Below are positions 1-64,000 of a stretch of 64,000 nucleotides of DNA, one piece after another. Both the position numbers and the translations under genes were made by a program. The stretch comes from Candidatus Paceibacter sp. GTDB lineage: Bacteria; Patescibacteriota; Minisyncoccia; UBA9983. The notes under the pieces are model-generated. The model was not told the DNA's origin. It worked only from the letters and a program-made list of their open reading frames with translations, and searched no databases. Within the stretch, counting starts at the first letter, position 1; each line of letters starts with the position of its first letter. Where the stretch lies: the NCBI GenBank assembly GCA_013360865.1, contig JABWAS010000003.1, positions 681-64,680 of the forward strand, given 5' to 3'.

Positions 1-726
1 GGCGTTAACCAAAATTATCACCGGACCGACCGGCCAGCCGAATATTCCGGCCAGCGCGACGCCCGAACCAGCCGTGACCGCGCCGGCAATCATCGCCGCG
101 TAAGAATATTGAAACATGCTCCGGCTGAAGTTTCTGGAAGCGGCGGCCGGAAGAATTATCAAGGCGCTGGTTAAAAGCGTTCCGGCAACCTTGACGCCGA
201 AGGCGATTATCAGGGCGATGGACAAGAGATAAATGAGATTATATTTCCAGATTTTCACCTTGCCGGCCAGCGCCAAATCCTCGGAAACGTAAGCCAGCAT
301 AAGTTTGGGATAAATTTTCCTGATAAGAAAGAAAACCAAAATCGCGACGACAACCGCCGATACCGCGTCAGCGGCGGATATTCTGGAAATGTCGCCGAAC
401 AAGGCATGGATCAATTCCTCGTCCGGAGTAATAAGATAACCGACGGCAAGACTTAACACAAATACCACGCCTACCAGAGTCTCCACCGCCAGTTTGGTTT
501 TAATCTCCAGCGCCCAAATAACAATCGTGCCGATTAAAAGAGAGGCCAGCGCCCCCAGCGACATATTTATGCCGTAAAGAAACGCCAGACCGACTCCGGG
601 CAAAGCCACGTGGCTAAGCACGTCTCCCGCCAGAACCATTTTCCTGGTGGCCATCAGCGAACCGATGTAACCGGCCGCCCCGCCAATAAAAACCGCCGTT
701 ATTAAACTTAAAAAATCAATGCTCAT
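1..726 (-). CDS. ABC-3 family metal (Zn/Mn) transporter permease, ZnuB/MntB-like; 3' part runs off the window
   Basis: Reverse-strand translation from the ATG at 724-726 is a polytopic membrane protein of the TroC/ZnuB type (…LIILPAAASRNFSRS…). Its start overlaps the stop of the upstream ATPase (CATGAGCATTGA), suggesting translational coupling. Confidence 0.65.
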   Translation of the reverse strand, partial: MSIDFLSLITAVFIGGAAGYIGSLMATRKMVLAGDVLSHVALPGVGLAFLYGINMSLGALASLLIGTIVIWALEIKTKLAVETLVGVVFVLSLAVGYLITPDEELIHALFGDISRISAADAVSAVVVAILVFFLIRKIYPKLMLAYVSEDLALAGKVKIWKYNLIYLLSIALIIAFGVKVAGTLLTSALIILPAAASRNFSRSMFQYSYAAMIAGAVTAGSGVALAGIFGWPVGPVIILVNA

Positions 727-1681
727 GGGTGTAAAAATTAACTTCCCCGCCGTAAAGCTTGTTCAGGCTGCTTGGCTCCAACGCCTGTTTGGGTTCGCCG
801 AAGCAGACCATTTCTTTGTTCAGACACAAAACTTTATTGGCGAACTTGTAAACCACGTTGAGGTCGTGCGTAACTAAAATAATGGATAAATTTCTTTCCT
901 TCTCCATCTGCCAGAGAAGATTGTAGACCGTCTCCTCGCCGCCAATGTCTATGCCCGATGTCGGCTCGTCAAAAAGAAGAACCTGCGGCTCGCCTATCAA
1001 TCCCCAGGCCACCAGAGTTCTCTGCAATTGGCCTGAAGAAATGTCGCTTATTCTTTTCTTTAAAAAATTTTTATCGACTAAACCAACTGACTGCAGCAAA
1101 GCGGCGGCCTGATCTTTTTTGGCTCCCTTTATTTTGAAGAATTCTTCAACACTCAAAGGCAAACCTTTCTCCGGCAGAATTTTTTGCGGGACGTAACTTA
1201 TTTTCAGGCCTGGCTCCCATTTTATTTGCCCGGCCACCTTTCCCGAACCGTCGGAGTAAGGGAGGACACCGAGAAGCGCTTTCAGTAAAACGCTTTTACC
1301 GGCGCCGTTTGGGCCGACGACGGCCAGGTTTTCGCCCTCTTTTAAATTAAAGCTCAAGTTCCCTATCACAATCTCGCCGCCAAAGCTCACGCTCAAATTA
1401 TTAACTTCCAAAATATTTTTCTTTTCAGCCGCTGTCGCGACAGGAAAAGATTCCGGCACGGTCGCCTTTTCTTCGGCTTTAACCGACGACTTGACTTCAG
1501 GTTCAGGCGCAATTACAGGCACGGGTTTTTGTTCATTTAACTGAACAGGAGCGGCAAAATTGTCGGCGCCCAGATGTCGCATTTTTTCTTCTTTACCTTT
1601 CAGAAGTTTGTCAAAATAATCGTTTGCCATTTCCCTGTCAAATAAAATTTTATTGATTATTGGTTGATAATTTTTTATCAA
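716..1681 (-). CDS. ABC transporter ATP-binding protein (ZnuC-like) with an ~95-aa low-complexity N-terminal extension
   Basis: Walker A GPNGAGKS, ABC signature SSGQLQR, Walker B LLFDEPT, H-loop. Confidence 0.8.
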   Translation of the reverse strand: MIKNYQPIINKILFDREMANDYFDKLLKGKEEKMRHLGADNFAAPVQLNEQKPVPVIAPEPEVKSSVKAEEKATVPESFPVATAAEKKNILEVNNLSVSFGGEIVIGNLSFNLKEGENLAVVGPNGAGKSVLLKALLGVLPYSDGSGKVAGQIKWEPGLKISYVPQKILPEKGLPLSVEEFFKIKGAKKDQAAALLQSVGLVDKNFLKKRISDISSGQLQRTLVAWGLIGEPQVLLFDEPTSGIDIGGEETVYNLLWQMEKERNLSIILVTHDLNVVYKFANKVLCLNKEMVCFGEPKQALEPSSLNKLYGGEVNFYTHEH

Positions 1682-1773
1682 TTAAAACAATTTAATTATA
1701 ACAATTTTAAAATATTAAAAAATAATCAAATTTTAACTTTTAATTCCTAAGAATTAAAAGTTATTTGACGGGG

Positions 1774-3156
1774 TCAAAACATCAAATCGTTGGCCTCTTT
1801 GCGGGGCGCGCCTTTCTCCATCTCAACTTTCAGCTCCGCTATCCTGTCCTGGATCATGGCCGCCTGATGATAATCATCGCGGCGCGCCGATTCGCGCATT
1901 CTTTCTTCCATCGCCTTTATCATCTCTTCGTACTCTTCCCTGCTCATGAAAAATTTTTCTTTCTCCTCCAGGCGCTGCCTTATCTCCTCGTTCTCGCCGC
2001 GCGAAAGCTCGTCCACCAAACCCGTCCTCTGCCAGGAGAAAGCGGTAAAAACTATGTTTTTATACAATTCCTCCGCCGTTTCTTTTTCTTCTTTTTTGGC
2101 CGCCTTGGAATTTTTTATTATTTCTTTTAAGTCGTGCGCGCCGCGCTCTATCCACTCCAGGCTCCACCACGGCCGGGCGGAAGACCACCAAAACTGGTCG
2201 GAGGCAAGCGTCTGGTCAAGATACTTTCTTATGACGGCGTCGTTTTTGTCCGCCGATTCCAGCGCCAAATTAAGAAGCCGCCATTGCCATTGCTGGATTT
2301 CATTGTCTCTGTTGTTCCAACGGAAGTAGGGCTGGCCGATTTTGAAGTCTCGCGGCACCGCCGCCCAAGTTGAAGGGCGCGGCTCAATCGTTTCTCTTTT
2401 CGTAAAATTGAGCAAAACTTCGCTTATCGTCAGCGGCTTTATTTTCTCTTCTTTCATCAGGTCAAAAAGAAGTCTCTCCAGCCCAGGCCGGTGGTGGCCG
2501 AAAATTTCTCCGTCCATGGCCGTAAGAGCGTAAGTGTTTTCTTCACCCGCCTCGCCTTCCAACGTCCGCAAAATGCCGGGCATTGAGCTTTCCGCCGAGG
2601 CGGACAAAATTTTAAAGCTCAACTTTCTCTGCCGGAAGAAAACGGCGAATCCGTCCAGTCCGTCAATTTCGTAAACAACGTCTTTATTCGCTTTCCGCCC
2701 GTCCGGAAACGCCATCTCGTCTATGATTATCCACTTGTAACCGAGTCTTTTGGCCACCTCCGCCACCTTTTTGGAGTAGGCCATTTCCGGCGGAAAGAAA
2801 CCCCCTTTCTTCCAATTCTTCCCGAAATGTTTATTTAATGTTTCCTCGTTTAAAATTATCTGCCGCTCTATTTCCTTCTCCGGCAGCAAGGGCAAGAAGG
2901 CGTGGTACTTGGCGCTGCCGACAAGCTCCACGTTTCCTTTTTCAACCAGTTCGCGGATTTGCTTTAAAATATCCTGCCGGCCGTTTTTCTCCAGCAGGTC
3001 GCACAAAACGCCGCTGATGTTGAGCGTCAGGCGACACCTCTCTATATCCAAAAGACCGGAAAAAATTCTGGCATACGCCTCGGAGGCTATCCTTTTTATT
3101 ATCTCCGGCTTCTGCACCGCCGGTTGGTATATGTGCAAAAAATTGGCCCAGTTCAT
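1774..3156 (-). CDS. Glycoside hydrolase family 57 enzyme with a C-terminal UVR (UvrB/UvrC-type) motif
   Basis: All four GH57 signature regions are present: HIYQP near the N-terminus, GNVELVGSAKYHAFLPLL, GFFPPEMAY (nucleophile Glu) and MDGEIFGHH (acid/base Asp). The C-terminus …DDYHQAAMIQDRIAELKVEM matches the UVR domain consensus. Confidence 0.7.
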   Translation of the reverse strand: MNWANFLHIYQPAVQKPEIIKRIASEAYARIFSGLLDIERCRLTLNISGVLCDLLEKNGRQDILKQIRELVEKGNVELVGSAKYHAFLPLLPEKEIERQIILNEETLNKHFGKNWKKGGFFPPEMAYSKKVAEVAKRLGYKWIIIDEMAFPDGRKANKDVVYEIDGLDGFAVFFRQRKLSFKILSASAESSMPGILRTLEGEAGEENTYALTAMDGEIFGHHRPGLERLLFDLMKEEKIKPLTISEVLLNFTKRETIEPRPSTWAAVPRDFKIGQPYFRWNNRDNEIQQWQWRLLNLALESADKNDAVIRKYLDQTLASDQFWWSSARPWWSLEWIERGAHDLKEIIKNSKAAKKEEKETAEELYKNIVFTAFSWQRTGLVDELSRGENEEIRQRLEEKEKFFMSREEYEEMIKAMEERMRESARRDDYHQAAMIQDRIAELKVEMEKGAPRKEANDLMF

Positions 3157-3170
3157 TTTTTAGAATCGGA

Positions 3171-4661
3171 TTAATTTTTTTGGCGATGGAAGCTTATCGC
3201 CTTCGCGAACAAACGGGCGTATTCCGCCGCCGACTTGTCCCAGGAAAAATCGGCGGACATGGCGTTCTTCTGGATTTTCTGCCAGATTTTTTGATGTTTA
3301 TGATTTTCAATAGCCCTGACCACCGCCCCGAAAAGGGAATAGCCGTTAAACTTTTCAAAGACGAAACCGGTTCCCTTTTTAGAAACGGGGTCGTAATCGG
3401 ACACGCTGTCGGCCAGACCGCCCGTCTTCCTCGCTATCGGAATGGCGCCGTATCTCATCGCTTCCATCTGGGTCAGGCCGCACGGCTCAAATTTGGAAGG
3501 AATGACGACGGCGTCGGCTCCGGCAAAAACCATCCTCGGCAAAACATTGTCAAAAGAAAGATGGGTGGCGACGTTGGGATAATTTTTTCCCAGCTCGGTG
3601 AAAAACGACAAATATTTTGAGTCGCCCGTTCCCACCACGACGAGCTGGAAATTAAAATTTTCCAAAAGCGGCGGCAAAGCTTCCATCAACAGGTCCACTC
3701 CTTTCTGTTCGGTGAGTCTGGACACCAAACCGAGGAGAAAAACATCATCCGGTTTATCCGGAAGGTTGAACTTGTGGCGCAGCGCGGTTTTGTTCTTGGC
3801 CCGCTCGCCCAGTTTTTTGGGGTTGTATTTGATCTCAACACTCGGGTCGGTTTCCGGATTATATGTTTCGTAATCTATCCCGTTGAGGATGCCGAACAGG
3901 CGAGACCTCCTTTCCTGCAGAAGCCCGTCCAGCAGTTCGCCATATTCCGGCGTGGTTATTTCCTTGGCGTAAGTGGGAGAAACGGTGTTGACCGCGTCGG
4001 CGTAAATTATCCCCCTTCTCATGGAATTTATTTTCAGCAGCCGCGGGTCCGTTATGTCCGGCACGGGCGAATGGCCGTCGTCGTAATCCATCTCGCTGAC
4101 GAAACGATGGTCAAACACACCCTGATAAGAAAGATTGTGAATGGAGAAAACCGTGGCGATATCTTTCAAAAATGGGTTGTCCTTGTATTTTGTTTTAAGG
4201 TAATTGGGAATGAGGCCGGTCTGCCAGTCGCAGGCCACGATAACGTCCGGCCGCCAGTCTTTGTAAAAACGGATGAACTCCAGCGCCCCCCGGCAAAGAA
4301 GCGCCCACCTGGCCGCGTCGTCGGCGTAGCCGTAAATGTTGGCTCTCTGTTCGTAATACTCCTGATTTTCCAGAAAATAAACGGGAACGGCGGCATTTTC
4401 CGAAGCGAAAGCTTTGACGTTGCATATTATCATTTCCGAATCGTTGTTGGGCACTTCCAGCCGCTCAAAAACCATCCGCGTCGGACAATTTGTCCGGTCT
4501 ATTGAACCGTAAAATGGAAGCATTACGCGCGCGTCGTGCCCCAACTTCGCCAGCGCTTTCGTTAAAGAATGGACGGCGCTGCCCAAACCTCCGGCCTTGG
4601 CGAACGGAGCCGCCTCGGAGGCGACGAAAAGAACTTTTAGCTTGCTGTCTTTTTTAAACAT
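3171..4661 (-). CDS. glgA: Glycogen/starch synthase (GT5)
   Basis: The N-terminus KVLFVASEAAPFAKAGGLGSAV is the GlgA ADP-glucose binding motif, and the GT-B C-terminal half follows. Confidence 0.85.
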   Translation of the reverse strand: MFKKDSKLKVLFVASEAAPFAKAGGLGSAVHSLTKALAKLGHDARVMLPFYGSIDRTNCPTRMVFERLEVPNNDSEMIICNVKAFASENAAVPVYFLENQEYYEQRANIYGYADDAARWALLCRGALEFIRFYKDWRPDVIVACDWQTGLIPNYLKTKYKDNPFLKDIATVFSIHNLSYQGVFDHRFVSEMDYDDGHSPVPDITDPRLLKINSMRRGIIYADAVNTVSPTYAKEITTPEYGELLDGLLQERRSRLFGILNGIDYETYNPETDPSVEIKYNPKKLGERAKNKTALRHKFNLPDKPDDVFLLGLVSRLTEQKGVDLLMEALPPLLENFNFQLVVVGTGDSKYLSFFTELGKNYPNVATHLSFDNVLPRMVFAGADAVVIPSKFEPCGLTQMEAMRYGAIPIARKTGGLADSVSDYDPVSKKGTGFVFEKFNGYSLFGAVVRAIENHKHQKIWQKIQKNAMSADFSWDKSAAEYARLFAKAISFHRQKN

Positions 4662-4754
4662 ATGGTTTCTATTATAGTTTTTTTAAAAAAATTGTCATTG
4701 TTTGCCGCGCCGCCAACCTTGCGGAAGTTTAAAAAATAAGTATAATTTAGATTA

Positions 4755-6209
4755 ATGACAGCTAAAAACCTAACATCCAGGCCGCCAGTAGTGGTGGTGA
4801 TGGGACATATTGACCACGGGAAATCAACCCTGCTTGATTACATCAGGAACGCCAATGTCACCGCCAAAGAGGCCGGCGGCATAACCCAGCACATCGGCGC
4901 TTATGAGGCTGAAGTTGAGAGCGGCGGAGAAAAAAGAAAAATAACTTTTCTGGACACTCCCGGGCACGAAGCTTTTTCTCAAATGAGAACGCGCGGAGCC
5001 AGAGTGGCCGACGTGGCCGTTTTGGTGGTAGCGGCGGACGACGGCGTCCAGCCGCAGACAATGGAGGCTTACGAAACTATAAAAAAATCCGGCCTGCCTT
5101 TCATCGTCGCCATCAATAAGATAGACAAACCCGGCGCCGAGCCGGAAAGAGTCAAAGCCCAGCTGGCCGAAAAAGAAATATTTTTGGAAGGCTACGGCGG
5201 CAACATCCCCTTCGCCAACATCTCCGCCAAAACCGGCCAGGGCGTGCCGGAACTTCTGGATTTGGTGCTGCTCCAGGCCGAGCTGGGAGATTTAAAAGCC
5301 GACCCCGAAGAGCCGGCCTCCGGCGTGATAATAGAATCAAAACTTGATCCAAAAAGAGGCATTTCTTCCACATTGCTTATAAGAAACGGCGCGATGAGAA
5401 AAGGGCAGTTCATCGTCGCCGGCCAGGTTTCCGCCCCTGTAAGAATTTTTGAGGACTTCAAAGGACGCCCGTTGCAGGAGGCGACTTTTTCCTCTCCCGT
5501 CAGAATCACCGGCTTCAGCGGACTGCCCGCCGTAGGCGACGAATTCAAAACTTTTGCCGGCAAAAAAGAAGCGGAGCAGTTTATGCTCCAGCTTAAAGAA
5601 AAAATAACCAAAAAATCTTTGCCGGAAAAATCCGCCGCGGCTCCGGAAATCAAAGACAAGGCGTATGTCCGGATGATAATCAAGACGGACACCGCCGGAT
5701 CACTGGAGGCGCTGGAGAAAGAACTGTTCAAACTCAAAGACGACGAGGTTGTCTTAACTATGCTCAAGGGCGGCGTTGGCAACATAAACGAAGATGACGC
5801 CAAATTCGCCTCAGCTTCCTCCGGCTCCGTGATTTTCGGTTTCAACACGGGAGTTGACGCCGCCGCCAAAGAAATAATCGAGCGTTACAAAACGCCGTTT
5901 TTCGTTTCGGACATAATTTACAAAATAAGCGACTGGCTCAAGGAGGAAATCGCCAGAAGAAAAGCGGAAATTCCAAGGGAGGAAATCATCGGCACGGCCA
6001 AAATACTAAAAACTTTCAGCCGTCAGAAAAACAAACAGGTCATCGGCGGAAAAGTTGTTTCCGGCAAAATGGTTGAGGGCAAAACCTTCAAAATCAAAAG
6101 GCGCGACGCCGAGATTGGCGAAGGACGAATTCGGCGCCATGACGGAAAACAAAATAGAAATCGTCCGCGACGACGAGATAGTGATTATAGGGAAATAAAA
6201 AGAGGCTGA
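4755..6209 (+). CDS. infB: Translation initiation factor IF-2, compact form lacking N-terminal domains; possible frameshift near the 3' end
   Basis: G1 GHIDHGKSTLLD, DTPGHEAF, NKID G4 motif, and the IF-2 domain II/C-terminal pattern. The last ~25 aa (RRHDGKQNRNRPRRRDSDYREIKRG) look out of frame; the +2 frame gives …EFGAMTENKIEIVRDDEIVIIGK, which is closer to the IF-2 C-terminus. Confidence 0.75.
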   Translation: MTAKNLTSRPPVVVVMGHIDHGKSTLLDYIRNANVTAKEAGGITQHIGAYEAEVESGGEKRKITFLDTPGHEAFSQMRTRGARVADVAVLVVAADDGVQPQTMEAYETIKKSGLPFIVAINKIDKPGAEPERVKAQLAEKEIFLEGYGGNIPFANISAKTGQGVPELLDLVLLQAELGDLKADPEEPASGVIIESKLDPKRGISSTLLIRNGAMRKGQFIVAGQVSAPVRIFEDFKGRPLQEATFSSPVRITGFSGLPAVGDEFKTFAGKKEAEQFMLQLKEKITKKSLPEKSAAAPEIKDKAYVRMIIKTDTAGSLEALEKELFKLKDDEVVLTMLKGGVGNINEDDAKFASASSGSVIFGFNTGVDAAAKEIIERYKTPFFVSDIIYKISDWLKEEIARRKAEIPREEIIGTAKILKTFSRQKNKQVIGGKVVSGKMVEGKTFKIKRRDAEIGEGRIRRHDGKQNRNRPRRRDSDYREIKRG

Positions 6210-6258
6210 TTTTAGACAGCCTCTTTTTATTTTCAAGAAAAGATATTACTGAACAAAC

Positions 6259-6804
6259 TTATCCTATTTTTCTAAAAACGGACATCAAGATTTGATCCAA
6301 ATATCTGCCGTTTTTGAATATTTGCCTTTTTCTGCAGCCCTCCACCTTAAAGCCACATCCTTTATAACACTTTATTGCTCTTTTGTTATTGGAAAGAACA
6401 GTTAGACACACTTTGCGCAAATTAAGGGTATTAAAGGCAAAGCCAATAAGCAGTGACACAGCTTCCGTTCCGAAACCCTTGCCCCAATAGCTTTTTTCGC
6501 CGATAGATATGCCAAGAGTGACCGTTCTGTCTTTCCAATTTATTCCATGAAGACCGGCTGTTCCAATCAGAGTTCTCTCAATAGTTTCAACGCCCAACAC
6601 AATATCGCTAGACTTCCGCTTGGAAAGATTTTCAATCCAGCATATTTCTTCGTCTTCATGCATTGGTAAATAAGCCGAAAGATATTGCGTTACTTCCGGA
6701 TCATTTATCCACCGCATTAATTTTCCGACATCGCTTTTTAACAACGGACGAAGATTAACCTTTTCGCCAGGCAAAAATACAACTTTTTCTTCACTGCCAT
6801 CCAT
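6259..6804 (-). CDS. GNAT family N-acetyltransferase (RimJ/RimL-like)
   Basis: GNAT motifs …LGISIGEKSYWGKGFGTEAV… and …KCYKGCGFKVEG; AT-rich relative to neighbours. Confidence 0.65.
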   Translation of the reverse strand: MDGSEEKVVFLPGEKVNLRPLLKSDVGKLMRWINDPEVTQYLSAYLPMHEDEEICWIENLSKRKSSDIVLGVETIERTLIGTAGLHGINWKDRTVTLGISIGEKSYWGKGFGTEAVSLLIGFAFNTLNLRKVCLTVLSNNKRAIKCYKGCGFKVEGCRKRQIFKNGRYLDQILMSVFRKIG

Positions 6805-7277
6805 AAGACTACTCCTTTCCTTAAAAATGTTTATAAAATTTTAAAAGTGCCATGCATTTGCCAAACAAAATCTCGGCTTTTGTTCAGCCGAGATTTTTCT
6901 AAAAAAGTCTACGTAAATTATTTTTTATAGAAAAATTATAGAATTATCACGGCTAAACAAAAACTTTTTATTCAGGCAAATACCGATAACCTCCAAATAT
7001 GGCATTCGGGCGGTTAAATTCTTATCTAGTTGATGATAATTGTTATTCATATTAACAACTTCAGTTAAGCATAGATTGAAATTATTGTAAAGATTAAATA
7101 TCGGCACCTATTTTGCCTATCGTTCAAATAGGTTCCGTTTTTATAAGCAACTACCCCCTAATTTTGCGATAGCGGGTATGCGTGAAGTTTATCTTACCTT
7201 CACGAATTTATAGTCTCTCTTGCCTCTTTTGGCGATGATGTATTTTCCGGACAGTAAATCTTTTTCGCCGAGAACGT

Positions 7278-7329
7278 AATTTAATTCGCTGACTTTTTCG
7301 CCGAATTTAATTCGCTGACTTTTTCGCCG
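7278..7329. repeat. Perfect 26-bp tandem duplication (aatttaattcgctgactttttcgccg x2) at the 3' end of tyrS
   Basis: Copy 1 is 7278-7303 and copy 2 is 7304-7329, with identical sequence. Confidence 0.9.
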
Positions 7330-8477
7330 TTTAGTTCTATGGCGTTGTTTTGAATATCTTCGCGCGCCTGGCGTTTGGAATCAACCACTTTTGCCACCAC
7401 CAAGAAATCGGCGATGTTGAGGCCTCCGCCGGCCAGCGGAAATTTTTCCAGTTTTACCACCGATGAGTCGGTAAAAATTTGTTCCAAGTCGTCTTCGCTC
7501 AAATCTTTTATTTTGCCGCCGAAAAGTTTTTCGGAAATTTTCACGGCGACGGCGCAAGCCTTTTCGCTGTGGACAAAAACCGTTACCTCTTTAGCCAGCG
7601 TTTTCTGCGCTTCTCTTTTCTCCGGTTCTGTTTTTGTTTTTTCTTCCAGCGCTTTTATTTCTTCCAGACTTAAGAATGTATAATATTTTAAAAGTTTAAC
7701 AACATCGGCGTCTGTAGTGTTGAGCCAAAATTGATAAAAATGATAAGGCGAGGTCATTTTCGCGTCCAACCAGACGGCGTTGCCTTCCGATTTGCCGAAC
7801 TTTTTTCCGGAAGCGTCCGTCACTAACGGCCAAGTCAGACCTAAAACCTCCTTGCCTTTTGTCTTTCTCACCAGCTCAATTCCAGCCGTGATATTCCCCC
7901 ACTGGTCGGAACCGGCGATTTGGAATCCGCAGCCGTATTTTTCATCAAGCTGCATAAAGTCATATGCTTGGATGAGAGAGTAGCTGAACTCGGCAAAAGA
8001 AATACCATACTCCAACCGATTTTTTACCGCTTCTTTGGCAAGCATCTCGCTGATAGTAAACTTCTTGCCGATGTCGCGGATGAAATTAATGAAAGAATAA
8101 TCTTTAAACCAGTCGTAATTGTTTACGAATATTGCCTGCTTTTTAAAGTCAAAAAAACGGCCAAGCTGGTTTTTCACTGATTGGGCGTTTTGCTCAACTT
8201 CCTCCTCGCTTTTTAGTTCCCTTTCCGCCATTTTCCCACTTGGGTCGCCAACAAGCCCGGTCGCGCCGCCGACAAGAATAATCGGCTTCAACCCGGCTTG
8301 TTCCAGTCTTTTGGCTGTTATTGTCACCAGCAAATTTCCGACCTGCAAGCTCTCTCCGCTTGGGTCAAAACCACAGTAAAAATTGTTGCCTTTTTTTGCC
8401 AAATACTCTTTTACTTTTTCTTCGTTGGAAACCTGGTAAATAAGCCCTCTCTGTTTTAATTCCTCAAATATGTCCAT
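7281..8477 (-). CDS. tyrS: Tyrosyl-tRNA synthetase, C-terminally truncated by a 26-bp tandem duplication
   Basis: Class I TyrRS pattern GFDPSGESLQVGNLL (HIGH position reads QVGN), KFGKS (KMSKS), and a C-terminal S4 domain. See the finding on the duplication. Confidence 0.85.
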   Translation of the reverse strand: MDIFEELKQRGLIYQVSNEEKVKEYLAKKGNNFYCGFDPSGESLQVGNLLVTITAKRLEQAGLKPIILVGGATGLVGDPSGKMAERELKSEEEVEQNAQSVKNQLGRFFDFKKQAIFVNNYDWFKDYSFINFIRDIGKKFTISEMLAKEAVKNRLEYGISFAEFSYSLIQAYDFMQLDEKYGCGFQIAGSDQWGNITAGIELVRKTKGKEVLGLTWPLVTDASGKKFGKSEGNAVWLDAKMTSPYHFYQFWLNTTDADVVKLLKYYTFLSLEEIKALEEKTKTEPEKREAQKTLAKEVTVFVHSEKACAVAVKISEKLFGGKIKDLSEDDLEQIFTDSSVVKLEKFPLAGGGLNIADFLVVAKVVDSKRQAREDIQNNAIELNGEKVSELNSAKKSAN

Positions 8478-8516
8478 AAATTGCTTTTAATTCTAGCAAA
8501 TACGGGCAAAAAAAAC

Positions 8517-8547
8517 AGGGGCTTAGTTTTAACTAAGCCCCTTTATA
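8517..8547 (-). terminator. Rho-independent terminator downstream of the minus-strand tRNA at 8552-8624
   Basis: Hairpin AGGGGCTTAGTT/AACTAAGCCCCT followed on the minus strand by a T8 run. Confidence 0.6.
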
Positions 8548-8551
8548 TTGA

Positions 8552-8624
8552 TCGGGGTGGCAGGACTTGAACCTGCGACCTCCGCATTGTGGGCGGCGCG
8601 CTTCCTAAGCTGCGCTACACCCCG
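8552..8624 (-). tRNA. tRNA, 73 nt, isotype unresolved (non-canonical anticodon arm)
   Basis: Canonical acceptor stem (CGGGGTG/CACCCCG plus A73), D-arm GCGC-AGCTTAGGAA-GCGC, and T-arm GCAGG-TTCAAGT-CCTGC. The only reasonable anticodon hairpin is CCGC-CCACAAT-GCGG, which has no U33 and reads ACA, or CAC if the loop is shifted. Confidence 0.55.
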
Positions 8625-8629
8625 GAGAA

Positions 8630-8815
8630 CTAAGCTCTAGTGTCCAGATCAGGGTTAATGTCATCAACCATAATCCAGTGTCCGGCATAACCTTTCCTGT
8701 ACCCTTTTTTAACCATCATTTTGTCTAAATCATCTTGGGTGCAGTTCCAGGTCGGACAAATCAGCGATGCAAAAATATTAACAAAAAAGCTTAAAATTTT
8801 TTCAATAAACTTCAT
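8630..8815 (-). CDS. Small hypothetical protein (61 aa) with hydrophobic N-terminus and CPTWNC motif
   Basis: Strong SD AAGGAGA 7 nt upstream of the ATG, and a TTGACT-N16-TACTAT promoter-like sequence upstream. It lies between tRNA genes. Confidence 0.35.
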   Translation of the reverse strand: MKFIEKILSFFVNIFASLICPTWNCTQDDLDKMMVKKGYRKGYAGHWIMVDDINPDLDTRA

Positions 8816-8909
8816 TTTATTCTCCTTATAAAAGTTTAGGAAAAATAAATGTCAAAAAACGATACGTTACATATAGTATCATTTTTGGTTAAAAAGTCAA
8901 ATTGGCTAC

Positions 8910-9007
8910 GCGGGTAAGGAGAATCGATCACAAATAATTTGCTTCGCAAATTTTCGCGACCCCACCTCGTTCCGCAAAGCGGAACTCCGGCCTTCGATTC
9001 TCTTACC
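8910..9007. repeat. tRNA-Gly 3'-end-derived inverted repeats (GCGGGTAAGGAGAATCGA … TCGATTCTCTTACC) enclosing ~65 nt of small hairpins, downstream of tRNA-Gly
   Basis: 8910-8927 repeats the first 18 nt of the tRNA-Gly gene's plus-strand footprint (9059-9076). 8994-9007 is its near reverse complement. Confidence 0.6.
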
Positions 9008-9057
9008 TGGCTATAAAAATATATTCGCAAACGCTTCGCGTTTTCTCATTATTTTTA

Positions 9058-9128
9058 TGCGGGTAAGGAGAATCGAACTCCTGTCTCATCCTTGGCAAGG
9101 ACGTGTTCTACCACTAAACCATACCCGC
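9058..9128 (-). tRNA. tRNA-Gly (GCC)
   Basis: GCGGGTA acceptor, anticodon stem-loop CGTCC-TTGCCAA-GGATG, T-loop TTCGATT, A73; CCA not encoded. Confidence 0.85.
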
Positions 9129-9211
9129 CTTCGCTACGCTTCGGCGGGCAGGCCCGCTTTGGCGCAGTTGCAATAAAATAAATTATATACGAATACTACA
9201 AAAAATAAAGG

Positions 9212-9294
9212 TGCTGGGGAGAGGACTTGAACCTCCACGGGGTTTCCCCCACCAGCTTCTAAGGCTGGCGTGTCTGCCATTCCACCACCCCAGC
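9212..9294 (-). tRNA. tRNA-Leu (TAG), type II with long variable arm
   Basis: Acceptor GCTGGGG, anticodon stem-loop CCAGC-CTTAGAA-GCTGG, variable arm TGGGGGAAACCCCGT, T-loop TTCAAGT. Confidence 0.85.
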
Positions 9295-9306
9295 AAATAA
9301 ATATTA

Positions 9307-9379
9307 TGCCCTGTGAGGGATTCGAACCCCCGACCATCTCCTTAAGAGGGAGTTGCTCTACCAACTGAGCTAACAGGGC
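9307..9379 (-). tRNA. tRNA-Lys (CTT)
   Basis: Acceptor GCCCTGT, D-arm GCTCAGTTGGTAGAGC, anticodon loop CTCTTAA, T-loop TTCGAAT. Confidence 0.8.
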
Positions 9380-9427
9380 AAAATCCGCTATTAGAATAGC
9401 GGATTTTGGTTTTTAATCAAGTAAAAT

Positions 9428-10387
9428 TTATTGCAGCTTCGCCGCTTTCCTCGGCGGGAACCTGTCCAGATCTATGGTGCGGGGAAAACAAGATCTGCCT
9501 TCCTCGTGAATCCAGTTTTGGTTTATACCCAGGCCATCAACGGCAATAGGTATTCTCTTTGGTCCGTTAATATTCTCGTCTTTGTTGGAAGTTTTAAATT
9601 CGGCGCAAAGTTCAAATGACAAATTGCCCGTCGTTCGGTACTCATAGGGCAGACCGGTTTCCGGATCATTGGGCGGGATAAAGCCAGTGATGTCGTTTTT
9701 CAACTCGTCCAGATTTTGGGGCAATCTTCCTTTCGTCTGCCAGTAATCAACAACCTGCCATTGGATATTGGAGAGGTCGTCTACCCTCCTTTGGTCAAAC
9801 TGCCTTAATCTCTCCGATTGGGGCAAGCCCACGGTGTAAAAACCGAAGATGACGGCGATGCCACCCAACGCGACCATTGTCCTGATAAGCGCCTTCATTT
9901 TGGGATTGGACGAAGGCGCGGTCTCTTTTCTCAAAATCCAGCCGTAATAAAAGAAGGCGGCGATGGCGATAACCAACACAGTCATAATTTTCAGAAGGAA
10001 GGGCATTGTCAGACTGCCGTTTAAAAATTGATAAACTACCGTGACGAAGTCGCCGGCCATGGTTATTATCGCCACAAAAAGAGTGAAGTACAGCAGCCAC
10101 TTTCTGATTTTAAGAGTCTTTTTTTCCGGATTAGCGGCAAGGTCTTTCTGGATAAATGACGATATCCATACGTAGAAAGGGAAAGCGATGGCCAGAACCG
10201 AAAGCGGCCACCTTAAGTTAGCCCTTATCCCTCCGGCGGTAATATGTCTCAACGGGTCGGGAAAATAAAAATCAACAAAGTTGAATACGACTATGCTGAA
10301 GAATACGACGCAGACGTAAAACGATATGATAGCCAAAAGGTTCAAGAACACGTCCTTCGGCCCTGTTTTTTTGATTTCTTCGTTCAT
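9428..10387 (-). CDS. Hypothetical polytopic membrane protein with a GspG/pseudopilin-like C-terminal periplasmic domain
   Basis: The likely true start is MNEEIKK at 10385-10387, because the longer ORF would overlap tRNA-Leu. Several TM helices, then …LPQNLDEL…DPETGLPYEYRT…. Confidence 0.55.
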   Translation of the reverse strand: MNEEIKKTGPKDVFLNLLAIISFYVCVVFFSIVVFNFVDFYFPDPLRHITAGGIRANLRWPLSVLAIAFPFYVWISSFIQKDLAANPEKKTLKIRKWLLYFTLFVAIITMAGDFVTVVYQFLNGSLTMPFLLKIMTVLVIAIAAFFYYGWILRKETAPSSNPKMKALIRTMVALGGIAVIFGFYTVGLPQSERLRQFDQRRVDDLSNIQWQVVDYWQTKGRLPQNLDELKNDITGFIPPNDPETGLPYEYRTTGNLSFELCAEFKTSNKDENINGPKRIPIAVDGLGINQNWIHEEGRSCFPRTIDLDRFPPRKAAKLQ

Positions 10388-10430
10388 AAAAATGATTATA
10401 GCATAATTTATAAAGTTCGTTCCGAACAAT

Positions 10431-10511
10431 TGCCGGTGGTGGGACTCGAACCCACATCCCTTTCGGGACACGATTTTAAGTCGTGCGTGTATACCATTCC
10501 ACCACACCGGC
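10431..10511 (-). tRNA. tRNA-Leu (TAA), type II
   Basis: Acceptor GCCGGTG, anticodon stem-loop CACGA-CTTAAAA-TCGTG, long variable arm, T-loop TTCGAGT. Confidence 0.85.
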
Positions 10512-10517
10512 ATCCAA

Positions 10518-10589
10518 AGGCGCGGGCGGGAATCGAACCCGCGTATGGCGGTTTTGCAGACCGCAGCGTTACCACTTCGCCACCGCGCC
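10518..10589 (-). tRNA. tRNA-Cys (GCA)
   Basis: Acceptor GGCGCGG, anticodon stem-loop GCGGT-CTGCAAA-ACCGC, T-loop TTCGATT, discriminator U73 (Cys identity). Confidence 0.85.
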
Positions 10590-10591
10590 GT

Positions 10592-10942
10592 TTACTTTAA
10601 AATATTTTCTATCTTTGTTTCCAGCTTCAATCCTTTGTCTATCTCAAAAGACACCTCCGGCAGGTTTTGCAGTCTTGTTTCCGCTTTCAGAAATTTTCTC
10701 AAATCTTTTCTTTTTCTGTTTAAAAGGTCAACAATTTCTTTTTCTTTCTTTTCCGGAAAAACGCTTATCAAAACCCGCACGTAGTCGGTGCTCGCGGACA
10801 AAATAACCTTGGTCGCCGTCACCAGCGCCTCCGGGTCCACTTCAAATCTTATAAAAGAGCCGGCCACCTCGCGCAGCAAAGACGCCAACCTCTTTTTTTT
10901 CTTTATTTTTGCGCTATCCATCACTGCTGTATTTTGCAACAT
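10592..10942 (-). CDS. rbfA: Ribosome-binding factor A
   Basis: The RbfA pattern …KRLASLLREVAGSFIRFEV…YVRVLISVFPE… is present, the size is ~110 aa, and the gene sits in an infB-region-like neighbourhood. Confidence 0.7.
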   Translation of the reverse strand: MLQNTAVMDSAKIKKKKRLASLLREVAGSFIRFEVDPEALVTATKVILSASTDYVRVLISVFPEKKEKEIVDLLNRKRKDLRKFLKAETRLQNLPEVSFEIDKGLKLETKIENILK

Positions 10943-10950
10943 TAAAAGCC

Positions 10951-12501
10951 TTATTTCAAGGCCAAGCTCTCCCCCCTCATTTCCGCCGGTTTTTCAATCC
11001 CCATTATCTCCAGAATTGTCGGGGCGATATCAGCCAGTTTACCCGTCCGCGAGGAGGGTTTACCCGCCGACACGGAGGGCTTGTCCGAGTTTTTAAGCTT
11101 TATATTTTTGGCGGCAATTATAAGCGGCACACGGCTTTCCGTGTGGGCCGTGTGCGGACTGCCGGTTTTATCGTCAAACATTTTTTCGGCGTTGCCGTGG
11201 TCGGCCGTCACAATCAAAACATATCCGAATTTTTTCACCGCTTCAAAAATCCGGCCGATGCTTCCATCCACTGCTTCAACCGCCCTGACAGTTGCTTCAA
11301 CCTTTCCGGAATGGCCCACCATGTCCAGATTGGCAAAGTTGGCCAGAATAAAATCATATTTGCCGCCGGCGGACTTTTCTACCACGGCGTCGGCGATTTC
11401 TTCGGCTTTCATCTCCGGCGCCAGGTCATGAGTGGCGACTTTGTTGGATGGGATAAGCAGACGGTCTTCGCCCGCGTACGGATATTCCCTGCCTCCGTTG
11501 AAAAAGTAAGTGGCATGGGCGAATTTTTCCGTCTCCGCAACATGAAACTGCTTCAGGTTGTTTTTGGATAAAACTTCCGCCAGATTTTCTTCAATCACTC
11601 CGCCGGAAAAAAGCGCCGTTTTAGCCATAGACGAATCATATTCGGTCATTGTCAGATAAGTGAAATCTTCGGCGTGGCATTCCTCGTTGAATTTTTGGGC
11701 CAGCTGTCTGGCCCGGTCGGAGCGGAAGTTGAAGAATATCATCACGTCATGGTCCATGATTTCGCAAGTTCTGCCAGCTGGCGTCGGGAAAACACACGGC
11801 TTGATAAATTCATCGGTTACGCCGGACTCATAATTCTTTCTTATGGCTTCCGCCGGGGAATCGTACTTTTCTCCTTCCCCTTTAGTTATGGCGTTAAAAG
11901 CGCATTGCGTCCTGTCCCAATTATTATCTCTGTCCATAGCGTAATAACGGCCGGAGAGCGAGGCCACGCAGGCCATGCCTGATTCTTTGCAAACTGACTC
12001 CAACTCGGCCACATATTTTTCGGCACTTTGCGGCGGAGTGTCCCGCCCGTCGGTAAAAGCGTGGATAAAAACTCTCGGCACTCCCGACTTTTTGGCCAAA
12101 TCAATCAAGGCGTAGAGATGTCTGATATGGGAATGCACCCCGCCCGGCGAAACAAGTCCCTTTATGTGAACAGTGGAATTAAATTTTTTCGCTTTCTCAA
12201 AAGCCGCGGCAAGAAGAGGATTTTTCTCCAGTATTTTTTCTTCAACCGCCTTGTTTATTTTTTCTAAGTCCTGATACACCACTCTGCCGGCTCCGATGTT
12301 CATGTGCCCCACTTCGCTGTTGCCCATCTGCCCTTCTGGCAAACCGACAGCCTTGCCCGACGCTTCCAGCTCGCAATGAGGAAAGTTGTTCCAAAGGTAA
12401 TTAAAGTTCGGCGTCTTGGCTTGGGCGATGGCGTTGTATTTTTTGTCATCCGACAATCCCCACCCGTCCAGAATCAAAAGAATTACTTTTTTGTGATTCA
12501 T
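10951..12501 (-). CDS. gpmI: 2,3-bisphosphoglycerate-independent phosphoglycerate mutase
   Basis: MNHKKVILLILDGWG, …NSEVGHMNIGAGR…, and the C-terminal metal-binding TADHGN. The start is placed at the internal Met that matches iPGM N-termini. Confidence 0.85.
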   Translation of the reverse strand: MNHKKVILLILDGWGLSDDKKYNAIAQAKTPNFNYLWNNFPHCELEASGKAVGLPEGQMGNSEVGHMNIGAGRVVYQDLEKINKAVEEKILEKNPLLAAAFEKAKKFNSTVHIKGLVSPGGVHSHIRHLYALIDLAKKSGVPRVFIHAFTDGRDTPPQSAEKYVAELESVCKESGMACVASLSGRYYAMDRDNNWDRTQCAFNAITKGEGEKYDSPAEAIRKNYESGVTDEFIKPCVFPTPAGRTCEIMDHDVMIFFNFRSDRARQLAQKFNEECHAEDFTYLTMTEYDSSMAKTALFSGGVIEENLAEVLSKNNLKQFHVAETEKFAHATYFFNGGREYPYAGEDRLLIPSNKVATHDLAPEMKAEEIADAVVEKSAGGKYDFILANFANLDMVGHSGKVEATVRAVEAVDGSIGRIFEAVKKFGYVLIVTADHGNAEKMFDDKTGSPHTAHTESRVPLIIAAKNIKLKNSDKPSVSAGKPSSRTGKLADIAPTILEIMGIEKPAEMRGESLALK

Positions 12502-12539
12502 TGGTTTAATTTTACTCAAAGTTAACAAAAGAAACTAGC

Positions 12540-12622
12540 ATCGTTTGCGACGCCTTTCGCAGCGCGACGGCGCGAGAAGAGCAAATTTTCAGCAGAAAAT
12601 TATGCGAGCCGAGCAAATGATG
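12540..12622. repeat. 83-bp element with 9-bp terminal inverted repeats, copy 1 (identical to 42515-42597), inserted in the centre of the eno terminator palindrome
   Basis: Exact 83/83 identity with copy 2. The ends ATCGTTTGC…GCAAATGAT are inverted. The flanks gaaactagc/gctagtttc form a split palindrome. Confidence 0.85.
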
Positions 12623-14044
<1,422 letters not shown>

Positions 14045-14096
14045 TTAACATCTTAATTTAAAGATTCCTGAATTTTTTTCTGAAAGGAGAAGAAAA

Positions 14097-15425
14097 ATGA
14101 GCATTTGGTGGAAGTTTTACCTGAAGAGAATTTTTCTGTTGGTTGCAAGTTTGGCTGTAATTGGTTTGATTACCCTGCTGGTTATGGGGGGTTTCTCAAA
14201 AATAGCGGATTACGCGTACCATCTCGTCGCCTGGATTTTGCAGCGGCTTACTGATCCAAATTGGAACTGGGACTGGAAACATTGGACAGTGTTTGGTTTA
14301 TCTTTGGGTATATTGTTGTTTGTTTATCTCCTTGCTTTTTTGCTGGGGCAAAGCAAAACAATAATTACAATGCCTAAGGAAGGAGAAATTGAGTTGGCGG
14401 TAAGAGGAGAAAGCTTCTTAAAAATCATACCCAATATAAAAGGGTATGGGACAAAAGAAGATGAAATAGAGGCGGACATAGGGGGCAAAATAATAAAAAT
14501 AAAAACACCCCAAATCTGTCCAACCGAAGAAGGAGGAAAACCGCCTAGAAAATTTCTCGGACTTGCGCTTGTAGGGCTGTTTATACCTTTTGATAAGATT
14601 CTTCGTTATGACTTTAGTTGGGATAAGGCCATCTCAAAAGCAACAGCCGATGAAGAAAAGAAAAAAGGCGCCAGCGTTGAGGAAACTTCTTTTGGCGACT
14701 TGTGGCTGTCCCACAGGACGGAAAAAGTGTCTTCTTTATATTTTAGGTACACTTACCCGATAATAGTAAGGAACATTGAACTTGCGGGCAGGTATCCTAT
14801 TGATATCTACTTTAACGTTACGGTTGAGGCGGTTTATCCCATCATCCCGGTGTTTTACCTTAAAGGTAGGTGGTTTACCGTGCTAAGTTCCAAGTTTGGA
14901 GGCGTAATAAGCGATCTTCTAAGGGGTAAGGAGCTGAAAACTTTTGAAGAAATGGAAAAAGAAGATTTCTTCAACGGAAAGGTTAAAGAAGAAAATAATA
15001 TTTTTCTCAAAGCAACGGGGATGAAAATATTCCATGCCGCTTACAGAGATTACCAACCGTCTGGAACTTTAGAAGAAAAAACAGCAGCTTCCGCGGAAAA
15101 AGTGGCCAAACTTAGAGCTGATGCTAGGAAACAAGAAGCAGAAGGAGAAGGAGCCGCGCTGGAACGGGAAGGCGTAGCAAAAGCAAAAAATCTTGAACGA
15201 CTACTTGAACAAGCCAGCAAACACCCTCTCGGTGGACAAATCCTGATAGAACAATTTCGAAAGGAAGGGTTGGAGGGTTTTAGCGGCAATTTCCTAAGTC
15301 TGGGTCAAGCTCAACCCGCCGCTCCCATGATCGGAGTAGACGCAGGCGGCACAGGCGGTAAAAACAAAAAAACAGGAAAAAAGAAGCAAGAACCAGAAGA
15401 ACCAAAAGAAGAAGAGGAAGAATAG
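14097..15425 (+). CDS. SPFH/band-7 (flotillin-like) membrane protein with a Glu/Lys-rich tail
   Basis: N-terminal TM helices. The C-terminal coiled coil …KLRADARKQEAEGEGAALEREGVAKAKNLERLLEQA… is typical of flotillin/YqiK. Confidence 0.45.
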   Translation: MSIWWKFYLKRIFLLVASLAVIGLITLLVMGGFSKIADYAYHLVAWILQRLTDPNWNWDWKHWTVFGLSLGILLFVYLLAFLLGQSKTIITMPKEGEIELAVRGESFLKIIPNIKGYGTKEDEIEADIGGKIIKIKTPQICPTEEGGKPPRKFLGLALVGLFIPFDKILRYDFSWDKAISKATADEEKKKGASVEETSFGDLWLSHRTEKVSSLYFRYTYPIIVRNIELAGRYPIDIYFNVTVEAVYPIIPVFYLKGRWFTVLSSKFGGVISDLLRGKELKTFEEMEKEDFFNGKVKEENNIFLKATGMKIFHAAYRDYQPSGTLEEKTAASAEKVAKLRADARKQEAEGEGAALEREGVAKAKNLERLLEQASKHPLGGQILIEQFRKEGLEGFSGNFLSLGQAQPAAPMIGVDAGGTGGKNKKTGKKKQEPEEPKEEEEE

Positions 15426-15441
15426 AAAGGAGGAATAACAA

Positions 15442-16287
15442 ATGGACAAAATGATATGGGGATTGGCAATAGTTTTTGGCGTAATCGCTTTTATTTCTTT
15501 TTTGCTGTGGCAAAAGTCAAGCGGCTACAAAATAAGCATGAAGGGGTATCTGCCCAAATACCCTGGGACATGGAAAATAATAGGGTTAATTTTCGCCGGT
15601 GGAGCGGCATATGGGATATATTTGATTGTTTGCAGTTATATCCCGCCCCAGAGCGAGCGGTTGTTTAAGCAGGTGGTTGAAAAACAAAAGGCGCAAGAAA
15701 TTGCGCCACTGCTTAAAGAGTTGCAGGATATCACAGAAGGAACAAGTACCGCTTCGGGCGTCGGAAAGGCGAAAGGGATTAAGGATGAAATTGAAGTCAT
15801 TGAGAAAAAGTACGACAAGATATTGGATCCGGAATCCGCAAAAGAAACTCCTCCTCCCCGTGTTTATGTGGAATGGGTTTTAGAGATTAAGGCGACCTCC
15901 GCCCTCATAGAAAGTTATGAGAGGCAAAAGCCATTAATTCAGAGGCCCGTGGCCTCAATAATATGGGACAAAAACAAAATGTCCCTAAAATACCTCGCGA
16001 AGAGCGACGGCAAGGAGCGAGAAATTATTCTGGAGAGGGATGTTCCGGAACAATTTTTTGCCGGGTATTATTGGAATAGCGATACCCGGAAAAATTCCGT
16101 CTTGTGGCTGAAAGAGCCCCAGGGCGGTGTCGCAAATAAATTTGAATCTTACGACCAGATAAAAAAAGAAAAGGTCGTAAGAGAAACGATTTTCACCGGT
16201 TGGATGTCAAAAAACAGCCGGGGCGATACGATGGATGCGGAAGTATCCATCATCAAGCAAACAACAACGGCAGCTAGCAAAAACTAG
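15442..16287 (+). CDS. Hypothetical membrane protein (2 N-terminal TM), probably co-transcribed with the SPFH gene
   Basis: It starts 17 nt after the SPFH stop and is followed by a terminator. Confidence 0.45.
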   Translation: MDKMIWGLAIVFGVIAFISFLLWQKSSGYKISMKGYLPKYPGTWKIIGLIFAGGAAYGIYLIVCSYIPPQSERLFKQVVEKQKAQEIAPLLKELQDITEGTSTASGVGKAKGIKDEIEVIEKKYDKILDPESAKETPPPRVYVEWVLEIKATSALIESYERQKPLIQRPVASIIWDKNKMSLKYLAKSDGKEREIILERDVPEQFFAGYYWNSDTRKNSVLWLKEPQGGVANKFESYDQIKKEKVVRETIFTGWMSKNSRGDTMDAEVSIIKQTTTAASKN

Positions 16288-16300
16288 CTGCCGCTTTTTT
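16269..16300 (+). terminator. Rho-independent terminator (GGCAGCTAG…CTAGCTGCC plus T6), shared by convergent genes
   Basis: A perfect 9-bp stem followed by TTTTTT. Confidence 0.7.
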
Positions 16301-16319
16301 ATGCCGATAATTCAGAAAT

Positions 16320-16790
16320 TTATTCTAAATCTATCCCCCCGCCCTTACTGCTCGCGTTTCCTCCCTGCAAAACGCTGTCATAAAGATACGGCACGTCCGG
16401 CGGGCTGTCGTCCAAGTCAAAAGTATTTACCAAAATATTAACTATCCCCCAGAAGCTTATCATTACGAACAGGCCAATGACGCCGAACGTCATCATTTTG
16501 CCCGCCTCTTTCCTTTTATCCTCGTCGCCGCCGGAAGTGATGTATTTTAAAATGCCGATAAGAAAATAAACGACGGCCAGGGCGACAATCAAAACAACGA
16601 CAATATCCAAAATGTCCAAAATTATGTAAAGCAAATCCCACAAACCTCCGCCGCCTCCTCTTCCGGTGTATCTTGTGCTTACATCAACGTCGTAATCTAT
16701 GAGGTTGTCCTGCGCCAAAGCAAAAACGGGCAGGAAGTAAACGACTACGGCTAATAATTTTTTAAGATAATTTTTTATTATTCTCCTCAT
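16320..16790 (-). CDS. Small secreted 2-TM protein, VirB2/TrbC-pilin-like, paralog 5 (156 aa)
   Basis: Signal peptide ending …VFALA-QD, then two hydrophobic helices separated by SGGDEDKRKEAG, with the conserved FGVIGLFVMISFWGIVNIL motif. Confidence 0.5.
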   Translation of the reverse strand: MRRIIKNYLKKLLAVVVYFLPVFALAQDNLIDYDVDVSTRYTGRGGGGGLWDLLYIILDILDIVVVLIVALAVVYFLIGILKYITSGGDEDKRKEAGKMMTFGVIGLFVMISFWGIVNILVNTFDLDDSPPDVPYLYDSVLQGGNASSKGGGIDLE

Positions 16791-16797
16791 AATACGG

Positions 16798-16844
16798 CAT
16801 CAAGGTTCCTACTTGATAGTTGCTATAAAGGAGGAACCTTGATG
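16798..16844. promoter_or_regulatory. Palindromic element CATCAAGGTTCCT…AGGAACCTTGATG, 10 nt upstream of the paralog-5 start
   Basis: 13-bp perfect inverted arms, related to the element at 17531-17577. Confidence 0.5.
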
Positions 16845-16866
16845 CAACCAGACATTCAGCCCAATC

Positions 16867-17130
16867 TTAATAAATTGATTCAATGTCCCACCAGAAATCA
16901 GACAAAATATTGATTATGCCGTAAGCGGAAATCATCACGAACATCCCGATCACTCCGTATATCATATGTCTCTTGCCCTTGCTTCTTACGTCCTCGTTTT
17001 CCGCGCCAAGAATATACTCTGTTATGCCGTAAATGAACATAACCGTAGCCACGGCAAACATAAAGCCGATTATCGGGTTTAGGATAAGGTGCTTTACGTT
17101 GTTTATCAGCTTTACGGTTTCAGCGCTCAT
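16867..17130 (-). CDS. Small 2-TM protein, VirB2/TrbC-pilin-like, paralog 4 (87 aa)
   Basis: Two hydrophobic helices separated by AENEDVRSKGKRH; conserved YGVIGMFVMISAYGIINIL. Confidence 0.45.
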   Translation of the reverse strand: MSAETVKLINNVKHLILNPIIGFMFAVATVMFIYGITEYILGAENEDVRSKGKRHMIYGVIGMFVMISAYGIINILSDFWWDIESIY

Positions 17131-17131
17131 T

Positions 17132-17476
17132 TTATATCTGTGGCAGAACGTCTATATCCGGCAAGTCGTTGTCCAGATTAAAAGTTCCTTCCAGAATATT
17201 GACCAATCCCCAGACACTGACCATCACGAACAAGCCGATGATGGCGTAGATGATGAGATTGTGGTAATTCTTCCTCTTTTCTTCGTCTTCTCCGGCTCTT
17301 ATGTAACCGATAATAGCTATCAACAAGATAATGACGGCGATAGCGATTATCAAAGGAACGATTTTGTTCAATATGTCGCCGGTAAGATCAATAAGATCGT
17401 CTAAGCTGGAAACGGCTCCGGCCGCCAAAGGAAGACCGAGCAGTCCGAAAGTTAAAACCTTTTTAACTAAATTCAT
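17132..17476 (-). CDS. Small secreted 2-TM protein, VirB2/TrbC-pilin-like, paralog 3 (114 aa)
   Basis: Signal peptide …LAAGA, loop AGEDEEKRKNY, conserved YAIIGLFVMVSVWGLVNIL. Confidence 0.5.
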   Translation of the reverse strand: MNLVKKVLTFGLLGLPLAAGAVSSLDDLIDLTGDILNKIVPLIIAIAVIILLIAIIGYIRAGEDEEKRKNYHNLIIYAIIGLFVMVSVWGLVNILEGTFNLDNDLPDIDVLPQI

Positions 17477-17494
17477 AAATTAATTTTTAAATAT

Positions 17495-17510
17495 TTTTGG
17501 TCGACCAAAA
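17495..17510. promoter_or_regulatory. 16-bp perfect palindrome TTTTGGTCGACCAAAA in the paralog-3 promoter region
   Basis: It lies between the big palindrome (17531-17577) and the start codon (17476). Confidence 0.4.
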
Positions 17511-17530
17511 TTTTCTAATAATAATTCTGA

Positions 17531-17577
17531 CATCAAGGTTTCTCCTTGATAGCTGCTATCAAGGAGAAACCTTGATG
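17531..17577. promoter_or_regulatory. 47-bp perfect palindrome CATCAAGGTTTCTCCTTGATAGC t GCTATCAAGGAGAAACCTTGATG upstream of paralog 3
   Basis: 23-bp arms with a nested inner palindrome CCTTGATAGCTGCTATCAAGG. Confidence 0.55.
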
Positions 17578-17617
17578 TTCTATAATAATAAACCATTATT
17601 TCAAAAACAGCTACAGT

Positions 17618-17995
17618 TCAAAGCGCCTTGACTGTGGATTGCAAAACTTCCGTTATGACCCAGGCTCCCACCAGTATACCTGTTCCTATTATCGCCCAAA
17701 GCAGACCTTTTTTGGCGTCGGTTAAGGCTTTCTCGTCGCCTCTGGCCATTACCATTCTTAATCCGGAATAAATTATAAACACTACCGCTATGGGTATGCC
17801 TATTTCTATGGCCAAAGTGGAGATTGTTTTAACTAAGTCGCTGAAAGAACTGGAAGTCAGCGGGTTGCAAAGAACGCTTGTTTCCGAACCGGAGTAGAAC
17901 TCGCAATCCGAGGAATTTTGGGCGCGGGCGGACAGAAAAAAATTAAAATAATTGAATGTCGCCGCTACGATTATGAATATTTTCTTTTTTAGCAT
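17618..17995 (-). CDS. Small secreted 2-TM protein, VirB2/TrbC-pilin-like, paralog 2 (125 aa)
   Basis: Signal peptide …LSARA-QN, a Cys pair in the mature N-terminus, loop ARGDEKALTDAKKG, second TM LLWAIIGTGILVGAWVITEVL. Confidence 0.45.
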   Translation of the reverse strand: MLKKKIFIIVAATFNYFNFFLSARAQNSSDCEFYSGSETSVLCNPLTSSSFSDLVKTISTLAIEIGIPIAVVFIIYSGLRMVMARGDEKALTDAKKGLLWAIIGTGILVGAWVITEVLQSTVKAL

Positions 17996-18025
17996 ATAAA
18001 GTTTGTTTTTAAATGTAATTTAGCT

Positions 18026-18451
18026 TTAATCGTCGCCTTCGCAACCGGGGAAGGCGTACCACGATTCGGAAAAATCTTTGTCCGCCAGAGCCCCCAAAAC
18101 AGTGTTTACCATAACCCACGCCGCGAAGGTTATAAAAAGACCGACCACGGCGGCCCAAACAGCGTTGGTGCCGGATGACTTTTTCTTCTCGTTGCCCCCG
18201 GAAGTTATAAGCATTATGCCACCATAAATAAGAATTATCGCGCCCAGCGGAGCGGCGATGGTGAACGCGGCGAAATTAACCACGTTGGAAACAAGTTCAA
18301 ATATGTCGCAGATCTTGCAATCAAGGCCGTCGCAGGGAATAATGTCCGATTTTTCCTGGGCGAAAGCGGGAACGCTTAAAAAGAGATTGGCCGCCATAAA
18401 AACCGTTCCGATTATCGCCGCTTTTAAAATTTTTGTTTTCCTTTTTATCAT
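18026..18451 (-). CDS. Small secreted 2-TM protein, VirB2/TrbC-pilin-like, paralog 1 (141 aa)
   Basis: Signal peptide …PAFA-QE, CDGLDCKIC, loop TSGGNEKKKSSG, second TM AVWAAVVGLFITFAAWVMVNTVL. Confidence 0.45.
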   Translation of the reverse strand: MIKRKTKILKAAIIGTVFMAANLFLSVPAFAQEKSDIIPCDGLDCKICDIFELVSNVVNFAAFTIAAPLGAIILIYGGIMLITSGGNEKKKSSGTNAVWAAVVGLFITFAAWVMVNTVLGALADKDFSESWYAFPGCEGDD

Positions 18452-18463
18452 TTTTTAGATTAG

Positions 18464-19783
18464 TTAAGGTTTCTTCAGCAGCTGGTCAATTTTTCTCTTT
18501 GCCGTCAGAACAGCTTCGGAAACGGTGGCCCGGCCCGAGGCCGCCGACTCCGCCATATCTTTGAAAACCAGATAGGTCGCCTGGGCGTCCGGGTCAATCC
18601 AGGCGCGGGTCATCACTGCCGCCTTGTTTATCAGGGAAAAGTAGGCGTCGGAGCTCCTTTCGGCCAAAACGTCTCTTCTGGGGGAAGCCAGTCCGGCGGC
18701 CTGGGAAAACCTCTTGGAATTCGCTCCGGAGGTCATAGTGGCGATGGCCGAGAAAGCAGCCTGCTTTTTCGGGGAATTTTTCAGAATCGCCAGTCCGTAA
18801 ATTCTGCCGAAATCCAGCTTACTCCTTGCGTCTTTAAGCTGCGGAACCTCGGCAATGTCAAAATCAAGATGGGGATTTTTGGCTCGAAGTCCCGGCGCTT
18901 CGCCGGCAAAGCCGAAATACATTGCCAATGATCCGCGGGCGAACATCGCGTCCGATTTGGGCAGAGCCTTGTTCCAGGAATAACTGTTTTTGGATGGATT
19001 GGAAAATTCATTGAAGAACCGTACCGAGGCTTCCGCCGGGCTCACTTGTTTTCCACCGCCATCCAACGCCGCTCTCAAGTTACCTCTTGAGTCAGCTTTT
19101 ACTATCGGCTCGCCCGCCTGCAGCATAAGCAGAGACATTATGTCCTTCGCATTGCGAACGTTAGTAAATTCTCCCAGCGCCGCGCCGGACACCTCCACGT
19201 TGCCGGCCTCGTTTTTCTCGGTAAAGATTCCGGAATATTGGGCGAACTCGTCCCAGTTTTTGGGCGGCTGGCTGATGCCGGCGGAAGAAAACATTTCTTT
19301 GTTCCAGTAAAGAATCATCGGGTCAACGAGAAACGGGACGGCCGTTATGCCGCCGCCGCTTTTATCCATATAAATTTCCGCGCCGTCAATGAAGTTGTCC
19401 AAAAAACTCCTTTCCGGATAATTGACGAACGGCACCGTGTAAATTCTTTCTTTGTTTTCCAGAACCATATCCTGGCTTACAATCCAGAAGTCCGGCCCGC
19501 GGCCGGAAGCCAGCGCTTCTATCGTTTCGCTTTCGTAGGTCGCCGGATTTTTTTCCTCGTATTTTATGTTGAAAAAATCTTTGTTTTCTTTGTTTATCGC
19601 CGAGACGACCGGCCAGATTTTTTCCTGGGGCAAAGTTCCCCACATCACCAGATTGGCGGCCGGGCCCCGCTTGTTTTTATTTTTGTAGCCGGGCAGGAAC
19701 CCGCCGAAGATCATCACTGCCAGAACCGCGCCTAAAATGAGGACGCCCGTGACCGCTATGGGGAAAAAGCTAATTTTTTTCAT
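18464..19783 (-). CDS. ABC transporter substrate-binding protein (family 1, sugar-type), membrane anchored, with no adjacent permease genes
   Basis: N-terminal TM anchor, then …ANLVMWGTLPQEK… with a MalE-like fold pattern. Confidence 0.65.
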   Translation of the reverse strand: MKKISFFPIAVTGVLILGAVLAVMIFGGFLPGYKNKNKRGPAANLVMWGTLPQEKIWPVVSAINKENKDFFNIKYEEKNPATYESETIEALASGRGPDFWIVSQDMVLENKERIYTVPFVNYPERSFLDNFIDGAEIYMDKSGGGITAVPFLVDPMILYWNKEMFSSAGISQPPKNWDEFAQYSGIFTEKNEAGNVEVSGAALGEFTNVRNAKDIMSLLMLQAGEPIVKADSRGNLRAALDGGGKQVSPAEASVRFFNEFSNPSKNSYSWNKALPKSDAMFARGSLAMYFGFAGEAPGLRAKNPHLDFDIAEVPQLKDARSKLDFGRIYGLAILKNSPKKQAAFSAIATMTSGANSKRFSQAAGLASPRRDVLAERSSDAYFSLINKAAVMTRAWIDPDAQATYLVFKDMAESAASGRATVSEAVLTAKRKIDQLLKKP

Positions 19784-19787
19784 CGCT

Positions 19788-20318
19788 TTATTGTTTTCTG
19801 AATATTAGCCCGTAATGATTGCTCCCGGCCGGAAATTCTCTTTCTTCCGTAAAACCTTCCTGGGTGAAAATTCTTTCCGCCTCTTTTTGCGCGACAACCG
19901 CCGAGGGCGCCGGGCCAAGCCCACCCGTTCCGGACTCGCTCCAGTCTATGACGGCGGCTCTGCCTCCGCTTTTCAAAACGCGGCTCGCTTCCCTGGCCAG
20001 GCCGATTTTATCCCGAAGCTGGAACAGAATGTTGGAAATGACGAGGAAATCAACGGCGCCGCTGGCCAGCCTTGATCCTTCCGGTCCTTCCAAATCGGCC
20101 CAGACTATTTCCACGTTTGTCAGGTTGTTTTTGCCCGCCTCCGTTTTAATTTTCTCCAAAAGATTTTTCTGGATGTCCACCGCGTAAACCGTTCCCGTGT
20201 TGCCGATTCTTCTGGCCGTTTCCAAAACGTAATGGCCGGAGCCGCTGCCGAAATCGGCCACCGTCATCCCCCGCCTCAACTCAAAATTTTTTATTATTTC
20301 CGAAGGATTGAGGAACAT
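19788..20318 (-). CDS. Class I SAM-dependent methyltransferase
   Basis: Motif I VADFGSGSGHY; motif II/III pattern. Confidence 0.7.
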   Translation of the reverse strand: MFLNPSEIIKNFELRRGMTVADFGSGSGHYVLETARRIGNTGTVYAVDIQKNLLEKIKTEAGKNNLTNVEIVWADLEGPEGSRLASGAVDFLVISNILFQLRDKIGLAREASRVLKSGGRAAVIDWSESGTGGLGPAPSAVVAQKEAERIFTQEGFTEEREFPAGSNHYGLIFRKQ

Positions 20319-20421
20319 AAAATTAGTTTAAAGTTTTTAAAGTTATAAAGTTCATAAAGTAAGTTTTTTATTTTTCAGATAATCCAAACTTTATAAACTT
20401 TCAACTTTACAAACTTTTAAC

Positions 20422-22872
20422 TTATAAGCATGTCATTGACGCGATGCTGTCGTCCGGCTTCATCCTCATTATTCTAACACCTTGCGTCTGCCTGCCCAGC
20501 ACCGGCACTTCCGCCAGCGAAGTCCTGATGACCTGCCCTTTCTGGGAAATGGCAATCATCTCTTCCACTTCGGGGCCGACGATTCTTGCCACCATCAATG
20601 GTCCGGTTTTGGGCGTCACCTTAAAGGTCTTGATGCCCGAGCCGCCCCTTTTCTGCAGCCGGTAATTTTTTATGCCGGTTTTTTTGCCGTAGCCGTTTTG
20701 CCCCATCGTCAAAAGATACTGGTCTTTCTTGCCGTCCGTGGCCACGTCGGCTCCGACAAGCTCGTCTTTTTCCGCCAGCTTGATGCCCCGCACGCCTCCG
20801 GCGGCCCGCCCCATTGCCCGGATATCGGATTCCTTAAACATTATAGACTGACCAAGTTTCGTGGCCAGAATCACATAATCGTTTTTGGAAACAAAATGGG
20901 TGAACTTCAGCTCGTCGTCTTTCTCCAACCGGATGGCGATGATGCCGTTGCGCCTCACGTCCTTGAAGCTTGAAGCGTCCACTTTTTTGACCGTGCCGTT
21001 TTTGGTGGCCATCACCAGGAAGTTCTGGGCTTCTTTGGCCGATTTGGGCGCCACCAAAACCGAGGTGACTTTTTCCTCGCCGGAAAGAGCCAGAAAGTTC
21101 ATAATTGATTTGCCTTTGGTGGCGCGCTTGCCTTCCGATAGTTCGTACATTTTTATCTGGTACACCTTGCCTTTGTCGGTGAAGAAAAGCAGGTCGTCAT
21201 GGGTGTTTGCGGTGACAAAAATATTCACAAAATCTTCTTCTTTTGTTTCAATATCGGCCACCCCCATGCCGCCTCTCTTTTGGGCGCGGTAAGCCTCTGG
21301 GTCCGTCCTTTTTACATAGCCGCCCTTGGTCAGCGTCATCACCTGGTCTTTTGATTCCACAAGATCTTCCTCCGACATCACTTTGGCGGCGCGGGACATG
21401 ACTTTCGTCCTTCTTTCGTCGGCGTATTTGTTTCTCACTTCCGTAAGCTCATCTCTGATGACCTTCATTATTTTCTTCGGGTCGGCCAAAAGAGAGCGCA
21501 AGTCTTTGATGAGTTTTTGCTTCTCCTTCAGCTCGTCTTCAATTTTCTGCCGCTCCAGATTGGCCAATGACTGCAGCTTCATCTCCAGAATGGCGTTGGC
21601 TTGTTTGTCGGAAAATTTGAACTTGGCCATCAACTGCTTCTGGGCGTCGTCCCTGTCTTTGGATGCCCGGATGGTTTTGATTATCGCGTCAATGTGGTCC
21701 AGCGCTTTCTTCAAACCTTCCAATATATGAGCGCGGTCCAACGCCCGGTTGAGGTCATACTGCGTTCTGCGGCGCACCACTACTTCGCGGTGATTAACGA
21801 AGTGCTGCAAAATTTCCTTCAAACGCAATACCTGCGGCTGGAGACCGTCCACCAAAGCGATCATGTTGAAGTGGAAAGTCTTTTCCAAATCGGTGTGTTT
21901 GTACAGATTGTTTAAAACATTCTGCGGATTGATGCCTGTTTTCAGGTCAATGACTATTCGCACTTTTTCTTCCCTGTCGGATTCGTCGCGGATGTCTCTT
22001 ATGCCTTCTATTTTTTTGTCCCGCACCAGGTCGGCCATCTTCATTATCATTTCCGATTTGTTAACCTGATACGGAATGGATGAGATTATTATCTGGAAAC
22101 CGCTTCTGTCCGACTCCACTATCTCCGCTTCGCCCCGGGTGACCACGCCGCCGCGGCCGGTGGCGTAAGCCTGCTGGATGTCTTTGGCGTTGAATATCAG
22201 ACCGCCGGTCGGAAAATCCGGCCCTTTGACGAATTGCATCAGGTCGTCCAAAGAAGCTTCCGGATTGTCTATAAGATGGTTAGTGGCGTCTATAACTTCC
22301 CCGAGGTTGTGCGGCGGGATACTGGTCGCCATACCCACGGCGATGCCGAAAGAGCCGTTAATTATAAGTTGAGGAACGGCGGCCGGAAGAACTGACGGCT
22401 CCATCAATCGGTTGTCGTAATTAGGCTTGAAGTCCACCGTTTCTTTTTGGATGTCTTCAAGCATCTGGCCGGCCACGGAAGTCATTCTGGCTTCGGTGTA
22501 CCTCATGGCCGCTGGCGAGTCGCCGTCTATGGAACCCCAGTTGCCCTGGCCGTCCACCAGCGGGTATCTCATCAAAAAGTCCTGGGCCATTCTGGCCATG
22601 GCGTCGTAAACGGGAATGTCGCCGTGGGGATGATATTTACCGAGCGTGTCGCCGACGATGGCCGCCGACTTCAAAAATTTAGCCGAGTGGCTCAAGCCGG
22701 CCTGATGCATGGTGTAAAGAATTTTCCGGTGCACCGGTTTGAGTCCGTCGCGTACGTCCGGCAAGGCGCGGGACACGATGACGGAAACGGCGTAGTCTAT
22801 GAAAGACTCCCGCATTTCCTGCGAGATGTCTCTTTTTACGACTCTTGTTTCTTTATTATTGTTGTTCTCCAT
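20422..22872 (-). CDS. gyrA: DNA gyrase subunit A
   Basis: …[29 protein letters not shown]…, the active-site region with the catalytic Tyr, and the C-terminal beta-pinwheel repeats. Confidence 0.9.
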
Positions 22873-23224
22873 TTATTTCTTCTTCTGCCGTCGCTTCTGT
22901 TTCCGTTATTTCCGCCTCGTTTGTTTCCGCTTCATCCAAACTTCCTGCCATATCGCTTAAACCGCCAGCCATTTGCGCCACCCCATCCTCAACCATCTCT
23001 TTAAATACGGCAAACGGCGACGATACGGCGGTTTCTTTTTTCAGGCTTTCTCCCGTCGTCAGCCTCAATGTGGAAACCCAGGCGGCTACTATAATAAACA
23101 TAATAACAAAAAGGCTGACAAAAACTATCCGCCGTTTTACATGGTCGGGCTTTTTCTGCATATTTTCTATTTTATCAATTAAAGACATCTCTTTAATAAA
23201 TCCGAATATCGAAATTCGAAACAA
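22856..23224 (-). CDS. Hypothetical single-TM protein with acidic C-terminus
   Basis: ORF with a TM helix [17 protein letters not shown]; overlaps the gyrA start by 17 nt. Confidence 0.35.
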
Positions 23225-23326
23225 TATCTAAATTCAAATATTTAAATCCTAAAAGTTTTGAATTTTGATTTTCCATCATTTTGAATTTGTTTCGAATTTC
23301 GTGCTTCGTGTTTCGTGTTTTAATTT

Positions 23327-23959
23327 CTATACCGCCGGCTCCAAAACCACGACTTCCGTCTTTTTGTCCGCCAAATCTTTTCTTTTAATGGTAAGCTTGT
23401 CAGCCGGTTTTACCCCTTCGCTGCCGAACTCTTTCAAAAACTGCTTCAGCTGAACTTCTTTATAATGCATCGGGATGACAATTTTCGGCTCAATGTGGGC
23501 GGCTATGCCAGCAGCTTTCTGCGGGTCCAACGCGCCGCTTCCTCCGATAGGCAGAAAAAGAATGTCCACTTCGCCGACATCGGCTTTGAGCTTCGGGTCA
23601 ATATCTTTTTCGCCAAAGGCGCCCAAGTGGCAGATATTGATATCTTCCAAAGATAGCGCGTAGACGGTGTTTATTTTCCCGCCGTTGGAACCGATACCTT
23701 TTATATGTATTCCTCTGGTTTCGTATTCGCCCTTGCCGTCTATAAGAAGAGTTTTGGCGGATTCGTCGCCTTTTTTGGCCAAATTTTCCCAGCCGTTGTA
23801 ATCCTTGTCGTTTTTGCTGACAAAAACCACATCGGCGCCAAAACGCGGCGATTTGTATTCCGATTCTTTGGCCGGCGGATTAAAAGCCAGCACAAAGTCA
23901 CCCGATTGAACCTTAAAGCACGCCGCGCCGTAATAAGTGATTACCATAAGTGATGACAT
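23327..23959 (-). CDS. MBL-fold metallo-hydrolase
   Basis: Beta-lactamase-fold pattern …VVFVSKNDKDYNGW…DILFLPIGGS…. Confidence 0.65.
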   Translation of the reverse strand: MSSLMVITYYGAACFKVQSGDFVLAFNPPAKESEYKSPRFGADVVFVSKNDKDYNGWENLAKKGDESAKTLLIDGKGEYETRGIHIKGIGSNGGKINTVYALSLEDINICHLGAFGEKDIDPKLKADVGEVDILFLPIGGSGALDPQKAAGIAAHIEPKIVIPMHYKEVQLKQFLKEFGSEGVKPADKLTIKRKDLADKKTEVVVLEPAV

Positions 23960-23960
23960 T

Positions 23961-24419
23961 TTAGCAAAATTTTAGAAAACGATATAGAGTTGACAAAGTA
24001 CCATAAATATTGTTATTCTGTGGAATTTTCACCCTTATAAATATCAATTTTAAAAAAAGGAGAGAACGCCGGATTAAGTTCTTTTTCTTGTAAAACTTGT
24101 ATATGGCGGTGGCGGAAACATCGGTATTGAATTTTCTTTTAATTAACATTCTCATTTTCTTCGGACCGTAATTCAATCTCAACTTTTGTTCACTGATAAA
24201 TATTTTCAATTCACCCTTGATTTTTGTCTCCGGACGTTCTTTCTTTGACGCGTATATTATTGAACCGCAATCAATGTTTTTCCATTTGTAATATGTTTTG
24301 CGAGAGATGAAATACAAACCGCACACTTCATCAACCGTTTTCCCCAATTTCTCGACCAAAAAATACCACTTTCTCCTGACTTTGGGCGCGTACGCCGCTG
24401 ACTGCTTTTTGTTGGCCAT
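23961..24419 (-). pseudogene. N-terminal HTH fragment of an IS481/IS3-type transposase-integrase (no DDE core present)
   Basis: …ISRKTYYKWKN… and …LRLNYGPKKMRMLIKRKFNTDVSATAIYKFYKKKNL… match the transposase N-terminal HTH plus integrase leader. The ORF then degenerates, and the region is AT-rich. Confidence 0.45.
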
Positions 24420-24616
24420 GTGATTAAATTGTTATCTGGTAAAGATGGTTAACCTTTGTCACCTCAATTTACCAGAAATGTCACCCCATATGGCTAACTG
24501 TACGAAAACTTGCAATATTTTTTATGTTATACTACTTTTATGTGCAAAACTTGCGCAAAACACAACCCGAAGAAAAAGGGTAAAAAGAAAAAGTAAATTA
24601 TTCAACCAATAAACTT

Positions 24617-25270
<654 letters not shown>

Positions 25271-25749
25271 CGGCGCGAAATTTTTTTCTAAAACGGGAAT
25301 ACTGATGGCCGTCGTCAGTTTCTTCGGTCTGCTGGACTCTTCTTACCTTGCCTCCAAACATTACTCCGGCACATTGCCACCCTGCGGCTTGTTCCAGGGC
25401 TGCGACGTGGTGACAACGAGCAAATTCGCCGAGATCGGCGGAGTTTCCGTGGCTTTACTCGGGGCGATATATTATCTTGTCGTCCTTCTGGTTTCCATAA
25501 TTTACCTGCAGACAAAAAATAAAAAAATTCTTTTCTTCCTCTCCTTATTCGTCCCCGTCGGGTTCGCGGCTTCGGCGTGGTTCTTTTTCGTGCAGGCCTT
25601 CGTTCTAAAATATTTCTGCGCTTACTGCCTGTTCTCCGCTTTCACCTCCACCACTCTTTTCGTCATAGGATTGGCGACATTTTTCCGACTCAAAAAAGAA
25701 ATTCACACCGGAGTATTGCAAGAAAATCCGGCAGGATTATAATGATTTT

Positions 25750-27489
25750 TTGTTTATTATGAACTCCGGCGCCGGTTTTGGGTTTCTTTTTGCCAATTTA
25801 AAAAGAAACTGGAAGTCAGGGATCACCGTTTCCCTCGTATCCATACCGCTTTCGGTTTCTTTGGCCGTGGCCGCCAATGCCACGCCGCTGATGGGCATCA
25901 TTACCGGCGTCTGGGCCGGATTGATTGCTTCGTTTTTCGGCGGCAGCAACTTCAACATTGTCGGGCCGACCGGCGCCCTGTCCGGGATTTTGGCGATGTT
26001 CGCCATCACCCACGGCGTCGGCGCTCTGCCGGCCTTGGCCGTGGCCAGCGGCGTTATAATCCTCGTCTCCTTCGCCCTGCATTTGGAAAAATACATCATT
26101 CTTATCCCCTCCAGCGTCATCCATGGGTTTACTTTGGGCGTAGCCTTTATCATCGGGCTCAACCAGCTCAACTACGCGCTCGGCCTGCAGGGACTTCCGG
26201 CGCACGAAAAGTTCATCAACAACGTGGCCGAATCATTAAGGCACATCGGCCGGTTTGACGTCTGGGCGTTGGCGCTTTTCGCCATAACTTTGTGCATCCT
26301 GTTCGTGTTTTTGAAACTTGTTCCCAAAATCCCCGGACCGATAATCGTGGCGCCGCTGGGAATATTTTTGGGTTACCTTTCCGAAAACGGAATGATAGAA
26401 GCGCAGTTCCAAACCCTGCACACGAAGTTCGGGGAGATCGGCTCGCAGATAGCGCAACTGCCGTCTTTCTCGTCGTTTTTCGGCAATTTTACGGATATGG
26501 GTTTGATAAAGGCCTCGTTGGCTATCGCCGTCGTGGCCATTCTGGAGACGCTCATCTCGGCCAAAATCGCCGACGGCATGACCAAAACAAAATCCAAGCC
26601 CCGCAAGGAAATGTTCGGTCTCGGTCTGGCCAACATCGCTTCCGGACTTTTCGGCGGCATACCGGCCACCGCCGCACTGGCCCGGACTTCGCTTAACGTG
26701 AAAAGCGGCGCGACTCACAAAATGTCGGCCACCATCAGCAGCATTATGATAGCCGCGATATCGCTGATGTTTCTCTCTTACTTCAAATATTTGCCCATGG
26801 CCGTGGTGGCTTCTATCCTGGTTTACGTGGCTTTCCGCATGGTGGAAGCGGAGCACTTCAAACACATTTACACCCACGACAAATCCGCCTTCGGCCTCAC
26901 TCTGGCCGTGGCCGGCATCACCGTCGCCCAGGACCCGATAATCGGCATTTTGGTCGGCTCGGTCATCGCCCTGCTTATTTTCGTCAACCAACTTTCCAAA
27001 GGACAGAGCGAAATAATCATCAACAAAGACAAAAAAATGATCGCCCGCATCCAGACGCTCAAATTCAACGAAATAGAAAAACATTCCGGAGACGTGGTGG
27101 TGTACAGAATGGCCGGCCAGATGAATTACATCAATTCCCAATCGCATTTGGACAATTTGAGCAAGATAAACGGAGCGCACACGGTCGTCCTTAATTTCAG
27201 AAACTTATTCCACATAGACTTGGACGGGCTGGACGCTCTGGAGGAAATAGTTTCTTCCAACGAGGCCAAAGGGAAAAAGGTGATGGTGACCAGCGCGGGG
27301 CCGTTTATTCTGCCGGCGCTGGAAAGAGAGCCCTGGTACCAAGGCTTGAAAAGCAAGGGTTTAATTTTCAACAGCACCACGGACGCTTTGGAATCGCTTG
27401 GTTTTAAACTGGACAAAAACGCGGGCAAAGACGGCAAAGGCGGGGCGCTATTGCAGGATTGCGTTCAGTGTGGTACAGTAGATAACTAG
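25750..27489 (+). CDS. SulP family anion transporter with C-terminal STAS domain
   Basis: …SLVSIPLSVSLAVAANATPLMGIITGVWAGLIASFFGGSNFNIVGPTGAL…, with a STAS-like C-terminus. Confidence 0.85.
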   Translation: MFIMNSGAGFGFLFANLKRNWKSGITVSLVSIPLSVSLAVAANATPLMGIITGVWAGLIASFFGGSNFNIVGPTGALSGILAMFAITHGVGALPALAVASGVIILVSFALHLEKYIILIPSSVIHGFTLGVAFIIGLNQLNYALGLQGLPAHEKFINNVAESLRHIGRFDVWALALFAITLCILFVFLKLVPKIPGPIIVAPLGIFLGYLSENGMIEAQFQTLHTKFGEIGSQIAQLPSFSSFFGNFTDMGLIKASLAIAVVAILETLISAKIADGMTKTKSKPRKEMFGLGLANIASGLFGGIPATAALARTSLNVKSGATHKMSATISSIMIAAISLMFLSYFKYLPMAVVASILVYVAFRMVEAEHFKHIYTHDKSAFGLTLAVAGITVAQDPIIGILVGSVIALLIFVNQLSKGQSEIIINKDKKMIARIQTLKFNEIEKHSGDVVVYRMAGQMNYINSQSHLDNLSKINGAHTVVLNFRNLFHIDLDGLDALEEIVSSNEAKGKKVMVTSAGPFILPALEREPWYQGLKSKGLIFNSTTDALESLGFKLDKNAGKDGKGGALLQDCVQCGTVDN

Positions 27490-27567
27490 AAACGTTTTCT
27501 TTTAAATAAAAAGCCGGAATGCCGGTTATATAAATATAAATATTTATTTTATAAGGAGAATTATTAT

Positions 27568-27789
27568 ATGAGTACAGTCGTCGTGGCAAAGAGAAAGAGG
27601 GGGACCAAAAGAACGCAAGAAATTATTTCAGTTGCTGCAATATATTGCACACACACCGGATTATTCTGTGCCACCCATGCCGGTTGCGTGTGGCTAAAAA
27701 GAAGCAAATCGCCCACTGATCTCTGTTTCACCCAGGAAAAAAACATGGAAGCGACGCAGATAAATGAGTACGAAACAATGCTTCGTTGA
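27568..27789 (+). CDS. Small Cys/Thr-rich protein (73 aa), standalone with its own SD and terminator
   Basis: SD AAGGAGAA 8 nt upstream. A basic N-terminus is followed by CTHTGLFCATHAGC…C, and a terminator hairpin follows. Confidence 0.4.
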   Translation: MSTVVVAKRKRGTKRTQEIISVAAIYCTHTGLFCATHAGCVWLKRSKSPTDLCFTQEKNMEATQINEYETMLR

Positions 27790-27827
27790 GCTAGCTATTT
27801 AATTTTTTATATTTTATCTCCTTAAAC

Positions 27828-27858
27828 AGCCCCGCCAGAGGTCGGGGCTTTGTTTTTT
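27828..27858 (+). terminator. Rho-independent terminator (AGCCCCG…CGGGGCT plus T-run)
   Basis: 7-bp GC stem followed by TTTGTTTTTT. Confidence 0.65.
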
Positions 27859-27894
27859 CATTTTAAAAGTCCCCTTTTGCTGTATAATAATTGG

Positions 27895-28440
27895 ATGGCG
27901 CTGATACAAAATATTGACCTCTGGGCGGCCGGTTACGCCGAATCAATACGGAGCGTTTTTTTGACTTCGTTTTTCAAGACTGTCACTTACTTAGGCGAGT
28001 GGTCTATTGTTCTGGCGGTAGCCATAATCGTCGCTTTAGTTTTGATTACCAAAGGGAAAAAGGTTTATGCCCTCACTCTGGCCTTGATAACATTTTTAAG
28101 TATCGGCTCCGTCTTTATTTTAAAATACGCTATTCAACGCCCACGGCCAATTGACGGCATTATTGACGAAACTTCATTTTCTTTCCCCAGTCTTCATGCC
28201 GTTCTTTCCGTAGCTTTTTATGGTCTGATAATTTATTTTTTGTGGGAAAGATTTAAAAGCCCGCGGTTCCGCTTTTTTAAAATATTATTCGGCCTTGTTT
28301 TGGTGTTGTTTATCGGCTTCAGCCGCGTTTATCTTGGCGTGCATTATTTGAGCGACGTGCTGGGCGGTTATCTTTTGGGGCTGTTCTGGCTGACGGCCGG
28401 AATTTACGCTTCTTTTAAAAGTGGCAAGGCGAGACCTTGA
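27895..28440 (+). CDS. PAP2-family phosphatase (undecaprenyl-diphosphatase-like)
   Basis: KYAIQRPRP, SFPSLHAV, SRVYLGVHYLSDV; the start is moved to the first ATG after the terminator. Confidence 0.7.
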   Translation: MALIQNIDLWAAGYAESIRSVFLTSFFKTVTYLGEWSIVLAVAIIVALVLITKGKKVYALTLALITFLSIGSVFILKYAIQRPRPIDGIIDETSFSFPSLHAVLSVAFYGLIIYFLWERFKSPRFRFFKILFGLVLVLFIGFSRVYLGVHYLSDVLGGYLLGLFWLTAGIYASFKSGKARP

Positions 28441-28471
28441 CATAAGTCATGTCAAGGTCTCGCCTTGCCAC
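28421..28471. repeat. 51-bp palindrome GTGGCAAGGCGAGACCTTGACAT aagtc ATGTCAAGGTCTCGCCTTGCCAC overlapping the PAP2 stop
   Basis: 23-bp perfect arms; it shares the GCGAGAC/GTCTCGC core with 44161-44204 and 51961-52007. Confidence 0.8.
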
Positions 28472-28492
28472 TTGCCAAAACCATAATCAACC

Positions 28493-30604
28493 ATGACTTT
28501 AAACTCCCCCTTTGAAGAAAATTTCCGCCTGACGGAAAGGCAAAAAGACGGCCTGGCCAAACTCGGGCTTAAGACCTCGCGCGATTTGCTTTTTTACTTC
28601 CCTTCCCGCTACGAACATTTTTCGGAAAGGAAAAATATCATTGATTTGGCGGAGGGCGACAAAACCACCGTCTTCGGCGAAGTGCTGGAAGCGGAAACTT
28701 CCAAAACCTGGCGCAAAAAAATGGCCATATCGGAAATAACCGTGGGCGACAACACCGGCCTGTTGAATGCCGTCTGGTTTCGCCAGCCCTACGTGGCCAA
28801 AATGCTTAAAATCGGCGACAAGGTGGCGCTTACCGGAAAAATTTCCATCGGCAAATCCGGCTTTTACGTCAGCAACCCGTCTTTTGAGAAAATAAGTTCT
28901 TACGAAGCGTTGGGCGAAGGTTCAATGATTCTGCCGATTTATCCGGAAACTGTCGGCATCACTTCACGATGGCTGCGCTTCGCCGTTGACCGTATTCTTA
29001 AAAAAGTCGGCCTGACGGAGCTGCAAGACCCACTGCCGGAAAAAGTTCTAGCCAAATATCATCTGCCCTCTCTCGCCTCTTCTCTTATCTACATTCACAA
29101 ACCGCAGAAAGAAAGCGACGCCCAAGCCGCCCGCAAAAGATTCGCTTTTGAAGAAATATTTTTCATCCAACTCGCCAGACTTAAACAACGCGCCGAAGTT
29201 GAGAAGAAACACTCTTACGCCGTCAAATGCGCGCCGGAAGAACTGGAAAATTTGTTTTCTCTTTTTCCTTTCCAGCTCACAAACTCGCAGGAAAATTCCA
29301 TCCGGGCGATAGCGGAAGACTTCCAAAAAAATCATCCGATGTCGCGTCTTTTGGAGGGCGACGTCGGTTCGGGCAAAACGGCCGTGGCAGTGGCCGCCAG
29401 TTTTATGGTTTTAAACAGCGGCCTGCAAACGGCCTATATGGCCCCGACAGAAATTCTGGCCGAACAGCACTTCAAATCTTTCATCGGCTATTTTTCCCAA
29501 CTCCGGCGGCCGGCAAAAATCGGACTTATCACATCCTCCGGCTGCAAAAAATTCCCCTCCAAGGTAAACGTCGGCCAACCGACGCCGATATCAAAAAGCC
29601 AGCTGCTTAAATGGGTGGAAAACGGAGAAATACCGATACTGATAGGCACTCACTCGCTGATTCAGGAAAGCGTGAGGTTTAAAAACCTGGCGCTGGCGAT
29701 AATAGACGAGCAGCACCGCTTCGGCACCGGCCAAAGAGCGCTTCTGGCCTCCCAAAAATCGGACAAAATTCCCCATCTTCTCTCCATGACCGCCACGCCC
29801 ATTCCCCGCACCCTGGCTTTGACCGCCTACGGCGACCTTGATTTGTCTTTGCTGGACGAGCTGCCGCAGGGGCGCAAAAAGATAATTACTCGCGCGATTT
29901 CGCCTAGTGGCAGAGATTCGGCTTACGAAGAAATAAGGAAAGAAATTTCCGCCGGACGGCAAGCGTTCGTTATCTGCCCAAGAATAGACGAGCCAGACGA
30001 AGAAAAAATAAACGCGCTTAACGTTAAAGCGGTAAAAGAGGAGGCCAAAAGACTGAAGAAAGAAATTTTCCCGGAATTTGAGGTCGGGATGCTGCACGGC
30101 AAAATGTTGCCGAAAGAAAAAGAAGAAGCGCTGAGCGATTTTAAAAAAGGAAAGACGAATATTCTGGTCGCCACCTCCGTGGTGGAAGTCGGCATAGACA
30201 TCCCCAACGCCACCATAATTTTAATAGAAGGGGCGGAAAGGTTCGGCCTCTCCCAGCTTCATCAGCTAAGGGGTCGGGTCGGACGGGGCGAGCACCAATC
30301 TTATTGCTATGTTTTCGCGGAATCAAAATCGCAGAAGACAATGGAAAGACTGAAGGCTTTTGTTGAAGGCAAAAATGGCTTTGAACTGGCCGAGTACGAT
30401 TTGCAGTTGCGCGGGGCCGGCGAGCTCGGCGGTGGCAAACAATGGGGCATATCCGATGTCGGTATGGAAGCTTTAAGAAATATCAAAATGGTGGAAGCGG
30501 CCCGGGAAGAATCGCAAAAAATAATCAAAGACGACCCGGAATTTAAAAAATATCCGTTAATCGCCGAACGGCTCAAAAACGGCAAAAAAATCCATTTTGA
30601 ATAA
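28493..30604 (+). CDS. recG: ATP-dependent DNA helicase RecG
   Basis: Wedge/OB N-terminal domain, Walker A DVGSGKTAVA, DEQHRFG, helicase motifs. Confidence 0.85.
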   Translation: MTLNSPFEENFRLTERQKDGLAKLGLKTSRDLLFYFPSRYEHFSERKNIIDLAEGDKTTVFGEVLEAETSKTWRKKMAISEITVGDNTGLLNAVWFRQPYVAKMLKIGDKVALTGKISIGKSGFYVSNPSFEKISSYEALGEGSMILPIYPETVGITSRWLRFAVDRILKKVGLTELQDPLPEKVLAKYHLPSLASSLIYIHKPQKESDAQAARKRFAFEEIFFIQLARLKQRAEVEKKHSYAVKCAPEELENLFSLFPFQLTNSQENSIRAIAEDFQKNHPMSRLLEGDVGSGKTAVAVAASFMVLNSGLQTAYMAPTEILAEQHFKSFIGYFSQLRRPAKIGLITSSGCKKFPSKVNVGQPTPISKSQLLKWVENGEIPILIGTHSLIQESVRFKNLALAIIDEQHRFGTGQRALLASQKSDKIPHLLSMTATPIPRTLALTAYGDLDLSLLDELPQGRKKIITRAISPSGRDSAYEEIRKEISAGRQAFVICPRIDEPDEEKINALNVKAVKEEAKRLKKEIFPEFEVGMLHGKMLPKEKEEALSDFKKGKTNILVATSVVEVGIDIPNATIILIEGAERFGLSQLHQLRGRVGRGEHQSYCYVFAESKSQKTMERLKAFVEGKNGFELAEYDLQLRGAGELGGGKQWGISDVGMEALRNIKMVEAAREESQKIIKDDPEFKKYPLIAERLKNGKKIHFE

Positions 30605-30668
30605 TTCTTAGTTGGACTCGGTTACAGATTTCTGCGATAGCGGGATTTTGTATCTGATGGTTAAGTTT

Positions 30669-30718
30669 AAAATCAAGGTTAAACCTTGAGATGCTTTTTA
30701 AGGTTTAACCTTGATTTT
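30669..30718 (+). terminator. Inverted repeat AAAATCAAGGTTAAACCT…AGGTTTAACCTTGATTTT plus T-run downstream of recG
   Basis: 18-bp arms, an A-run before and a T6 run after, so it may act in both directions. Confidence 0.55.
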
Positions 30719-30729
30719 TTCATTGGGCA

Positions 30730-30759
30730 TTGACAAATACTTACCTAAAATGGTATAAG
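30730..30759 (+). promoter_or_regulatory. Sigma70-like promoter (TTGACA-N18-TGgTATAAG) for the candidate ncRNA
   Basis: Consensus -35 and an extended -10; there is no ORF downstream. Confidence 0.5.
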
Positions 30760-30765
30760 GTAAAA

Positions 30766-31072
30766 AATACCTTAAAATAAGCGGACGGCGCAACATCTCC
30801 TCCCTGACGCCTGGTCAGCGCAGCGTCAGAATTCAAAACATATCTGTCGTTGTGCCGTTCGCTCAAAATAATCGGCAGGCGAAGGGTTCATAACCCGACT
30901 CGCTTGCCCGGCAAGAATAAGCGCTGGTGAATATACTAATACCGCAAAACCAATTCACCGCCGCGGCATCAACAAGCCGCGCAAGGTTCTTTTCTCCTTG
31001 TTTCTTTACTTGGCTTATTCTTGCCAAATTTTTAAACAAAACTCCAATTCGTTCGTTGGGGTTTTTATTTTT
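30766..31072 (+). ncRNA. Candidate ~300-nt structured RNA of unknown class
   Basis: It is promoter-driven, with a 14-bp helix (30781-30794 paired with 30849-30862) that contains two G-U pairs which would be A-C mismatches on the other strand. Several internal hairpins follow, and the 3' end is T-rich. Confidence 0.35.
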
Positions 31073-31083
31073 GAGATAAATAA

Positions 31084-31116
31084 ATGGGCGCACCAGGACT
31101 CGAATCCCGTAGAATT
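31084..31116 (-). repeat. Partial copy of the 3' end (T-arm plus acceptor) of tRNA-Ile, ~85 bp downstream of the intact gene
   Basis: …GGGATTCGAGTCCTGGTGCGCCCA resembles the tRNA-Ile 3' end GGTTCGAGTCCTAGTGCGCGCACCA; no 5' half is present. Confidence 0.5.
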
Positions 31117-31197
31117 GGCTTTGCAAACTCACGGGACAGGCCTAGGACCCCAGAGGTATATAAGATATAAAGTCGTCGCTCAAATCAAATGATTATG

Positions 31198-31273
31198 TGG
31201 TGCGCGCACTAGGACTCGAACCTAGGACCACCAAGGTATAAGCTTGGCGCTCTACCAACTGAGCTATGCGCGC
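31198..31273 (-). tRNA. tRNA-Ile with anticodon TAT (UAU); CCA encoded
   Basis: Acceptor GCGCGCA/TGCGCGC, D-arm GCTCAGTTGGTAGAGC, anticodon stem-loop CCAAG-CTTATAC-CTTGG, T-loop TTCGAGT, A73 plus CCA. Confidence 0.75.
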
Positions 31274-31330
31274 GCACCACACATCACTTGAATTTTCGCT
31301 AGACTTTATAAGCTCCGTGCTTGTGTGGAT

Positions 31331-33202
31331 TTATCCTATCTCCGCGTGGGTGTTTTCCAGAGTTTCTTTCTTCGGCCTGATTCCGTGCTTTGAGATTATA
31401 GCATTAAACTCGTCGCTTTCAATGGTCTCTTTTTCTATAAGAGTGCTGGCGATTTCTTCCAAAACAGCTTTGTGTTTGGACAAGACTTCTTTGGCCTCTT
31501 TGTGAGATTCGCTAATTATCTTCGTTATTTCCGCGTCAATTTCTTTAGCCACATCTTCGGAATAATTTTTTTCCGTGACAAATTCCTTGCCCAAAAACAC
31601 CGGTTCGCTTCGGCCGCCCCAAGCCACCGGCCCGATTTTGTCCGACATGCCGTAGCGCATCACCAAGGCTCTCGCGATTTCCGTGGCGTGTCGCAAGTCG
31701 TCGGCCGCGCCGGTCGTCAGGTCGTCAAATATCATTTTTTCCGCCGAGTATCCGCCCAGCGCCACCGCTATCTCGTCCGTAAAATGGGCCTTGGAGTAAA
31801 GATGCTTTTCCTCCAAAGGCAGTTTAAGAGTGTAACCGGCCGCTCTGCCGCGGGACACGACGGAAACTTTATGCACCGGGTCGGCGTGCTTGAGCACCGA
31901 CGAAACCAAGGCGTGGCCGGCTTCGTGGTAAGAAGCGATTTTCTTTTCCTCTCCGGTCAGGAGATGGCTTTTTCTTTCCGGTCCGAGCAGAACTTTTTCT
32001 ATGGAACGGATGAGGTCAAACTGGCCGATTTTCTTCCTTTCTTCGCGGGCGGCCAGAATCGCCGCCTCATTCATCAGGTTTTGCAAATCAGCGCCGGAGA
32101 AGCCGGGCGTTCTCTCCGCCACCAGTTCCAGATTCACGTCCTCGGCGAAGGGTTTGTTTCGGGAATGAATCGCCAATATTTCCTTTCTTTCCTTAATGTC
32201 CGGCAAATCAAGAACAACGCGCCGGTCAAATCTGCCCGGCCGCAACAACGCCGGATCCAGCACGTCTGGCCGATTGGTGGCCGCCATCACAATCACTTTT
32301 TCGTGGGGCTCAAAGCCGTCCATTTCCACCAGGATCTGATTGAGGGTTTGTTCCCTTTCGTCGTGGCCGCCACCCAAGCCCGCTCCGCGGTGCCTGCCCA
32401 CCGCGTCAATTTCGTCCACAAAGATTATCGCCGGAGCGGAACTTTTGGCCACTCGGAACAAATCCCTGACGCGGCTGGCCCCGACGCCAACAAACAGCTC
32501 CACGAACTCGGAGCCGGATACGTGGAAAAACGGGACATTGCTTTCTCCTGCCACCGCTCTGGCCAATAAAGTCTTGCCGCTACCGGGCGGTCCCATCAAG
32601 AGAACACCTTTAGGAATACGCGCGCCAATGTCCAGAAATTTTTTGGGGTTGCGCAAAAATTCAACTATTTCTTTCAACTCCTCCTTCACTTCGTGCGCTC
32701 CGGCCACGTCTTTAAACGTCACTTTTTCTTTTTTGTCGTCCGGCTCTATCACCCGCGCCTGCGTCTTGCCGAAAGAAAACGACTGCAGATTGGCGCTTTT
32801 GACCTGCCGGGCCGCCATCCAGAAAAAGAACACTATTATAAGTATCGGCAGAAGCAAAGGCAGAATGGTGCTCATCCACACCAAAAATCCGGATGGACTA
32901 CTTATGTCTATTTTTACCAAAGACAGCTGCTCTTTGGAAACGCCGTAGTTGGCCAGTGTTTCCGTCAGCGCCGTTTCCGTTTCTTTCTTGGATTCTATGA
33001 CTTTGCCGTCCTTCAGGGTCACTTCCAGATTATTGCCCTCAACTTTTATTTCCCGCACGTTGCCGGCGTTAATTTCGCCCACCAGCTGGGAAATGGGCGC
33101 CTGCTCTCTATCGGCAAACTGGCCGACGAGCAAAGAATAAAATCCCGCCATTACCATCAGGATAAGCAGGATTATTATGATGTTTTTGGAAAAAAGCTTC
33201 AT
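31331..33202 (-). CDS. ftsH: ATP-dependent zinc metalloprotease FtsH
   Basis: AAA+ [20 protein letters not shown], and the HEAGHAL zinc site. Confidence 0.9.
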
Positions 33203-33258
33203 GTTTTGATGTTTGGATTATACTATTAAAATCGCCAAAATCAACTTATAATAGGTTT

Positions 33259-33714
33259 ATGTCCGCGCTTTTGGAAAACAAGAAGGCTTATTTTGACTAT
33301 GAAATTATGGAAAAATTCCAGGCCGGTTTGGAGCTGCTTGGCTGGGAAGTTAAATCTTTAAGGAATAAACAAGGTTCGCTGGCCGGCTCCCGGGTGATAA
33401 TCCGGGGCGGCGAAGCGTTTTTAGTGGGAGCAAGCGTTTCTCCTTATCAGCCTAAAAACATCGCCAGCGGTTCCGCCAAAGCGGGAGAAGAAAACAGGAC
33501 AATAAAACTTCTGCTGACAAAAAAAGAGCTGAACTATCTGGCGGGCAAGGCGGAAGAAAAAGGGCTGACGCTCATCCCTCTTAAAATTTTTACTCTGGGC
33601 AAAAAATTGAAGCTGGAGCTCGCCCTCGTCCGCGGCAAGAAAAAATTTGAAAAACGGGAAAAAATCAAAAAAAGAGAAACGGAAAGAAATGTTAGGAGAT
33701 TGATGAAAGAGTAA
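33259..33714 (+). CDS. smpB: SsrA-binding protein
   Basis: …NKKAYFDYEI…, the KLLLTKKEL…KGLTLIPLK… pattern, and a basic C-terminal tail. Confidence 0.85.
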   Translation: MSALLENKKAYFDYEIMEKFQAGLELLGWEVKSLRNKQGSLAGSRVIIRGGEAFLVGASVSPYQPKNIASGSAKAGEENRTIKLLLTKKELNYLAGKAEEKGLTLIPLKIFTLGKKLKLELALVRGKKKFEKREKIKKRETERNVRRLMKE

Positions 33715-33723
33715 ATTGTTTCT

Positions 33724-34050
33724 TCAATTAAAAAGATCTTGTTTTATAAACGGTTTTAGGTCTGATTTAACGAGAATTCTTTGAGTGTCAGTTTTCTTAA
33801 TTAAAGACAATAATGGGGTTGTAGAATTATCTAGATTATTATCGTCTGTAATGGAAAAACCAACATATTCAATTTTCTCTTTATTTCTGTGGCGGACCCA
33901 GTCAATCGCTGGTATCAAATCCGAATCAGAACTAACAATAACAGCAGTATCGTATTGATTATCAACTGCTCCTACTATTAAGTCAGTAGCTAATTTAACG
34001 TCTATTCCCTTTTCTCGCAATCTCTCGAATTCGATTTTCTTAACACCCAT
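33724..34050 (-). CDS. NYN/LabA-like nuclease domain protein, apparently N-terminally truncated or using a non-ATG start
   Basis: …GIDVKLATDLIVGAVDNQYDTAVIVSSDSDLIPAI… is the NYN core. The in-frame upstream sequence …SPIIDNRVVDYKKLLS continues the domain but has no ATG, and a stop lies at 34147-34149. The region is AT-rich. Confidence 0.5.
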   Translation of the reverse strand: MGVKKIEFERLREKGIDVKLATDLIVGAVDNQYDTAVIVSSDSDLIPAIDWVRHRNKEKIEYVGFSITDDNNLDNSTTPLLSLIKKTDTQRILVKSDLKPFIKQDLFN

Positions 34051-34448
34051 ACTTAAAAGTTTTTTATAATCGACAACTCTGTTATCAATAATAGGACTTA
34101 CGCACTTTGGCAGAATTAAGCAAAATCCATGTGCTGAATAATGATTTTAAGCCATTAGTTGCTAAGTTTTTGCTAAAAAGTGCATTTTGCGTAAGTCCTA
34201 ATAATAATTACTTTTTGTCAGACGTCAAGATAATAAAAATTTACCTGTGAAAATGCAAATCTATTGACTATAAAAAAATAAACTATAAGCTAACGGTGGG
34301 GTTTGAGAAAGATTTGGAGCCAATCGGGCAACTCACCTTGCGGATAACAAAATGAGTCTAGTAACACTTCATTTATGGGGTTAAATTACCAGGGTTATAG
34401 AGAGGTCAAGTTAAAGATTGCTTGTGACTTATCTTCTGATCTACCCTA

Positions 34449-34484
34449 GCCCGACAATATTTATTGTCGGGCTATTTTATTTAT
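34449..34484 (+). terminator. Rho-independent terminator (AGCCCGACAATA…TATTGTCGGGCT plus T-run)
   Basis: 12-bp stem followed by ATTTTATTT. Confidence 0.6.
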
Positions 34485-34497
34485 AATATCAAAAAAT

Positions 34498-34527
34498 TTG
34501 ACAATCAGTCTTATTTTATAGTATTAT
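34498..34527 (+). promoter_or_regulatory. Sigma70 promoter (TTGACA-N18-TATTAT) for ssrA
   Basis: Consensus hexamers sit ~10 nt upstream of the GGGG 5' end of tmRNA. Confidence 0.65.
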
Positions 34528-34536
34528 GTTTTCGTA

Positions 34537-34886
34537 GGGGATGATCGGCCTGGACAAAGAGTACGTTTAAATCACGCAAGCCGAGTGTTCTAAAAACTCG
34601 TAAAACTTTCAGAAATCTAATTAAGCGTCAAAAACTTATTTAGCCAACCGGCGTTAGCTTACGCTTAACCCGGCGTTCCCCCGGCCCACTTCCGATAAGC
34701 CGGACGGAATGTCATTTATCGGGATAGGAAAATTTCCGCCTCAAAAATTTTCCGAAAAATTAGAGGCTCTGGATTCGGAGATTTTGATTGTTTAATACCC
34801 CGTTTCCGAAACGAACAAACAACCTAAGCTTGTAGAACTGATTTAAAACAGCTTTTTGCACGGCGGTTCGATTCCGCCCATCTCCA
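34537..34886 (+). ncRNA. ssrA: tmRNA (transfer-messenger RNA)
   Basis: The 5' end GGGGATGATCGGCCTGGAC pairs with the 3' CATCTCC-A. The T-arm is GGCGG-TTCGATT-CCGCC. It is ~350 nt and adjacent to smpB. A candidate tag frame ends …QPALAYA followed by TAA. Confidence 0.7.
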
Positions 34887-34996
34887 TAAATAAAATGCTC
34901 CAGCTTGCCTAGGGCCATTTTTATTTATGAGCACGATGAAACGGAATCGAACGGACTGACTAAATGTCAGTCCGCGGAATTTTCCATAAGAAAATT

Positions 34997-35012
34997 GATT
35001 CCGCCCATCTCC
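34997..35012 (+). repeat. Second copy of the tmRNA 3' end (GATTCCGCCCATCTCC), 111 bp downstream of the first
   Basis: Exact 16-mer identity with 34870-34885. Confidence 0.7.
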
Positions 35013-35064
35013 GTCTATAACCAAAATGTTGTTATGCCACGATTAGTCATGCTACAATTTTTAT

Positions 35065-35643
35065 ATGAATAAACTAATTATTGGAATTATTATTATTATC
35101 GCCGTTGTCATCGGTGGTTATTTTCTTATTAATCCTCGCCCTGCCGAAAAAGAAGAGCAATCTAACGCGTTAGATTATAAAAACGCTAGTTATGTCATTG
35201 ACGGGAAAACCATCCAACTTCGTGATGGTATCGCTATTACGGAAGCAATTCCGGGCTCCGCGTCTAAAATCACGACTCGCCACTTCGGCAACGAACTAAA
35301 AACGGATCTTGACGGCGATGGACTAGAAGACATCGCGTTTATTCTCACGCAAGACAGAGGAGGCTCCGGCACGTTCTACTATGCCGTGGCCGCTCTAAAT
35401 ACTGCCCAAGGGTATATCGGCTCCGATGGATATCTGCTCGGAGATCGTATCGCGCCACAGAGCACAACGATTAGCCCGAATCCTCGCCATAAATATGTTG
35501 TTGTCTTTAACTACGCAGACAGAAAAGAAGGCGAGCCGATGACCAAACCGCCGTCTGTCGGCAAAAGCGTATATCTAAAGATAAATCCCGCCACAACGCA
35601 GTGGGGTATTGTAGTTCCGGACTTTGAAGGAGAATCGCGATAA
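35065..35643 (+). CDS. Hypothetical membrane-anchored/secreted protein
   Basis: N-terminal TM helix IIGIIIIIAVVIGGYFLI, then a soluble domain with a DLDGDGLED Ca-binding-like motif. Confidence 0.45.
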   Translation: MNKLIIGIIIIIAVVIGGYFLINPRPAEKEEQSNALDYKNASYVIDGKTIQLRDGIAITEAIPGSASKITTRHFGNELKTDLDGDGLEDIAFILTQDRGGSGTFYYAVAALNTAQGYIGSDGYLLGDRIAPQSTTISPNPRHKYVVVFNYADRKEGEPMTKPPSVGKSVYLKINPATTQWGIVVPDFEGESR

Positions 35644-35671
35644 AAATCTTGCCATCTCCCTAATCGGTTTT

Positions 35672-36379
35672 TTATTTATCACTGTTCTGTATTTCCTCTT
35701 TAATCCTCTCTTCTAGTTTGTCCTCGTGGTCTCTATAATAATCCTCCACCAGAGTGGCGCTTTTATGCGCCTCGGAATATTTTTTGCCAAGCGACATTAA
35801 AAACCTTTCGCGCAACTCATGCAGAATGATAAACTTTCTTTCTTCCGGCGAAAGCACCTCGTCTATCCAAATCTCGTTTTTAGGAATAAAAGAATAAACT
35901 TTGTCATGACCGCCCTCCGCGTATTCAACCAGAAAAAAATCCCTAACCAGTTTACCGTCAACAAGCCAGATTTTAATTTTTTCCCCGCTCTCTTCTAAAA
36001 TTTTCTTTCTCACTGTTTCCAGTAATTCCTTCCTGTTTTTGGGCGCTCTGAAGTGGTTTTTATTATTCTCCGCCTCTCTTTCTTTTTTCTCAAAAAAGTC
36101 GGCTTTCTTCACGGCTTCGTCATAACCTTCCCCGACTTTTATCAAGCCCATTTCCACAAACATATGGTTTATGAAAAATTTTCTTTCCTCCGGATTGGTT
36201 TCCTCGTCAATCCACAACTCGCGCTTCGGAACAAAACTGTGGTTATAATGATGATCGTACTCGACAAAATTTTCGTTTATAACTTTCCTCACGTACTGCC
36301 CGTCCACCAACCACACGTTATAATCTCTTATTTTTTCTATCTTCTTTACGTAAATATTTTTATCTTTAGCGCCGGACAT
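35672..36379 (-). CDS. Hypothetical protein made of two tandem copies of an ~90-aa domain (WLVDG…VR…IPK.EIWIDE..PEERKF)
   Basis: Residues ~20-95 and ~135-220 align clearly with each other. Confidence 0.5.
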   Translation of the reverse strand: MSGAKDKNIYVKKIEKIRDYNVWLVDGQYVRKVINENFVEYDHHYNHSFVPKRELWIDEETNPEERKFFINHMFVEMGLIKVGEGYDEAVKKADFFEKKEREAENNKNHFRAPKNRKELLETVRKKILEESGEKIKIWLVDGKLVRDFFLVEYAEGGHDKVYSFIPKNEIWIDEVLSPEERKFIILHELRERFLMSLGKKYSEAHKSATLVEDYYRDHEDKLEERIKEEIQNSDK

Positions 36380-36397
36380 TTTATTATAGAATCGTTG

Positions 36398-38791
36398 TTA
36401 TTTCCCCAGCTCTAATAAAATCACGCTGTAAGGACTCATTTCCAGAGTTGTTTTAAACGTTCCGTCTTTGCTTACTTCTATTTTTGTTTCTCTTTTTGAA
36501 CCCTCCAAAGAAACACGGGGGTTGTTGTTTATTTTATTTATAAATTCCGATATTTCCGGCCTGGCGCCAACGGAAAAACCGGAACGGTTGCCGTAGTAGA
36601 AAAGAGAGTCTCGAGTTTTGCTATATATACCAACGACATCCGAAATTACTTTATCTCCGACGTCGGCGCAATTCAGGCCGGCCGGAGCGCATAATCTTTT
36701 TATCTGGTCTTTAAGGCAAGATTTTTTGTCAGCCTGGCCGGCGCACAACCGCGCCGCTTTTTCAATAGTATTTATCTGATTTTCCGCGTAAAAATTTCTT
36801 AAATAATTTCTGACTTCAGCCAAGGCGGCTGCCTGAGAATCCTGATTCGCCTTCCGGACGGCCAATTCTATTTCCCCGCTTAATCCACATTCGGCGTTGC
36901 CCTTAGCCGGTTCTGTCTTTTTGTTATAGCGGCAGGCGTTGGAATTATCTTTGTCTATGACATGCGCGGTCATTCTGGCGCTTCCGGAAAAAGGAATGTT
37001 CTCAATTTCCAGCGAAACTTCTTTTTTGTTTTCCGTAGAGCCGAACAGTTCGTAAAACTTCGCCTTGTTTATCTCCGGAACGAAATAGGACAGCAAAACC
37101 CGAACCTTCTCGCCATCTCTTGTTTTTGAAGCCAGCGCGCTTATCGAATCATCGCTTTTCGCCGCGTTCAGGAGAAACGGTGTTTGATTTTCAGCTTTTC
37201 CGCCAAGCAAGGACATCATTCTCATCGCGTTATAAACCGGCTTTATCACTCCGTCGCGGCTTATGGCTCCAGGGTCCCCGGCGAATAATTCGCTATTCTG
37301 GAAGTCGTTGAAATGGAAAAAGGTCTGGCGGTCAATGCTGCCAATCATATTTTCCAAGGCATAAACATAATAAGAAGCGGTAAACTCCGTCTCGTGTTCC
37401 AGCGGCTTTTGCAGACCGGGGTCGTAATTGAACTCATCCAGTATCAAGGGCGTGTTTTGGTCAAAACCGCTTTCATCAAGCCAATCTTTAAGCGACTGGC
37501 TTATTTCAATAATCTCGTTTTTACTTCCGCGAAAATCATTCCAGCCGACGTACATATGCCACGTCACAAAACTCACCCTCAAATCTTCTTTGTCGGCGTA
37601 TTTCAGAAAATCTTTAACGACATCGTGATTCCACACCGACGAGCCCGGCCCGCCTATCTTAACCTGAGGATCGGCTTTAACGGCTCCGTTAAAGCTGTAT
37701 TTGTACAAACGCAAATACTCTTCTTCCGTCGCCGTCCAGAAGTCGTCGTTTTTAAAAACATAGTTTTGGTCGGCCTCGTTCCAAACTTCGTAAAGCAAGT
37801 CAATTCCCAATTCATTTTTGTAATGTCTGACTACGCCTTCAACCAAATTCGCCCATTCATTATAATCGCGCGGAGGAGCAATGCCCCAGTTTTCAGAACA
37901 TTCATAATTGCTACCGTTTTTCTCGCATTTGCTGCTTAAAAACTTAGGCATGCCGTATATGGTAAAAATCACGTCGGCGCCAGCCTTTTTATAAGAAAGG
38001 ATTGTCTCGTCAATATTTTTAAGTTTCAAAAAATAATCATCAAAATTTTCCGCTTCTTCGGAAACATAAGACCTTAAAACCAAACCTGTTCTGTACAACC
38101 CAGGATTATTCTCCGCGTGGAATTTGTTTCTGTAATAAGGCTGGAGATAAGTCGGACCCCATTGGGAAACATCCATTCCGGCTCTTAACACTTCCGGAAA
38201 TTCGGCTTCGCTAAGGTAATCAACGGCCACGGCGGAAGGTGCGGGCGTGCCCTCTTTAATCGCTTCAAGAAACATGGCTACTATCTTCGTGAAATTCCCC
38301 TTTTGTTCTTCGGGAAGAGCAGCCAGTATTTTGTTTATAATCTGGCGGTGAATTACTAATTTTTCCAGAAGAGCTTTTTTTATTTCCGCCGCTTCTTTTT
38401 CGTTTTTAGTGTTTTTTATGTAACCGGCGACAAATTCAGCCAGTTTTTGGTATTTTCCGACCAATAATTCCAGGCGCTGGAGCTTGTCTGCGGTAATTAG
38501 CTTTTCCATTTCGGCCAACCTTTCTTCGCCGTAATTTATTTTTTTGATAAACCTTTTTGATTTGCTGAAAGTAAATAATAGATTTATCTTTTCTGAATAA
38601 TTGTCAAAGAAATAAAATAAATCGCCAGGAACAAAACCTGCCTTTATTGTTTCCATTGAGGAAGCGGGATAATTTGGCGCCGCGTCCACATTACCCGCTT
38701 TAAACCAAAAACTGGAAACCAAAAAAATTAACAACATAAACAATGGCAATATTCCGCCCAAAATTGATTTTTTAAAAAATTTTTTAAACAT
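36398..38791 (-). CDS. Large secreted glycoside hydrolase (TIM-barrel GH5/GH39-like core)
   Basis: Signal peptide and an N-terminal coiled region. The central region …LLYEVWNEADQ… with the GGPGS… pattern is typical of clan GH-A enzymes. Confidence 0.45.
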   Translation of the reverse strand: MFKKFFKKSILGGILPLFMLLIFLVSSFWFKAGNVDAAPNYPASSMETIKAGFVPGDLFYFFDNYSEKINLLFTFSKSKRFIKKINYGEERLAEMEKLITADKLQRLELLVGKYQKLAEFVAGYIKNTKNEKEAAEIKKALLEKLVIHRQIINKILAALPEEQKGNFTKIVAMFLEAIKEGTPAPSAVAVDYLSEAEFPEVLRAGMDVSQWGPTYLQPYYRNKFHAENNPGLYRTGLVLRSYVSEEAENFDDYFLKLKNIDETILSYKKAGADVIFTIYGMPKFLSSKCEKNGSNYECSENWGIAPPRDYNEWANLVEGVVRHYKNELGIDLLYEVWNEADQNYVFKNDDFWTATEEEYLRLYKYSFNGAVKADPQVKIGGPGSSVWNHDVVKDFLKYADKEDLRVSFVTWHMYVGWNDFRGSKNEIIEISQSLKDWLDESGFDQNTPLILDEFNYDPGLQKPLEHETEFTASYYVYALENMIGSIDRQTFFHFNDFQNSELFAGDPGAISRDGVIKPVYNAMRMMSLLGGKAENQTPFLLNAAKSDDSISALASKTRDGEKVRVLLSYFVPEINKAKFYELFGSTENKKEVSLEIENIPFSGSARMTAHVIDKDNSNACRYNKKTEPAKGNAECGLSGEIELAVRKANQDSQAAALAEVRNYLRNFYAENQINTIEKAARLCAGQADKKSCLKDQIKRLCAPAGLNCADVGDKVISDVVGIYSKTRDSLFYYGNRSGFSVGARPEISEFINKINNNPRVSLEGSKRETKIEVSKDGTFKTTLEMSPYSVILLELGK

Positions 38792-38896
38792 AAGTTAAAC
38801 TGATAAACAGTCTATTAATGTTTAATTAAGTTTAACACAAAAACACTCTAATTAAACATTGCCTCGATATTTCAATAATGATAACATCTTAACGAA

Positions 38897-39934
38897 ATGT
38901 TAAGCAAAATTTCAAGGAAGCAATACATTCTGCTTGTTGTTTCCTTTCTGGCTATTTTAGCCGAAAGCGGATATTTAGCCTTAAATTTTTTCCGGAATTA
39001 CGAGCTTGAAAAAGCGCTGCTTAAAACCGAGGTAGAAGATGCCCAAAACGCGCTGGCTCTGCAATCTCAAACAATAAACAACCTGATAAAAGAGCTGGAA
39101 AACATAAGAAAAGAATCCGTCAGCAACACCGAAGGTATAAGAAGAAACCTCGCCGAAGAAGCCAGAAAAAGAGAGGAGGCCGCCAGAAAACTGGAAGAAA
39201 AAATAACCCAGGCGGAAACGCGGACGCTGACAGCCCAGCAGCAGCTCCAGGCCAGAGAAGAATCAACCAACCGCAAAATTTCCGCGCTGGAAGAAAAAGT
39301 TTCCAAAAATACTTCTTACGATCTTGCTTCCATAATCTCCCAATGGCAGCCGATTATATCCATCGTCCGGTGCGATTTCCGCTACTCCGACACCGGCCGC
39401 CTTTATTACCAGACCAGCGGCTCTGGCATCGCCATCAAGTTTGACGACGCGCCCATATCCATTCTTACCAATAAGCACGTGGTGACCGACGACAACAGTT
39501 TCGGCGCCACCTCCTGCTCGGCGTCCTTTTCCGACAAGAGCGCCGTGACCGTTTCTTCCGGAGACATCAGAGTTTCCTCCAAGGGCTACGATCTAGGCTA
39601 TGTTTACATAAATAATCCGGACAGCCGCCTAAGAAGCATCACTTCCCAATTCCCCTCTTTCTGCCCCGCCAAGCCCGCTTTGGGCGATGAGATTGTGGTG
39701 CTCGGCTACCCGGTAACCGGCTCCAAAGACGGCGCCACCGCCACCGAAGGCATCATCTCCGGATTTGACGGAAAATATTTCATCACTTCGGCCAAAGTTG
39801 AGCAGGGCAATTCCGGCGGCGCGGCCATTTTGCTTAAAGACAACTGCCTGCTGGGTATCCCCACTTTCGTCCGGCTGGGCAAAGCCGAATCGCTGGCCCG
39901 AATTTTGGACATCTGGACGACGATAGAAAAATAA
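38897..39934 (+). CDS. Trypsin-like serine protease with N-terminal TM and coiled coil
   Basis: The catalytic-triad context …TNKHVV…D…GNSGGAAIL, with an S1-family fold pattern. Confidence 0.65.
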   Translation: MLSKISRKQYILLVVSFLAILAESGYLALNFFRNYELEKALLKTEVEDAQNALALQSQTINNLIKELENIRKESVSNTEGIRRNLAEEARKREEAARKLEEKITQAETRTLTAQQQLQAREESTNRKISALEEKVSKNTSYDLASIISQWQPIISIVRCDFRYSDTGRLYYQTSGSGIAIKFDDAPISILTNKHVVTDDNSFGATSCSASFSDKSAVTVSSGDIRVSSKGYDLGYVYINNPDSRLRSITSQFPSFCPAKPALGDEIVVLGYPVTGSKDGATATEGIISGFDGKYFITSAKVEQGNSGGAAILLKDNCLLGIPTFVRLGKAESLARILDIWTTIEK

Positions 39935-40007
39935 CAAGGGCCTCTTTACAAACACTTAAATTTTTATTAGAATTGTTTCATAACCCTGCGGAGTCAGGGT
40001 ATATTTT

Positions 40008-41795
40008 ATGGAAATCAGAAATATAGCCATTATCGCCCACGTTGACCACGGCAAAACGACGCTGACCGACGCTATTATGAAGCAGTCCGGCGTAGGCGCC
40101 GAGGGTGTAAGCATGGACAGCAACGCTCTGGAACAGGAGCGCGGCATTACCATTTACGCCAAAAACACTTCCATCTCATATAAAGGAACGAAAATAAACA
40201 TCGTGGACACGCCCGGCCACGCCGACTTTGGATCCGAAGTGGAGCGGGTTTTGCGCGCCATTGATTCGGTTATTTTGGTGGTGGACGCCCAGGAAGGTCC
40301 GATGCCGCAAACCAGATTTGTTCTCAAGAAATCCCTGGAACTTGGCTTGAAGCCGATAGTGGTCATCAACAAAATAGACAAACCGGCCGCCGACCCGCAC
40401 AAGACGCACGAGCTGGTGCTGGAGCTTTTTATGGAGCTGGGCGCCAACGACCAGCAGCTGGACTTCCCCGTGGTTTACGCCATCGGCCGCGAGGGCGTGG
40501 CCAAACTTGACCTTAAAGACGAATCAAAAGATTTGTCTCCCCTTCTGGACACCGTTTTGGCCAAAGTCAAACCGGCCAACGCCAACGCTTCGTCCCAATT
40601 TGCCATGCAGCCGTTCAACCTCGGCTACGACAACTTTCTGGGCCGAATGGCCATCGGCCGGGTGCACGGCGGAACGATAAAAACCGGCGCCAACGTTTTC
40701 GTCAAAAAGCCGTCCGGCGAAACCCGTTCCGGAAAAATCACCAAAATTTTCACCTTTGAAGGTACGCAAAGAAAAGAGGCCGCTCAAGCCGAAGCCGGAG
40801 ACATCGTAATGATGGCCGGCCTGCCGGACATTTACATCGGAGAAACTATTTGCGAATCGGCCGAACTGCAACCGCTTCCGGCCATCAACGTGGACGAGCC
40901 GACCATATCACTTAATTTTCTGGTCAACGATTCGCCGCTGGCCGGACGCGACGGCAAATTCGTCACCTCCAGGCAGATAAGAGAACGGCTGGAAAAAGAG
41001 CTGGAGATAAACGTCGGCCTTCGGGTTGATTTTTCTTCCGGAGATTTCTTCAAAGTTTACGGACGGGGCGAACTGCACATCGCCGTCTTGCTGGAGAATA
41101 TGCGCCGCGAAGGATTTGAACTGCAGGTTTCCCAGCCGCAAGTCATCATTAAAGAAGAAAATGGCGAAAAATTGGAACCCTACGAAGAAGTCACCATAGA
41201 TTTGCCGGAAACAATGTCCGGCCAGGTGATAGAGACGATGGGCAAAAGAAAAGGCATCCTTTCCAACATGAAGCAAGAGCACGGCCTGATGCGCCTCGTC
41301 TTTGACGCGCCGACGCGCGGGCTCTTGGGCTATCGCAACCAGTTTATGATAGACACCCGCGGCGAAGGCATTATGTGCAGCCGGTTCGTCGGATTTAAAC
41401 CCCACGCCGGAGAGATAAGAAAAAGAGACGTCGGATCCATGACCTCCATGGCCTCGGGCAAGGTCGCCGCTTTTGCTTTGGACAATCTCCAGCAGAGAGG
41501 CATTCTTTACGTCGGCCCGGGGACGGAAGTATATGAAGGTATGATAGTTGGCAACACCTCCAAAGGCGACGAGTTGGCCGTCAATCCGGTCAAAGGCAAG
41601 CAGCTCACCAACGTGCGCATGGGCGGCCAAGCCGACGAGAAAATAATTCTCGCTCCACCGCTGGAAGTTTCTCTGGAACGCGGACTGGAGATAATGAACG
41701 AAGACGAATATCTGGAAATCACGCCCAAAAACATCCGCCTGCGCAAGCAGTATCTCAAAGAAAGCGAACGCAAAAACGCGAAGCGGGATAAATAA
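40008..41795 (+). CDS. typA: Translational GTPase TypA/BipA
   Basis: NIAIIAHVDHGKTTLTDAIMKQSG, DTPGHADF, NKIDKP, and the BipA-specific C-terminal domain. Confidence 0.9.
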   Translation: MEIRNIAIIAHVDHGKTTLTDAIMKQSGVGAEGVSMDSNALEQERGITIYAKNTSISYKGTKINIVDTPGHADFGSEVERVLRAIDSVILVVDAQEGPMPQTRFVLKKSLELGLKPIVVINKIDKPAADPHKTHELVLELFMELGANDQQLDFPVVYAIGREGVAKLDLKDESKDLSPLLDTVLAKVKPANANASSQFAMQPFNLGYDNFLGRMAIGRVHGGTIKTGANVFVKKPSGETRSGKITKIFTFEGTQRKEAAQAEAGDIVMMAGLPDIYIGETICESAELQPLPAINVDEPTISLNFLVNDSPLAGRDGKFVTSRQIRERLEKELEINVGLRVDFSSGDFFKVYGRGELHIAVLLENMRREGFELQVSQPQVIIKEENGEKLEPYEEVTIDLPETMSGQVIETMGKRKGILSNMKQEHGLMRLVFDAPTRGLLGYRNQFMIDTRGEGIMCSRFVGFKPHAGEIRKRDVGSMTSMASGKVAAFALDNLQQRGILYVGPGTEVYEGMIVGNTSKGDELAVNPVKGKQLTNVRMGGQADEKIILAPPLEVSLERGLEIMNEDEYLEITPKNIRLRKQYLKESERKNAKRDK

Positions 41796-41815
41796 AATGC
41801 TATACTAACTGATGT

Positions 41816-42493
41816 ATGGCGACTTACAAAACCAAGCTCATCAAAAAAGAGGAAGTGGCGGAGGGAACGATGTCTTTTTATTTTGAAAAGCCGGAGAAGT
41901 TCAAGTTTATCGCCGGGCAGTATCTGGAATTCAGCCATATCAAACCGGCGGAGACGGACAGCGAGGGCAACAACCGCTTTTTCTCCATCGCCAGCGCGCC
42001 GTATGAAAACAATATAATGATAGCCACCCGCATGAGAGACACGGCGTTTAAGCGGGTGCTCAAAAATCTGCCCATTGGTTCGGAAATAATAATAAACGGT
42101 CCGCACGGATTTTTTTACCTCCATAAAGACGCCTCCCGACCGGCCGTTTTCCTCATTGGCGGCATTGGCATCACGCCGGTTTCCAGTATTCTAAAAAACG
42201 CCGTCAAGGAAAGACTGCCCCATAAATTGTTTTTGTTTTACTCCAACAAGCGGCCGGAGGACACGGCTTTTCTTAGAGAATTACAAAATCTGGAAAAAGA
42301 AAATCCAGCCTTTAAACTTGTCGCCACCATGACAGATCTGGAAAAGTCGGCGCAAAAATGGCAGGGAGAAACCGGATTTATAAACGTGGAAATGATAAGA
42401 AAATATGTAGGCGATTTAAATTTGATGAAACTTCTGGAAGAAAACGGGGTTAAGAAAAAAGATATGGTGTCGGAAGAATTTGCGGGATACTAG
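41816..42493 (+). CDS. FNR-like FAD/NAD(P)-binding oxidoreductase
   Basis: RFFSIAS FAD-binding motif and the GGIGITP NAD-binding motif. Confidence 0.65.
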   Translation: MATYKTKLIKKEEVAEGTMSFYFEKPEKFKFIAGQYLEFSHIKPAETDSEGNNRFFSIASAPYENNIMIATRMRDTAFKRVLKNLPIGSEIIINGPHGFFYLHKDASRPAVFLIGGIGITPVSSILKNAVKERLPHKLFLFYSNKRPEDTAFLRELQNLEKENPAFKLVATMTDLEKSAQKWQGETGFINVEMIRKYVGDLNLMKLLEENGVKKKDMVSEEFAGY

Positions 42494-42514
42494 CTCATGT
42501 CGCGGGGAATTAAT

Positions 42515-42597
42515 ATCGTTTGCGACGCCTTTCGCAGCGCGACGGCGCGAGAAGAGCAAATTTTCAGCAGAAAATTATGCGAGCCGAGCAAATGATG
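42515..42597. repeat. 83-bp element with terminal inverted repeats, copy 2 (identical to 12540-12622), inserted in the centre of a terminator palindrome
   Basis: The flanks GTCGCGGGGAATTAA / TTAATTCCTCGCGAC form a split hairpin, followed by T6. Confidence 0.85.
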
Positions 42598-42669
42598 TTA
42601 ATTCCTCGCGACAAGTTTTTTGCGCTTTTGTTCGCTTTTACTTTTATTAAAACTTAGTATAATAAACAT

Positions 42670-42921
42670 ATGTTCGACAAACTAAAACAACTCAATGAAT
42701 TGCGGAAAATGAAGAACGCCATCCAGGCGGAGACGGTCACGGCTGAGAGAAACGGGGTTAAAATAACAATAAACGGCAGCTTCAACGTGGAAGACCTTTC
42801 CGTTTCACCGGAGGCCAAACAAGGCTCCGGACTGGAGAAAGATTTGCGCGCCTGCTTCAACGACGCGGTGGGCAAAATCCAAGCAACATTGGCGCAGAAA
42901 TTTTCCTCAATGATGCAGTAG
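42670..42921 (+). CDS. YbaB/EbfC-family nucleoid-associated protein
   Basis: …QLNELRKMKNAIQAETVTAERNGVKITINGSFNVEDLSV… fits the YbaB fold pattern. Confidence 0.6.
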   Translation: MFDKLKQLNELRKMKNAIQAETVTAERNGVKITINGSFNVEDLSVSPEAKQGSGLEKDLRACFNDAVGKIQATLAQKFSSMMQ

Positions 42922-43061
42922 CGCCAAGCCAATAAGAAAAAAACAAATGTTCTACCTGCTAATATATTCCCTGCTTCAGACGATAGGATTCTTCATTTTA
43001 GTCGTGGCGGCCATCGCCTTGCTGACGATAATATTGCTTTCCGTTTCCCGCCGGTTATATT

Positions 43062-44150
43062 GTGGTGCTTGTCGGGGTTTTCCTCCTGTTCTTCTCCACG
43101 CAAGAAGCGCCCCGCCAGCTTAAATTTCCCCTGATGCTTAAAACTTTCGGCCCGGCCGGCGGCCCCGAGTTGCCGATTAAAAGCGTCTTTACCTTTCTTA
43201 AAAATATAAATAATTTTGAGCGGGTGGATATCGCCCGCGACCCGGCCGACATCCCGCCGCCGATAAACAGAAAAGAACCAACGGAAGTCAAAGTGGAAAT
43301 TGAAACCAAAGAAGTCATCGCAGAAATAGCGCCGGGAGTGTATTTCAATTACTGGACTTTCGGCGGGCAGGTGCCCGGGCCGTTTGTCCGCGTCCGCGAA
43401 GGCGACACCGTGGCTTTGACTTTAAAGAACAACCCCTCCAGCCTTCATCACCACAGCATCGACCTGCACGCCGTCAACGGGCCGGGCGGCGGAGCAACGG
43501 TCACTATGGTCGCCCCGGGCGAATCTAAAACGTTCAGATTCAAAGCGCTGAATCCCGGACTTTACGTTTACCACTGCGCTTACCCCAACGTCGGCACCCA
43601 CATGGCGCACGGAATGTATGGGATGATTTTGGTGGAACCGAAAGAAGGCTTGCCTCCGGTGGACAAGGAATTCTACGTAATGCAGGGCGAGTTTTACAGC
43701 GCCGGACGGCTCGGTAAAAAAGGATTGCAGGTTTTTGACGCCGGAAAGATGGTGGACAACCATCCGGAATACATAGTTTTTAACGGCAAAACGAAATCAA
43801 TCAACGGCAACATCAAAGCCAACGTCGGCGAGAAAATAAGATTTTTTGTCGGCAACGGCGGCGTCAACCTCATCTCCTCTTTTCATTTAATCGGCGAAAT
43901 TTTTGATAAAGTTTATCCGGAAGGAGCCGTCGGTTCAGAACCGTTCGCCAACGTGCAGACTACGGCCGTTCCCGCCGGAGGCGCAACTATTGCCGAGTTC
44001 AAACTTGATTATCCGGGCAAATACATCCTGGTTGACCACGCTTTGGCCAGATTGGACAAAGGCGCCTGGGGCGTGATGGAAGCGTCGGGCGAAGCAAACA
44101 AAGAAATTTTTGACGGGGAAATGGGCAACCTTGAAGAAAGCGGGCATTAA
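43062..44150 (+). CDS. nirK: Copper-containing nitrite reductase; the N-terminus is uncertain (GTG start or frameshift)
   Basis: DPADIPPPI…, the type-2 Cu site HHHSIDLHA, and the type-1 Cu site YVYHCAYPNVGTHMAHGMYGM (Cys, His, Met ligands). Confidence 0.8.
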   Translation: MVLVGVFLLFFSTQEAPRQLKFPLMLKTFGPAGGPELPIKSVFTFLKNINNFERVDIARDPADIPPPINRKEPTEVKVEIETKEVIAEIAPGVYFNYWTFGGQVPGPFVRVREGDTVALTLKNNPSSLHHHSIDLHAVNGPGGGATVTMVAPGESKTFRFKALNPGLYVYHCAYPNVGTHMAHGMYGMILVEPKEGLPPVDKEFYVMQGEFYSAGRLGKKGLQVFDAGKMVDNHPEYIVFNGKTKSINGNIKANVGEKIRFFVGNGGVNLISSFHLIGEIFDKVYPEGAVGSEPFANVQTTAVPAGGATIAEFKLDYPGKYILVDHALARLDKGAWGVMEASGEANKEIFDGEMGNLEESGH

Positions 44151-44160
44151 ACTTGGAAGA

Positions 44161-44204
44161 AACTTGGAAGCGAGACTTCCGATTGGAAGTCTCGCTTCCA
44201 AGTT
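44161..44204. repeat. Palindrome AACTTGGAAGCGAGACTTCC gatt GGAAGTCTCGCTTCCAAGTT immediately after the nirK stop
   Basis: 20-bp arms with the GCGAGAC/GTCTCGC core. Confidence 0.75.
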
Positions 44205-44216
44205 TAAATCTCGTAA

Positions 44217-44254
44217 ATAAAACCCAGCCACGAATATGGCTGGGTTTTATTTTG
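44217..44254. terminator. Bidirectional rho-independent terminator (AACCCAGCC…GGCTGGGTT, A-run before and T-run after)
   Basis: It lies between the convergent nirK and RRM-protein genes. Confidence 0.7.
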
Positions 44255-44260
44255 AGGAGA

Positions 44261-44584
44261 TTAGTAAGCGTTGTCGGATCTGTATCCTCTGCCGCCTCTG
44301 TCGCCAAATGACCTTCTCGGTCTGGCGCTTCCCTCTTCCTTCGGCTTGGCGATGTTGACTATCAACGTTCTGCCGCCGAAATCCTTCTCGTTGAACAATT
44401 CAATGGCCTTGTTGGCCTCTTCGGCCGTAGCCATTTCCACGAATCCGAATCCTCTTGACCTGTTGGTCATTTTGTCCATTATAACGCTGGCGGAAACGAC
44501 GTTTCCGGCTCCGGCGAAATAATCTTTGAGTTCCTGGTCGGTGGTCGCGTAAGGAAGGCCTCCCACGTACAATTTAGTACTCAC
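44261..44584 (-). CDS. RRM-domain RNA-binding protein with a Gly/Arg-rich tail
   Basis: RNP-2 KLYVGGL and RNP-1 RGFGFVEM. Confidence 0.8.
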   Translation of the reverse strand: MSTKLYVGGLPYATTDQELKDYFAGAGNVVSASVIMDKMTNRSRGFGFVEMATAEEANKAIELFNEKDFGGRTLIVNIAKPKEEGSARPRRSFGDRGGRGYRSDNAY

Positions 44585-44821
44585 TTGATTGCATTTATAC
44601 TATACTTATAAAAATCTGCGGTAAGACCTTTGTCGCGAACTTGTCCGCTCGAGGCGGAAATAACGAACACCGACAGACAAAAACCAGTATAGCACAACAT
44701 CGCACGGTTGCCAAGTCCCATTTAAAAACATATAATAAGGGCGTGGTGAAAGCAGAATAAAAGGCGATAATTATCAATAAGCCTTGTTGTCGTCAGGCAG
44801 ACGCCAAGGCGCGAAAAATAA

Positions 44822-45604
44822 ATGGACAAAAAAATAAAAAACTATTTGGGCATCAGCGCGATAGTGGCCATGGTCATAGCGGCCGTTTCCACCCTCGTCT
44901 TCGCCAACATATATTCCAAATCCATACAGCCTTCTTCTTACCGCAGCTTCTCCGTTTCCGCCGAAGACAAGGCGACGGCCGTTCCGGACGTGGCCCAGTT
45001 TTCCTTTAGCGTGATATCGCAGGGAGGCAAAGACATCGCGACTTTGCAAAAAGAAAACTCGGAGAAAACCAACCGGGCCATCGGCGTGGCCAAAGCCAGC
45101 GGCGTGGAAGATAAGGACATCAAGACCGCCGTTTACAACGTGGAGCCGAGATATCAGTTCTTTACCTGCCCCAACGGCAGGAACAACAAGACAGCCGAAC
45201 CGTGTCCTCCGCCGGAAATCGTCGGATACACGGTGACACAGAGCGTTTCCGTCAAAGTAAGAAATTTTGAGAAGACAAGCGAAATTCTTTCAGGAATTAT
45301 CCAAAGCGGAGTCAATTCCGTTTCCCAGCTTTCCTTTACCATAGACGATCCGGCAGTTCTGGAAAATCAGGCCCGCGGCGGCGCCATCGCTAAAGCCATT
45401 GCCAAAGCGGAAAGCATGGCCGAAGCCGGAAACTTCAAACTCGGGCGGCTTCTTTCCATCAGCGAGGGTGGATTCATTCCCAGATTTGGCTTTGAGAAAG
45501 CGGCTTTCGGCATGGGCGGAGACACTGATTCAAATCCTCCGCAAATAGAACCAGGCTCGCAGGAAATTACCGTCAACGTTGTCCTGACTTACGAGATAAG
45601 ATAA
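44822..45604 (+). CDS. SIMPL-domain (DUF541) periplasmic protein
   Basis: N-terminal TM, then the SIMPL-like pattern …GYTVTQSVSVKVRNFEKTSEILS…. Confidence 0.6.
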   Translation: MDKKIKNYLGISAIVAMVIAAVSTLVFANIYSKSIQPSSYRSFSVSAEDKATAVPDVAQFSFSVISQGGKDIATLQKENSEKTNRAIGVAKASGVEDKDIKTAVYNVEPRYQFFTCPNGRNNKTAEPCPPPEIVGYTVTQSVSVKVRNFEKTSEILSGIIQSGVNSVSQLSFTIDDPAVLENQARGGAIAKAIAKAESMAEAGNFKLGRLLSISEGGFIPRFGFEKAAFGMGGDTDSNPPQIEPGSQEITVNVVLTYEIR

Positions 45605-45664
45605 TAAAACAAAAAAACAACTCCGCTTAACGGGGTTGTTTTTTTGTTTACTGTTTGACATCAG

Positions 45665-46081
45665 CTACTTCTTGCTTTCTCTGATTTTAATCCTTACTTT
45701 CTTTTCCGCTTTTTCTTCGGCTTTTGGCATCACGATTTTCAGCACGCCCTTTTCATAAGACGCTTCTACTTTGTCTTCTTTAACGGCAACGGGCAGTCTG
45801 ACCACTCGATCAAAAGAACCCGTTCTTATTTCCTTCCGCCAATAATCTTTGCCTTTCTCTTCTTTCTTTTCTTCCGTATGGCCGCTTATCTCCAAAACGT
45901 CGTTGCGGACGGAAATTTCCACCTTGCTCGGGTCAATACCCGGCAGACTAACCTCCGCCACCACATCTTTCTCCGTCTCGTAAACATCCATTGACGGCCG
46001 CCCTCCGCCGACAAGAGGGGCGAAAAATTCGTCATCAAAAAAGCGGTCCATATCAAACGGCTTCCATGGTATTATCGCCAT
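45665..46081 (-). CDS. Hsp20/alpha-crystallin small heat-shock protein
   Basis: ACD pattern …DVYETEKDVVAEVSLPGIDPSKVEISVRNDVLEISG…GVLKIVMPK. Confidence 0.8.
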   Translation of the reverse strand: MAIIPWKPFDMDRFFDDEFFAPLVGGGRPSMDVYETEKDVVAEVSLPGIDPSKVEISVRNDVLEISGHTEEKKEEKGKDYWRKEIRTGSFDRVVRLPVAVKEDKVEASYEKGVLKIVMPKAEEKAEKKVRIKIRESKK

Positions 46082-46141
46082 ATTTTTATGATAAATTAAG
46101 GTTTATAATAAAAAGCGACCTTTTTGTAATATAATAAAACT

Positions 46142-46360
46142 ATGAAAATTTCTGTCAAAGTCAAACCCCGGGCCAAAAAAGAGTCCGTGGAAAAAATAAG
46201 CGAAACGGAATTCGTGGTTTCCGTCAAAGAACCGCCCGTTGACGGCCGCGCCAACTGGGCCGTCTGCCGCGCGCTGGGCGATTACTTCGGCGTCTCCCCC
46301 TCCCGCGTCAGCATCCTTTCCGGCCAATCCGGGAAAAATAAGGTGGTGGAGATAAAGTAA
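46142..46360 (+). CDS. DUF167/YggU-family protein
   Basis: …VKVKPRAKK…PVDGRANWAVCRALGDYFGVSPSRVSILSGQSGKNKVVEI. Confidence 0.6.
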   Translation: MKISVKVKPRAKKESVEKISETEFVVSVKEPPVDGRANWAVCRALGDYFGVSPSRVSILSGQSGKNKVVEIK

Positions 46361-46392
46361 GTTATTTCAAAACGGCAATCAGCGCGGGAATA

Positions 46393-48237
46393 ATGTTTGA
46401 GGATTTAAGAAATGGTATAATTATTAAGATGAATAAAAATACTAAATTTATCTTTGGTTTTTTAATTTTTTTCTCTTTAATTTTTTCTTTTAATTCGGCC
46501 GAAGCAGGTTTTTTTGATTGGTTTTCCCGATTCTTCGGCAAGAACGATAAAAGTGCTAAAGAAGAAGTTGTTTTGCCCAAATATTATCGCCTCGACGTTT
46601 CTAGTGTTGGCTCCGGAACGGTGATAATTAACGAAGGAAAAATGAGTTGCGGCAAAGAATGCAGAAAAATATTCCCCGAAAAAATGATAATCGAATTAAC
46701 CGCCAAACCGGACATCAATTATTTTTTCAAAAACTGGTCTGGCTGCGATTCGCCTCTTAACGAAACCTGCGAAATTGAGATGAATAAAAGCAAATACGTG
46801 ATAGCCAATTTTTCCAAAAAGAAAAACGTCGTAAGCTCATGGCAATCAAACAGTTCTAAAATCACATCCTCTTCGTTTTCGCAAAAAAGTTCAAGCGAAT
46901 CATCTGCCGCTTCTTCAAAAACATCTAGTTCTAAAATCTACTATTCAAGTAAAAGCAGTAGCTCTTTTTACAATAAGCAAATACAAAATTCCAGCGAAGC
47001 GGCCAGGCCAGTTTTTATAAAGTCAAGCAGCCCAAGCTCAAGCAGTAGTAATTTATTTCCTGTTTCCTCATCTGGAACTAAGGATACAAAAACGGGACAG
47101 TGTTCAAGTATTTTTAGTAATGGGTCTACTGACAGGAAAATCAATATATATTTTTACGAAAACGGTTTCAATCAAAAGATAAATACTTACGACACTTATG
47201 TTGAGAAAGTTATTGCCGCAACCTTTAGTGGCAGTTTTGGCGGTGATAATTTCCCCGGCGTTGAACCTTTTAAAACACTTAGGAACGAGTTTAATGTTTT
47301 TTCTTACAAAGATGAAGCTAATCTCAGTGATGGTAGTTGTTGGCCGCCGTCGCAGAGTTGTAACTCCTCAACAATAAGATTGGAACTGTCTGCTAAATGC
47401 GCTGGTTTTGTGCCAACACCTGATTTTCTAAGCAATAATGGTAATTATAATATAATTGTTGTCCCATTTGATGGCGCAAGAACAGGAACCAGTAGAGCTG
47501 TAAAACGACTGGATTCAAAAACTATCAGGATAGGTTCCAGTGATATTATTTACCACAATGTTAATGATATAAAATCGGAAATGACATCTATTGTGCACGA
47601 ATTTGGACACATTATCGGTTTATTCGATGAAGAATACTCATACTATGATCCCTATTTAGGAGCAGCCACCATGTATCCTAACGTTGACAGCGCTTCTTGT
47701 ACCAAATGGTGCGGTGGCGTTGATAAACAATCTTCTTGTTATGAACGTTACTCCGGATGGGTTGATTGTTTTAAGGAAAAATTTGTAAATAATGGCGCGG
47801 AGATTAAGTCTATTTTAGAGGTAAATAATTTAAATTATACTGCGCCTGATTTTAGTTGGTGGGGCACTTGTTTTGATATAAAACACATTAATATCTGCGG
47901 GGGAAAAATAAAAGAAATTGTAGAGAAAAAAATTAATCCTGCCGCCTATGGCCTAAATCAATCACCCGATCCCGACTGGGTTTCAAATTGGGAATATTGC
48001 AAGAATCAATTTACTGATGTTTGGGGCAGTAGCGCCTGCAATCTTGGTTTGAACTGCGGTGAAAACGGATGTTACGCCGGACAGTCACTTTCAAAATTTA
48101 CACCGTCGCCTGAAAATAGTTATCTTATGGGAAATAACTATGGCTTACAATCCAAGTTTAACAAGCATGATGAGGATATTTTAAGATATAACATCCTTAA
48201 CAAAGTAAGATATATTGATGTAGAGAATCCTGAATAA
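46393..48237 (+). CDS. Secreted Ser-rich, Cys-rich zinc metalloprotease (HEXXH), low-GC
   Basis: Signal peptide (the likely start is MNKNTKF at 46429), a ~90-aa Ser-rich linker, and HEFGHIIGLFDEEY. Its GC content is visibly lower than its neighbours. Confidence 0.5.
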   Translation: MFEDLRNGIIIKMNKNTKFIFGFLIFFSLIFSFNSAEAGFFDWFSRFFGKNDKSAKEEVVLPKYYRLDVSSVGSGTVIINEGKMSCGKECRKIFPEKMIIELTAKPDINYFFKNWSGCDSPLNETCEIEMNKSKYVIANFSKKKNVVSSWQSNSSKITSSSFSQKSSSESSAASSKTSSSKIYYSSKSSSSFYNKQIQNSSEAARPVFIKSSSPSSSSSNLFPVSSSGTKDTKTGQCSSIFSNGSTDRKINIYFYENGFNQKINTYDTYVEKVIAATFSGSFGGDNFPGVEPFKTLRNEFNVFSYKDEANLSDGSCWPPSQSCNSSTIRLELSAKCAGFVPTPDFLSNNGNYNIIVVPFDGARTGTSRAVKRLDSKTIRIGSSDIIYHNVNDIKSEMTSIVHEFGHIIGLFDEEYSYYDPYLGAATMYPNVDSASCTKWCGGVDKQSSCYERYSGWVDCFKEKFVNNGAEIKSILEVNNLNYTAPDFSWWGTCFDIKHINICGGKIKEIVEKKINPAAYGLNQSPDPDWVSNWEYCKNQFTDVWGSSACNLGLNCGENGCYAGQSLSKFTPSPENSYLMGNNYGLQSKFNKHDEDILRYNILNKVRYIDVENPE

Positions 48238-48272
48238 ATAAAACCAAGTGATTGTAAATATTCAAGCCGTTT

Positions 48273-49211
48273 TTATTTTAAGCTAAAAACGGCAATCAGG
48301 TTGGAAACGTGCACGAATTTGATGACCCGCAAAATATAAAATAAAGCCTTTAATCTGCCGCCTTTGAAGCCGTTTATTTTGTATCCCAACGACTCGTTTA
48401 TTATCCCCGCCTGCTTCGGCAATAAATCTTTTTTGAAACGCGAAACCATACGGACGTATTCTTTCAAAAAAACGCCTAGTTTTTCCGAATAGGTTTCGTC
48501 TTTAAAAATTTTTATTTTATCTTCCAGTTTGCTTTTTTCTATCCTATCAAGATATATCAGCACCGCGTCAACGTCGTAGAGAACCGCCTTGATGGCGTAT
48601 TTGACTCCCTTTTTCCACAAAACCGGAAACGGCCACATTATTAAGGAAACAATGGAAAAATATTGCGGGATCAGTATTCCTTTTAACTTTTCCCAACCCG
48701 TGCCTTGGACTTTTATTTCTCTGGTAATGTCCCTGCCCCAATAAACTTTTCCGTCCCGTTTGAAGTTCAAGAAAACGGAGTATTGCGAAGCGAAAAGATT
48801 GGCTCCTAGAGCGACACCCTTTTTAAGCACCTTGCCGTTTACCCAGTCCAAGTCGTTTGGCCCGTAAACGAAAAGCGGCGCGAACAGCGGCGTTTTGGAT
48901 TCTATTGATTTAAAAACTTTTTCCACGCCGGTTTTGGCCTCTTTGGCGCACACTTTTTGAAACTCGGTGCCGTATTTCTCGTCCAGTTTCCAAAAAATTT
49001 CGGTGGCGTAATTTTTTATTTCTTCCACATTTCCGTCGGATTTTGTCTGAATGAGCAGGTCAATATCGGAAGCGCCTTTTACAAACTCCCCTCTGGCCGC
49101 TGAGCCGTAAAGGATAATGAAGTCAATATCATCGTTAAACTTCCGCCCAACATTATCGGATAATTCCCGGACGAAATTATCAATTAAAATCTGATCTTGT
49201 TGATTGAACAT
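48273..49211 (-). CDS. Pol-beta-superfamily nucleotidyltransferase domain protein
   Basis: ILYGSAARGEFVKGASDIDLLI (the GS…G…DxD NTase motif). Confidence 0.5.
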   Translation of the reverse strand: MFNQQDQILIDNFVRELSDNVGRKFNDDIDFIILYGSAARGEFVKGASDIDLLIQTKSDGNVEEIKNYATEIFWKLDEKYGTEFQKVCAKEAKTGVEKVFKSIESKTPLFAPLFVYGPNDLDWVNGKVLKKGVALGANLFASQYSVFLNFKRDGKVYWGRDITREIKVQGTGWEKLKGILIPQYFSIVSLIMWPFPVLWKKGVKYAIKAVLYDVDAVLIYLDRIEKSKLEDKIKIFKDETYSEKLGVFLKEYVRMVSRFKKDLLPKQAGIINESLGYKINGFKGGRLKALFYILRVIKFVHVSNLIAVFSLK

Positions 49212-49221
49212 CTTTATAATA

Positions 49222-50382
49222 TTAAACTTTCTTATACTCTTTCTCCACTTTTTCCAACGCCGATTTTTTGCCAGAGTTTATGGCTTCTCTGATTTTGGCA
49301 AACAAAGTTTTGTAGAAATATATGTTGTGCAAGGTGGCTAGGCGTTGGGCTTCGGGTTTGTTTTCCTTGAACAGCCGGTTTAAGTCTTTGCGCTTTATGC
49401 CTCCGGCGCACATTTGGCAAAGGCAACTTCTTTCTATAACTTTTTTATCTTTGGCAAACACGCCTCTTTTAATATCAAGCCGGCCATCGCGACTGAAGAC
49501 GCAGCCATGCCGCGCTTCACGGGTAGGTATGACGCAATCAAAAGTGTCTATGCCGTTTTTGACGCCGATAAAAATATCTTTTACCCGGCCAATACCCAGA
49601 AGATGTCTCGGCCTGTCTTCCGGCAATCCGCTTAAAGACCATCCTATAACCTTGCCCATCTGCTTTTCGCCGAAGGAGCCGCCGATACCGAAACCGTCAA
49701 AAGGCAATGAGCCGATGGCTTTGGAACTTTCCTTTCTTAAATCTTCAAAAACGCCGCCCTGCACTATGCCAAACAAGAGTTGCTCTTTGCCTCTTTTGAC
49801 CTTGAGACATTTTTTAGCCCAGTCATGAGTCCTTTTTAGCGCCCTTTTATTGTATTCGTAATCGTGCAAAGGAGAGGTGCACTCGTCAAAAGCGAAAATT
49901 ATGTCGGCGCCGATGTCTTTTTGCAGCGAGATTGATTTGGCCGGAGTCAGCTCGTATTTTTTGCCGTCGTAATTGAAAACAACGCCATTATTTGTAATCC
50001 TAACGGGATTTTTAGTACTATTGACGTTCGATGTCGATAGTGAATTTTCTGAATTTACTTTGCCGATTTTGTGGACTTTCCCCCAGCCGAGGCTGAATAC
50101 CTGGAAGCCGCCGCTGTCGGTCATAATCGGATTCTTCGCGCCGAACATTTTACGCAATCCTCCGGCTTTTTTTATCTCCTTCCATTTGCCGGTGACAAAA
50201 AGATGAAAAGTGTTGGATATGGTCAGCTCCGGCGAAGCGGCCAGATAATCTTTTTTATCCAAGGCTTTTATCACGCCGTGAGTGGCCACGAAAGCGAAGT
50301 TGGGAGTTTCTATATCACCGTGAGCGGTTTTTATTACACCAGTCCTAACTCTCCCTATTTTGTTTTTTATGGAAAAAGACAC
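49222..50382 (-). CDS. tgt: Queuine tRNA-ribosyltransferase (tRNA-guanine transglycosylase)
   Basis: …TPNFAFVATHGVIKAL…, MTDSGGFQVFSL, and the zinc site CLCQMCAGG…H. Confidence 0.8.
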   Translation of the reverse strand: MSFSIKNKIGRVRTGVIKTAHGDIETPNFAFVATHGVIKALDKKDYLAASPELTISNTFHLFVTGKWKEIKKAGGLRKMFGAKNPIMTDSGGFQVFSLGWGKVHKIGKVNSENSLSTSNVNSTKNPVRITNNGVVFNYDGKKYELTPAKSISLQKDIGADIIFAFDECTSPLHDYEYNKRALKRTHDWAKKCLKVKRGKEQLLFGIVQGGVFEDLRKESSKAIGSLPFDGFGIGGSFGEKQMGKVIGWSLSGLPEDRPRHLLGIGRVKDIFIGVKNGIDTFDCVIPTREARHGCVFSRDGRLDIKRGVFAKDKKVIERSCLCQMCAGGIKRKDLNRLFKENKPEAQRLATLHNIYFYKTLFAKIREAINSGKKSALEKVEKEYKKV

Positions 50383-50384
50383 AA

Positions 50385-51548
50385 CTAGTAGCTCTTAAGT
50401 CTGTTCGCCTTCTCGTGCGTCCTGATTTTTTCCAAAGCTTTGGCTTCTATCTGCCTGATACGCTCTCGGGTTACGCCGAACTCCTTGCCCACCTCTTCAA
50501 GCGTATGGATGATGCCGTCGCCCAATCCGAAACGCATCTTCAAAATCTTCTGTTCCTTGGGCGAAAGGTCCTTCAAAATTTCTTCAAACTGGTCGGCCAG
50601 AATACCCTGGGCGGTCTGCTGGTCGGAAGACAGAATTTTGTCGTCTTTGAGGAAGTCGCCAAGTGTGGATTCCTCGTCGTCGCCCACCGGAGCCTCAAAG
50701 GAAACTGTGCTTTGGTCTATTTTCTGGATGTGGTGGATTTTCTCCACGTCCATGTTCATCTCCGCCGCTATTTCTTCCGGCAAAGGCTCTCTGCCCAAAT
50801 CCTGCGACAACCGCCTCAACACCTGTTTGTATTTGGAAATTGTTTCCATCATGTGCACTGGAATCCTGATGGTTCTGGCCTGGTCGGCGATGGCCCTGGT
50901 GATGGCCTGGCGGATCCACCAGGTGGCGTAGGTGGAGAATTTGTAGCCCTTTCTCCAGTTGAACTTTTCCACCGCGCGGAATAAGCCGAAATTGCCCTCC
51001 TGAATGAGGTCCAAAATGGACAAGTCCGGACTACGCCCGACGTATTTTTTGGCGATAGAAACGACAAGCCTCAAGTTGGCTTTGATGAGAATGCTTTTGG
51101 CCTCTTCGTCTCCCTCCTCTATCCTTCTGGCCAGTTCCCTTTCTTTGGCCGCGTCAATAAGCGGTATCTTGCCGATTTCGCGCAAATACATCTGCACCGC
51201 GTCCACCGACTCCTTGTCCAGATACATATCCAGCTTTTTATCCTGCTCTGCCTCCGATTCTATCAGGTCTTTGTTTTCAATAACGTCCACGCCCGATTCC
51301 TGGAAGGTGTCGTACAAGCTGTCCAAAAGGCCGATGTCTTCTTCTATGGACGGAAACTCCTTCAGTATTTCCGTGAAAGTAACGAAGCCCCTCATTTTTC
51401 CTTTTCTTAAGAGGGTTTCTGTTTTAATTTTGATTTCCTCGGCTTTGGAAATTTTTTTAACCTTCGGCATGGCGGTTTTCTTCGCCTCTTTCTTGGGCTT
51501 GGCTGCCGCTTTGGAAACACTTTTCGTTTTTTTGTTTTTGGCGCTCAT
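50385..51548 (-). CDS. rpoD: RNA polymerase sigma factor RpoD (sigma70)
   Basis: Region 2.4 [28 protein letters not shown], region 4 HTH; a basic N-terminal tail. Confidence 0.9.
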
Positions 51549-51558
51549 ATTATTTTTA

Positions 51559-53244
51559 TTATTTAAAATTATTTAACTTTTTAGTAAGAGTATGAAAATC
51601 ATTTAAGCAGCTTTCCAGTTCCTTTTCCGCGCTTTCCGCTTTTTCCGTTTCCAGTTTTCTTATCCGTCGCGTTATCTCTTCCAGTTCGTTTTTTAATTTT
51701 TCTTTGGATAACTCTTTTTCCATTTTCTCCATCTCCTCCTTCAGCGTCTCGGAACCGTCAAAATAAATTTCCGCTTCCGTTATTATTTTATTTATATCAT
51801 TATCTTGCAATTTGTCAACGTAGTCTTTTATCCGTTCCAGAACTTGTCCGGCCGCGCTTTTTATTTCCGGATTTCGCGATTCTTTTTGCCACAGGGCCAG
51901 CCCGGCCAGCCGGTTGGAAAGAAATTCCAGGCGGGTTTTGGGCGCGAAGCTTTTTTGGCGCACTGTCAAGGTCTCGCCTTGACTGTCAAGGCGAGACCTT
52001 GACAGTGGTTCTAGTTTTACTTTCTTCAACTCCTGCCAGACCGGTTCTTCGGATATGCCGAATTTGTCGGCTATTTTTTTGACCACCTGCGCTTTCTCAA
52101 TCTCGCTGGGCAACCCGGCTATCAAAGGCAGGATTTTACCTTCCACCGATTTGCGGTCGCCCGCCGCCTCCAGCAGAAAGTCAAAAATATTCCGGGCGCT
52201 TTCCACCGCCGCCAGCCAGCTTTCCGGGTCTTCCAAAACGGCGTCCGCCGGATCTTTGCCGGAAGGGATGACGGCCGCCCTCACCTCCAAACCTTCCGCC
52301 AAGGCCATGGATATGCTTCTTTGCGCCGCGCTGATTCCGGCCCGGTCGCTGTCAAAAGCCATTATTATTTTGTCGGCCAGTCTTTTTATAAGGTTGAGGT
52401 GAAACGAAGTTAAAGCCGTTCCGGAAACAGCCACCGTGTTTGACACCCCGGCCTGACGCGACATTATCGCGTCCATCTGCCCTTCCACCAAAACGCAGGA
52501 GTTCGTTTTGCGGATTTCCCCTTTGGCTTTGTCAAAAGCGTAAAGAAGGCGGGACTTGTCGTACAAAACCGTCTGCGGCGTGTTGACGTATTTGCCTTCA
52601 TTGCCGGCCTGTTCGCCAAAAATTCTGCCGCTGAAGCCGACAACCTGGCCGGAAGAATTGGCCAGCGGAAACATTATCCGGCTCCGGAAGCGGTCGTAAT
52701 AACCCTTGGACGACTTTATGACCATTCCCGCTTTTTCCATTTCCGCGTCAGCATAGCCTTTTTTCTTCAAAAAATCATAGAGATTCCTCCAGCCTTCCGG
52801 AGCGAAGCCTATGCCGAAAGCTTTGGCCATTTCCCCTTTCACGCCTCGTTTTTTAAGGTAATCTATGACCGCGGAATTTTTCCTCAATTCGTTTTCGTAA
52901 AATATCGCGGCGCTTTGCGTCAGATGGAGCAGTTTCGTCCGTTCGTTTTTCTGCCCAATGTTTATTTTCTCCACCCGCACTCCGGCCCGGTCGGCCAAAA
53001 TTTTCAGCGCTTCCACGAAATCAATCCCTTCCATCTCCATCACGAAACTGAACATATCTCCGCCTTTGGAACAGCCGAAGCAATGCCAGCTTTCCCTGGC
53101 GGGAGAAACGAAAAACGAGGGCGTTTTTTCCGCGTGGAACGGGCAGCAGGCTTTGTAAGACGAGCCCGCTTTAGTGAGTTTGACGTAGCTCTGAACCACG
53201 TCAACTATGCCGAGGCGGGATTTAATTTGCTCAACGGTAGACAT
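51559..53244 (-). CDS. dnaG: DNA primase
   Basis: Zinc ribbon [15 protein letters not shown]…[11 protein letters not shown] and a TOPRIM domain; it contains an in-frame palindromic insert at 51961-52007. Confidence 0.9.
51961..52007. repeat. 47-bp palindrome CACTGTCAAGGTCTCGCCTTGAC t GTCAAGGCGAGACCTTGACAGTG in-frame inside dnaG (encodes [16 protein letters not shown])
   Basis: 23-bp perfect arms; the same core as the palindrome at 28421-28471. Confidence 0.8.
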
Positions 53245-53307
53245 AAATTAGGGACTAGGAATTAGCCACTAGCCATTAGTTTAGCACCTAGCTAATTTTA
53301 CTAATAA

Positions 53308-56940
<3,633 letters not shown>

Positions 56941-56967
56941 AGATTTTTAAATTTAATTTGAATAATT

Positions 56968-58392
56968 TTATTTGACTTCGCCGTCTTTCTTCAGATAAAT
57001 GTCCAGCGCCAGACCTCTTAACTCGCTTAGCAAAACGTTAAACGACGCCGGCAGGTTGGGACTCTTGAACTTCTCTCCTTTGATAATGGAATTGTAAGCC
57101 GCCGCCCTGCCCGCGATGTCGTCTGATTTGATGGTCAATATTTCCTGCAGAGTGTGAGACGCGCCGTATCCTTCCAGCGCCCACACCTCCATTTCTCCGA
57201 ATCTCTGGCCTCCGCCCTGGGCCTTGCCGCCGAGTGGCTGCTGGGTGATAAGCGAGTAAGGGCCGATGGACCTCATGTGAATCTTGTCTTCCACCATATG
57301 ATCCAGCTTCATCATGTAAATCTGACCAACGGTCACCTTCTGGTCAAAAGATTCTCCGGTCCTGCCGTCGTAAAGTTTGAACTTGCCGTCTTCCGGATAG
57401 CCGGCCTTCTTGAGTTCTTCTTTTATTTCCTCCTCGGTCGCGCCGTTGAATCCCGGGGTTATGGCATGATAGCCGAGTTTTTCCGCCGCCATGCCAAGAT
57501 GAGTTTCCAAAATCTGGCCGATGTTCATACGGGAAGCAACGCCCAGCGGGTTGAGAATAATATCCACCGGCGTGCCGTCTTCCATGTAAGGCATGTCTTC
57601 CACCGGCAATATTCTGGAGATGACTCCTTTGTTGCCGTGCCGGCCGGCCAGCTTGTCTCCCACGGAAATTTTGCGCAGGCTGGCGATTTCCACGGAAACC
57701 TGTTTGATGATTCCCGGTTCCAGTTTGTCGCCCATATCGCGCGAGAAAACTTTGATGCCGATGACCCGGCCTTTCTTGCCGTGGTCAAGCCGCAGCGAGG
57801 TGTCTTTAACGTCTCTCGCCCTCTCGCCGAAAATTGAGCGCAAAAGCCTCTCTTCCGGCGTGAGTTCCACTTCTCCTTTGGGAGAAATTTTTCCGACCAA
57901 AATGTCGTCGGCCCGGACTTCCGCGCCGATGCGCACGATGCCGTCCTCGTCCAGATCTTTGAGCTTTTCTTCGCCGACGTTGGGTATGTCGTAAGTGGTC
58001 ATTTCCGGCCCGAGCTTGGTGTCTCTGACGTTGATGGAAAATTCTTCCACGTGAATTGAGGAAAATTTGTCCTCCCGGACCATTCTTTCGGAAAGAATGA
58101 TGGCGTCTTCAAAGTTGGAACCCTTCCAGGACAGGAAGGCCACCAGCGCGTTCTGCCCCATGGCCATCCGGCCGCGGTCGCTGGAGTAGTTGTCGGCCAA
58201 AACGTCGCCCTTTTTCACCTCGTCGCCCACGTTGACCGACGGGCGGTGATGAATCGCCGTCAGCGCGTTGGAGCGCAGGAAAGTCGCCAGAGCGTATTCT
58301 CTTTTTTTCTTCGGCCCTTCTTTTATTATTATTTTTGAAGCGTCAACGTAATCAACCGCGGCAGGCTCTGTCTTCCATGCCCGTGCCGACAA
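56968..58392 (-). CDS. rpoB: RNA polymerase subunit beta, C-terminal portion (out of frame with the N-terminal portion)
   Basis: …[12 protein letters not shown]…, [15 protein letters not shown], …MEVWALEAYGA…; the ORF track begins it at a TTG. Confidence 0.85.
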
Positions 58393-60103
58393 GCGGCGCT
58401 TCGGGTTTGATGCAGGGCACTCCCTGCTTCTGCATGTTGGAACCCATCAGGGCTCTGGTGGCGTCGTCGTGTTCAAGGAAAGGAATCATGCTCGTGGCGA
58501 CGCTATAGGCCTGATTGGGAGCCACGTCCATATAGTGAACGTCGTATTTGCTGACAAGGCCGGGCTGGGACATTATCCTCGCTCCCACTTCGTCGTTAAG
58601 AATTTCCCCCGTCTTCTCGTCGTATTTCACTTCGGCGTGGGCGATGTTGTATTTGGCTTCGTCCAAAGCGTTCAGATAAACAATCTCTTTGGTGACTTTG
58701 CCGTTTTCCACTTTCCGGTACGGAGTTTCCAGAATTCCGAACTCGTTGAGCCGGGCATGCACGGACAAATGAACCACCAGACCGATGTTCGGACCTTCCG
58801 GCGTCTGAATCGGGCAGATTCTTCCATAATGGGAAGAGTGCACGTCGCGGACTTCAAATCCGGCCCTCTCCCTGTTGAGGCCGCCGGGCCCGAGGGCGGA
58901 CAATCTCCGCAGGTGCTCAAGTTCGTCCAGCGTGTTCTTCTGGCTCATGAACTGGGAAAGCTGGTTGGTGGTGAAGAAGTCCCTGACCGCCGTCATAAAA
59001 GGCCGGTTGTTGACTATCTGCAAAGGCATAAGCGTCGCGGGGTCGGCGGTGGACATCCTGTCCTGGATGTTCCTCTTCATTTTGGCCATGTTGGCCCGCA
59101 GTCTTTGCTGGAGCAGTTCTCCCACTCCCCTTATTCTTCTGTTGCCAAGGTTGTCTATGTCGTCCGGCTGGGCCAGGGGGTTGTTGTTGAGTCCGATTAT
59201 TTTTTTGATGATGCCAATAAGGTCGTCTTTGGTTATCGTTCTCGGCTCTTTTTTGATGTTGTCCACCGGTTTGCCCAGGCGGTTGTTGAGCTTATATCTT
59301 CCGGTCAGGGAAAGGTCGTATCTTTCAGAGTCAAAAATGGCGTCAATGTAGTTTTTGCTGTTCTCAAAGCCGAGCATGTCTATCGGCTCGCCCGGTCTCA
59401 ATCTCCGGTAAAGCTCTATGTACGCCTCCTCAATGGTTTTAGCAAGATCTTTTTCCAGAGTTTTCTTGATGTACTGGATTTTGCCGGTGTCCGCTTCGGA
59501 AAAAGCTTTCTCAATTTCGGCGGCGGTCTTCATTCCGAATATTTTTAAAATAGAGGTGACGGGGATTTTTCTTTTGTTGTCTATGCGCGCGTAGATAACT
59601 CCGTCCGGTTCCGTCTCCAGCTCAATCCAGATTCCGCGCGACGGTATTATTTTTGAACCGAAATATTTCTTGCCCTTGGTGACGCTGGCGGTAAACTGCG
59701 CGCCAAAAGAACGGGCCAGCTGCGGCACGATGACCCTTTCCACGCCGTTTATGATAAAAGTTCCCCGCCTTGTCATTATGGGGAAATCGGCCAGAAATAT
59801 CTCCTGTTCTTTGGCCTGTCCTATTTCTTTATTGGTGAGTTTTAATTTTATCTTCAGCGGAGCCTCCAGGGTGAGATTGCGGGCGCGGGCCGTCATCTCG
59901 TCAACCTTGGGCTCCTCCAGAACGTAGCCGGAGAATTCCAGGATGAATTTTTTCTGCGAATAGTCTTGGATCGGAAAGAATTCCTGAAACAATTCCTTCA
60001 AACCTTCGGTTATAATCCATTGAAAAGAGTCCGTGTGCACTTTTGCCAGATGGGGCATCGGCAAAATCGACTCTTTGAACTTGGAAAAATATTTCTTCTT
60101 CAT
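58352..60103 (-). CDS. rpoB: RNA polymerase subunit beta, N-terminal portion, ending …[15 protein letters not shown]
   Basis: Conserved beta N-terminal regions through the fork loop; it overlaps the C-terminal ORF by 41 nt in a different frame. Confidence 0.85.
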
Positions 60104-60465
60104 TAATTATTTTTTAATTATTTAAAATTTATAATTTTATTAATTTTAAAAACAAAAATATTTTGAAATAAACGCGAAATCGCTGAAGAAAAACCCGTCT
60201 GGGCGCTTGCCCCGTACCACGCCTCTAAGGCTGTGGTTTTTGCTTCATGCTTGTAATTTCAAAGCGTTCACCCCACTTTCGCCGGCGTGCTTTTCGCGTG
60301 GTATGGGGTAAAAGGCAAAAAAATAACAAAAATCCTCAAATTCGGATCCTTTGATAAAAATTTATTGTATTGCCTTAATAATATACTTTATTTTTTATCT
60401 GTCAACTCCACACATTCTTAAAAATTTCAACCTGTGGATAAGTAACCCAAAAAACCGACATCCGA

Positions 60466-60520
60466 TGTCTGAGAATTTTTGACATCGGATGTCGGTTTTA
60501 ATCCCGTCTGTTGTTGGTTG
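60466..60520. promoter_or_regulatory. Doubled palindrome CCGACATCCGATGTC…GACATCGGATGTCGG, flanked by an A-run and a T-run, in the rpoB/GT2 divergent region
   Basis: 15-bp inverted arms, each arm itself palindromic (GACATCSGATGTC). Confidence 0.45.
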
Positions 60521-60626
60521 CAAAAAGGCCACTCCCGGTGTGTAAGCGTAGAAAAAGTCTCGCATATTCTTATGTTTATAATTTCAACTACTTGTTTTAT
60601 TAATAATCAATACCTATAATCTAAAA

Positions 60627-61520
60627 GTGGAAAAATCCAATTCTAATCATTATAAATTCTCAATAATCTTACCCGCGTATAACGAAGAAAAGGCCATAGG
60701 AAAAGTCATAGACGATGTAAGGATATCTTTAGATAACTCAAAATACAGAAATTCCTACGAGATTTTAGTTGTAGATGATTGTTCCTCAGACAAAACCGCT
60801 GAAATCGCGACTTCAAAAAATGTAGAGGTTATCAGAAGAAAAATTAACGGCGGAAGCGGCGCTTCCAGAAAAACGGGCATATTGGCAGCCAAAGGCGAAG
60901 TTATAGTAATGCTGGACGCTGATGATACTTATACTGCCAGCGACATCCCCGTGATGTTTGATTATTTCCCCGACTACGATCAGGTTAACGGGGCAAGAGA
61001 TTCCGAACAGGGCACCCTAAAATTTTTAAGATTGCCAATGAAACTGATCCTGCGCAAATTGGCTTCTTATCTAAGCAGGACTAAAATTCCCGATCTCAAC
61101 ACAGGGCTTAAAGCTTTTAAAAAGGAAATAATGCTTAAATATCTGTGGGTTATTCCTGACGGATTCAGCTGTGTAACGACAATGACACTGGCTTTTCTAT
61201 GCAACGGACACAAGGTCAAGTATATTCCCACAAAATACAAAAAAAGGCTCGGAAATTCAAAGTTTCATCCAATTAAAGATACTTCCAAGTATCTGCAAAC
61301 CATAATCAGAATAATTCTTTATTTTAATCCTTTGAAAATATTTTCATCTTTAAGTTTTATTTTGTTCGTTTCAGCCATTGTTGTTTTTTTATACAGTTAT
61401 TTTTTCAGAGAAAAAATACTGGATATTACCATTTTGATTCTGCTAATCACGGCGATTCAGGTTCTTGGAATGGGAATGATCGCCGAATTGATAGTAAAAA
61501 GTAAAAACGCCAACAACTGA
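60627..61520 (+). CDS. Family 2 glycosyltransferase (polyprenol-phosphate sugar synthase-like) with C-terminal TM helices
   Basis: FSIILPAYNEE, VVDDCSSDKT, and the DAD motif. Confidence 0.75.
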   Translation: MEKSNSNHYKFSIILPAYNEEKAIGKVIDDVRISLDNSKYRNSYEILVVDDCSSDKTAEIATSKNVEVIRRKINGGSGASRKTGILAAKGEVIVMLDADDTYTASDIPVMFDYFPDYDQVNGARDSEQGTLKFLRLPMKLILRKLASYLSRTKIPDLNTGLKAFKKEIMLKYLWVIPDGFSCVTTMTLAFLCNGHKVKYIPTKYKKRLGNSKFHPIKDTSKYLQTIIRIILYFNPLKIFSSLSFILFVSAIVVFLYSYFFREKILDITILILLITAIQVLGMGMIAELIVKSKNANN

Positions 61521-61528
61521 ACAAAAAT

Positions 61529-62941
61529 ATGAAGATTGTTTTAATCAACCCGCCCTCTTTTAACACAATAACGTCTTGTTTGCCAAAAACTCTTGACGAA
61601 GGGCGCGGCTTTACCCCGCCGCTAGGCATAATGTACATAGCGGCCCAGATAGAAAAAGAGACAAATCATCAAGTGGAAATACTGGATGCCCAAGTTGATG
61701 AGCTTACTTACGAACAACTAAAAACAGAGATTCAAAAAAGAAAACCGGATGCCGTCGGGATAACCGCGATGACATTTACGCTTATCGATGTCATAAAAAC
61801 CGCAAAGATAGTAAAAGAAATAGACAGCAGTATAAAGATTATTATTGGCGGACCGCATGTTATCATATACCCGGAAGAAACCGCCGGTATCAAGGAGGTT
61901 GATTTCGTAATCATCGGCGAAGCGGAGCCCGTAATAAAACCTTTGTTGGACAACATAAACGATCCGGACAAGCTGGAAAAAGTGAAGGGTTTGGTATTCC
62001 GAAAAAATGACAAGATAATAAACACCGGCCGAAGCGAGCTCATTAAAAATATTGACGACTTGCCGTTTCCGGCCAGACACCTTACCAATTACAAGAAATA
62101 TTATTGGGCGCTTTCTCCCTATAGGCCTATAACCACCATGTTTACAAGCCGCGGATGCCCGTATCAATGTTTATTCTGCGACAGGCCTAATCTGGGGAAA
62201 AATTTTCGCCCCGCTTCCGCGAAAAGAGTCGTGGACGAGATGGAAGAATGCCAAAAAATGGGGATCCAAGAAATATTCGTTTACGATGACACATTTGGAG
62301 TGGACAGGCGGAGAGTTCTGGATATTTGCGACGGCCTTATAAAAAGAAACATCAAAATCGCGTGGAATATCAGGACAAGGGTGAACACCGTGGACGCGGA
62401 AGTTTTGTCCGCGCTGAAAAAGGCCGGCTGCCAAAGAATACACTACGGCGTGGAAGCAGGCACTCAAAAAATATTAAACGTTCTTAGAAAAGGAATAACT
62501 TTGGAGATGGTTGAGAAGGCTTTTAAACTCACAAGGAAAGCTGGGATACAAACCGCCGGCTACTTTATGATCGGCTCTCCCACAGAAACAGAAGAAGATA
62601 TTCTCAAGACAATAAAGTTTATGAATAAACTAAAGGCCGACTACATGCACATAACTATCGTTACACCCTACCCCGCCACCGGACTATACGCAATGGCTTT
62701 AAAAGAAAAAGTGATAGATAAGGATTACTGGCTGGAATTCGCCAAAAATCCGACAGAAGGTTTCGTGCCAAAAATTTGGGAGAAAGAAATTCCGCGTGAA
62801 AAATTATTTTATTTAATGAAAAAGGCCTATCGATCATTCTATCTTCGCCCGTCATTTGTGTTTAATAAAATAATCAGATTGAAGTCTGGAGAAGAATTTT
62901 TAAGGAAGGCTAAGGCGGCGGTAAAATTACTTAAAATATAA
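61529..62941 (+). CDS. B12-binding-domain radical SAM protein
   Basis: An N-terminal cobalamin-binding Rossmann domain (…VGITAMT…) followed by CPYQCLFCD (CxxxCxxC). Confidence 0.8.
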   Translation: MKIVLINPPSFNTITSCLPKTLDEGRGFTPPLGIMYIAAQIEKETNHQVEILDAQVDELTYEQLKTEIQKRKPDAVGITAMTFTLIDVIKTAKIVKEIDSSIKIIIGGPHVIIYPEETAGIKEVDFVIIGEAEPVIKPLLDNINDPDKLEKVKGLVFRKNDKIINTGRSELIKNIDDLPFPARHLTNYKKYYWALSPYRPITTMFTSRGCPYQCLFCDRPNLGKNFRPASAKRVVDEMEECQKMGIQEIFVYDDTFGVDRRRVLDICDGLIKRNIKIAWNIRTRVNTVDAEVLSALKKAGCQRIHYGVEAGTQKILNVLRKGITLEMVEKAFKLTRKAGIQTAGYFMIGSPTETEEDILKTIKFMNKLKADYMHITIVTPYPATGLYAMALKEKVIDKDYWLEFAKNPTEGFVPKIWEKEIPREKLFYLMKKAYRSFYLRPSFVFNKIIRLKSGEEFLRKAKAAVKLLKI

Positions 62942-62953
62942 TTCCATCGTAAA

Positions 62954-63589
62954 ATGAAAATACCAAAAAAGCAAAATATCCAACAAACAAATCCGGAAGA
63001 CCCGACAAAAAGATATTATCAGCCGATATTGCGCCATTTTTATCTAAAAAGACTTAAGATGGCGTTAAGTTGCCTTCCCGACAAGGAAAAATATGGCGCA
63101 ATTCTTGATATAGGCTACGGGGGAGGCATTTTCTTTCCCGAACTTTATCGACGCTGCGAAAAATTATATGGAATAGACACCTTCGGGGAAGACGGTAAAA
63201 CCAAAGTAAGAAACATGATGGCCAAGGAAAAAATCAACGCCGAAATTATTACAGGCAATATGACAAAAACACCGTTCCCCGACGATTTTTTTAACGCCGT
63301 TTTTTGCATTAGCGCCTTGGAGCACCTGGAACCCGATGAACTAGAAAGGGCAATACTTGAAATTAAAAGAATCACCAAAGACAACGGTTTGATTATATTA
63401 GGCTTTCCTTCCGGCAGAAAATTAATGCAAGCTTACTGCATGCTTGTCCAAAGAAATTTACGTTTTGACTTCCACCGGTCAAGCCATGAATTAATTATAA
63501 AAAACGCAAACAACCACTTAAAAATTGAGGAGGTTAAAAGTTTTTTCAAATTTATTCCAATTTATTACGTTTTAAAATGCAGAAAATAA
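62954..63589 (+). CDS. Class I SAM-dependent methyltransferase
   Basis: ILDIGYGGGIF motif I. Confidence 0.65.
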   Translation: MKIPKKQNIQQTNPEDPTKRYYQPILRHFYLKRLKMALSCLPDKEKYGAILDIGYGGGIFFPELYRRCEKLYGIDTFGEDGKTKVRNMMAKEKINAEIITGNMTKTPFPDDFFNAVFCISALEHLEPDELERAILEIKRITKDNGLIILGFPSGRKLMQAYCMLVQRNLRFDFHRSSHELIIKNANNHLKIEEVKSFFKFIPIYYVLKCRK

Positions 63590-63597
63590 AATAATTC

Positions 63598-64000
63598 ATG
63601 AAAGTTCTCTTAATTAATCCGCCATATACCAACTTTGAAGGAATGAAAAAATCCGCCGGCAATACTATGCCCCTTAATCTGGCTTATCTGGCCTCTTACC
63701 TCTTAAGTAAGATAACCTGCGAGATTAAGATTATAGACTGTGAAACAGAGGGTATGGGCTATAAAGAAATAGAAGAAACCGCCGTCCAGTACAGACCCGA
63801 TGTCGTTGGTATAACAACGCTTACTCCGCCAATGAAACATGTGGTGCAAATAACCAGAATAATTAAAAACACAAATCCTGATTGCCTTGTTGTTTTGGGC
63901 GGAGTGCATCCAACCGCTTTTCCAGAGAAAACAATGGAAGAAAGCGGGGCCGATTTTGCCGTAATCGGCGAAGGAGAAATAACATTTTACGAAATAACAA
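63598..64000 (+). CDS. Second B12-binding radical SAM protein (N-terminal part; runs off the window)
   Basis: MKVLLINPPY…, …VGITTLTPP…, …GGVHPTAFPE… is the cobalamin-binding domain of the same family as 61529-62941. Confidence 0.65.
   Translation, partial: MKVLLINPPYTNFEGMKKSAGNTMPLNLAYLASYLLSKITCEIKIIDCETEGMGYKEIEETAVQYRPDVVGITTLTPPMKHVVQITRIIKNTNPDCLVVLGGVHPTAFPEKTMEESGADFAVIGEGEITFYEIT

Follow-up and report, generated by a model that had tools for sequence, protein, structure and literature searches.

Positions 30730-31072 (plus strand) of the stretch of DNA analysed here (64,000 nt; hereafter the window) are a self-contained predicted gene for a folded RNA of about 300 nt. An earlier note had proposed a promoter-driven structured RNA of this size and of unknown class downstream of recG, and the proposal is supported by the boundaries of the gene, its fold, a null result in Rfam and counterparts in relatives. 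Judged by its sequence, the RNA is a putative member of a previously undescribed RNA family, of a kind already known, and its gene is a narrow accessory gene of a narrow clade of Paceibacteria (Parcubacteria, CPR). As to function, we propose that it may be a structured, non-coding, trans-acting sRNA (~307 nt), forming a new narrow-clade family and predicted to pair with Shine-Dalgarno sequences (SDs) so as to block translation initiation, a reading to which we give slightly under half of our confidence.

Gene boundaries and lack of coding capacity

The near-consensus sigma70 promoter described earlier (TTGACA-N18-TG-n-TATAAG) is present (Table 1) and its -35 box is kept in all eight lineages in which the gene was found; a generic promoter scan does not list it because the scan demands a T at position 6 of the -10 box. 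The T-rich end noticed near 31060-31072 proved to belong to a scored intrinsic terminator, in which TATTTTT comes after an 11-bp stem (31038-31065). Promoter and U-tract terminator occur together on the plus strand only. Upstream, the terminator of recG separates that gene from the RNA gene.

No open reading frame follows the promoter, as had been claimed: the plus strand has no ORF of more than 64 aa, none of the local ORFs has a Pfam match, and those in the window slot are short and without ribosome-binding sites. A protein-coding reading was rejected, the ORFs being short, unconserved and without a Pfam match. The intergenic sequence is 100% identical across six independently assembled runs (contigs with identical RecG); the RNA gene region is therefore not an assembly artefact, and these contigs offer no strain-level variation to analyse. 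The RNA had also been said to run antisense to a downstream tRNA-Ile fragment. As a normal state this is not supported, since the terminator ends 12 nt before the fragment, and the RNA would be antisense to it only on transcriptional read-through.

Table 1. Features of the RNA gene and its surroundings, by position in the window
Feature	Coordinates	Strand	Details
recG intrinsic terminator	30670-30717	+	20-bp stem and T run (terminator scan); upstream of the RNA promoter
Sigma-70-type promoter	30730-30759	+	-35 TTGACA 30730-30735; 18-nt spacer; TG 30751-30752; TATAAG 30754-30759
Predicted sRNA transcript, ~307 nt	30766-31072	+	Ends predicted, 5' by the position of the -10 box and 3' by the U tract of the terminator
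5' domain	30780-30863	+	P1 (30780-30794 with 30849-30863) encloses the exposed motif and a hairpin; MFE and centroid
Exposed anti-Shine-Dalgarno-like motif 1, AUCUCCUCCC	30795-30804	+	Unpaired probability ~0.98
Nested hairpin CUGACGC...GCGUCAG	30804-30829	+	Arms 30804-30810 and 30823-30829; MFE
Hairpin H2, GGCAGGCGA...UCGCUUGCC	30874-30908	+	MFE
3' multi-branch domain	30910-31025	+	Closed by GGCAAGAAUAAGC/GCUUAUUCUUGCC, three hairpins; MFE
sRNA intrinsic terminator	31038-31072	+	AAAACUCCAA/UUGGGGUUUU stem (one pair is U-G) and UAUUUUU
Truncated tRNA-Ile-like copy	31084-31170	-	Neighbour, outside the RNA gene; read in the sequence
Intact tRNA-Ile(UAU)	31198-31273	-	Convergent with the sRNA; tRNA and Rfam scans; missed in the earlier note
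ftsH	31331-33202	-	FtsH search
smpB	33259-33714	+	
tmRNA	34537-34889	+	Rfam

Locus and neighbouring genes

The RNA gene occupies a 727-nt gap around which recG and ftsH are convergent. The recG gene is the ORF at 28493-30604 (plus strand), and the identical database entry found in the RecG search is named Candidatus Paceibacter sp.

The truncated tRNA-Ile-like copy, flanked by the terminator of the sRNA and by the intact tRNA-Ile, spans the 3' strand of the D-stem to the acceptor 3' end and has a 36-nt hairpin inserted between the 5' strand of the T-stem and the T-loop; neither the tRNA scan nor the permissive Rfam scan calls it as a tRNA. Similar fragments lie in L084 (4872-4930), L086 (~6065-6145), L087 (~7335-7375) and L104 (~3868-3935), and the pseudo-tRNA is retained across diverged, streamlined genomes. 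Its 5' break point and spacer are common to the window and L086. Where the window fragment has its inserted hairpin, L086 and L104 have the palindrome CCTGCCT(G/A)CCGGCAGGCAGG, and L104 keeps its fragment with no intact tRNA-Ile nearby. Two intact tandem copies of tRNA-Ile are present in L003.

In most of 80 Paceibacteria loci (L001-L080), tRNA-Ile(UAU) is found ~0-4 kb downstream of recG, on either strand, which suggests that this linkage is widely conserved in Paceibacteria. The interval between the two is a variable slot with different small genes in each lineage. Beside tRNA-Ile and the sRNA, the genes ftsH, smpB and tmRNA are clustered in the window (31331-34889), L084, L086, L087 and L102, so that the components of trans-translation and the protease degrading tagged proteins are adjacent. 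Elsewhere in the window, at 8552-8624 (minus strand), ARAGORN calls a tRNA-Cys (50 bits in Rfam) with the anticodon ACA preceded by C, not U; a tRNA-Cys with A34 would be unusual, or else the anticodon loop may be mis-assigned, and a normal tRNA-Cys(GCA) lies at 10518-10589. The Rfam tRNA model matches L006 8405-8581 (minus strand) end to end over 177 nt with 55.6 bits and no ARAGORN call, perhaps because ~100 nt of inserted or intron sequence interrupt a tRNA gene there.

Fold of the RNA

The 310-nt stretch folds with an MFE of -119.6 kcal/mol against -73.8 +/- 5.7 kcal/mol for dinucleotide shuffles (z = -8.1 on the plus and -5.1 on the minus strand), and a repeat of the shuffle test gave z = -8.9 and about -5, respectively. 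The 5' domain is flanked by UUAAAAUA and CAAAAUAAUC. The 14-bp helix reported earlier, GCGGACGGCGCAAC (30781-30794) with GTTGTGCCGTTCGC (30849-30862; GUUGUGCCGUUCGC as RNA), is a feature of the MFE structure as well as of the centroid. It had been said to pair on the plus strand only, which holds since its two G-U pairs would become C-A on the minus strand; the G-U pairs of P2 change likewise. The nested hairpin CTGACGC...GCGTCAG and the hairpins GGTGAAT/ATTCACC and CGCGGC/GCCGCG, also reported from the letters, are all part of the MFE structure. The proposed hairpin CTTGCC-cg-GGCAAG is not used there, and its arms close the two larger helices at 30874-30908 and 30910-31025. Within the 3' domain, the hairpin CAAGG/CCUUG bears the CU-rich loop UUCUUUUCU at 30988-30996, and a CU-rich single strand (31002-31012) lies 3' of it. 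The fold is thus multi-domain, with both the 5' and the 3' terminus of the RNA unpaired.

Counterparts in the same slot of related lineages

The closest other RecG to that of the window lineage is 74% identical, and no close sequenced relative was found by RecG and FtsH searches and contig look-ups. An RNA gene directly follows the recG stop in seven further lineages, namely L084 (to which L101 is identical), L087, L098, L102, L103, L104 and L105 (to which L106 is identical). L104 belongs to assembly GCA_040960315.1, and L098, L102, L103 and L105 stem from Hainich groundwater samples. Conservation in relatives, on which the earlier note had left its claim to depend, is thereby found in the form of positional counterparts in which promoter, closing helix, exposed motif and terminator are kept. 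In the upstream alignment TTGACAA is invariant in all eight lineages; the spacer measures 17 nt in the seven relatives, whose -10 box is TAnAGT-like, and 18 nt in the window, which has the extended TG in addition. All eight RNAs end in a hairpin and a U tract, and the terminator tail with the spacer UUUUUAUUUUUGAGAUAAAUAAAU is nearly identical in the window, L098 and L105. Every member is much more stable than its shuffles (z from -4.8 to -9.5), with the plus strand scoring better than the minus strand in 9 of 9 sequences tested.

The members share a common anatomy. P1 is preceded by an AU-rich leader, whose last letters are UUUUAAAUA(U/A)A, and followed by the tail (A)CCAAAAUA. The helix has ~15 positions; its strands read CGGGAUUGGAACAG/CUGUUCCUUUCCCG among the seven relatives, and the window has AGCGGACGGCGCAAC/GUUGUGCCGUUCGCU. 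The interior of the 5' domain is variable, and its first loop invariably exposes an unpaired UCUCCC, CCUCCC or AUCCC (AUCUCCUCCC in the window). At least one later hairpin carries a pyrimidine-rich loop, usually with CCUCC (e.g., CUUUCCUCCUUUU or CCUCCUUUCU); in L087, L102 and L104 the terminator hairpin itself bears such a loop. The window and L084 have long forms of ~307-326 nt, the other members measuring 200-250 nt, and the extra 3' multi-branch domain of these two shares GGCAAGAA-N4-CGCUGGU and UCUUGCC...UUUUAAAACAA. In L098, L102 and L104, a small hairpin in the interior of the 5' domain pairs an SD-like GAGGAG or AAGGGG with CUCCUU, which sequesters one anti-SD-like motif (unpaired probability 0.01-0.25).

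Covariation and homology

P1 is almost invariant among the seven relatives, with one change from A-U to G-U. In the subgroup of L098, L102, L104 and L084, P2 shows 2-3 compensatory pairs and several switches among G-U, G-C and A-U, and L098 apparently differs from L105 in hairpin 2 by two compensatory pairs, as judged by eye and not by a tool count. Given that MAFFT gave no structure-consistent alignment of the window RNA, P1 was tested on 62-nt constructs that had been cut by hand so as to leave out the interior. The test set (n = 8) comprised the window, six of the seven relatives (L105 not included) and the weak candidate L006. In this set both partners change in 9 of 15 pairs and 85.8% of cells pair, a covariation count that is weakened by the alignment having been anchored by hand and its strands chosen by pairing; none of 500 shuffles reaches the observed values, and slid registers gave 34-52% paired. 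Sequence aligners place CAAC-AUCUCCUCCC of the window on the P2/loop region of L084 and not at the end of P1. Since the 5' strand of the window is in this way paired partly with P2 of L084, the window helix may fuse the outer P1 with P2, and part of the counted P1 covariation may compare non-equivalent helices.

In primary sequence, the body of the window RNA resembles the other members only weakly, with a BLAST match (E = 4e-4) for the terminator tail only. A global alignment of the window with L084 beats 299 of 300 shuffles (z ~3.5) and has collinear motifs. From synteny, the promoter, the collinear motifs, the shared extra domain and the terminator tail, we consider it quite probable that the window RNA is a diverged ortholog.

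Known RNA families, distribution and loss

The earlier note could not match the RNA to RNase P, SRP or 6S RNA by eye, and Rfam 15 likewise assigns it to none of them. At the gathering threshold, Rfam 15 finds only the tmRNA and tRNAs in the window and nothing for the RNA gene, which is also unmatched in the eight related loci. Permissive scans of window positions 30550-31330 and of the RNA regions of L098 and L084 returned sub-threshold chance matches, such as a plant miRNA and Plasmodium RUF1, so that neither the window nor the relatives has a match at gathering or permissive thresholds. For want of a covariance-model match in Rfam, RNase P, SRP, 6S RNA, tmRNA, riboswitches and catalogued sRNAs were rejected as identities. 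In the case of 6S RNA, the 5' and 3' ends are not paired, there is no Rfam 6S match at E = 10 and the gene is deleted in close relatives. A riboswitch or T-box leader is unlikely because no gene of the same orientation lies downstream, the next features being the convergent tRNA-like fragment, tRNA-Ile and ftsH. Also rejected were a type I toxin-antitoxin system, the minus-strand ORFs (41 and 89 aa) having neither a Pfam match nor a counterpart in relatives, and a sponge of the CsrB/RsmZ type, since the plus strand of the window RNA contains 0 GGAG and 0 GGGA and GGA occurs only on the minus strand. A 26-aa ORF, read by eye in L087, is absent in L102.

The gene has been lost repeatedly around its narrow clade. 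In an abundant clade around P0014, the recG stop is followed by AGUUUUUUUAUUU and then tRNA-Ile, and only the former terminator U tract is left. In L107, TTGACAACAAAA is kept and the RNA is lost, and in L081 a tRNA-Gly follows recG. At 68% RecG identity (L060, L001 and L003), the slot holds protein genes, nothing or two copies of tRNA-Ile. Given its deletion in close relatives and its absence from the slot at RecG identities of 68% or less, the RNA gene is dispensable.

Searches for further members were made in several ways. Neither blastn nor nhmmer with the window RNA gave a match in 80 GTDB Paceibacteria recG loci. A covariance model built from three close members (R1) recovered neither the window nor a convincing new member, and a regex-plus-pairing descriptor together with a mini-P1 model that included the window (R2) found no further members in 92 sources. 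A pattern scan of metagenomes yielded four loci, of which two were chance matches in a coding gene, one was a duplicate of L084 and one was the new member L102. Viral contigs scanned for the 3' strand of P1 gave 0 matches. The sole weak match of R1 was L006 1744-1865 (E = 0.16), with a similar helix and flanks at another genome position. This candidate (1690-1865, minus strand), ~2 kb upstream of recG, has the leader UUUGAAAAUUA, the helix CGGUAUACGGAGUAG/CUACUUCGUCUCCCG, the tail ACCAAAAAUA and a terminator; it is without an exposed UCCC loop, scores z = -5.8 on its own strand against -2.4 on the other, and is possibly a distant relative of the sRNA.

Exposed motifs and proposed function

Partition-function folding gives motif 1 (of the UCUCC, CCUCC and UCCC types) an unpaired probability of 0.7-1.0 in all eight members. 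In five members CCUCC occupies a hairpin loop, either that of hairpin 2 or that of the terminator, and in hairpin 2 its unpaired probability is at least 0.9. Unpaired positions contain 3.4% G and 66% C+U, and the window RNA has 4 CUCC and 0 GGAG. These exposed C/U-rich loops (UCUCCC, CCUCC and CCUCCUUUCU) appear, by their letters, to resemble the anti-Shine-Dalgarno sequence. In silico, the RNA thus combines an own promoter and terminator, lack of coding capacity, C-rich unpaired loops and G-poor strands, which are the traits of UCCC-type sRNAs. Because this architecture matches that of Gram-positive sRNAs with UCCC/C-rich loops, a trans-acting translational repressor of SD-led mRNAs is proposed.

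According to this proposal, plus-strand transcription of the sRNA would be driven by a separate sigma-70-type promoter immediately downstream of recG and would end at its own intrinsic terminator just before the convergent tRNA-Ile. Stable helices would hold out G-poor single strands, AUCUCCUCCC in the 5' domain and UUCUUUUCUCCUU in the 3' domain, which could pair with the purine-rich ribosome-binding sites of a subset of mRNAs. Such pairing would block translation initiation of SD-led mRNAs, as in the Gram-positive sRNAs. The analysis shows in silico the limits of the gene, its strand and fold, its lack of coding capacity, the conserved architecture and the exposed motif; expression of the sRNA, its pairing with mRNA and the identity of its targets are what we infer only. 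Among 50 start regions of the window, RNAduplex gave no convincing targets. With heuristic start picks, about a quarter of the larger ORFs in the window lack a Shine-Dalgarno sequence and carry a TATAAT-like box only 6-14 nt ahead of the start codon, e.g., at 4661(-), 4755(+), 33202(-) for ftsH, 33259(+) for smpB, 35065(+), 36379(-), 49211(-), 60627(+) and 62954(+), and strong AGGAGG sites are found at a minority. This suggests leaderless or very short-leader mRNAs and, as many genes seem to be leaderless, few SD targets may exist.

Alternative explanations

The gene may be real and structured and yet act through an RNA-binding protein (for example S1, a cold-shock protein or a KH protein), which its pyrimidine-rich single strands and P1 with its flanks would bind or titrate, or as a mimic of the 16S rRNA tail, possibilities that we jointly regard as unlikely. 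A protein partner would fit the observation that P1 with its AU-rich flanks, and not the C-rich loops alone, is the best-conserved part, and also the multi-domain, very stable architecture, which exceeds most seed-pairing sRNAs in elaboration. Either possibility would suit the result of RNAduplex on 50 start regions of the window, where the best duplexes lie only at the 0.1-1.4% tail of the random background, with start picks that favoured SD-like sequences. However, no partner gene is consistently linked, the neighbours being housekeeping genes, none of the protein-binding RNA families of Rfam resembles the RNA, and the content and position of the motifs vary among members, which fits pairing seeds better than a fixed protein site. 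As to mimicry, CCUCCUUUCU is displayed by L087 and L104 (by eye) and presumably matches the Bacillus-type 16S 3' end. That the RNA, through its CCUCC or CCUCCUUUCU loops, imitates the 16S rRNA 3' tail and competes globally for SD-led mRNAs is in our view very improbable; if it did so, it would shift translation between SD-led and leaderless messages and not affect a few specific targets.

That the whole is a non-functional structured remnant in a tRNA-adjacent recombination hot spot, such as the leftover of an integrated element with an incidental promoter and terminator, is improbable. The slot is indeed variable, with protein genes in L060 and L087 and nothing in L088 and L003, 3' parts of tRNA-Ile are duplicated at several loci and the RNA has been lost more than once, all of which a remnant would explain. 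It would not be expected to keep TTGACAA and the promoter spacing while the surrounding sequence diverged beyond alignment, nor to preserve its helices through compensatory and G-U changes and a strongly negative fold z-score in every member. The RNA is moreover always on the recG side, with insertions falling between its terminator and the tRNA, and viral contigs have no matches. Listeria and Clostridium have antisense RNAs under riboswitch control, and the 5' domain could likewise be the sensor of a riboswitch or regulated terminator, read-through of which would give an antisense of tRNA-Ile(UAU) and ftsH. The short forms L087, L102 and L104, where the conserved 5' domain is followed by the terminator and, a few nucleotides on, by tRNA-Ile, lend themselves to such control, which is nevertheless distinctly improbable: no alternative anti-terminator pairing is evident, in the window and L084 two further domains intervene between 5' domain and terminator, conservation is lowest inside the 5' domain, at the expected site of a ligand pocket, and the terminator of L103 lies ~170 nt from the tRNA and that of L104 is followed by no intact tRNA. 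Barely credible, finally, is a functional minus strand that acts like CsrB/RsmZ as a sponge for a CsrA-type protein. Its loops, reading AAGGAGGAAAG and CCUGGGAGAA, would show GGAGGA/GGGAGA and contain GGA, but a promoter and a U-tract terminator exist only for the plus strand, the G-U pairs of P1 and P2 turn into C-A on the minus strand, and the minus-strand z-score is the weaker in all nine sequences.

CPR/Patescibacteria have tiny genomes and few recognisable regulators; as far as we found, hardly any regulatory RNAs are described from them, and no descriptions of sRNAs in these bacteria were found in the literature. A delimited sRNA gene with eight lineages and a testable seed motif offers an entry to post-transcriptional control in uncultivated bacteria, and the family could enter RNA family databases. 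Its general importance is limited by its narrow distribution and repeated loss.

Comparison with known systems

The RNA has no Rfam match to RsaE, LhrC, RNAIII or 6C, the last of which is also a base-pairing sRNA with a UCCC/C-rich loop, and the resemblance to them is functional and architectural only. With 6S RNA it has in common that it is stable, abundant-looking and a few hundred nucleotides long, and that its 5' domain combines a closing helix with an asymmetric internal loop. It differs in being multi-domain with the ends of the whole RNA unpaired, and loss in sister lineages would be unexpected for 6S RNA.

In sRNAs with UCCC or C-rich loops, the motif pairs with the Shine-Dalgarno sequence and blocks 30S binding (PMC2790875; PMC4132741). 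Staphylococcus aureus RNAIII is, like the window RNA, a large multi-hairpin RNA, and its C-rich loops, including that of the terminator, bind ribosome-binding sites (PMC2790875). RNAIII measures 514 nt, also codes for delta-haemolysin and is under quorum-sensing control; the window RNA has none of these traits, and there is no homology. In LhrC of Listeria monocytogenes, which is G-poor, the UCCC motif likewise binds the SD, also from within the terminator loop (PMC4132741), and the short forms L087 and L104 similarly carry CCUCC in the loop of the terminator hairpin. LhrC is multicopy, whereas the window family has, on the present data, one copy only, at a fixed locus; LhrC also lacks the long conserved closing helix P1 with AU-rich flanks, and the two are not homologous.

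The window RNA also resembles RsaE/RoxS and the other UCCC-bearing Rsa sRNAs of Staphylococcus and Bacillus; RsaE, like RNAIII, binds SD sequences through an unpaired UCCC motif (PMC2790875). No similarity of sequence or covariance model links these to the window RNA, which has 307 nt against ~100 nt, adds a multi-branch 3' domain and is hosted by a CPR bacterium, and the window family more often has the full anti-SD CCUCC. Both are nevertheless free-standing genes with their own promoter, a Rho-independent terminator and no ORF, both keep their fold as the sequence of the helices varies, and both have conserved unpaired UCCC/C-rich loop motifs that are predicted to pair with Shine-Dalgarno regions.

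Follow-up and report, generated by a model that had tools for sequence, protein, structure and literature searches.

Patescibacteria/Parcubacteria carry a new family of non-coding palindromic repeats, 100–150 nt in length, each copy of which is one long hairpin. Two of its members lie in the window, by which we mean the whole 64,000-nt stretch of the Candidatus Paceibacter sp. contig JABWAS010000003.1 analysed here, and they share a block of 83 bp. We hold with moderate confidence that this is an RPE/MITE-like repeat family (RPE, Rickettsia palindromic element) whose copies arrive as complete hairpins with a structured and conserved core, the 83-bp block being the sequence-constrained centre of each of the two window copies.

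In each copy, a closing helix (P1) of 20–35 bp with a small internal loop of tandem G.A pairs is capped by a 58-nt three-way junction, composed of a P2 hairpin of variable length, an invariant P3 hairpin and conserved junction bases. The element, which carries no gene, is or was presumably mobilised in trans as a whole hairpin, via a single-stranded intermediate of the + strand. Once inserted, copies have kept the core almost invariant, and P1 has changed by compensatory substitutions.

Two identical copies in the window

The repeated block occupies 12540–12622 (copy 1) and 42515–42597 (copy 2), both on the + strand. An 82-nt probe matched the window twice without a mismatch (12540–12621 and 42515–42596), none of 100 shuffles gave any match, and the base after the probe is G in both copies, which brings the identical block to 83 bp, in agreement with the sequence-only reading of this DNA. 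The block ends in ATCGTTTGC and GCAAATGAT, a 9-bp inverted repeat with one G.T, and is itself flanked by inverted repeats that differ between the two copies. Those of copy 2, GTCGCGGGGAATTAA and TTAATTCCTCGCGAC, are complementary except for G42505 opposite T42606, the G–T difference between the arms that had been noted from the sequence, and a T-run (42616–42621) lies 3′ of the second arm. Copy 1 consists of the arm AGAAACTAG (12530–12538), a C, the block and the arm CTAGTTTCT (12623–12631), the last of which includes the TAG stop codon of the enolase gene on the − strand; this copy, in antisense orientation, separates the eno stop codon from the start of gpmI. Folded as RNA, the 131-nt stretch 42495–42625 around copy 2 reaches −59.4 kcal/mol (z = −6.1) and the stretch 12525–12640 around copy 1 reaches −47.5 kcal/mol (z = −6.4), each as one long hairpin, which supports the earlier description of a hairpin-forming, non-coding repeated element. 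The ORF that has its TTG start in copy 1 and continues antisense to the enolase gene is spurious, as had also been proposed. The features of both copies and their neighbours are collected in Table 1.

Since the source is a metagenome-assembled genome (MAG) and short-read assemblers break at repeats, a collapsed or chimeric repeat has to be considered. More than ten independent sequencing runs, however, gave short-read contigs with the same flank/element junctions of both copies. These contigs break inside the element, as is expected for a true multi-copy repeat, and contigs L017 and L001 jointly span all 83 bp of copy 2 with identical sequence. Related copies are also present in unrelated projects and genomes. 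An assembly artefact is extremely improbable, and the identity of the two copies is unlikely to be the product of a collapse; because the same junctions appear in so many independent assemblies, the 83-bp repeat is genuine, present in several copies and, in this species, fixed at both sites. The window enolase has 100% identity to that of a ‘Candidatus Pacebacteria bacterium’ MAG, and the homologues of the FNR-like protein and of Xer come from Parcubacteria/Patescibacteria.

A promoter-like match (TTAACA, 16 nt, CATAAT; 10/12) was seen at 42574–42601 on the − strand, complementary to copy 2. It was treated as chance, its −10 lying in the conserved core and its −35 on arm bases that differ elsewhere.

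Table 1. Positions of the two element copies, their parts and the adjacent genes and reading frames in the window.
Feature	Positions	Strand	Remarks
Whole hairpin element, copy 2 (outer arm, 83-bp block, outer arm; 114 nt)	42499..42612	+	Covariance model R1, 118 bits
5′ outer arm of P1, GTCGCGGGGAATTAA, copy 2	42499..42513	+	G42505 pairs T42606 as G.U
83-bp block, copy 2 (inner P1, GAC/CGA internal loop, 58-nt core)	42515..42597	+	
Inner P1, copy 2	42515-42523 with 42588-42596	+	
GAC/CGA internal loop with tandem G.A, copy 2	42524-42526 with 42585-42587	+	
Conserved 58-nt three-way-junction core, copy 2	42527..42584	+	RNAalifold and manual structure agree
P2a, copy 2	42530-42533 with 42551-42554	+	
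P2b hairpin, copy 2	42537-42548	+	
P3 hairpin, copy 2	42556-42580	+	
3′ outer arm of P1, TTAATTCCTCGCGAC, copy 2	42598..42612	+	
T-rich tail AAGTTTTTTGCGCTTTTGTTCGCTTTTACTTTTATTAAAACT, copy 2, from hairpin to TAG-TATAATAAACAT-ATG 18-mer	42613..42654	+	T-run 42616-42621
Whole hairpin element, copy 1 (102 nt)	12530..12631	+	Covariance model, 114 bits
FNR-like oxidoreductase gene, upstream of copy 2	41816..42493	+	PF00175 homologues
ybaB, downstream of copy 2	42670..42921	+	PF02575
Enolase gene; last codons (..GRN*) form copy 1 arm	12623..14026	−	Stop codon 12623-12625
gpmI, downstream of copy 1	10951..12528	−	Likely true start ATG at 12501
Spurious ORF, begins at TTG inside copy 1, antisense through eno	12545..13117	+	
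Spurious 56-aa ORF reading through copy 2	42480..42650	+	Frame is that translated in xer-gene copies

Family members and the conserved junction

Outside the window, about nine Parcubacteria/Patescibacteria genomes or metagenomes yielded 13 further full copies; three of the MAGs have two or more each. Scans of sequence collections with two patterns yielded four metagenome loci (L011–L014) and seven loci in four Patescibacteria MAGs (L034–L040); one additional copy lies in L041, and a partial copy was seen at the contig end of L030. The alignments A1/A4 comprise 15 full copies, the two of the window included. What is truly conserved is the 58-nt three-way junction, GCCTT..(P2 hairpin)..GAGnAGAGC-AAATTTTCAGCAGAAAATT-ATGCGAGC, and the core pattern over the 15 aligned copies is GCCTTnCRnAG, the P2 hairpin, GAGnAGAGC, AAATTTTC(AGCA)GAAAATT and ATGCGAGC. 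P2 has a short form, GCGC-GRCG-GCGC, which gives the 83-nt type, and a long form, which gives the 106-nt type; an extra 21-nt hairpin occurs in the L035 copy.

Flanking arms are present in 15/15 copies examined, and the closing helix P1 measures 19–44 bp across copies. The 8 bp adjoining the block follow a family consensus, GAAATAGT, which the inner 8–9 nt of the copy 2 5′ arm match, and an 18-nt arm, CTTTGAATTACGAAATAG, is common to several genomes. What had been read as 9-bp terminal inverted repeats (TIRs) is the inner part of P1. This stretch is identical in the window copies, L011, L013, L012a and L014, and varies with compensation in other genomes (ATCGTCCGC/GCGGATGAT in L035, TGTTATGAGCAGA/TCTGCGAGTAATA in L034, and a quite different sequence in L037).

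In the manual structure, standard pairs are found in 97.1–97.3% of cells, and 18–22 of about 44 pairs are altered on both sides, a level reached by 0 of 500 shuffles, with slid controls at 36–52%. RNAalifold, run independently, returned the same 41 pairs. Within the core, alignment columns 30:95 (42532:42552 in copy 2) hold AU in six copies, GC in five and UA in four, and columns 58:89 hold both G-C and C-G. P3 is invariant across copies, but the second search pattern demanded most of P3, so that its invariance, in part a matter of ascertainment, says little.

The family is small in public data, judging from the element peptide, which gave only six short matches among 1.84 billion representative proteins. 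A covariance model detected no degenerate or additional copies in the window and 204 kb of loci, the viral contigs scanned gave no match, and scanning genome contigs with the 3′ 22-mer returned nothing. The Rfam 15 covariance models gave no match at gathering over the whole window; at E ≤ 10, generic microRNA-hairpin matches were the only ones. A hammerhead ribozyme was rejected after its core motifs had been examined by eye, and a literature search for a MITE or RNA motif of CPR bacteria found nothing relevant.

Two further traces of the family were observed. In L012, a lone arm, TTGAATTACAAAATAGTATC (3007–3026), lies between the priA stop and the def start without core or partner arm; it matches the arms of both full L012 copies together with their first inner-stem bases. 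The annotated N-terminal extension, MSFATPFTARRREKSKFSAENYASRANDII, of a GatC-like protein of 146 aa (P0361) is translated element, which indicates another copy directly upstream of gatC that misleads gene calling.

The arms arrive with the core

Whether the arms belong to the element can be judged from filled and empty sites, all of which are compared here between species 15–35% diverged and not between strains. No strain-level empty site was found, and exact-protein look-ups with YbaB, enolase and the FNR-like protein led only to contigs broken inside the element.

In L035 the element lies in frame inside the gene of an XerC/D-like recombinase. Empty alleles (P0286, P0295) read ..EEALFF|LTPRSVERM.. 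and filled alleles (P0244–P0250) read ..ALFVSDRLMSFATPFTARRREKSKFSAENYASRAKDINLSRLSSCSRLTPRS.. at this point. The DNA of L041 (filled) and L042 (empty) is 85% identical, and the net insert of 129 nt consists of both arms and the core. Insert lengths at this site are multiples of three, the extra 21-nt hairpin of L035 included. The empty xer allele has no palindrome. That the arms might be inverted copies of the flanking target was considered and rejected, since at the xer site they do not match the flanks.

At the site of copy 1, eno and gpmI overlap by 11 nt without a spacer (..AAATATGGATTATAA..) in three relatives, L031–L033, whose enolases are 81–83% identical and end in ..YGL*. In the window and in L030, which is as distant as L031–L033, about 150 nt including the element separate the two genes (window 12440–12720 against L031 4200–4330). 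The L030 element comes straight after an enolase whose gained tail ends in RN*, like that of the window. The window enolase has the new tail ..LGGKILGRN*, its stop codon lying inside the element arm, and the window gpmI has its own start 37 nt past the other arm. As for typA, L038 has the element 12 nt before the start codon; the window typA leader shares a promoter-like stretch and a small hairpin with L038 and has neither element nor palindrome.

At the site of copy 2, the FNR-like gene of the relatives L044–L047 (protein 67–68% identical) ends in a stop codon followed by a 12–13-nt spacer, TATAATAAGCGT, and then by the ATG of a Cu-oxidase gene, with no hairpin and no ybaB. Just before ybaB, the window (42655–42672, TAG-TATAATAAACAT-ATG) matches this FNR-stop/Cu-oxidase-start spacer at 16 of 18 positions (L044 2221–2238). 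Because of this shared 18-mer, 42494–42654 looks like added DNA, which would consist of 5 nt, the 114-nt hairpin and the 42-nt T-rich tail; the tail, too, was probably part of what was added here. Since ybaB is absent at this position in the relatives, ybaB and the element both appear to be additions in this lineage. The 18-mer contains a −10-like box 6 nt before the ybaB ATG, which suggests that transcription of ybaB may be leaderless.

At each site known in both the filled and the empty state, the added DNA includes both arms, and no unoccupied palindrome of the arm type exists within the 64-kb window. None of the four comparisons supports the earlier proposal that an 83-bp unit had split a pre-existing terminator of the FNR-like gene; at xer the arms come with the core and the empty allele has no palindrome, and in the FNR–ybaB region L044–L047 have no hairpin to split.

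The Parcubacteria xer gene (alignment A2; L035 1208–2524) also contains, in certain lineages, in-frame inserts of two further types, the first in the linker (..GGRKSASLRTV..GNSTEASFSS..) and the second adjoining the element site (..GKVGFRRIPRYDRSQGNQF..), which may be further repeat families that enter coding sequence. Downstream in the L035 locus, two fragments (3952–4029 and 5426–5527) resemble the last 26–34 xer codons, with 76–81% identity at the protein level and a stop codon in one of them; they look like what repeated integration or replacement would leave behind at the 3′ end of xer.

Strand asymmetry of the fold

Over 14 copies, P1 read on the + strand contains 354 Watson-Crick pairs, 36 G.U and 4 A.C. 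Standard pairs make up 97.3% on the + strand versus 89.5% on the − strand (mirrored structure, reverse complement), and 95.2% versus 86.3% for P1 alone. Part of the wobble asymmetry is inherited, a few wobble positions being common to many copies; by our own count, the non-inherited wobble pairs stand to A.C at about 14 to 2. G.U pairs have thus gathered almost exclusively on the + strand. G42505/T42606 of copy 2 is a property of the element’s own stem, and the excess of G.U over A.C agrees with the suggestion, made from copy 2 only, of a fold that tolerates G.U (or G.T) on the + strand. Selection would act on the single-stranded form of that strand, be it RNA or ssDNA. The orientation of the copies shows no bias with respect to local GC skew (nine negative, six positive) and is mixed with respect to neighbouring genes, about six copies being sense and about five antisense, with the remainder located where genes converge or diverge.

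Core and stem of inserted copies

L041 and L035 carry orthologous copies at the xer site, and the cores of these agree at 58/58 positions when the extra L035 hairpin is left out; the xer coding sequence flanking them is 70% and 81% identical on the two sides. Their P1 arms have many differences, among them three or more double changes that compensate each other and several intermediates with a wobble pair, and at an orthologous site such changes indicate evolution of the stem rather than different targets. The stem thus evolves in place under selection for pairing, and the core is under nucleotide-level constraint even in a translated copy. These two tendencies together can explain how the window copies have an identical block and yet differing outer arms. 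We infer that the identity of the window copies reflects strong constraint, possibly together with a recent copy or gene-conversion event, and does not mark transposon ends. The sudden drop in identity between them at the block ends, from 100% to about 50%, is only loosely explained in this way.

Distribution and mobility

Element copies are located in 3′ intergenic regions, in 5′ leaders, at the former eno/gpmI overlap and in frame in the xer gene, which is the only in-frame site found; none lies inside a gene in the window. They neighbour housekeeping genes, among them PCMT, fmt, def, priA, mreB, frr and rseP. In the loci examined, which amount to about 200 kb of related sequence, no element copy has a transposase or recombinase gene next to it, and 204 kb of loci contain no longer relative of the element that could be an autonomous insertion sequence. 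The 14 hairpins have no direct repeat in common at their flanks: a doubtful GTTGTT repeat at the xer site fits only if a 1-nt indel is allowed, and the TAG..TAG of the FNR site is just 3 nt long. Target duplication of TA, TTAA or CTAG, as in IS630- or piggyBac-like elements, was rejected, as it would need different terminal bases in otherwise identical copies; so was IS200/IS605-type insertion beside a fixed tetranucleotide, the left flank being variable (TAGC, TAAT, TAGT). We infer the mobility of the element solely from its distribution.

The relative L032, whose eno/gpmI site is empty, has a 234-aa ORF (2554–3258) with a weak match to a Y1 transposase (PF01797). No link of this ORF to the element was seen, and the 21 kb of the locus examined contain no element copy.

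Comparison with known repeats and hairpins

Rickettsia palindromic elements appear to be the closest analogue, combined with a conservation like that of ERIC. RPEs are dispersed in intergenic DNA and in frame in housekeeping protein genes, where they leave the host ORF intact and add a hydrophilic peptide (PMC10969869). Like them, the present elements are short (100–150 bp), palindromic, non-autonomous repeats of a reduced, host-dependent bacterium, have intergenic copies as well as in-frame ones in xer with the host ORF preserved, and occur in several copies per genome (two in the 64-kb window, two each in three other MAGs). The likeness is one of description, an analogy rather than membership, as the host is a Patescibacteria MAG. 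The in-frame sites number one, and few proteins contain the peptide. Furthermore, the centre of the element is a non-palindromic three-way junction, nearly invariant across species and with strand-specific wobble pairs; we know of no such report for RPEs.

ERIC/IRU sequences (and also Correia, RUP and BOX) are similar in being imperfect palindromes of about 100–130 bp, highly conserved across species, found in either orientation and often inside transcription units, and in having longer variants by internal insertion, comparable to the 83-nt and 106-nt forms of P2 and the 21-nt hairpin of L035. On the other hand, no sequence relation is expected, and the present element also lies inside coding sequence. 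Defined TIRs and TA duplications, which mark Correia and typical MITEs, were not found here; the ends of the element are a hairpin stem and vary between genomes. REPINs mobilised by RAYT share the placement of hairpin repeats at gene ends, a single-stranded fold thought to be recognised by the enzyme and the lack of a clear target duplication, but have two conserved REP ends around a variable middle, whereas here the middle is conserved and the ends vary; no RAYT gene linked to the element was found in the loci examined. The R″/R′ boxes of integron attC sites (RYYYAAC..GTTRRRY) are absent from the element ends by inspection of alignment A4.

An intrinsic terminator is the remaining likeness, and it concerns copy 2, which puts a stable hairpin on the mRNA strand followed by the T-run 42616–42621. 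Unlike a terminator, this stem-loop is 114 nt long with a branched top, its T-run starts 3 nt past the stem, other element copies have no T-run and the relatives have no terminator at the FNR position; a scan with the terminator consensus did not call the copy 2 hairpin. The model proposed here is that the + strand of copy 2, being the mRNA strand, would supply the 114-nt hairpin and U-run that now serve as the 3′ end or terminator of the FNR-like gene, having replaced nothing there, and that hairpin and T-run probably end or stabilise the FNR-like transcript.

Weighing the alternatives

Taken by themselves, the two window copies invite the model of the sequence-only reading, an 83-bp MITE with 9-bp TIRs that enters the apex of pre-existing terminator palindromes without target duplication. 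Their identity extends over exactly 83 bp with largely unrelated outer arms, both lie at gene 3′ ends with a T-run after the copy 2 arm, and insertion into palindrome loops has precedents such as IS1397, which targets REP sequences. Nonetheless we regard this model as very improbable. No palindrome exists at the empty xer allele, the eno/gpmI overlap, the window typA leader or the FNR–Cu-oxidase spacer, nor does the window offer an unoccupied one; the arms next to the block follow the family consensus, whole 18-nt arms being common to several genomes; and the supposed TIR covaries in L035, L034 and L037. A further alternative is an ssDNA recombination substrate, in which the folded + strand is recognised by a tyrosine recombinase or an HUH/Y1 transposase that moves the hairpin. 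Tyrosine recombinases use folded substrates in integron attC sites and the CTX phage attP hairpin, and HUH/Y1 transposases do so in REP/RAYT and at IS200/IS605 ends. A strand-specific fold that tolerates G.T, the lack of a clear target duplication, a conserved structure with free stem sequence and the weak Y1_Tnp ORF of L032 are compatible with such a substrate. It is improbable all the same, for no copy is linked to a recombinase or Y1 gene in the loci examined, attC boxes are missing, the copies are scattered among housekeeping genes and not arrayed, orientation is unbiased with respect to GC skew (9 to 6), and the left flank is not the constant tetranucleotide that IS200/IS605 requires.

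The main rival is a host-functional family of structured RNAs, not primarily mobile, whose three-way junction would be protein-binding or catalytic and kept by purifying selection. Core conservation supports it, the core being 58/58 identical where the host gene is 70–81% identical, as do the conserved junction bases, the covariation within the core and the strand-specific wobble pairs. We still judge it unlikely, given that no Rfam family matches even at E ≤ 10, that no promoter is conserved (the one promoter-like match is at chance level and on the opposite strand), that orientation to neighbouring genes is mixed, that one copy is translated in frame inside xer, that locations are not conserved between genomes and that copies are few in public data. 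A family of palindromic repeats arriving as complete hairpins, the reading we favour, has difficulties of its own: the loci examined contain no autonomous partner, transposase or clear target-site duplication; the strong conservation of every copy, old orthologous ones too, is unlike a decaying selfish repeat and may point to host function; and a strand-specific fold acting in cis on the mRNA is not easily reconciled with mixed orientation. Somewhat speculatively, the 58-nt junction may be a functional single-stranded module, either a recognition fold for a trans-acting mobilising enzyme or a small RNA with catalytic or protein-binding activity, and purifying selection would maintain it in all copies, the one translated within a recombinase gene among them.

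Other observations in the window

A second, unrelated family of long, nearly perfect palindromes lies in intergenic positions at 16797–16845, 17530–17578, 28419–28473, 30674–30713, 44160–44205 and 51961–52007. Their arms are small hairpins in their own right (CAAGG-N5-CCTTG or GGAAG-N5-CTTCC), as in AAGTGGCAAGGCGAGACCTTGACAT..ATGTCAAGGTCTCGCCTTGCCACTT, and the arrangement resembles REPIN-like doublets or bidirectional terminators. Near 43057, the Cu-oxidase/nirK-like gene lacks 29 nt (AAAATCGCCAAAAAAATAGTAATACCGGC) relative to the otherwise identical Logan contig L001, which splits it into two frames (ORFs 42947–43123 and 43062–44150); this is either a strain variant, a pseudogene or an assembly error of the MAG. 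The window also contains a tmRNA gene (34537–34889, 130 bits) and seven tRNA genes (8552–10589; 31201–31273), six of them clustered at 8.5–10.6 kb on the − strand.

Implications

The element affects both annotation and gene structure. It breaks short-read assemblies and creates spurious ORFs, two of them in the window, as well as false N-terminal extensions such as that of the GatC homologue P0361. At the sites compared, an overlapping eno/gpmI pair was uncoupled and its enolase given a new C-terminal tail and stop codon, the loop of an Xer recombinase was lengthened, and a 3′ hairpin was added to the FNR-like gene. With a conservation far above that of the surrounding host genes and with strand-specific covariation, the core is a candidate for a new structured nucleic-acid motif. 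Were the junction indeed a functional single-stranded module, the family would be more than a decaying MITE, namely a structured element of a new class that is confined to CPR bacteria and either propagates itself or has been domesticated. In-frame palindromic repeats are best known from Rickettsia, and an analogue in Patescibacteria suggests that they are a recurring way of remodelling compact genomes.
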